30,065 nt of DNA, from positions 1 to 30,065 of the forward strand of contig JAYUGC010000096.1 in the NCBI GenBank assembly GCA_043767805.1, given 5' to 3'. Shown one piece after another: positions 1 to 30,065 of the stretch. The stretch is from Pseudomonadota bacterium (GTDB lineage Bacteria > Bdellovibrionota > FAC87 > UBA2466). Position numbers and translations under genes: made by a program. Below the pieces are notes generated by a model. The model saw only the letters and a list, made by a program, of their open reading frames with translations. It searched no databases and was not told the origin of the DNA. How positions within the stretch are numbered: position 1 is the first letter of the stretch; every line of letters begins with the position of its first letter.

Positions 1-35
1 GCTAAAAGTATCCACACACCTTTTGGCGACGGCAT
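1..35 (-). CDS. Possible 5' end of a divergent gene truncated by the window edge (MPSPKGVWILL...)
   Basis: Minus-strand ATG at 35, open to the edge, with a basic then hydrophobic start resembling a signal peptide. Only 11 codons are visible. Confidence 0.25.
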   Translation of the reverse strand, partial: MPSPKGVWILL

Positions 36-278
36 TTCCAGAAGTAAGCCTCTGTAGGGCGCGCGATTGAATTCTTACTTGAGCGTAGGAATCGGCTGCT
101 TTTCAGGCACGGGCAATTGTGGTGAATGCTGGAATAGTTGTTTAGTATTGAGTACTTATCTTGATCAGCGCATTATCGAATCAGAGACACCTACTAGCCA
201 CCGCAACTAAGTCTTACCCACGGAAGAGGGCCAGGATGGCCGCACCCAGCTCGCACTCGAAGCCAAAAGGAGTTGGTA

Positions 279-740
279 GTGAGAAAAACCGTGAACATAA
301 CGCCCGCGCTGGTGGACGCCGGATTTAAGAGACGGGGATCTAAAGGAAGCCCCCTTCTTGTAACGTGGGGACACCCCCGCATCTTGGTAGTGGATGACGA
401 CCCTTCCTTCGGCCGCATCCTCGCGCAGTACGCGCGCAACGAAGGTGTGTCTCTCGCGTTTTTTCGATCCCTCGACGAAGTCCGGGGCAACCTTAGCCGG
501 TGGCGTTTCGATGCAGCCGTGGTTGATTCCGATCTCGGTAACGAGACCGGTCTCGAAGCGGTGAAGTACTTCGAGCGGTTTCTTCTCAATCTTCCGATTC
601 TCTTGGTGAGTCAGTCCGAGCTGGGGGTTCCCCCTCGGCACGAGTGGCCCTCTTCCGTGAGGCGATTTTTGCCCAAGAACGTCGGGCACCGCACGATTCT
701 GGAAACCATCGTACACCTGGCAAAAAAGGAAAAGGAGTGA
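279..740 (+). CDS. Single-domain response regulator (CheY-like REC)
   Basis: ILVVDDD, AAVVDSDLG (phospho-Asp), ILLVS and FLPK motifs. AGGAG at 268-272 favours the GTG start at 279 over TTG at 273. Confidence 0.88.
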   Translation: MRKTVNITPALVDAGFKRRGSKGSPLLVTWGHPRILVVDDDPSFGRILAQYARNEGVSLAFFRSLDEVRGNLSRWRFDAAVVDSDLGNETGLEAVKYFERFLLNLPILLVSQSELGVPPRHEWPSSVRRFLPKNVGHRTILETIVHLAKKEKE

Positions 741-742
741 TT

Positions 743-1120
743 ATGGAACCGTTAACGCAGCCTTATTTTGGAAAAGCCATCCCGGCCATCCCCGCGCCCA
801 CGAAAATGCGCGTGGTCTTGAACGAGCATGATCCGATTTACTCCCATACGCTCGGCCGCGACCCCGAAGCGATGATGAGCGCGGCGAAACAAAATCCCGT
901 GAAGCCGGCGCTGACTCTCATCACCGAGGCAACGCTCGTGGACCGGGTGCCGCGCGCCCGCACCCCGAGGAAATGGCTCACGTACGTCGTGGTGCTGTCG
1001 TTCGTCGCGGTGGCTACTTTGTTTTTCATGCCCGGTCCTAAAACTACCAATGACGAAAGGCCTTCCACCGAGCCGTACTTCTGGGACGGCAACGGAAGTC
1101 CTTTGGGGCGAATGTCCTAA
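743..1120 (+). CDS. Hypothetical single-pass membrane protein (125 aa)
   Basis: ATG at 743 follows AAGGAG, 2 nt after the upstream stop. One hydrophobic helix, WLTYVVVLSFVAVATLFFM. Confidence 0.7.
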   Translation: MEPLTQPYFGKAIPAIPAPTKMRVVLNEHDPIYSHTLGRDPEAMMSAAKQNPVKPALTLITEATLVDRVPRARTPRKWLTYVVVLSFVAVATLFFMPGPKTTNDERPSTEPYFWDGNGSPLGRMS

Positions 1121-1200
1121 GCTCGCCAGGCGGGAAAAAGGGGAAACGTATCAACCCACTAACGCTGTGGGCCGGACCACGTCCGAAACTGACGCTTCGC

Positions 1201-1230
1201 TCAAACGAGGCCCGGTCTTTCGGCCGATAA
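1201..1230 (+). promoter_or_regulatory. Candidate sigma28 (FliA)-type promoter
   Basis: Exact -10 consensus GCCGATAA at 1223-1230, 30 nt before ATG 1261. The -35 (TCAAAC) is a weak match with off-consensus spacing. Confidence 0.5.
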
Positions 1231-1260
1231 AGCTACTAGGAAAACCTTCCCGAGGACCTC

Positions 1261-2352
1261 ATGCCCAAAGCCAAGAAATTCACCGTAACTCTAGACGACG
1301 ATCCTCTCGTGGGCCGTCTCATCGAGAAAGCGACGGGCATTCCCACGGTCTCGTTCTCGTCTCCCGAAGCGCTTCGCGAGAAAGCATCTTCGCTTTCTCC
1401 CGTCGCGGCGTTCGTGGACCTCCATCTCGGCGACGAGTGCGGCCTCGACCTCATCCCAACGCTCCGGGAAAAATGGTTTTACTGTCCGATTCTCGTCATC
1501 ACCGGGGACCCGGAAGACGAAGCCGTGACACGCGCTCTCGCCGCCGGTGCCGATGATTTTCTGATGAAACCGCTCAGACCCGGGGAGCTCCTCGCGCGCC
1601 TGCAAGCGCGCTGGAACGACCACGCTCGTCTCGAAGCGAAGAACGTAGTGCGCATGAGGGACGTGCAACTCGACGCCACTTACCGGCGCCTGCGCGGACG
1701 TAAAGCCGAGCGGCATCTTTCTGAGACGGAAGTGAATTTACTTCGCTGCTTGTGGAGCGCGGAAGGCACCGTCGTGCCGCGCGAGGCATTGAAGTGGCAG
1801 GGTTGGGGCCAGAGAGCAGTGAGCGACGCGAATCTAGATCGCAAGCTCCACGATTTACGGGCCATTCTAGCGGAGACGAGCGAACAGCTCGCTGTCGAGA
1901 ACAGCTACGGGGAAGGGTTCAGTTTGAAAATGGCGACGCAAAGTGAGGGGAAAACCATGAAGACGACCAAAACCAAGCTGAGAGTGGTCTCCGCGGAACC
2001 GCTACTCAACGAGGAAAAAATCAAAGACCTCTACGAGCTCTCTCGCGGAGGCGACTCGAATTTCTTTCAAGAGATCGTCACTCTCTTTCTCACCGACTCC
2101 TTGGGGGTGGCGGAAGGCCTGAGCCAAGCGGTGAATCAGAAGGACGCGAAAAAAACGCGTCAGCTCGCCCATAAACTCAAAGGCATGTGCTTCAACATCG
2201 GCGGAGACAGCGTCGCCAACATCTGCAGCGAGCTCGAAGTCATGGGAGCTAATGAGGCCCTAAACGGAGCCGAGGACTGTTTGATCCGGTTTCAATCGAC
2301 CTACGCCGAGCTACAAAACGCTCTGCAAGCCAGACTGAAGCAGGCGGCCTAA
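1261..2352 (+). CDS. OmpR/PhoB-family response regulator (REC + winged-helix) fused to a C-terminal Hpt domain
   Basis: REC: LDDD, FVDLHL, VITG, FLMKP. wHTH: LSETEVNLL...VPREAL...NLDRKLHDLR...YGEGFSL. Hpt: LAHKLKGMCFNIG. Confidence 0.88.
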   Translation: MPKAKKFTVTLDDDPLVGRLIEKATGIPTVSFSSPEALREKASSLSPVAAFVDLHLGDECGLDLIPTLREKWFYCPILVITGDPEDEAVTRALAAGADDFLMKPLRPGELLARLQARWNDHARLEAKNVVRMRDVQLDATYRRLRGRKAERHLSETEVNLLRCLWSAEGTVVPREALKWQGWGQRAVSDANLDRKLHDLRAILAETSEQLAVENSYGEGFSLKMATQSEGKTMKTTKTKLRVVSAEPLLNEEKIKDLYELSRGGDSNFFQEIVTLFLTDSLGVAEGLSQAVNQKDAKKTRQLAHKLKGMCFNIGGDSVANICSELEVMGANEALNGAEDCLIRFQSTYAELQNALQARLKQAA

Positions 2353-2367
2353 GCCGGAGAACTGGGT

Positions 2368-4746
<2,379 letters not shown>

Positions 4747-4760
4747 ATCTTGTAAGCGCG

Positions 4761-5576
4761 TTATCCTAGGCTCCGCCGTAGGCCTGTGGCGAGGACGGCG
4801 GACGTTGTCGAATCCTGTGACTCCGTAGCACCCGAAAGGTTCATCGAGGGCTCGCGGAGCTCTGAAACGTCGGAAACGGGCCGGACCAGCATGGGGCCCG
4901 TTGAGACCACCTTATCGCTCACGATGCGCCCGTCCTTCACGGACAAGATGCGCTTTGCAACGGCAAGCACCATGGAGTCATGAGACGAGAAGAGAAAGGT
5001 GATGCCTTTCGTCTCGTTCAAGCTGCGAAAGAGCACCAAGAGTTTTTCCGCAGTGGCCGAATCGAGATTGGCCGTGGGCTCGTCGGCGAATACGATTTTA
5101 GGGCCGGTGACGATGGCGCGAGCAATCGCGACCCGTTGTTGCTGGCCCCCGGAAAGCTCCGAGGGGAACCGACGAGCGAACTTGCCCAGACCCACTTCCT
5201 CCAAAGCTTCTTGCGCCAGGCGCTTACGCCGCGCAGGAAGCACGTCGTTTAAGGCAAGCGGATACTCGACGTTCTCAAGCGCCGTCAAAACCGGGAATAA
5301 GTTATAAGACTGAAAAACAAAGCCCACCGATTTACGCCGGATGCGGGCAAGCGCTTCCGGGCTGAGTGACTTGAGCGTTTTACCGAGGAAGGTCACTTCT
5401 CCATCGGTCGGATGGTCTAGCCCCGCCGCCAAATTGAGCAGCGTGGTCTTACCCGACCCCGAAGGGCCGGCGAGTGCCGCGAACTCGCCTTCGGTGAGCT
5501 CAAAGCTCACATCCTCGAGGGCTACCGCGTCGCCACCGTATTTCTTGGACACCTTTTTCAAAAGTAGAAGGCTCAT
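4761..5576 (-). CDS. ABC transporter ATP-binding protein, LolD/MacB family
   Basis: Walker [10 protein letters not shown]-loop GFVFQ, signature [16 protein letters not shown], and H-loop SSHD. Confidence 0.95.
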
Positions 5577-6817
5577 TAGTGGGACCTCAAAGCTTTCACC
5601 GTGTTTAGTCCGGAGATATGCCGGACCGGGATGAAGGAAACGAGAATCGAGAGGACCAAAATGCTCAAGGTAATGACCAGGGAGTTGTTGAGCTGGACCG
5701 TGGGGTAACTCACCGTCTGAATGATGGTGCCCTCGACCACGATCTTCTGACTGGTGAGCCAGGCTAGATCAAATCCGACCTTATTGAAGTAGAGTGTCAG
5801 GCCAATTCCGAAGAGATTGCCGAGGGCCACGCCCACCAGGCTCAAGAAGAGCGTCTCCAAAATGACCATCTTGATGACCTCGTATTTCGTGGTTCCGATA
5901 GCCATCATCACGCCGAACTCTCTGGTTCTCTCCAAAATACTCATGAGAATGGAGTTCGCGATTCCCATAGCGGCGATGAAGAGGATGACGATCATCAAAA
6001 GCCGGTTCGCGCTCTTATTGAGCTCGATCATCGCCATGAGCGGGCGCTGTATCTCCATCCAGCTCAAAACTTCCGCTTGATCGGAGGGCAAAATGCGCTT
6101 GAGCTTCTTTTGAACGAGAGGCAATTCAGACTCACGCTTTAAAACGATGGCTATCTGATGAGCCGTGCCCTTTGCCGGCAGGCTCAAGAGAGTACGCGCG
6201 TCGTCCAAATGAATGAAGGCGAGCGACTTATCGAGGTTGGATTGAGTCTCAAAGATTCCACCCACGAAAAAGAGCTCGTTGCCGACCGAGCCGTCCATGC
6301 CTTGGGTTAAAGCGACGACCTTCTCACCGAGCTTCACCTTCAAGAGCTTGGCGAGCGCCCGGCCGATGACAATGCTTTTACGCGCGTTCGGAGCGAGGTA
6401 CTCGCCTTCGATGAGATTCGCGGCGAAGCGGGTTACCTTCTTTTCGCGCCTGGGATCGATACCGGTGAAGAGAATGCTGGCGGAGCCGCGCGGCGAGGAC
6501 AGCATGCCTTGCGCGAGAACGCGCGAGCTAAAAGATTTTACGCGGGGATCTTTCGCCAGAAAGGCTTCGATGTCGGTCGAGTTCTTTAGATAGTGGGTGG
6601 AAACGTTTTCTTCCTGATAGCCGGGGGCCGTTACGACGAGGTGTCCGCTATTGTAGCGAATGACGTTATGGATGACTTGTTCGTGGAAGGAGTCGTAGTA
6701 GTTGTAAATCCCCACCAGCGCCATGACGCCCACGCCGATGGCGTTCACCGTAATGAGAGTGCGGCGCTTGTTTCGCCAAATATTCTTCCAGCAAAGGCGT
6801 ACGAAGTAAGGACTCAT
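5576..6817 (-). CDS. ABC transporter permease, FtsX/MacB/LolC-E family
   Basis: N-terminal KNIWRNKRRTLIT, TM1, a large periplasmic domain, SILERTREFGVMMAIG, and three C-terminal TM helices. Its stop overlaps the ATPase start by 1 nt. Confidence 0.93.
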   Translation of the reverse strand: MSPYFVRLCWKNIWRNKRRTLITVNAIGVGVMALVGIYNYYDSFHEQVIHNVIRYNSGHLVVTAPGYQEENVSTHYLKNSTDIEAFLAKDPRVKSFSSRVLAQGMLSSPRGSASILFTGIDPRREKKVTRFAANLIEGEYLAPNARKSIVIGRALAKLLKVKLGEKVVALTQGMDGSVGNELFFVGGIFETQSNLDKSLAFIHLDDARTLLSLPAKGTAHQIAIVLKRESELPLVQKKLKRILPSDQAEVLSWMEIQRPLMAMIELNKSANRLLMIVILFIAAMGIANSILMSILERTREFGVMMAIGTTKYEVIKMVILETLFLSLVGVALGNLFGIGLTLYFNKVGFDLAWLTSQKIVVEGTIIQTVSYPTVQLNNSLVITLSILVLSILVSFIPVRHISGLNTVKALRSH

Positions 6818-6924
6818 TTCGATACTTTACCGATCTAATGCCCTGCCATTGCCTGTGAGAAGATGGAGCTATCCCCATGATTGGAGCAAGCCCACCCGAC
6901 ATTAAAGGGTCATCCTGAAGAGCA

Positions 6925-8136
6925 ATGGTTGTTTTAGTCACATTGGCGGTCGCCCTATGGGCGTTCACCTCCATCTCCCTCTTCATAGGCACCGCCTTGG
7001 TGATCCGCCATTACGACCGCCGCACTCCCGAACCGCCGAACGGGCAGTGGCCGCCCGTTTCCGTTTTGAAGCCTCTGAAGGGAGTGGATTCCGATCTCGA
7101 GGCCAATCTCGCGACTTTCTTTGCTTTGGATTATCCCCGTTACGAGATTCTTTTTTCCGTGGCGGACGCAAGCGATGCTGCCTGTGAAGTGGCGGCTCGG
7201 CTCATTAAGGCGCATCCCGAAGTGCCGGCAACCTTGTACTTCGGAGAAATGCTGATCGGTCCCAACCCGAAGGTGAACAATCTTCTCCGTCCCATCACCA
7301 AAGCGAGCCACGACCTCATCTTGATCTCGGACAGCAACGTGCGCGCGAATCCCACTTACTTAAAGAGACTCGTCTCCGAGATGCGAGACGGCGTCGGCGT
7401 GGTGACGGCGGCGACCGCGGGCCGAGGTGCGGTGGGACTCGCAGGCGATTTGGAAACGGCTTATCAGAATACCTTCTTCGTTCGCTGGATGCATTTGGCC
7501 TCAGCCGTCGGCGTGCCGCTCGTGATGGGAAAATCCATGCTCTTTCGTCGGCGCGTCGCCCACCGCTTCGGCGGACTACTCGCGCTGTCTCCTTTCATCG
7601 CGGAAGATTTTTGGATGGGCCGCAACATGAAGGCGCTTGGCCTCAGAGTGGCGCTCATGCGGGAGCCCATCCACCACCACATCGGCGCTTATACGTTTAA
7701 GAACTTTTGGGACCGCCACGTCCGCTGGGGAAGAATCCGCAAAGGACAGGCGCCTTTCGCGTTTCTCATCGAGCCCGCGGGCACGGCCTGGATCTCGGGT
7801 CTCATCGGCGCGTGGGCCTTTCATCAGTGGCTGGGCGTCTCCGCCCTCACCTTCTTCGCGGTACATACCGCTTACTTTCTCGCGGCCGATCTTTGGCTAC
7901 TCAAGAAGATGGGCGGCGACAGGCCGCTTTGGAGAGCGATGAGTGCCTCAATCCTGAGAGAGGCTTTGGCGCTGCCCCTGTGGGCGTATACGCTCGCGGG
8001 AAGCACGGTGCGCTGGCGCGGCAACCGCTTGCTCCTCCACTTCGGAGGCAGAGTGAGTCAGATTTCAGAGCCCAGAAACACACCGGCCGCTGAACTGGGG
8101 CAAGTGCGCCCTCACATTCAGCGGCCGAATCTGTAA
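6925..8136 (+). CDS. Ceramide glucosyltransferase/HpnI-like GT2 glycosyltransferase
   Basis: N-terminal TM, VSVLKPLKG, NPKVNNL, ISDSNV, GKSMLFRR, IAEDF, RHVRW ((Q/R)xxRW), and C-terminal VRWRG. Confidence 0.88.
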   Translation: MVVLVTLAVALWAFTSISLFIGTALVIRHYDRRTPEPPNGQWPPVSVLKPLKGVDSDLEANLATFFALDYPRYEILFSVADASDAACEVAARLIKAHPEVPATLYFGEMLIGPNPKVNNLLRPITKASHDLILISDSNVRANPTYLKRLVSEMRDGVGVVTAATAGRGAVGLAGDLETAYQNTFFVRWMHLASAVGVPLVMGKSMLFRRRVAHRFGGLLALSPFIAEDFWMGRNMKALGLRVALMREPIHHHIGAYTFKNFWDRHVRWGRIRKGQAPFAFLIEPAGTAWISGLIGAWAFHQWLGVSALTFFAVHTAYFLAADLWLLKKMGGDRPLWRAMSASILREALALPLWAYTLAGSTVRWRGNRLLLHFGGRVSQISEPRNTPAAELGQVRPHIQRPNL

Positions 8137-8153
8137 AACTTAGAACTTAGCGA

Positions 8154-8498
8154 TTACCAGCCGACGTAGCCGCCGCCGCGAGGGCCGGTCCAGCTCACGT
8201 AACCGTTGTTGCCGTAGTATCCACCACCGCAGTTGCCGGTGCGGCATCCGCCGTTACCGCCGTAGTTCCCGCCGCCGGAGTTACCGTAGTAACCGCCGTA
8301 GTTCGAGCCCTGGTACTGCTGCTGATTTTGATACTGGTATTGGTTCTGCTGTTGGTACTGAGGCTGCTGCTGTTGCGTCTGAGGGATGGGCTGAGGAAGC
8401 ATCGCCACAGGAGCGACAGGATCCTTTCCGCAAGCCGTCAGCGCCAAGAGCGCGACCGAAAAACCAAGTTGGATAAAGCGTTTAGAAGAAAAATTCAT
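8154..8498 (-). CDS. Small lipoprotein with Q/Y-rich then G/N/Y-rich low-complexity body (114 aa)
   Basis: ATG at 8498 after a G-run SD. MNFSSKRFIQLGFSVALLALTAC ends in a lipobox. Confidence 0.8.
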   Translation of the reverse strand: MNFSSKRFIQLGFSVALLALTACGKDPVAPVAMLPQPIPQTQQQQPQYQQQNQYQYQNQQQYQGSNYGGYYGNSGGGNYGGNGGCRTGNCGGGYYGNNGYVSWTGPRGGGYVGW

Positions 8499-8543
8499 TT
8501 TAGACCCCCCCGGGAACCAAACGGTTCCTCGGCGGGACGCTAG

Positions 8544-8559
8544 TGCAGTGGGCGTGCCA
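8544..8559 (-). promoter_or_regulatory. Sigma54 (-24/-12) promoter
   Basis: Minus strand reads TGGCACGCCCACTGCA, 1 mismatch to TGGCACG-N4-TTGCA with exact GG-N10-GC spacing. It lies 45 nt upstream of the lipoprotein start. Confidence 0.8.
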
Positions 8560-8634
8560 CATTTCCTGGGCACGAAGCAACTCACCCTTCCCTCGGGGAA
8601 GCCGACATTTGTCAGAAAATGCCGTCGTTGGTCA

Positions 8635-9603
8635 CTACTCCGGCATCGGAGGAGGCGGCGGCGTCTCGTCGTGAGAGGCGTTCTCGGGACTCAGCGCGGA
8701 GGCCGGGGCGCCCGGGATGAGATAATCCTGCACGATGAGCATGTGCTGCATGTTCGCGGAGCCGCTATCGTTCTCGAGAGCCGGAGGAGGAAGCGGTTTC
8801 ACGACGCGCGTATCGAAGACGAGCCCTTCTGGAAAGACGCTCTTGTTCTTCAAAGGATTCGGATCGTTTGTTTTCAGGTCGATTTCGACCGGAACGTGAA
8901 AGGCGTTGAGCGACGGGCTCACCAAGATGCGATCGTAGAGCTTGCTGCGGGGAGCATTCGTTTTGCGATTGCCCAAGCCGTCGTCCGGCTTGTGCTTCTC
9001 GTCGACGAGGACGGAGAGAACGTCTAAAGCGAACTCTTTGTCGCCCTTGATGTTCATGTCGCCCGCGATGGTGATGAAGTCGCCGGTTTTGACCTTCTTT
9101 TGCAAATTGGCGAGGAGCACCTGCGCTTCGGCGCGACGGCTTTCCGCGGACTTCGTGTGAAGATGCACGCTAACTACCCAAAGGACCTGCTTGCCCGGAA
9201 GTTTCACCGCCGCATACGCGAAGCCGCGATCAGGGACGGAAGGGCCCGGCCAGCTGCCGGCTTCCAGGATGGGATAACGGCTGACGATGCCGTTCGGAAT
9301 TTTGTATTTCGGATTCGTTTCCCGGTAAAAGTGAAAGCCTTTGCCGAAAGTCTTCTCCACGAACTCTTCCATCGCCGCGGGAGAGTTGTCTCCGTAGTTC
9401 ATTTCCTGAAGGGCGACGATGTCCGGTTGCACCGCTTGCAAAATGCGGATGCCGTGACCGGGGTCGTAAGTCTGGTGATTACCGCTCGTAATGTTGGCGG
9501 CGGCGATCCGAAGCCGCGTGGCCGGGTCGGCGCCGAAGGCCAACGAAGTCAGAAGGACCAGACTGAGTAAGGACGTCTTCAAGAACCGGGTATAGGAGAG
9601 CAT
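8635..9603 (-). CDS. Secreted endonuclease/exonuclease/phosphatase (EEP) family protein
   Basis: Signal peptide ending SLAFG/A. Motifs LRIAAANI, PDIVALQE, NGIVSRYPI, SVHL, IAGDMN, YDRIL, and terminal His in MQH. Confidence 0.88.
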   Translation of the reverse strand: MLSYTRFLKTSLLSLVLLTSLAFGADPATRLRIAAANITSGNHQTYDPGHGIRILQAVQPDIVALQEMNYGDNSPAAMEEFVEKTFGKGFHFYRETNPKYKIPNGIVSRYPILEAGSWPGPSVPDRGFAYAAVKLPGKQVLWVVSVHLHTKSAESRRAEAQVLLANLQKKVKTGDFITIAGDMNIKGDKEFALDVLSVLVDEKHKPDDGLGNRKTNAPRSKLYDRILVSPSLNAFHVPVEIDLKTNDPNPLKNKSVFPEGLVFDTRVVKPLPPPALENDSGSANMQHMLIVQDYLIPGAPASALSPENASHDETPPPPPMPE

Positions 9604-9609
9604 TTGCCT

Positions 9610-9638
9610 ATTGTAGCGATTTCAACGCGCTCAGTCAC
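9610..9638 (-). promoter_or_regulatory. Candidate sigma70 promoter giving a leaderless EEP transcript
   Basis: GTGACT-N17-TACAAT, then 6 nt to ATG 9603. No SD sequence. Confidence 0.5.
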
Positions 9639-9735
9639 CACGACTCTTGTAGTCTGCGTGGAATTTCGGTCAGTTCCTTCCCCCAACCCCAGAATATTGA
9701 CTCATTGCGGCATAAGTGGGATGAGAACGCCTCTA

Positions 9736-10671
9736 ATGAAAGCGCCTATCCCCCCTTTGCTTTGGACCGCAGTCGCCTTGAGCACCGCCCTTTGCCTCCT
9801 TGGGGCGGAGGGATCCCCGGAAGCGTTCGACGAGGTCCATTTTGGGATAAATCCCGGCGCCCGGTTGCTCGCAGTCACGGTCGCCGCACAGGGAAATCTT
9901 TGGCGGCTCTGGCCGGAAGAAGTGAAAGCCGAGCATAAAAAGGGCGAATCTGAGTACGTCCTCTCCTACGTGACGGACAATTCCCCCATTCGGCAAATCA
10001 CCGCGGCCAGCGCCGACAAGAGCCTCACCGAGGCTTGTCGCCAAGAAGCCCGGCGACTGAACCAAGCGCCCGGGACCCCGGTTACCGACGATAAAATCGT
10101 GACGACCGTGTACGTGCCGGTGGAAGAAGGTTCGCCCACTCGCCTCTCCGCCCGCGCCCTGGAAGGCTTGAGAATCGTGGATGTCCGTCCACTAGACGCC
10201 ACTGCCTTCTCGACGAACGCCAAAGACCTGGAGCTGGAAAGCTGGACGCGAGCAGTTTACTTGAAGGTGAGCTACCAAGGAACCGAAAAGCGAGCCATCG
10301 GTCCTTCCGACATCGTCGTCACCGGCGATCCCATAAAGGGGGAGTACCAAGTCTCCCTCCAAAAAGCCGGCAAAGCCGCCTTGACCCAACTCGCGGCCGA
10401 CGGCGCGCTCTCCGCCGAATGCGCCAAAGCGCTCCTCGCCACGAAGTCGGCCTCGGCTGCTTCGAAGCCGGCGCCATCGGGCCCCCCGAAACTCGGTTTT
10501 AGCCTCTTCAGCGGCCTACGAAGCGTCAGTAGCTTTTTGAATTTCAAACGCTTGCTGCCCTCCACGCACACTGCCATCGTGCTCCTGTCCATTCCGGAGA
10601 GCGCCCCTCGCACCCTGAGCGTGCAAACCCCGAAGGGCGTCACCCTCCAGGAGCTAGGCTCCATAGACTAA
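9736..10671 (+). CDS. Secreted hypothetical protein with an internal two-fold repeat (paralog 1)
   Basis: Signal-like MKAPIPPLLWTAVALSTALCLLGA. Clear similarity to the next gene. ATG 9721 is an alternative start. Confidence 0.75.
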   Translation: MKAPIPPLLWTAVALSTALCLLGAEGSPEAFDEVHFGINPGARLLAVTVAAQGNLWRLWPEEVKAEHKKGESEYVLSYVTDNSPIRQITAASADKSLTEACRQEARRLNQAPGTPVTDDKIVTTVYVPVEEGSPTRLSARALEGLRIVDVRPLDATAFSTNAKDLELESWTRAVYLKVSYQGTEKRAIGPSDIVVTGDPIKGEYQVSLQKAGKAALTQLAADGALSAECAKALLATKSASAASKPAPSGPPKLGFSLFSGLRSVSSFLNFKRLLPSTHTAIVLLSIPESAPRTLSVQTPKGVTLQELGSID

Positions 10672-10766
10672 GTCCCTTCCATCCCCTCAAAAACATTCAA
10701 GCTTTTCTTGACTCGTTGCATTATAAAGGGGAGAGATCCGGCTTCCACGTTGTAAAGGGGTCTCGC

Positions 10767-11585
10767 ATGTTTGGAATGAAACTGAGCCTAGGGCTCGCTA
10801 GCTGCTTCTCTTTCCTAGCGCTCGCGGCGCCGGAATTTACCGAGATTCATTTTTCCGCGCCTCCCGGCCCCGGTGTTCTCGCGGTGACCGTTCTCACGCG
10901 CGAGCCGGCCTGGCGTTTGTTTCCCGAAGACGTGAAAATCGAGCACACCAAAAAATCGATGGAGTACTTGCTGAGCTACGACGTGAGTAAGTCCGTGCAA
11001 GCTCTGCTTCTCGCAGCGAGCAACAAGAAGGAAACCACCGAGGCGTGCAAAGCCGAGCTGAAGGCTCTCTTGTCCGCGCCCACCGAGGCGATTTCCGACG
11101 ATAAGCTCACGACCACGATCTATATCGTTTTGGACGAAGAGCACCCCGAGCGGCTCACGGTCAGCATGAAAGGCGATCTCAAATTGTTGAGTGCCGAGCC
11201 TCTCAGCGCGGCGACTTCCGAGATGCAACCTTGGACGCGCGCGGTGTCCGTGAAGCTCAGCTACTCCGCGGGTTACAGCATCAGTTACGGCGTGTCCGAT
11301 CTCATCGTTACGGAAGGGGCCGCGAAGGGCACCTTCCAGATTGAGACGCAAAGAACGGGTCTTGCCGCGCTAAAAAACTACATCGCCGACGGCCGCATCT
11401 CCCCACTTTGCGCTGAAGCTCTCGACCAGGGCTATTGGGCGCTCGAAGGGGATAAAACCGAGCCCAAAAATCGGTCCGAGAAGTCGATCGTCTTGGTCAT
11501 TCCCATGCCGAAGGAAGTTCCTTTGAAAATCGACATGCGACCGGCCGCGGGCTTTGCCGTAGAGAGCGTCCAGCCGCTCGAATAA
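10767..11585 (+). CDS. Secreted hypothetical protein with an internal two-fold repeat (paralog 2)
   Basis: AAGGGG SD before ATG 10767 and a signal peptide ending FLALA. Aligns to paralog 1 (LAVTV...WRLxPExVKxEHxK...EYxLSY; WTRAVxxKxSY). Confidence 0.78.
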   Translation: MFGMKLSLGLASCFSFLALAAPEFTEIHFSAPPGPGVLAVTVLTREPAWRLFPEDVKIEHTKKSMEYLLSYDVSKSVQALLLAASNKKETTEACKAELKALLSAPTEAISDDKLTTTIYIVLDEEHPERLTVSMKGDLKLLSAEPLSAATSEMQPWTRAVSVKLSYSAGYSISYGVSDLIVTEGAAKGTFQIETQRTGLAALKNYIADGRISPLCAEALDQGYWALEGDKTEPKNRSEKSIVLVIPMPKEVPLKIDMRPAAGFAVESVQPLE

Positions 11586-11647
11586 AGGCCCGGGCCCTGG
11601 CCCACTCGCCTTGTCATAGCCTGCCAAATACATAAGAATCATCGGAG

Positions 11648-12526
11648 ATGAACCCGACTCTCGCTGAGTGGCTGAACCTGACTTTGCGCTGGATGCACAT
11701 CGTGGCGGGTATTTCCTGGATCGGAAGTTCCTTCTACTTCATGTGGCTCGATAGCCATCTGGAACCGGCTAACAAAGCCACGCCCAATGTCGCGGGTCAC
11801 CTTTGGATGGTTCATAGCGGCGGCTTCTACCGGGTGGAAAAACGCTATCTCGCCGCGGGTGAAGTGCCTTCCAATCTGCACTGGTTCAAATGGGAAGCGG
11901 CGTTCACCTGGCTCACGGGACTCTGCCTTTTGGTCGTCGTGTACTACCTGGGCGGCATCATGGTGGATGCCTCGACCTCGTCGCTTTCGGAAGGCTCGGC
12001 CGCGGGCATCGGCGTGCTCCTTCTCGTCGTGTCTTGGCTCGTCTACGATCAGCTTTGGGTCTTACTCGGTAACCAGCCGAAAATCGCGACCGCCCTTTCC
12101 TGCGCGCTACTCATGGGACTCAACTACGGGCTCACCCAAATTTTTACAGGGCGCGCGGCGTACCTGCACGTCGGTGCGGTTCTGGGAACGCTCATGGTCG
12201 CTAACGTCTGGATGCGTATTCTCCCGGCTCAGCGGCAGATGATCGCGGCCACGCAAAAAGGCGAGACGCGCGACATGACGCTCGCTCACCGCGCGAAGGC
12301 GCGCTCGGTGCACAATAACTACGTCACCCTGCCGGTCATCTTCATCATGATCAGCAATCATTTTCCCAGTACGTACGGTCACGAGTACAACTGGGCGGTT
12401 CTGACGGTACTGATGGCTTGCGGGGCGGCGATCCGCCATTACATCAACGTGCAAAGCCGCAAAGCGCTTTGGCTCGCCGTTGCCGCAGGAATTGCGATGA
12501 TTGCTTTGGGGTACGTCACCCGATGA
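11648..12526 (+). CDS. puuD: Urate hydroxylase PuuD-type membrane domain, without the C-terminal cytochrome c
   Basis: LRWMHIVAGISWIGSSFYF, LWMVHSGGFY, LHWFKWEAAFTWLTG and RSVHNNYVTLPVIFIMISNHFP. About 8 TM helices; first gene of the allantoin operon. Confidence 0.9.
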   Translation: MNPTLAEWLNLTLRWMHIVAGISWIGSSFYFMWLDSHLEPANKATPNVAGHLWMVHSGGFYRVEKRYLAAGEVPSNLHWFKWEAAFTWLTGLCLLVVVYYLGGIMVDASTSSLSEGSAAGIGVLLLVVSWLVYDQLWVLLGNQPKIATALSCALLMGLNYGLTQIFTGRAAYLHVGAVLGTLMVANVWMRILPAQRQMIAATQKGETRDMTLAHRAKARSVHNNYVTLPVIFIMISNHFPSTYGHEYNWAVLTVLMACGAAIRHYINVQSRKALWLAVAAGIAMIALGYVTR

Positions 12527-13893
12527 GCGATAGCGAGACCTATCCTTTCGTTCTGCGTAGCCGGCGAGTGCTGCTGTCTCCGACCCAAGCGCCGTCCCCC
12601 GCCGCGCTTACCATCGAGGACGGCAAAATCACCCAAGTTCAGAATTTCGATCTCACGACGTCGCATGCTTTACTCGATGTGGGCGACAGTCTCGTCATGG
12701 CGGGTATCGTCGATACTCACGCGCATATCAACGAGCCCGGGCGCACCGAGTGGGAAGGCTTTCGTACCGCGACTCGCGCGGCGGCAGCCGGCGGCATCAC
12801 CACCGTACTCGACATGCCTCTCAACTCGATACCGCCGACAACGACGCTCGCCAATCTGAAGACGAAAGCCGCGGCGGCGGCCGGCCAGTGCACCATCGAT
12901 TACGGTTTTTGGGGCGGGCTCATTCCGGGCAACACCGCCGAGCTCGAGCCCATGATCCGCAAGGGCATCTGGGGCTTCAAAGCGTTTCTCTGCGAGTCGG
13001 GAGTCGACGAGTTTCCGATGGCGCGCGAAGCGGATTTGCGCGCAGGCATGGCGGTACTCGCCAAGCATGGCGTGCCGCTACTCGTGCACGCGGAACTTTG
13101 CGGGACGGCTCCGGCTTCCGCGTCGTCTCCGCGCAGTTACCAAGGGTATCTGGACTCTCGTCCCGCAGCCTGGGAAGTGGAAGCCATTCGCTTGATGATT
13201 CGTTTGGTGCGGGAGACCAACTGCGCGGTGCACATCGTGCATCTTTCCGCGGCTGATGCCTTGCCCGACCTGACTAAGGCTCGCTCGGAAGGACTTCCCA
13301 TCACGGTGGAAACTTGCCCGCATTATTTAGCGCTCAAAGCCGAAGACATTGCCGATGGCGCCACGCATTTCAAATGCGCGCCGCCCATTCGGGACGCATC
13401 GAATCAGGATCGCCTTTGGGCCGCGCTGGCTGCCGGGCACATCGATCAGATCGTGTCGGATCACTCCCCTTGCACGCCAAAACTCAAGGAGATCGAGAGC
13501 GGTCACTTCGAGAAGGCCTGGGGAGGAATCGCTGGCCTTCAGTTCAGTCTGCCGGTAGTTTGGACCGAGATGCGGCGGCGAAAACTCCCTGTTCAGAATT
13601 TGGCCCGTTGGATGAGCCTCGCCCCGGCCCGAATGGCCGGTCTCGAGGAGAAGAAAGGCACTTTGGCTCCCGGCAAAGATGCCGACCTCGTCGTCTGGGA
13701 CCCGGACGCCGCTTTCGTCCCCACGCCCGAAACCGTTTTGCACCGGCACTCGCTCACTCCCTACTCGGGCCGCACTTTATATGGACGAGTGGAGATGACG
13801 TTTTTGCGAGGAGTTTGTATTTTCGAGGAGGGCCGGTTCCCGGGCGAACCCCTGGGCCGAGAAGTGTCTCGTTCGGCGGAGGAAAGTAGATGA
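12523..13893 (+). CDS. allB: Allantoinase (amidohydrolase superfamily)
   Basis: DTHAHINEPGRTEWEGF, GGITTVLDMPLNSIP, VHAE, HIVHLS, ETCPHYL, FKCAPPIR, VSDHSP, AWGGI. ATGA overlap with puuD fixes the start at 12523. Confidence 0.95.
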   Translation: MSDSETYPFVLRSRRVLLSPTQAPSPAALTIEDGKITQVQNFDLTTSHALLDVGDSLVMAGIVDTHAHINEPGRTEWEGFRTATRAAAAGGITTVLDMPLNSIPPTTTLANLKTKAAAAAGQCTIDYGFWGGLIPGNTAELEPMIRKGIWGFKAFLCESGVDEFPMAREADLRAGMAVLAKHGVPLLVHAELCGTAPASASSPRSYQGYLDSRPAAWEVEAIRLMIRLVRETNCAVHIVHLSAADALPDLTKARSEGLPITVETCPHYLALKAEDIADGATHFKCAPPIRDASNQDRLWAALAAGHIDQIVSDHSPCTPKLKEIESGHFEKAWGGIAGLQFSLPVVWTEMRRRKLPVQNLARWMSLAPARMAGLEEKKGTLAPGKDADLVVWDPDAAFVPTPETVLHRHSLTPYSGRTLYGRVEMTFLRGVCIFEEGRFPGEPLGREVSRSAEESR

Positions 13894-14897
13894 GCTCGAC
13901 GCGGGTAGTGATGGCGGAATTGACGGACTTAGCCTCGGCCCGGGTAGGCGGAAAAGCGCTCGCCACCAACGACGAGTTCTTCGCCGAAAAACAAAATCTC
14001 ATCAAGCCCGAGCCTGCGATCTTTCTTCCGGACAAATATGTCGATACCGGCAAGTGGATGGACGGCTGGGAGAGCCGCCGGAAGCGCGGGCCCGGCCATG
14101 ACTGGTGCGTCTTGGAGCTTGGCATCGCAGGCGTCATTCAAGGGCTCGATGTCGACACGTCTCACTTCACGGGAAATTTTCCGGAAGCCTGCTCGGTCGA
14201 GGCGGGCATCATGCCGGCGGGCAGCGACGCCGTGATGGAATGGAAAGAGATCCTTCCCAAGTCTTTGCTTCAAGGCGATAGCCACAATTATTTCGCCGTG
14301 AGCAACAGTAGTCGCTGGACCCATGTGCGACTCAATATTTTTCCGGACGGCGGCGTCGCGCGACTTCGCGTGTACGGGCGCTCGGCGCCGGACTGGGCGA
14401 AGCTCAAAGCGGCGGGCGGGCTCATCGATCTCGCGGCCATCGGCAATGGCGGCAAGGGGCTAACGTGTAGCGATCGGTTCTACAGCCATCCGGACAATCT
14501 CATCATGCCCGAGCGCTCCAAAAACATGGGCGACGGCTGGGAGACGAAACGCCGGCGCGGGCCCGGCCACGACTGGGTCATCCTTCGCTTGGGCGCCGCG
14601 GGCCGCATCAAGAAAATTGAAGTGGATACGAATCACTATAAAGGCAACTTCCCCGAGAGCTGTTCTTTGGAAGGTTGCCGTCTCGGAGAAGGCCCCGATC
14701 TTCTCCCTGGTGATTTCCGCGACCGCAAGGACATCACCTGGGAAGAGATTCTTCCGCGCACCGCTTTAAAGGCCGACACCCGGCACCATTTCGAGAAAGA
14801 GCTTTGCCCGGGCTCGACGATTTTCGATCACGTTCGTTTGCAAACCTATCCAGATGGCGGCATCAGCCGCCTGCGGGTTTTAGGAGAACTCCCATGA
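13890..14897 (+). CDS. alc: Allantoicase
   Basis: Duplicated allantoicase repeat: DGWESRRKRGPGHDW / DGWETKRRRGPGHDW, DTSHFTGN / DTNHYKGN, PDGGVARLRV / PDGGISRLRV. Confidence 0.96.
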   Translation: MSSTRVVMAELTDLASARVGGKALATNDEFFAEKQNLIKPEPAIFLPDKYVDTGKWMDGWESRRKRGPGHDWCVLELGIAGVIQGLDVDTSHFTGNFPEACSVEAGIMPAGSDAVMEWKEILPKSLLQGDSHNYFAVSNSSRWTHVRLNIFPDGGVARLRVYGRSAPDWAKLKAAGGLIDLAAIGNGGKGLTCSDRFYSHPDNLIMPERSKNMGDGWETKRRRGPGHDWVILRLGAAGRIKKIEVDTNHYKGNFPESCSLEGCRLGEGPDLLPGDFRDRKDITWEEILPRTALKADTRHHFEKELCPGSTIFDHVRLQTYPDGGISRLRVLGELP

Positions 14898-15406
14898 CTT
14901 CGAAGCTTGTGGCGCTCAATCGCTATTGGAAAGCCGACGCGGAGACCGAATTTCTCCGCTGCTGCCGCTCGAAGCGGTGGGCCGAGGGCATGGCGGCGGC
15001 GCGGCCTTTCGATACGGACGCGGCTCTCTACAGCGCCTCCGACAAAATCTGGGCTTCACTCGGCAAGGAAGACTGGCTCGAAGCCTTCAAGGGACACCCT
15101 AAGATTGGACAAACTCCTACTCCGACCAAAGAGACCCGCTCGACGGCGTCCTGGGCCCGGGAAGAACAAGCGGGCACGCGCACATCTTCGGAAGCGGTCT
15201 TGAAAGATTTGGCGGCGGGGAACGAAACGTACGAAAAGAAGTTCGGCTTCGTGTTCCTGGTGTGCGCGACGGGCAAGTCGGGCGACGAAATGCTCAAAAT
15301 CTTGAACGACCGTCTCGGCAACACGGTGGAGGCGGAGCTGGAAATCGCCGCGAAAGAACAAGCGAAGATCACCCGCCTCAGACTGGAGAAGTTACTCGGC
15401 ACATGA
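14894..15406 (+). CDS. uraD: OHCU decarboxylase
   Basis: AARPF, EAFKGHPKIG, EQAG, YEKKFGFVFLVCATG, EQAKITRLRL. ATGA overlap with alc. Confidence 0.95.
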   Translation: MTSKLVALNRYWKADAETEFLRCCRSKRWAEGMAAARPFDTDAALYSASDKIWASLGKEDWLEAFKGHPKIGQTPTPTKETRSTASWAREEQAGTRTSSEAVLKDLAAGNETYEKKFGFVFLVCATGKSGDEMLKILNDRLGNTVEAELEIAAKEQAKITRLRLEKLLGT

Positions 15407-15756
15407 AAGACCGCAGCCCCATCACCACGCATATTTTGGATGTGAACCGAGGCAAGCCCGCGGCCAAAGTCGCGGTGACTTTGGAGCACCGCACTTCGGC
15501 TTCGGAGTGGAAGGTGCTGGGCCGGGGCGAGACCAACGCCGACGGCCGAGCCGAAGATCTTCTCGCCAAAGGGCACACCGTGACAGTCGGCGTGTACCGG
15601 CTGACGTTTGCGACGGCCGAGTATTTCGCGGGTCTCGGCACCAAGAGCTTTTATCCTTTTGTAACGGTCGCGTTCGAGATTACCGATCCTGCTCAGCACC
15701 ATCACGTCCCTCTGCTTTTGAGCGGACACGGCTACAGTACTTACCGAGGAAGTTGA
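15403..15756 (+). CDS. uraH: 5-hydroxyisourate hydrolase (transthyretin-like)
   Basis: ITTHILD...GKPA, TNADGR, HHHVPLLLS, and C-terminal YRGS. ATGA overlap with uraD. Confidence 0.96.
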   Translation: MKDRSPITTHILDVNRGKPAAKVAVTLEHRTSASEWKVLGRGETNADGRAEDLLAKGHTVTVGVYRLTFATAEYFAGLGTKSFYPFVTVAFEITDPAQHHHVPLLLSGHGYSTYRGS

Positions 15757-15759
15757 ATC

Positions 15760-17115
15760 ATGAAGCGAGTGCTCACTCCGGAATCCCTCAAAGGGATTAC
15801 CGACGGCCTTGAGAAGGCCAACCAGCATTTTAACGAAGTGTACCCGGGCGAGCCGGTGGGCATTCAGCCCGTGCATACGATTTACGGCGGCGCGCACTTA
15901 TTCGCCCCGGGCATCGTAAAAAAGTTCGGCCAGAGCGCGCTCCAAACTTTGAGCGACAACGCGCCCAACGGGGCCGCGCTAGGTAAAGCGCTCGCGGGCT
16001 CGCAGTACGATGAGGCCATCTGGTCGAAGGTGTACGAGCGCATGGTGAGGAAGCTTAAAGTCGCGCCGATCGAAGACTTCCGCATCGATTTCGAGGACGG
16101 TTACGGCAGCCGCTCCGACGAGGAAGAGGACGGCCACGCCATCGCCGCCGCCAAAGCGGTCGCGCAGGAGATGAAGGCGAACGCGCTTCCTCCAAATATC
16201 GGCATTCGCATCAAGTCGTTCAGCGGCCCGTGCCTCGCGCGCGGCGTGCGTACTTTAGATCTCTTTTTGGGAACTCTCCTTGAGGAAGGTTCAGGCAAAT
16301 TGCCCGAGGGCTTCGTCATCACGTTGCCGAAGGTGACCATCGCCGAGCAACCCAAGGCGCTCGCTCAGATGTTGACCGTTCTCGAGAAGAAGCATGTCCT
16401 CACCGCGAACTCGCTAAAGTTCGAGTTCATGGTGGAGACCACCCAGTCTGTGATCGGTGAGGACGGCACTTGTCCTCTGCGCAGCTTCGTGGAAGCAGGC
16501 GAAGGGCGCTGCGTGGGCGCGCATCTCGGGACTTATGACTATACGGCTTCACATAACATCACCGCCGCTCACCAGCGCATGGGCCACCCGGCTTGCGATT
16601 TCGCAAAGCAGATGATGAAGGTCGCCCTCACCGGTACCGGAATATTGCTATCGGATGGCGCGACAAACATCATTCCCGTCGGCCCGCACAAGGCGACCGC
16701 CGACAAGCCACTCACTCCCGCGCAAAAGCGAGACAACGAGCAGGCCGTTCACCGTGCTTGGAAGATTAGTTACGGACATATCCGTTACTCGCTCATTACT
16801 GGCTACTATCAAGGGTGGGATCTCCACCCAGCGCAGTTGCCGGTGCGGTACGCGGCGGTCTATGCGTTTTTTCTCGAAGCTCTAGCCCCGGCGACCGAGC
16901 GCTTGCGTGGGTTCGTCGAGAAAGCGGCCCGGGCCACTTTGCTCGGCGACGTGTTTGACGACGCAGCTACCGGTCAGGGACTGCTGAACTTCTTCCTGCG
17001 GGGCTTAAGTTGCGGCGCTCTCACCGAAGAGGAGGCCAAGGCCACGGGCCTCACCCTCGAAGAGATTCAAGGAAGGGCTTTCTTGCCGATCCTCGAGAGC
17101 CGCAGCAAACGCTAA
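15760..17115 (+). CDS. Uncharacterised CitE/HpcH-HpaI aldolase-citrate lyase fold enzyme (DUF6986-like)
   Basis: CitE-like motif order IDFEDG, IRIK, TLPKV, MVET, LGTYDY, LHPAQL, plus PVHTIYGGAHLF. Starts 3 nt after uraH. The DUF name is from memory. Confidence 0.8.
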   Translation: MKRVLTPESLKGITDGLEKANQHFNEVYPGEPVGIQPVHTIYGGAHLFAPGIVKKFGQSALQTLSDNAPNGAALGKALAGSQYDEAIWSKVYERMVRKLKVAPIEDFRIDFEDGYGSRSDEEEDGHAIAAAKAVAQEMKANALPPNIGIRIKSFSGPCLARGVRTLDLFLGTLLEEGSGKLPEGFVITLPKVTIAEQPKALAQMLTVLEKKHVLTANSLKFEFMVETTQSVIGEDGTCPLRSFVEAGEGRCVGAHLGTYDYTASHNITAAHQRMGHPACDFAKQMMKVALTGTGILLSDGATNIIPVGPHKATADKPLTPAQKRDNEQAVHRAWKISYGHIRYSLITGYYQGWDLHPAQLPVRYAAVYAFFLEALAPATERLRGFVEKAARATLLGDVFDDAATGQGLLNFFLRGLSCGALTEEEAKATGLTLEEIQGRAFLPILESRSKR

Positions 17116-17432
17116 TGTATTTCGGTTGGTCTCTGCTCCGCTAGCGCGCGGACGATGTCCGCGCCGAACTGCTCGAACTTTTTCTCTCCGATGCCTTTTA
17201 CGTCGAGGAGTAGCTCTGGCACGTCGGGGTTTTTCGTGGCGATTTCGAGTAGCGTGCGGTTGGTGAGAATCGCGTAGGGCGGAATGCGCTTCGCTTTCGC
17301 CGTTTCGTTTCTCCAGAGCCTTAAGTGCTCGTAGCGCGATTCGACGGCTTCCGCGCGTTGTCTCGCTTCTGCGTTGGGTATCCATTGGCTGAACAGCTGG
17401 CTGATTAGGGACAGTGGATTTCTGAGACTCAT
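17112..17432 (-). CDS. Stand-alone HRDC-domain protein (106 aa)
   Basis: YEHLRLWRNETAKAKRIPPYAILTNRTLLEIA...VKGIGEKKFEQFGADI is the HRDC pattern. GGAGGT SD before ATG 17432. Confidence 0.88.
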   Translation of the reverse strand: MSLRNPLSLISQLFSQWIPNAEARQRAEAVESRYEHLRLWRNETAKAKRIPPYAILTNRTLLEIATKNPDVPELLLDVKGIGEKKFEQFGADIVRALAEQRPTEIH

Positions 17433-17566
17433 AGTTAACCTCCGGTTTAAGGGATCGAGAGGTTTGCTTGGCGCGGCGGCGGCTGGCAACGGGCAGAGGG
17501 GAGCGCGATTTCGGGTGTTATGCACCGAGACTACTGACGCTGGGCATCGGCCGGTAAAATAGCGAG

Positions 17567-19489
17567 GTGCATACCCTTAAAATTTCCCGGACTTGGCTGT
17601 GTTTCTTGGTATTGGCTTTCGCGCTCAGCGCTCTGAATCTTCGCGCGGAGAATGCGAACGAGGGAATGGCGGCGCTCGAAGCGGTAACGAGCCGCTACCC
17701 GACCCTCGAAGCATTCTTGAAGGATAAGGAAGCAAAGCGCGAGTACGAGGGCTTGCTCGGCAAGTACTTCGGGCGCGAGCGGTTTCCTTGTGACGGGTTC
17801 AACGAAGTCGTCGATCAGATGCGCGCCTGGATGGACGCTGATGCGTCTGTCGCCGAACGGCTCTGGACTCCGCAGAAAGCTTGGCAATACGAGCTGCCGT
17901 TGAAGCGAGCTTCGGCGAAAGTACCGGAGCGGTATCGCTTCGTGAGCACGCCTCGTCGCTTTCATGCGATTTGGCTCGATTTCTCGGGCGCGGGTTGTAG
18001 CGAAGGGGTTTGCGCGCCGTTGAATATGCGAGCGCCGGGTCGTTGGGCGGCGGGGCTCGATGGCTCGGTCGTCTTTCATTTGGAGAAGGGCTCGCGTTAC
18101 ACGGGCACGAGTCTTTTGCTCTCGGAAGTCGACCTGGGAGAGAAGCGCTTGCGGCTCGTGACGCCGACGGCGGATTCGTTGCTAAGGGAACCCGCGCACG
18201 TTTTTGAGAAGCGGGGCAAGCGCAAGACGACGCTACTCGCGGAGTGGGCGAAGGCCGTGAAGAGTAAGACGCCGCTCGCGGTGATTGAAGGTTCGGACCA
18301 TGTGTACGGCCTCGCGGGCCACAAGGACTTGGGCGCTCTGTCGGCGATGAGCTTTCACGATCCGCGCGCACAGAAGTTGATGCCGCTCTTGTCGGAGAAG
18401 TGCTTGACGGCGCAGAAGACGGCGGCGAAGGCGGGTGGCGATGAGAGTTTGGGGATGAAGTCGGCGGGGGGCGGTGCGGCTCCGGCGGCGGGTAGTCCTG
18501 CGGCGGCTGCGCAGTCCGTATTGCTCGCGCTCCAGTTTCCGCCCGCAACGGCGGCCGCGGCGGTGGCTCCGGGTGGTTTTACAAAGGGCGGAGAGCTGGA
18601 GAAGGCTTTGGGCGATAAGCTCAGTAAGTCTCCCGACCCAAAACAACGGAGCCTGGCGGCGTTAGCGTTGGGACTCTTAGGACAGATCTCTCAACCCCTC
18701 CTTAACGAGGGAAATGCCTTTGCCCCGAGCGCTTCAGGATATCGAGGCGAGACGCGAAGGCCGGGATCGGGTTACGGCTCGCGGCCAGATAGAAGGCCGC
18801 CACCTCGATTCACTGATACCTATTCACCGAGAGCTAGAGGCGACTTGGCGCGGGCCCTTCGGGATTCATCGCCTTCTGTGAGAGTTCAGTCGGCCTTTGC
18901 GATCGCGAGTAACGGGGGTACTCGGGTGGCGGTAAATACCGGTCCCCTTTCGCAAGAGCTCACGGTGATTCAGCCTCCGTTGCAGCAGGCATTGAGGGAA
19001 GCGGCGACGGCGCCTCAGCTCGCGACTTTAGTCGCGCCCCCGCCGGCTAGGTCTTTCACCTCTCCAGAGGGGATCCGCGATCAAGGAATCGACAACCTGA
19101 TCAAGGAGGGTCTCCCGTTGCCCCCTCAGATTAAGAAGGACGTGTTCGATCGGGCGGAAAAGGGATCGACCGCGCAGAAAGAAAAGTCACTGGATCAGAT
19201 CGTCCACGACTACACCGACAACACTTCCGCAGGAGCCTCGATGAAGGCGGTAAAGACGTTGGAAGAGGACTTGAAGGGCAAAGAAAATTGGCTCAAGAAA
19301 GCCGTCCTCGCGAAGATTGAAACGGACATTCTCGAAAACTGCGAGCAATGCAAATTAGACAATATCAATCGGCCGGCCAAATCAGAAAAACACGGTAACG
19401 CTGTCGTCGAACGAAGGGGAGCGCTTCAAAAACTCGTTGAGGACGGCAATCTCATCACCGACAAAAATGGCAACGGAGGTGCGCAATGA
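17567..19489 (+). CDS. Secreted hypothetical protein with an Ala/Gly linker and HEAT-like helical units
   Basis: 640-aa ORF with a signal peptide ending LNLRA. HEAT-like segments KSPDPKQRSLAALALG and LRDSSPSVRVQSAFAIA. Confidence 0.72.
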   Translation: MHTLKISRTWLCFLVLAFALSALNLRAENANEGMAALEAVTSRYPTLEAFLKDKEAKREYEGLLGKYFGRERFPCDGFNEVVDQMRAWMDADASVAERLWTPQKAWQYELPLKRASAKVPERYRFVSTPRRFHAIWLDFSGAGCSEGVCAPLNMRAPGRWAAGLDGSVVFHLEKGSRYTGTSLLLSEVDLGEKRLRLVTPTADSLLREPAHVFEKRGKRKTTLLAEWAKAVKSKTPLAVIEGSDHVYGLAGHKDLGALSAMSFHDPRAQKLMPLLSEKCLTAQKTAAKAGGDESLGMKSAGGGAAPAAGSPAAAAQSVLLALQFPPATAAAAVAPGGFTKGGELEKALGDKLSKSPDPKQRSLAALALGLLGQISQPLLNEGNAFAPSASGYRGETRRPGSGYGSRPDRRPPPRFTDTYSPRARGDLARALRDSSPSVRVQSAFAIASNGGTRVAVNTGPLSQELTVIQPPLQQALREAATAPQLATLVAPPPARSFTSPEGIRDQGIDNLIKEGLPLPPQIKKDVFDRAEKGSTAQKEKSLDQIVHDYTDNTSAGASMKAVKTLEEDLKGKENWLKKAVLAKIETDILENCEQCKLDNINRPAKSEKHGNAVVERRGALQKLVEDGNLITDKNGNGGAQ

Positions 19490-20427
19490 GAGCGACGGAA
19501 TTCGTAATTCTCGTGAGTCTCTTATCAAGCTCGGCGTCCTTTGCCGAAAAAGACCATGACGGGGAGACGGTGCCGGGAAAGCCGGGGCGGATTGAAAATA
19601 CCGAGCGCGAGAAGAATAGAAAACCCGCGGTGATTGAGAACCAATACATTGAGTGTGGGAGCGACGGAAAGGTGACTAATCCCGTCCCCAAAAAACTCGA
19701 GCCCAATCAATTTATTCGCGCGATGATCGTGCGAGATCTTAAGGATATGTGGTCTCTCGCGTCGGAATCGGACGTCCAAATGGAGGGCGCCGCCGAATGC
19801 ACCACCGTTCTGACTGGTGCCGACAGTGAGCTACTTGGGCAGTACAGCTTGAGTTTCCAGAAGCAGTTTGAGTGCGCAGGTGATCCCCTTCGCCCGTTGG
19901 TTCCCGGACAACTGATTCCCGGAAAATCAAAGACTCATAAATCAATCCGGTACGTAGGGATTCTCCCGGAGAGAAAAGCCGATAACACGGGCCGAGTCGA
20001 GGAGACGAGAGACACAGGTCCAATTCAGTGGGTACCCACTCCCTGCGGGCTTCAAGACGAGGATACCGTCATAGCACTTAATAATCCGGAAGGCGCCGCC
20101 GTTATGAGGGGGTTCTCATTTAAAAGTAACTCTTGGGAATTGATAAGCGCGCACGAAGCGGACAAGTCGGCAGCAAGACTCCTTTCCGATCAGGCGAAAG
20201 AAAAAGGGCCCAATGCGGAAATGTCTCGACGATGCGTCAACTCTCTCTTGGGACGCATGAAACAAGATAAAAAGATGAAAGCTGGCGGAAATGTCGCTCC
20301 TTCGGAATCCGCCAGCCTACCAAAGGCAAAGAAGAAGAACTCCCTTGCTATGCCGAATGCCCAATCGAACGAGAATTCTTCGAGCATACAGCGTGAACAA
20401 GAAGCATACTTCGACGACTTCTTGTAG
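19486..20427 (+). CDS. Secreted hypothetical protein
   Basis: GGAGGT SD, ATGA overlap with the upstream gene, signal peptide ending ASFA, and several cysteines. Confidence 0.78.
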   Translation: MRATEFVILVSLLSSSASFAEKDHDGETVPGKPGRIENTEREKNRKPAVIENQYIECGSDGKVTNPVPKKLEPNQFIRAMIVRDLKDMWSLASESDVQMEGAAECTTVLTGADSELLGQYSLSFQKQFECAGDPLRPLVPGQLIPGKSKTHKSIRYVGILPERKADNTGRVEETRDTGPIQWVPTPCGLQDEDTVIALNNPEGAAVMRGFSFKSNSWELISAHEADKSAARLLSDQAKEKGPNAEMSRRCVNSLLGRMKQDKKMKAGGNVAPSESASLPKAKKKNSLAMPNAQSNENSSSIQREQEAYFDDFL

Positions 20428-20450
20428 CCGCGCTGAGAAAACCATATACT
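20422..20450 (+). promoter_or_regulatory. Candidate sigma70 promoter giving a leaderless transcript
   Basis: TTGTAG-N17-TATACT, then 7 nt to ATG 20458. No SD sequence. Confidence 0.45.
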
Positions 20451-20457
20451 GAACGCC

Positions 20458-20976
20458 ATGTGTCATCGTGGCGCTAAATTCTTTTTTGCACTTCTACTGG
20501 GGGCGGTACTCGCTCCTAGCTTAACTCGGGCTGGCGATAGGCCGGAAGCCGAGCCAGATCAGATTCAGCGTTCGGCGCCCAATCCCAAGTCTGACGAGAT
20601 TTATCTTGTCGTCAGATCCCGGCAGCCTTTCAGAGTCGTAAAGACTATCGATTTACCCAGTCGAGTCTATTTGAAGAAGTCGGTCATGCTGGGGAAATAT
20701 CAGGCCTTCATTACAACTCGACGAGGTACACTGACAACGCCCGAAAGATATCTCCTGACTGGTTCCGTGGTCCGCGGAGATCGGTTTGGCGGGGAAAAAG
20801 AAGCCTTTTACATTCTCGCTGAGGATGGCGGGTGGAAGAAGCTCCCGGGTTCCGGACGTTCCGAACGCTATTTCGTTAAGGATGATAATAAACTGGGTGC
20901 GGAGTCATCGATGACTCCCAGCGAGCAAGAGAGCGCACCGTCGTCCTCCGTCGCCTCCACTACAAACACCCATTAA
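20458..20976 (+). CDS. Secreted hypothetical protein
   Basis: Signal peptide MCHRGAKFFFALLLGAVLAPSLTRA, a beta-rich core and a Ser-rich tail overlapping the convergent gene. Confidence 0.7.
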   Translation: MCHRGAKFFFALLLGAVLAPSLTRAGDRPEAEPDQIQRSAPNPKSDEIYLVVRSRQPFRVVKTIDLPSRVYLKKSVMLGKYQAFITTRRGTLTTPERYLLTGSVVRGDRFGGEKEAFYILAEDGGWKKLPGSGRSERYFVKDDNKLGAESSMTPSEQESAPSSSVASTTNTH

Positions 20977-22246
20977 AAGCGTTCGACCTCAACCGGAACA
21001 ACTCATCCGGCCAAACCGACCCGTCGTAAGGAAAGACTAAGTCCTTATCCTGAAGGTCGCGGCTCAACGAAGCCTGCACGTTCTTCTGGGCGGCTCGTTT
21101 GAACTCCGTATCCTCCGCCACCTGATGCTTCCTCAAAATCTCCTGATGCAGCTCCACCTTCACGAAGCGCATCTTCACAATCGCCTCACGCAGCTCGGCA
21201 TTCGCGTTGCGCCACTGACGACGATACTCCTTCACCAGCACGCCCTTTAACCACGCCTGATTGGCCGCCAAGGCCTGCGCGCTCTCCGTCCAACCCAACG
21301 CCTTCACCGCCGCCACTTCCCTCTCCCGGCGCTCCAAGCCCCTCTCGACCATCGCCGTGTACCAATCGAGCTCCGGCGGCCGAGGCGGCGCGGCCAGGCG
21401 CGGCGCTTCTTCCATCGGCTTCGCCCATTTCTCGTTCACGCGGACGAAAGCGTCGAAATCCTTCTTCGAGTCCTCGTAATGACAAAGCTTCAAATTCGAA
21501 ATGGCGCGCACCACGTAAATCTCAGGCGCGAGCTTGTCCTCGAAAAACGGCAAAGTCAGTGACGCCAAGGTCCCCCGCAACCGCTCCGAGTTTCCTTTGC
21601 GCAGCCAAACCCACAAAAGCTCTTCCTGCGCCTTCAAGTACGAATTCGTACTGACCGGCACGAGCTCGTACCACTTCTCGGCTTCGTCCAAATCGCCGTA
21701 TTGATAATAAAGCCGCGCGAGCTGCAGAGTATTTTCCGAAAGCGTCTCCGCTTGAACCTTCTTGCCGGAAGCCGCCGCCGCTTCCACTTCCGTGCCGACC
21801 AAGCTAATCGCGGCCCGCACCATACCGTTACGCGCCATCGCCAAAGAGACCGAGCGCGCGAGCCGACCCCGCCAAGGATGCAACTTCGGCAAAGCGTCGA
21901 GAGATTCCTTCGCCGCAAGCCCGCGCCGAAACGACGTCCAAGCTTTCAAATGCCCGTACAAAGGCGTCTTCGGAAGCGCCGACACGATCTCTTCCTGCGC
22001 CGGCGTGAACAGAACCCCATTCTCTTCTAAAAGCGCGTCGATTCCCTTCTCGATCTCCGCCTCCAGAGCCGTCCCCTGCCCGCTCTTCTTCTTCAGGCTG
22101 ACGAGCCACTCATCGACAAACGTCTGCGCAAGCTGCTTGTTCCACAAACAAGCCAACCGCTCCGACCCCTGACAAAAAGCATCCGCCTGCGCTCCTTGTA
22201 CCTGAAACGCCAGACCGCAAAGGAGCAAAGAAAGGGACTTAAGCAC
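20960..22246 (-). CDS. Exported TPR protein, GltC-like
   Basis: GTG start after GGAGG and signal ending GAQA. TPR helices LQLARLYYQYGDLDEAEKWY, PEIYVVRAISNLKLCHY, and C-terminal FPYDGSVWPDEL, which resembles the GltC W-x-DEL tail. Confidence 0.72.
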   Translation of the reverse strand: MLKSLSLLLCGLAFQVQGAQADAFCQGSERLACLWNKQLAQTFVDEWLVSLKKKSGQGTALEAEIEKGIDALLEENGVLFTPAQEEIVSALPKTPLYGHLKAWTSFRRGLAAKESLDALPKLHPWRGRLARSVSLAMARNGMVRAAISLVGTEVEAAAASGKKVQAETLSENTLQLARLYYQYGDLDEAEKWYELVPVSTNSYLKAQEELLWVWLRKGNSERLRGTLASLTLPFFEDKLAPEIYVVRAISNLKLCHYEDSKKDFDAFVRVNEKWAKPMEEAPRLAAPPRPPELDWYTAMVERGLERREREVAAVKALGWTESAQALAANQAWLKGVLVKEYRRQWRNANAELREAIVKMRFVKVELHQEILRKHQVAEDTEFKRAAQKNVQASLSRDLQDKDLVFPYDGSVWPDELFRLRSNAFNGCL

Positions 22247-22934
22247 CCTCACCTCCAAAAACGAAGCCCAAAGAAGCATGGCCGACGAAATGATTCACAC
22301 GAGACGGACCGGTGCGAAGCGCCTCTTGAAAGTTATAATCTTTCAGGCCCACGCGGACACTCCAATGCCGGCCGAACCAAAATGCAAATCCCGCATCGGC
22401 GACAACCGCGAGTGAGTTCTGCTGTCCGATGCCGTTATCAGTGCGTACCATGCCGGCGCCCAACGCCCAGTACTGATCGAAGTAAAAGACCGAGTCCATG
22501 GAAAGCCGGAACTTTCCGTAAAAGAGATGGTACCCAAACGTCAGATCGCTTCTGAACTTAACGACTGCGACATCCGGGAAAATCTTCTCGTTATTCCATA
22601 GACGGTTGCCTTCCGCGCTAAGTGACGTAAAGACATGCGCGGCATGAAGACCCGTATAAAAACGATCCGTGAAGTAGAACCGCAAGTCCCCATGAATCTC
22701 ATCAGACGTCACGAAGCTCGAAGGGCTGAAGTTTTTGGAGCCGCCGATGTCGAGCTCGATCCGATGCTTTAACGACGAGTACCTTGATTGCGCCGCGTAA
22801 AACCGTTCCGCCGGAACCGGCGCGGTCTTCGTGTTGTCTTCGAGACGCAAGGTTTTGAGCTCCGTCTCGAGCGACGTCGTGGCCTGAACCGTCCAAGGCA
22901 AAGCCAAAGCGAGCCAGAGTAATGACAGTTTCAT
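22239..22934 (-). CDS. Outer-membrane beta-barrel of the myxobacterial/Bdellovibrio type (GltA/GltB-like)
   Basis: Signal ending TVQA, amphipathic aromatic-rich strands, and family-like motifs KHRIEL and FYGKF...FYFDQYWALGAG. Adjacent to the GltC-like gene. Confidence 0.78.
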   Translation of the reverse strand: MKLSLLWLALALPWTVQATTSLETELKTLRLEDNTKTAPVPAERFYAAQSRYSSLKHRIELDIGGSKNFSPSSFVTSDEIHGDLRFYFTDRFYTGLHAAHVFTSLSAEGNRLWNNEKIFPDVAVVKFRSDLTFGYHLFYGKFRLSMDSVFYFDQYWALGAGMVRTDNGIGQQNSLAVVADAGFAFWFGRHWSVRVGLKDYNFQEALRTGPSRVNHFVGHASLGFVFGGEGA

Positions 22935-23365
22935 TAACGCAACCTCTCCGATTTCGACCCCTCAAAAACCACGAGCACCGCCTTGCGGGTCACTACGTCC
23001 AAAGGATCGGAGCTCGCCCGCAAGTGAATCCGAATGGGGTACGTCGCGTATCCCGAAGACCCTGCCGCGGCTTTTGCCGAGCCGGCCGTTGGGCGCCAGC
23101 AGATTCGGTTTTGAGCAAATGTCGCCGACCCGGGAAGTCCTTCGACGGTCACGACCGCCGCGTTCTCCGGAACCTTGGCGAAGATGGCATATTCCGCCAG
23201 CTCCCCTTCGCGGAAGGCCATGACCTCCTCGAACCCCAGCTGATAGTCGTCGGGATTCTGACTCGGCTTGGCCGACATCAGGTTTCCCTTCGGGAACTCC
23301 AGCTGCTTGCCGCAACCCGCAACGACGATGGAAACGAAAAGCAATCCTAGGAATGATGCCTTCAC
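22934..23365 (-). CDS. Small lipoprotein with a putative Ig-like domain
   Basis: GTG 23365 after AAGGAG, lipobox VAGC, and VEGLPGSATF...ICWRPT resembling putative-Ig (He_PIG) repeats. Confidence 0.75.
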   Translation of the reverse strand: MKASFLGLLFVSIVVAGCGKQLEFPKGNLMSAKPSQNPDDYQLGFEEVMAFREGELAEYAIFAKVPENAAVVTVEGLPGSATFAQNRICWRPTAGSAKAAAGSSGYATYPIRIHLRASSDPLDVVTRKAVLVVFEGSKSERLR

Positions 23366-23387
23366 GGTTTCTCTCCTTACCTGAGGA

Positions 23388-25592
23388 TCAAGGCGCAGAC
23401 TGATAATGGACTTCTGCTTCTTCCTTGAGCCCCGTGGCAAATGACAGGTCCTGGAACACGATTGAATTGTCGCTAGCTTCGTAAATCCAATAGCCGCCCA
23501 CGCCGATGAGCCCCTCGGGGAGCTGCTGGCCTTTGTAGAACACCTTGATCGTGCCCGGGAGCGGCACGTTGGGCAGCATGATCTTTGGCGCGAACACGGC
23601 GCTCAAAATGATCTGCTTGGCTAAATCGAGTAGCGACTTGCCGAAGTCCTTGTCGCAAATGGGAAAGACTTTGCCCTTTGTTTCCGAAACGAACTCCTCG
23701 TACTTGCTGCCCTTGTAATCCCAGGCGTCGTCGGTGTTCTTACATCCCAAGTCCTTGGCGCCGAAGATGCCGTAGCCGAATACCGTCTTCAGATCGCCCT
23801 TTTTGCGCTCGAGATAACGCAGGAACTCATAGGCGGTCTCGGAGCTCTGCTCCGGAGCATCGGTAACGGTGATGATGGCAAGTCCCGCGCCGGGACGCAG
23901 GAAGTTCGGATTCTCGTCGAGCGTCTTCATTACGGGCTTAAACATCTGCTCGACGCTCGAGCCGCCGATTCCGAGTTTCTTAACGCCGTCGTTAAACGTC
24001 GCTACCGGCTGGGGCGAAAGATGCGACAGCACGTCCAAAGGCGTGAATCCGAGATAAGGCTTTTCCCTAACGTCGGTCGAGATAAGGCCCATCTTCCATT
24101 TCAGCGCCGTGATCTTCGTGTACTCGTTCATGAAGGCATCCATGTTATCCTTCACGGCCTGCTGATAGGGCGACATGCTCGCGCTATTGTCGATGACCCA
24201 AAGCATGTCGAGATCGTTGACGAGGGAGACGTCCTTCACGGTCTTGGTGATCACGTGCGACACGCTGATGCCGTAGCTCGCCTGACACGTCGCCTTCCCA
24301 AACGGACTGGTGACTTCGCCCTTGGCGATGAACTTACCCGAAGCTTTGGGATGGATGACGATTTTACCGGCGGGAGCCGTAATGGCCGTCTGATCGATTT
24401 TTGCCGAGACCACCCCGCCCGTCGAAGTCAGAGACAGCGTCACTTCCGCGCCAGATGCCACCAAAGGAGGCGTCGCCACCAAAGTGCAGCTCGGCGCGTC
24501 CACCACTTCGTACCTACCTTCGCACTTAGCCGAGCCACCTGGTCCGGTGACTTCGCCGACAGAAGTGAAGGAGCCGATGTTCATCGCCTGAATCATCTTC
24601 TGACCGACAGGCGAAGCAACACTCATGCCGTCGATGGTGCTCGCCGTGATATTGCCGACTCCGGTCAGAGTGAAAGTGAGAGAATTGCCCAAGGCCGTGG
24701 GAGTCGGCGCAGCGACAAGCTGGCAGCTCGGCGGCGGATCGAGAACTTGATAGTTCGCGACACAAGTTGCCTTACCGCCGGGGCCTTGCACCGCGGCCGT
24801 GACCGTGAACTTTCCCGGCAAAACGGGCTGAAGCGTCGCCTGGCCTTTAGGAAACGAAACGGAGTTGCCTTCAATGGTGGCGCCCGTGATTTTCCCGTTT
24901 CCTTCGACCTGTACGTCGAGCTTACCGCCCAAAGGCAATACGGCGGGGGAGACCGAGACTACGCACGTGGGCGCGCGGTCTCTGACCTCATAGGTCGTCT
25001 GACAAGTTCCCGTTCCTCCAGGACCGATGACCGTCGCGCTGATGGGGAAAACCCCCGCGGTATCCGTAGGAAGTTTCGCTTCGGCAATCGGAAAGGCCAA
25101 TTTGATGTGCCCGATGGCGGCGTCCGTCACTTTACCCGAGGTCTTAAGCTTTGCGACGAGCGGATCGCCCACCAGCGTGGAAGTAGGGCTCGCTTCGAGT
25201 ACGCAGGTCGGAGCGCGCTCCCGGATCTCATAAGAGAGCGAACAGCTGCTCGCGCCGCCGGGGCCGCGCACGATGGCTTCCGCGCGAAATCTACCCGCCG
25301 ATTGCGGCGTCCATTCCTTAAAGGTTTGATTGCGGGCGAGCGGCGTTTCATCGAGCCGCACTTCCGTTGCGTTGCCTGTCACTTCCACCGACAGACGTAG
25401 CGAATCGCCGACAAAAGGATCGGAAGCCGAAACCGAAAGACGGCAGGTGGGGCGTTTTTCTACCACGGGGGACTCTTGAACGCTGGCTTGCCAAGGATAA
25501 AGGAAGGGGGCTTGCCGGTTACATCCACTAAGAACGCATACCCAGAGAACCGCGTAGGTAAACCCGGATGCGGACCTAAGAAGCTGGCGTAT
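23388..25592 (-). CDS. Surface lipoprotein adhesin: five Cys-paired Ig-like repeats plus a C-terminal VWA domain (CglB-like)
   Basis: VWA MIDAS DMLWVIDNSASM and LAIITVTD. The frame extends upstream of the track start (25466) through a signal peptide with lipobox LSGC. The start is placed at ATA 25592 and is uncertain. Confidence 0.8.
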   Translation of the reverse strand: MRQLLRSASGFTYAVLWVCVLSGCNRQAPFLYPWQASVQESPVVEKRPTCRLSVSASDPFVGDSLRLSVEVTGNATEVRLDETPLARNQTFKEWTPQSAGRFRAEAIVRGPGGASSCSLSYEIRERAPTCVLEASPTSTLVGDPLVAKLKTSGKVTDAAIGHIKLAFPIAEAKLPTDTAGVFPISATVIGPGGTGTCQTTYEVRDRAPTCVVSVSPAVLPLGGKLDVQVEGNGKITGATIEGNSVSFPKGQATLQPVLPGKFTVTAAVQGPGGKATCVANYQVLDPPPSCQLVAAPTPTALGNSLTFTLTGVGNITASTIDGMSVASPVGQKMIQAMNIGSFTSVGEVTGPGGSAKCEGRYEVVDAPSCTLVATPPLVASGAEVTLSLTSTGGVVSAKIDQTAITAPAGKIVIHPKASGKFIAKGEVTSPFGKATCQASYGISVSHVITKTVKDVSLVNDLDMLWVIDNSASMSPYQQAVKDNMDAFMNEYTKITALKWKMGLISTDVREKPYLGFTPLDVLSHLSPQPVATFNDGVKKLGIGGSSVEQMFKPVMKTLDENPNFLRPGAGLAIITVTDAPEQSSETAYEFLRYLERKKGDLKTVFGYGIFGAKDLGCKNTDDAWDYKGSKYEEFVSETKGKVFPICDKDFGKSLLDLAKQIILSAVFAPKIMLPNVPLPGTIKVFYKGQQLPEGLIGVGGYWIYEASDNSIVFQDLSFATGLKEEAEVHYQSAP
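24264..25454 (-). repeat. Five tandem ~80-aa intragenic repeats, P(T/S)C...G...G(P)GG...C...Y
   Basis: Units begin RPTC, APTC, APTC, PPSC, APSC and end GPGGASSCSLSY, GPGGTGTCQTTY, GPGGKATCVANY, GPGGSAKCEGRY, SPFGKATCQASY. Boundaries are approximate. Confidence 0.9.
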
Positions 25593-25739
25593 ACCCCACC
25601 CCCGTCGCAGACTTAAAGCTTGTTTGGAAATTCAGAAATGGCCCCCACTCTCAATGGGTGCAAGGAAAGGCTACATTTCCGGGGAAGGAATTGTCAAAGG
25701 CGCTGCCTTTATTTTCTGAGCAGCGCGACAAAGCGAGAG

Positions 25740-25761
25740 CGTATTTTCGATCGAAAATACG
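25740..25761. promoter_or_regulatory. Perfect 22-bp palindrome (operator or hairpin)
   Basis: CGTATTTTCGATCGAAAATACG equals its own reverse complement. It is intergenic and upstream of the adhesin operon. Confidence 0.6.
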
Positions 25762-25771
25762 ACGACAAAGC

Positions 25772-25996
25772 TCAGATTCCGTAGTTTTTTTTCAGCCAAA
25801 GACCAAAAGCGCAAAGTCCGAGCCCGGCCGCCCAAAAACGCCAATCGTTTTGACTGAGCAGAGGTAAGCCGAGGCCGATACCCATGAGTAAATCGGGACC
25901 GTTCTTCTCCCTAAAAGCGCGCCAGCTGAGCCAGCTCGATAATAGGGAGAGAACGATCGCGATTATGAGTACGAAAGGATGAGCGGTGATTCCCAT
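25772..25996 (-). CDS. Small integral membrane protein (74 aa)
   Basis: Two to three hydrophobic segments, AGGT upstream of the ATG, and it fills an otherwise empty gap. Confidence 0.65.
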   Translation of the reverse strand: MGITAHPFVLIIAIVLSLLSSWLSWRAFREKNGPDLLMGIGLGLPLLSQNDWRFWAAGLGLCAFGLWLKKNYGI

Positions 25997-26110
25997 GCGC
26001 TACCTGTCGTGAGCAAAATGTGGCGAGGCATGCCCTCGATTGTCATCTGAGGCGAAGCTGGCGTAAAGCAAAGCTCTTCTCTCCTACCTACCCTCATCGA
26101 GTAACCAAAC

Positions 26111-26138
26111 TAACGCTCCGCCCTGAATCGTCCGATAA
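26111..26138 (+). promoter_or_regulatory. Candidate sigma28 (FliA)-type promoter
   Basis: TAAC-N16-TCCGATAA versus consensus TAAA-N15-GCCGATAA, 15 nt before ATG 26154. Confidence 0.5.
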
Positions 26139-26153
26139 GAAATCAGGGACTCC

Positions 26154-27290
26154 ATGAAGCCAGGCTTACCTAAATTCTACGAGCGTAATCGAAGCGTTCG
26201 AAATCTCTTCAGCCTGCGTATCGCCGGCATCCTCACCGTCGCCTTCTATCCCACCTTTTGGATCCTCGATTGGTTCGTGATTCCCGATCACGTGGTTCTC
26301 AGCGGCGTCCTGAGAGCGATCTGCAGCCTCTACGGCGGTTTCTTGATATGGGGTAGCTACCATCAAAAAAGATGGATGAGAAAAAACTGCCGCCCTCTCA
26401 CTTACGGACTAGGGCTCTCCCTCATCTGGTCGATTTCCATCATGTGCTGGGTTCACGTGGGTCTCGAGTCTCCTTACTACGCGGGCATCAATACCGTTCT
26501 CATCGTCATGACTTTGATGTTCTCATGGACCCGCAATGAAGCCGCCCTCTTTCACGCTCTGGTATACGGCTTTTACATTTCCCCGCTCGTTTTCGGCCTG
26601 CTCAAAGTGCACGACGTTCCCGCGATGCTGGGCAATCAGTTCTTCTTACTGACCACCCAGATCCTCACCTTTTTGTCCCAGGACCGCCGAGTCACAATGG
26701 AAATCAGGGAACTCACTCAGCGTAGGACCCTGCGGGGCTATCTCTCCCACATGAGAAAGCTCGCCACGACGGATGTCCTGACTAGCCTATTCAACCGGCG
26801 GCATCTGCTCGACTTGGGAGAGCGTGAGTTCAAGCGCTGCCTTCGCTACCAGCGCCCCTTCTCGGTGATTATCGCCGATATCGACTGGTTCAAAAAGGTC
26901 AACGACAACCACGGCCACCGGGTCGGCGACGAAGTCATTCAAGGCATCGCCAAGATCTTGAAAGCGAACGTTCGCGCGATCGACATCGTAGGCCGCTACG
27001 GGGGCGAAGAGTTCTTGATTCTCCTTCCCGAGACCGACTCCAAGCTCGCCGTCCAGGCGGTTTGCGCGCGCATTCAAAAAGCCCTGAAAGACAATTCCCT
27101 TACCACTTCGGTAGGCCAGTTGAAGGTCACTCTCTCCTTGGGAGTCTCAGACAACACGGAAGAAAAAGTCGAGCTACCTCTTCTCATCCATCGAGCCGAC
27201 GTCGCGCTCTATGAAGCCAAGCGCTCGGGCAGGAATCGCGAAGTGAGCTGGAGCCGTGAGATGGAAACAAAATCCACTCTCGCCGCTTAG
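26154..27290 (+). CDS. Membrane-bound diguanylate cyclase (GGDEF)
   Basis: About 6 N-terminal TM helices, TDVLTSLFNRR, DIDWFKKVND, I-site RAID, intact RYGGEEF, and ADVALYEAK. Confidence 0.94.
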   Translation: MKPGLPKFYERNRSVRNLFSLRIAGILTVAFYPTFWILDWFVIPDHVVLSGVLRAICSLYGGFLIWGSYHQKRWMRKNCRPLTYGLGLSLIWSISIMCWVHVGLESPYYAGINTVLIVMTLMFSWTRNEAALFHALVYGFYISPLVFGLLKVHDVPAMLGNQFFLLTTQILTFLSQDRRVTMEIRELTQRRTLRGYLSHMRKLATTDVLTSLFNRRHLLDLGEREFKRCLRYQRPFSVIIADIDWFKKVNDNHGHRVGDEVIQGIAKILKANVRAIDIVGRYGGEEFLILLPETDSKLAVQAVCARIQKALKDNSLTTSVGQLKVTLSLGVSDNTEEKVELPLLIHRADVALYEAKRSGRNREVSWSREMETKSTLAA

Positions 27291-27373
27291 GGTAAGCGCT
27301 CCACCGAAAACGGCTTCGTCTCGTACTCTACCGGCGCGGGCGGCAACAAGAGCTCCCAAACCACCCGATTCAT
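27287..27373 (-). CDS. Possible 28-aa small ORF or gene remnant divergent from lysR
   Basis: ATG 27373 to TAA 27287 encodes MNRVVWELLLPPAPVEYETKPFSVERLP. No SD and no recognised homology. Confidence 0.25.
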   Translation of the reverse strand: MNRVVWELLLPPAPVEYETKPFSVERLP

Positions 27374-27432
27374 TACTATTGATAATTAGAATGTTTCGAA
27401 TAGAACTGTTCTGCCAAACCGAAGGACTAGCC

Positions 27433-28326
27433 ATGACCTTGGACCAATTGAAATACTTCACGGCGGTGGCCACTTATCAGCACGTAGGGCGCGCGGCCAA
27501 CGCGGTAGCCATCAGCCCAAGCGTCATCAGCGCCTCCATTTCCTCTTTGGAAGAGGAGCTAAAGTGCGAGCTCTTTCGAAAACGGGGCCGCGGCATCGAG
27601 CTCACACCCGATGGCGAAAGGCTTCTCGAGAAAAGCAAAGCGATCTTAGCCACTGTCGACGGTCTTAAATCCGAAATGAAGCAGGAGCCCCAGTCCTTCT
27701 CTGGCCGCTTTCGATTGGGCGCAAGCCATTTTCTCGCCTCCCGGCAGCTACTCGCCGGCTGGATCGCGCTCCACCAAGCGCACCCTCGGCTCGTGGCCGA
27801 CCTTCATTCGATGAACACCGTCCACGCCATCGCCGAAGTGCTCTCCGGACGCCTGGAGCTGGCCGTTTGTTGCAGCCCCTTAAAGCACCCCGACTTGAGC
27901 GAGACCGTGCTGCAACGAGGACAGCTCGTCGTCACGGTCCGAAAGAATCACCCGATCCTAAAAAAGAGCCAGCGCGAGCAAATTCGCTTTCTCGCCGAGC
28001 ACCCGGCCATCATTCACAAGTCGTCTCAGGGAGTCGACGTCTGCGAAACGCATCCCGTCTTCGATCGCCTGGGCTTTCAGCCAAAGATCGACATTCACTT
28101 CGATAGCGACGACATCGCGGTCGAAGCCTTGGTTACCTCCGATCGCTGGAGCTTCTTGCCCGATGTCGTGGTGACGTCTCAGCCGGAGCGGCTACAGATC
28201 GTCCGCCTGCCGCGGGTCGCCGGAAATGCGCCTTATCATATTTCGGCGCTCGTCCACCGGGAGCGAGTCTCCGACAAAGTGCTCCAGGCGCTCGTGCAGT
28301 CGCTCAAGGCCTGCGCCCAAAGCTAG
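27433..28326 (+). CDS. LysR-family transcriptional regulator
   Basis: MTLDQLKYF...AANAVAISPSVISASISSLEEELKCELF...LTPDGE HTH plus substrate-binding domain. GAAGGA SD before ATG 27433. Confidence 0.94.
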   Translation: MTLDQLKYFTAVATYQHVGRAANAVAISPSVISASISSLEEELKCELFRKRGRGIELTPDGERLLEKSKAILATVDGLKSEMKQEPQSFSGRFRLGASHFLASRQLLAGWIALHQAHPRLVADLHSMNTVHAIAEVLSGRLELAVCCSPLKHPDLSETVLQRGQLVVTVRKNHPILKKSQREQIRFLAEHPAIIHKSSQGVDVCETHPVFDRLGFQPKIDIHFDSDDIAVEALVTSDRWSFLPDVVVTSQPERLQIVRLPRVAGNAPYHISALVHRERVSDKVLQALVQSLKACAQS

Positions 28327-28335
28327 TGCTATACT
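28327..28335 (+). promoter_or_regulatory. Extended -10 promoter element
   Basis: TGcTATACT, 27 nt upstream of GTG 28363. Confidence 0.45.
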
Positions 28336-28362
28336 GAGCGAGGTATCCCCTCGGAACGCTCA

Positions 28363-28956
28363 GTGATCAAACTCTTTAAAAACTGTCTCCTTACCTTACT
28401 CATGGCAACGGCCTTTTGCCGATCGAGTGAAGCCGCCTGGCACATCGGGATCGAGGGCTTTAGCGGCTACGCGAGGTCCACGGTACCTCAGGGGTTTAGT
28501 CAGCCGTCCTTGATGGAAAGCGGCGTGGGTCTTGCCGCGGGGTTTGGCTTTCGGCATCTCATGATTGGCGCCGTGACGGATTACCGCTGGATCACCCAAG
28601 TCTCGTCACCGACCAACGGCTCGGGCAATCGACGGGGCGAGCGGTGGAACACCGTGGCGCCCACGCTCTTTATCTTCTTCAATAAGTTTTCCGTGCAGCT
28701 GGAAGCGGAGCTACTCGGCGATTACAAGCTCACCAATCTCACCCCCGAAGGGGCCCGGGTGATGTACCAACGTCCTGTGGGCGCGAAACTGACGTTTGGC
28801 ATTCCGGTTTCGACCAAGGTTTCTATAGGGCTCTATGCGGAGGCGGTTCTCTTCCGCACTCAAACCGTGACTGAAACGAAGGAGCTCCATCCGCCGCTAA
28901 ACGCCTGGTCCACCGGCGCGCAGCTTATTTGGACGCCTTGGAGGCGAAAGAAATGA
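28363..28956 (+). CDS. Exported protein, putative small outer-membrane beta-barrel
   Basis: Signal peptide ending SEA and about eight alternating hydrophobic strands. The C-terminus (WTPWRRKK) is not a canonical beta-signal. Confidence 0.65.
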   Translation: MIKLFKNCLLTLLMATAFCRSSEAAWHIGIEGFSGYARSTVPQGFSQPSLMESGVGLAAGFGFRHLMIGAVTDYRWITQVSSPTNGSGNRRGERWNTVAPTLFIFFNKFSVQLEAELLGDYKLTNLTPEGARVMYQRPVGAKLTFGIPVSTKVSIGLYAEAVLFRTQTVTETKELHPPLNAWSTGAQLIWTPWRRKK

Positions 28957-30065
28957 AAGCTTTCGCTCTCGGCCTCGCCATGCTCTTAGTGACTGGTTGC
29001 GTAAGAACCGGCTACCCGGGCCTCATGTGCGGCTATAAGGGAAATTGGGCCGCTATCGACGATTTCGCGCTCGTAACGGGAAAAGATGCCGCCGGCTATC
29101 GGCCCACGAACGATAAGCTCGGCAATCTTTTTGTCGTCGGCTACGGCATGGATTCCTCCAATCAGGAACATTGGATCGTGCGAAAAAGCGCGGACCGCGG
29201 AGACTCGTGGACGACAGTCGATGATTTCCAGCTTCAATCGGGAAAAGGCTCCATCGGCCTGGGCTTACTGGCACAGCCCTCCGGAGGCTTACTCGCCGTG
29301 GGTTACGCGCTTGGCGATACGACTTACGAATGGGTGGTGCGAAAGAGTAGCGATGCGGGAGCGACCTGGACGACTCCAGATAATTACACCCTCGCCACGG
29401 GACGTACGTCGTCCGCCAACGCCATCGCTCAAGACTCTGCGGGAAATACCTACGTTCTCGGGACAGCCTCCGACAGCGGCAACGCCTATCACTGGGTCGT
29501 CCGAAAGAGCCAGGACGGAGGCGCGACTTGGGCGACCGCCGACGATTACAATGCGGCGAGCGGTAAAGACGCCTCCGCGGAAGGCGCGGTCGTCGATGAC
29601 TTGGGTACCGTTTACGTTACCGGAAATGCGACCAACGCCGACGATCTCTCGCGCTGGACGATCCGAAAGAGCGTTACCAAGGGCCTTTCCTGGACGACGA
29701 GCGACGAGTACGTGAAAGATGCCACTCATCCCTCCATCGCGTCGGGCATAGCCGTCGATTACGACGGTACTTTGGTTGCCATTGGGTACGCGCAGACTTC
29801 CGCGGCGTTCCCGCTTTGGACTGTGAGAAAGAGCGAGGACCAAGGGACGAGCTGGACGACCGTGGACGAGTACTCGCTCGGCACTGGCCAAGAATCGCAA
29901 GCCAATTCCGCGGTCATCGATCCCTTCGGGAATTTCTACGTCGTGGGAAGCGCTGTCGATCTGTCGGCGCACCGTCATCTCGTTTTGAGAAAGTCCGCCG
30001 ATCGGGGAGCCACGTGGACGACGCTTCATGATTATCAAGTTGCGGCCGATGCCGACACCGCAGGC
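28953..30065 (+). CDS. Lipoprotein with BNR/Asp-box beta-propeller repeats (3' truncated; absent from the ORF track)
   Basis: GGAGG SD and ATGA overlap. MKAFALGLAMLLVTGC ends in a lipobox; the frame stays open to the edge. Repeats RKSADRGDSW, RKSSDAGATW, RKSQDGGATW, RKSVTKGLSW, RKSEDQGTSW, RKSADRGATW. Confidence 0.9.
   Translation, partial: MKAFALGLAMLLVTGCVRTGYPGLMCGYKGNWAAIDDFALVTGKDAAGYRPTNDKLGNLFVVGYGMDSSNQEHWIVRKSADRGDSWTTVDDFQLQSGKGSIGLGLLAQPSGGLLAVGYALGDTTYEWVVRKSSDAGATWTTPDNYTLATGRTSSANAIAQDSAGNTYVLGTASDSGNAYHWVVRKSQDGGATWATADDYNAASGKDASAEGAVVDDLGTVYVTGNATNADDLSRWTIRKSVTKGLSWTTSDEYVKDATHPSIASGIAVDYDGTLVAIGYAQTSAAFPLWTVRKSEDQGTSWTTVDEYSLGTGQESQANSAVIDPFGNFYVVGSAVDLSAHRHLVLRKSADRGATWTTLHDYQVAADADTAG

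Follow-up and report, generated by a model that had tools for sequence, protein, structure and literature searches.

A malate-synthase-like protein of zebrafish (Danio rerio) has been identified as a ureidoglycolate lyase (EC 4.3.2.3) by Dembech et al. (2023; PMC10120013). It is described there as an AceB paralogue of ~62 kDa in which the acetyl-CoA site has been lost and Trp365 replaced by Met, and which is active without added metal. That paper treats this lyase group as restricted to eukaryotes and proposes, as a possibility, a bifunctional lyase/malate synthase ancestor. AllA, which carries out the same step, is nickel-dependent according to PMC3793230. In this study, we analysed a 30,065-nt stretch of DNA (hereafter the window) in which a urate/allantoin operon ends with a gene for a protein of Pfam family DUF6986, a candidate ureidoglycolate lyase.

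Operon position and the pathway gap in the host

The operon consists of six genes on the plus strand. The first five encode a puuD-type membrane urate oxidase (11648..12526; 292 aa, recognised by PF06181 only), allantoinase (allB, 12523..13893; TIGR03178, 572.9 bits against a cut-off of 357.85), allantoicase, which converts allantoate to ureidoglycolate and urea (alc, 13890..14897; TIGR02961, 427.5 bits against a cut-off of 277.9), OHCU decarboxylase (uraD, 14894..15406; Pfam, with TIGR03180 over its cut-off) and HIU hydrolase (uraH, 15403..15756; Pfam, with TIGR02962 over its cut-off). The sixth is the DUF6986 gene (15760..17115), an intact ORF of 451 aa. The linkage described in the initial annotation was confirmed from the sequence: ATGA overlaps were found at all four junctions from puuD to uraH, and the DUF6986 gene starts 3 nt past uraH (the uraH stop codon, ATC, then ATG), preceded by a Shine-Dalgarno-like GAGGAAG in the 3′ end of uraH (15746..15752, plus strand). 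The GC and GC3 contents of the DUF6986 gene (0.60 and 0.74) match those of the other five genes (0.59-0.61 and 0.69-0.74). At the 3′ border of the operon, an HRDC-domain gene on the opposite strand converges with the DUF6986 gene. A promoter and terminator scan of the window gave no useful signal; the sigma-70-like TTGTCA-17-AAGAAT before puuD (11611..11639, plus strand) was not above chance (one found, against 1.8 +/- 1.1 in shuffled sequences). As had also been claimed, no allA, gcl or malate synthase gene was found in the window when 31 ORFs were scanned against Pfam and 27 against NCBIfam.

Several other features of the window were recorded. The puuD product is the membrane domain alone, without the CxxCH motif of a cytochrome c, and a second, partial puuD-like match lies on contig C108 of the host genome. 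Just upstream of the operon are two tandem paralogues (9736-10671 and 10770-11585), which share 40% identity across 222 aa; their starts resemble signal peptides, and neither matched Pfam or NCBIfam. On the minus strand, 20960-25466 encodes a GltC-like protein, an outer-membrane beta-barrel and a VWA/MIDAS-like protein (Pfam/NCBIfam), a gene run typical of predatory or gliding bacteria.

The host genome (100% complete, 2.8% contamination) contains a canonical malate synthase A gene (aceB) beside the isocitrate lyase gene (aceA), on a contig other than that of the window. A profile search of this genome revealed no AllA, and there was no gcl over cut-off and no AllC/AllE-like match. Within the scope of these searches, the known step without a gene in the host is ureidoglycolate cleavage. 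Neither urease nor, over cut-off, urea carboxylase was found; without urease, the last purine steps would yield carbon and not nitrogen, and a route complete as far as urea, with neither of these enzymes found, suggests that purines serve this bacterium for carbon or energy. Two FAH-family proteins of the host, examined as possible Burkholderia-type lyases, were discarded, given that they are encoded on other contigs and that PMC3793230 doubts that assignment. Elsewhere in the host (C36:50000-69000), xanthine dehydrogenase genes directly follow a pyrimidine-breakdown run comprising dihydropyrimidinase, an aminotransferase, a PreA-like protein and an NCS1 permease.

Family, predicted fold and conserved residues

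The window protein matched DUF6986 (PF22484) with 579.3 bits (gathering cut-off, 27) over residues 17-441 and profile positions 1-405 of 408. The enzyme had been called uncharacterised; it belongs to this named Pfam family. An NCBIfam scan returned no family name for it. DUF6986 is large: 581 clusters, formed at 50% identity, score E up to 1e-30, and all 7999 scored candidates passed; current database labels for its members include 'phosphoenolpyruvate kinase', 'citrate lyase beta subunit' and 'aldolase'. Judged from listings and abstracts in the openly available literature, no paper naming or describing DUF6986 was found, and the accessible text of a 2026 review (PMC13751858) has no mention of 'DUF'.

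A PDB search with the single window protein gave no significant match, and a PDB profile search gave a weak match to malyl-CoA lyase (E 0.014). An AlphaFold model (pLDDT 87, pTM 0.84) was most similar to CLYBL (5vxc; Z 25.3, rmsd 2.5, 285 aligned residues) and to malyl-CoA lyases (Z 24.4 for 5ugr, rmsd 4.5 over 292 residues, and 23.6), followed by haloarchaeal malate synthase (22.7), CitE (22.0), malate synthases A and G (19.9 and 18.7) and HpcH aldolase (16.2). Foldseek agreed with a CitE-type fold (E 8e-9 to 3qqw). The protein is thus predicted to be a TIM barrel of the CitE/malyl-CoA-lyase/malate-synthase type with a C-terminal helical domain, which supports the CitE fold first proposed for it. 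No match was obtained to PF01274 or TIGR01344 (the AceB of the same genome, used as a control, scored 775.6), to PF04115 (AllA/DAL3), whose fold is not the predicted TIM barrel, or to PF03328 (HpcH/HpaI), though some DUF6986 relatives do match PF03328. In profile-profile comparison, the probability for DUF6986 was 98.5 against malyl-CoA lyase and 96.2 against AceB. DUF6986 resembles an enzyme type already described within an established superfamily, but by the tests run it stands outside the AllA, AceB and eukaryotic lyase groups. On a FastTree tree, the clade of the window protein and an actinobacterial-type sister clade separate with SH-like values of 99 and 90, and one sister-clade member (P0252) is a fusion of DUF6986 to UraD.

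Among 145 diverse DUF6986 sequences, D110 and R150 were kept in all, E112 in 144, and D113, E226 and D260 in 143 each. Together with D401, these positions align with the catalytic and Mg residues of malyl-CoA-lyase-like and AceB profiles; the corresponding residues and their roles are named in PMC3832036. The MVET and GTYDY motifs, earlier singled out as Mg-binding, are present and hold the predicted ligands E226 and D260. The putative lid acid was placed by alignment and not by coordinates: D401 is the aligned residue (D in 127 and E in 14 of the 145), and its neighbour D400 is conserved as D in 139 of them. The lid motif is DDAAT in the window clade and DEPAT in the sister clade, and the other active-site residues are common to both. 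Y259, immediately before the Mg Asp, is Tyr in 100% of both clades. The Ala that PMC3832036 reports at this position of malyl-CoA lyases (Ala167/Ala183) is thus absent from the window protein, and the Tyr found in its place is a bulky residue, as is Trp277 of AceB in the same account. The positions of Arg276 and Met330 of E. coli AceB correspond to T258 and A301; across DUF6986 the Arg276 position is T or V, and the Met330/Pro231 position is Ala or Ser. The Trp365 position of AceB is kept as W353. Of the two substitutions that mark the eukaryotic lyase (Arg276 and Trp365), DUF6986 has the first and not the second. DUF6986 was probably recruited independently of that lyase.

Residues of the CoA site were mapped by profile alignment, without superposition, to those named in PMC3112382. 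In 75 distinct window-clade sequences, conservation was 98% for Y42, 97% for R/K94 and 100% for K98, L355 and P357, and position 95, which also maps to a CoA-site position, was hydrophobic (M/V). By this alignment, the CoA-site positions look retained in the window clade. Sister-clade members encoded next to aceB were looser at P357 (68%) and R94 (60%), with K98 at 100%.

Gene neighbourhoods and co-occurrence

The 80 closest GTDB loci, from Acidobacteriota, Bacteroidota, Myxococcota, Verrucomicrobiota and others, were examined for neighbouring genes. A urate or allantoin gene was present within 8 kb in 61 of the 80 loci, and in 32 of the 45 that were at least 15 kb long. uraH was found near DUF6986 in 57 loci, uraD in 54, and alc and allB in 49 each; in two others (L045 and L066), AllC and AllE take the place of alc. 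Nineteen loci had no purine gene nearby. None of the 80 contained allA, aceB or gcl, and a profile search detected no AllA in any of 80+80+6+9 DUF6986 loci. The same profile found AllA in 7/7 control loci, four of which had been used in building it.

Fifty of these 80 genomes, chosen for taxonomic spread and long loci and mostly MAGs of unstated completeness, were searched in full. Full-length AllA was found in 4 (with 6 further weak partial matches), malate synthase in 13, urease in 16 and gcl in none. Malate synthase was therefore absent from 37, both malate synthase and urease from 27, and both full-length AllA and malate synthase from 37; urea carboxylase over cut-off was found in 0/5 carriers tested. 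One genome (G043, locus L075) is unpublished, and without it the counts are 60/79 loci with a purine gene and 12/49 genomes with malate synthase. In two Acidobacteriota loci (L089:1438-1935 and L090:1387-1845), a distant AllA-like protein is encoded away from purine genes, between genes that we take, from our own reading of the sequences, to be nuoD and nuoH.

The sister clade was sampled through 6 Actinomycetota plasmid records and 80 metagenome loci, 29 of the latter at least 9 kb long. The plasmid arrangements included xdh-guaD-DUF6986-allE in Tsukamurella, uricase-xdh-DUF6986-alc-puuE in Nocardia, DUF6986 directly before ureABC in Gordonia, and a puuE-like gene, DUF6986 and NCS1 in Paenarthrobacter. 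Two of the six plasmid records had no purine gene nearby. Records from Streptomyces and Nonomuraea carry the gene away from purine genes; in one Streptomyces locus (L133:7976-11248), DUF6986 follows etfB-etfA. In the metagenome loci, allE was found in 46, aceB in 36 (25 distinct at 90% identity), IclR in 34, uricase in 22 and allA in none. aceB was nearly always directly upstream of DUF6986, and the commonest order was aceB-DUF6986-allE, often with gcl and glycerate kinase; NCBIfam cut-offs were passed by 5/5 aceB and 3/3 gcl genes tested. Because glyoxylate sinks are present in these loci, the lyase alone is missing from them. The position of DUF6986 between a maker of ureidoglycolate and a user of glyoxylate is the strongest argument for a lyase, and we would expect the window and sister clades to share one reaction.

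In 181 Myxococcota genomes (counts not corrected for kinship), DUF6986 was found in 67, alc in 63, AllA in 42 and malate synthase in 118. These totals leave out 16 genomes with DUF6986 matches at E 1e-18 or weaker, as well as 2 weak AllA matches; when 11 of the dropped DUF6986 matches were examined, 8 were readable proteins and 6 were clearly malyl-CoA-lyase-like. alc was present in 48/67 DUF6986 carriers versus 15/114 non-carriers. An anti-correlation with allA, as anticipated in the initial annotation, appeared at the level of loci but not of genomes. The 63 alc genomes included 32 with both DUF6986 and AllA, 16 with DUF6986 alone, 10 with AllA alone and 5 with neither (p=1), which gives no genome-level exclusion. 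At 64 alc loci, on the other hand, DUF6986 lay within 10 kb in 18 and AllA in 12, with both in 0 and neither in 34 (p=0.014, kinship uncorrected). One genome (G138) has two alc loci, one with DUF6986 and the other with AllA. At locus L098, the order is puuD-allB-alc-uraH-allA-aceB, so that allA-aceB fills the slot taken by DUF6986 in the window. The anti-correlation anticipated for malate synthase was replaced by co-occurrence (61/67 DUF6986 carriers versus 57/114 non-carriers, with genome size as a confounder). Nineteen of the 67 carriers lacked alc, and 5/5 of these that were tested also lacked allantoinase, allE and AllA; DUF6986 in these five is intact and under purifying selection (pairwise dN/dS 0.13-0.38).

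A divergent malate-synthase-A-like protein (L093:4872-7325, L096:2-1663, L124:1518-3551 and L125:746-2782) is encoded by four (G077, G069, G060 and G085) of the five alc genomes that have neither AllA nor DUF6986. It is a protein of ~680 aa, with 25-27% identity to AceB, GWHD for GRWD and the CoA helix kept. In two genomes its gene lies within the alc cluster, and it is possibly a third solution for the ureidoglycolate step.

Among 301 Flavobacteriaceae genomes, requested at no less than 95% completeness, allantoinase was found in 10 and DUF6986 in 8, all among those 10 and always in the same operon. Seven of the eight pair DUF6986 with alc. The two allantoinase genomes without DUF6986 have no alc and carry instead a module of allE, a class V aminotransferase and two M20 amidohydrolases. 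In G313, this module occurs together with DUF6986. AllA was found in 0/10 and malate synthase in 1/10 of the genomes with allantoinase. Six of the seven genomes with alc and DUF6986 lacked malate synthase, those six also lacked urease (0/6 tested), and a close homologue of the class V aminotransferase was found in 0/5 tested. In these genomes, neither the urea nor the glyoxylate released by an enzyme that was only a lyase would have a known use. alc and DUF6986 move as a module, which fits a lyase and equally a lyase that supplies its own glyoxylate sink. Taken together, the 61/80 loci, the UraD fusion and the gain and loss with allantoicase in Flavobacteriaceae make the purine link of DUF6986 strong. 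In the three operons with allE and the aminotransferase (L231, L232 and L225), one of the two M20 amidohydrolases may be a bacterial counterpart of the plant-type ureidoglycolate amidohydrolase.

Candidate reactions and comparison with known systems

On the basis of operon position, family, predicted fold, conserved residues and neighbourhoods, from which we infer substrate, metal and reaction, we judge the chances about even that the window DUF6986 protein is a Mg-dependent ureidoglycolate lyase, converting (S)-ureidoglycolate to glyoxylate and urea. Ureidoglycolate (HOOC-CH(OH)-NH-CO-NH2) can be viewed as a nitrogen analogue of the malyl group (HOOC-CH(OH)-CH2-CO-SCoA), and the cleavage chemistry of malyl-CoA lyase would therefore release urea from it. 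In the proposed mechanism, E226 and D260 would hold Mg, which would bind the carboxylate and the hydroxyl, and E112 and D113 would hold waters. R150, with its orientation set by D110, would accept the proton of the hydroxyl and stabilise the carbonyl of urea. As when malyl-CoA lyase works in the direction of cleavage, the departing urea would receive a proton from D401 (or D400) of the C-terminal part. In the host, glyoxylate would then pass to the separate AceB.

DUF6986 follows both routes to ureidoglycolate, through alc (49/80), through AllC and AllE (L045 and L066), and beside allE (46/80 in the sister clade). With a host that lacks AllA but has aceB-aceA, the avoidance of AllA at the level of loci, the aceB-DUF6986-allE order and a eukaryotic precedent, a lyase is the best supported of the three functions initially offered. 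The Gordonia arrangement before ureABC and the changes at the Arg276 and Met330 positions of AceB also speak for it. Against a lyase only are the apparent retention of the CoA-site positions, the kept W353, the 19/80 window-clade loci and 2/6 plasmid records without a purine gene nearby, the many carriers without malate synthase, gcl and urease, the 32 myxobacteria that have both DUF6986 and AllA, and the five without an allantoin pathway.

A less probable alternative is a bifunctional enzyme, which would release urea and then condense the Mg-bound glyoxylate with acetyl-CoA to give malate (or malyl-CoA), and which would thus stand in for AllA as well as AceB. The window clade (DDAAT) would keep both activities, and the DEPAT clade, being mainly a lyase, would travel with aceB. 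Consistent with this are the absence of allA, aceB and gcl from all 80 window-clade loci, with allA and aceB together in the same slot at L098; the 37/50 carriers with neither full-length AllA nor malate synthase; the exchange, in Flavobacteriaceae, of alc and DUF6986 for a module in which a class V aminotransferase accompanies a second amidohydrolase; the tighter CoA site of the window clade compared with aceB-adjacent members (P357 100% versus 68%, position 94 97% versus 60%); and the separation of the two clades on the tree. It would also explain why DUF6986 is kept beside AllA in myxobacteria, and such an ancestor is what PMC10120013 proposes. However, both proteins tested in that paper were monofunctional, and no such enzyme is shown there; K98 is equally invariant in the aceB-adjacent clade, so that its conservation may be structural; promiscuous reductases or aminotransferases may remove glyoxylate; and the host genome has aceB. 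The window clade as a single-active-site ureidoglycolate-to-malate enzyme, a living example of the bifunctional ancestor of Dembech et al. beside a lyase-specialised sister clade, is offered as a tentative idea. If it is true, DUF6986 lets bacteria that have none of AllA, malate synthase, gcl and urease draw carbon from purines.

An enzyme confined to malate synthase or malyl-CoA lyase activity, comparable to yeast DAL7, is unlikely; ureidoglycolate would in that case decay spontaneously or be cut by an unrecognised enzyme. Yeast DAL7 is a precedent for a dedicated malate synthase copy in an allantoin cluster. The complete catalytic set, including by alignment the lid Asp, the closest similarity of the model being to CLYBL, malyl-CoA lyases and haloarchaeal malate synthase, the retention of the gene where no source of ureidoglycolate was found and in genomes beside AllA, and the bulky Y259 (like AceB Trp277, PMC3832036) would agree with this. 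Such an enzyme would nevertheless be redundant in the sister clade, since aceB is directly upstream there, often with gcl, and the lyase step would stay empty. Furthermore, AllA never adjoins DUF6986, yet it adjoins aceB at L098. The initial suggestion of a non-orthologous malate synthase is also weakened by the aceB of the host, by the 61/67 Myxococcota carriers with malate synthase (subject to the genome-size confounder) and by the 36/80 sister-clade loci with aceB. As a second activity, malate synthesis is plausible because the CoA-site positions look kept and 27/50 carriers lack malate synthase, gcl and urease. Another glyoxylate or ureide reaction (a glyoxylate-pyruvate aldol, a CoA thioesterase or detoxification of a urate-oxidation side product) is improbable. 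In its favour, the superfamily is promiscuous (PMC3832036), the lid residue of the sister clade is Glu, which malyl-CoA thioesterases also have there, and in several myxobacteria, as in the Streptomyces and Nonomuraea records, the gene lies apart from purine genes. Against it, DUF6986 accompanies the enzymes of both routes to ureidoglycolate, and HpcH-type aldolases fit less well (Z 16.2 and below, versus 22-25 for CitE and malyl-CoA lyase enzymes); the glyoxylate aldolase is the least supported option of the initial annotation.

If the preferred reading, a ureidoglycolate lyase, is true, it gives a reaction to a large unannotated family (the 581 clusters noted above) and closes the last purine step in many soil and freshwater bacteria without AllA. 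The malate-synthase/CitE barrel would then have been recruited to cleave a C-N bond a second time, in bacteria and probably with no need for nickel.

Compared with the known systems, DUF6986 shares with the Danio rerio lyase the malate-synthase/CitE barrel, the association with allantoicase, a changed Arg276 position and the proposed reaction; it differs in being bacterial, in its length of 451 aa, in a profile that matches malyl-CoA lyase better than AceB, and in keeping W353 (Trp365) and, apparently, the CoA-site residues. With AllA/DAL3 (PF04115), it has in common the proposed reaction and the slot after allantoicase, whereas sequence and fold are unrelated (a 451-aa TIM barrel versus ~165 aa) and the predicted metal is Mg versus Ni. 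Malate synthases A, G and H (3cux, 1n8i and 3oyx) resemble it in fold (Z 18.7-22.7), in the lid motif (DDAAT, compared with EDAAT of AceB) and in a bulky residue before the Mg Asp. Unlike them, DUF6986 has no PF01274/TIGR01344 match, no N-terminal domain and changed Arg276 and Met330 positions, and it often adjoins a true aceB. The malyl-CoA lyase, CLYBL and CitE enzymes (5ugr, 4l9y, 4l7z, 5vxc and 1sgj) share its fold (Z 22-25), DxED, the Arg, the Mg Glu/Asp, W-x-x-H-P, a conserved Lys before strand 2 and, by alignment, the lid Asp. From these enzymes it is set apart by 15-18% identity, ~130 additional residues, with a helical insertion following strand 1, Tyr in place of the conserved Ala167, GWDLHP for KWAIHP, DGAT for DGP, and its place in purine operons.
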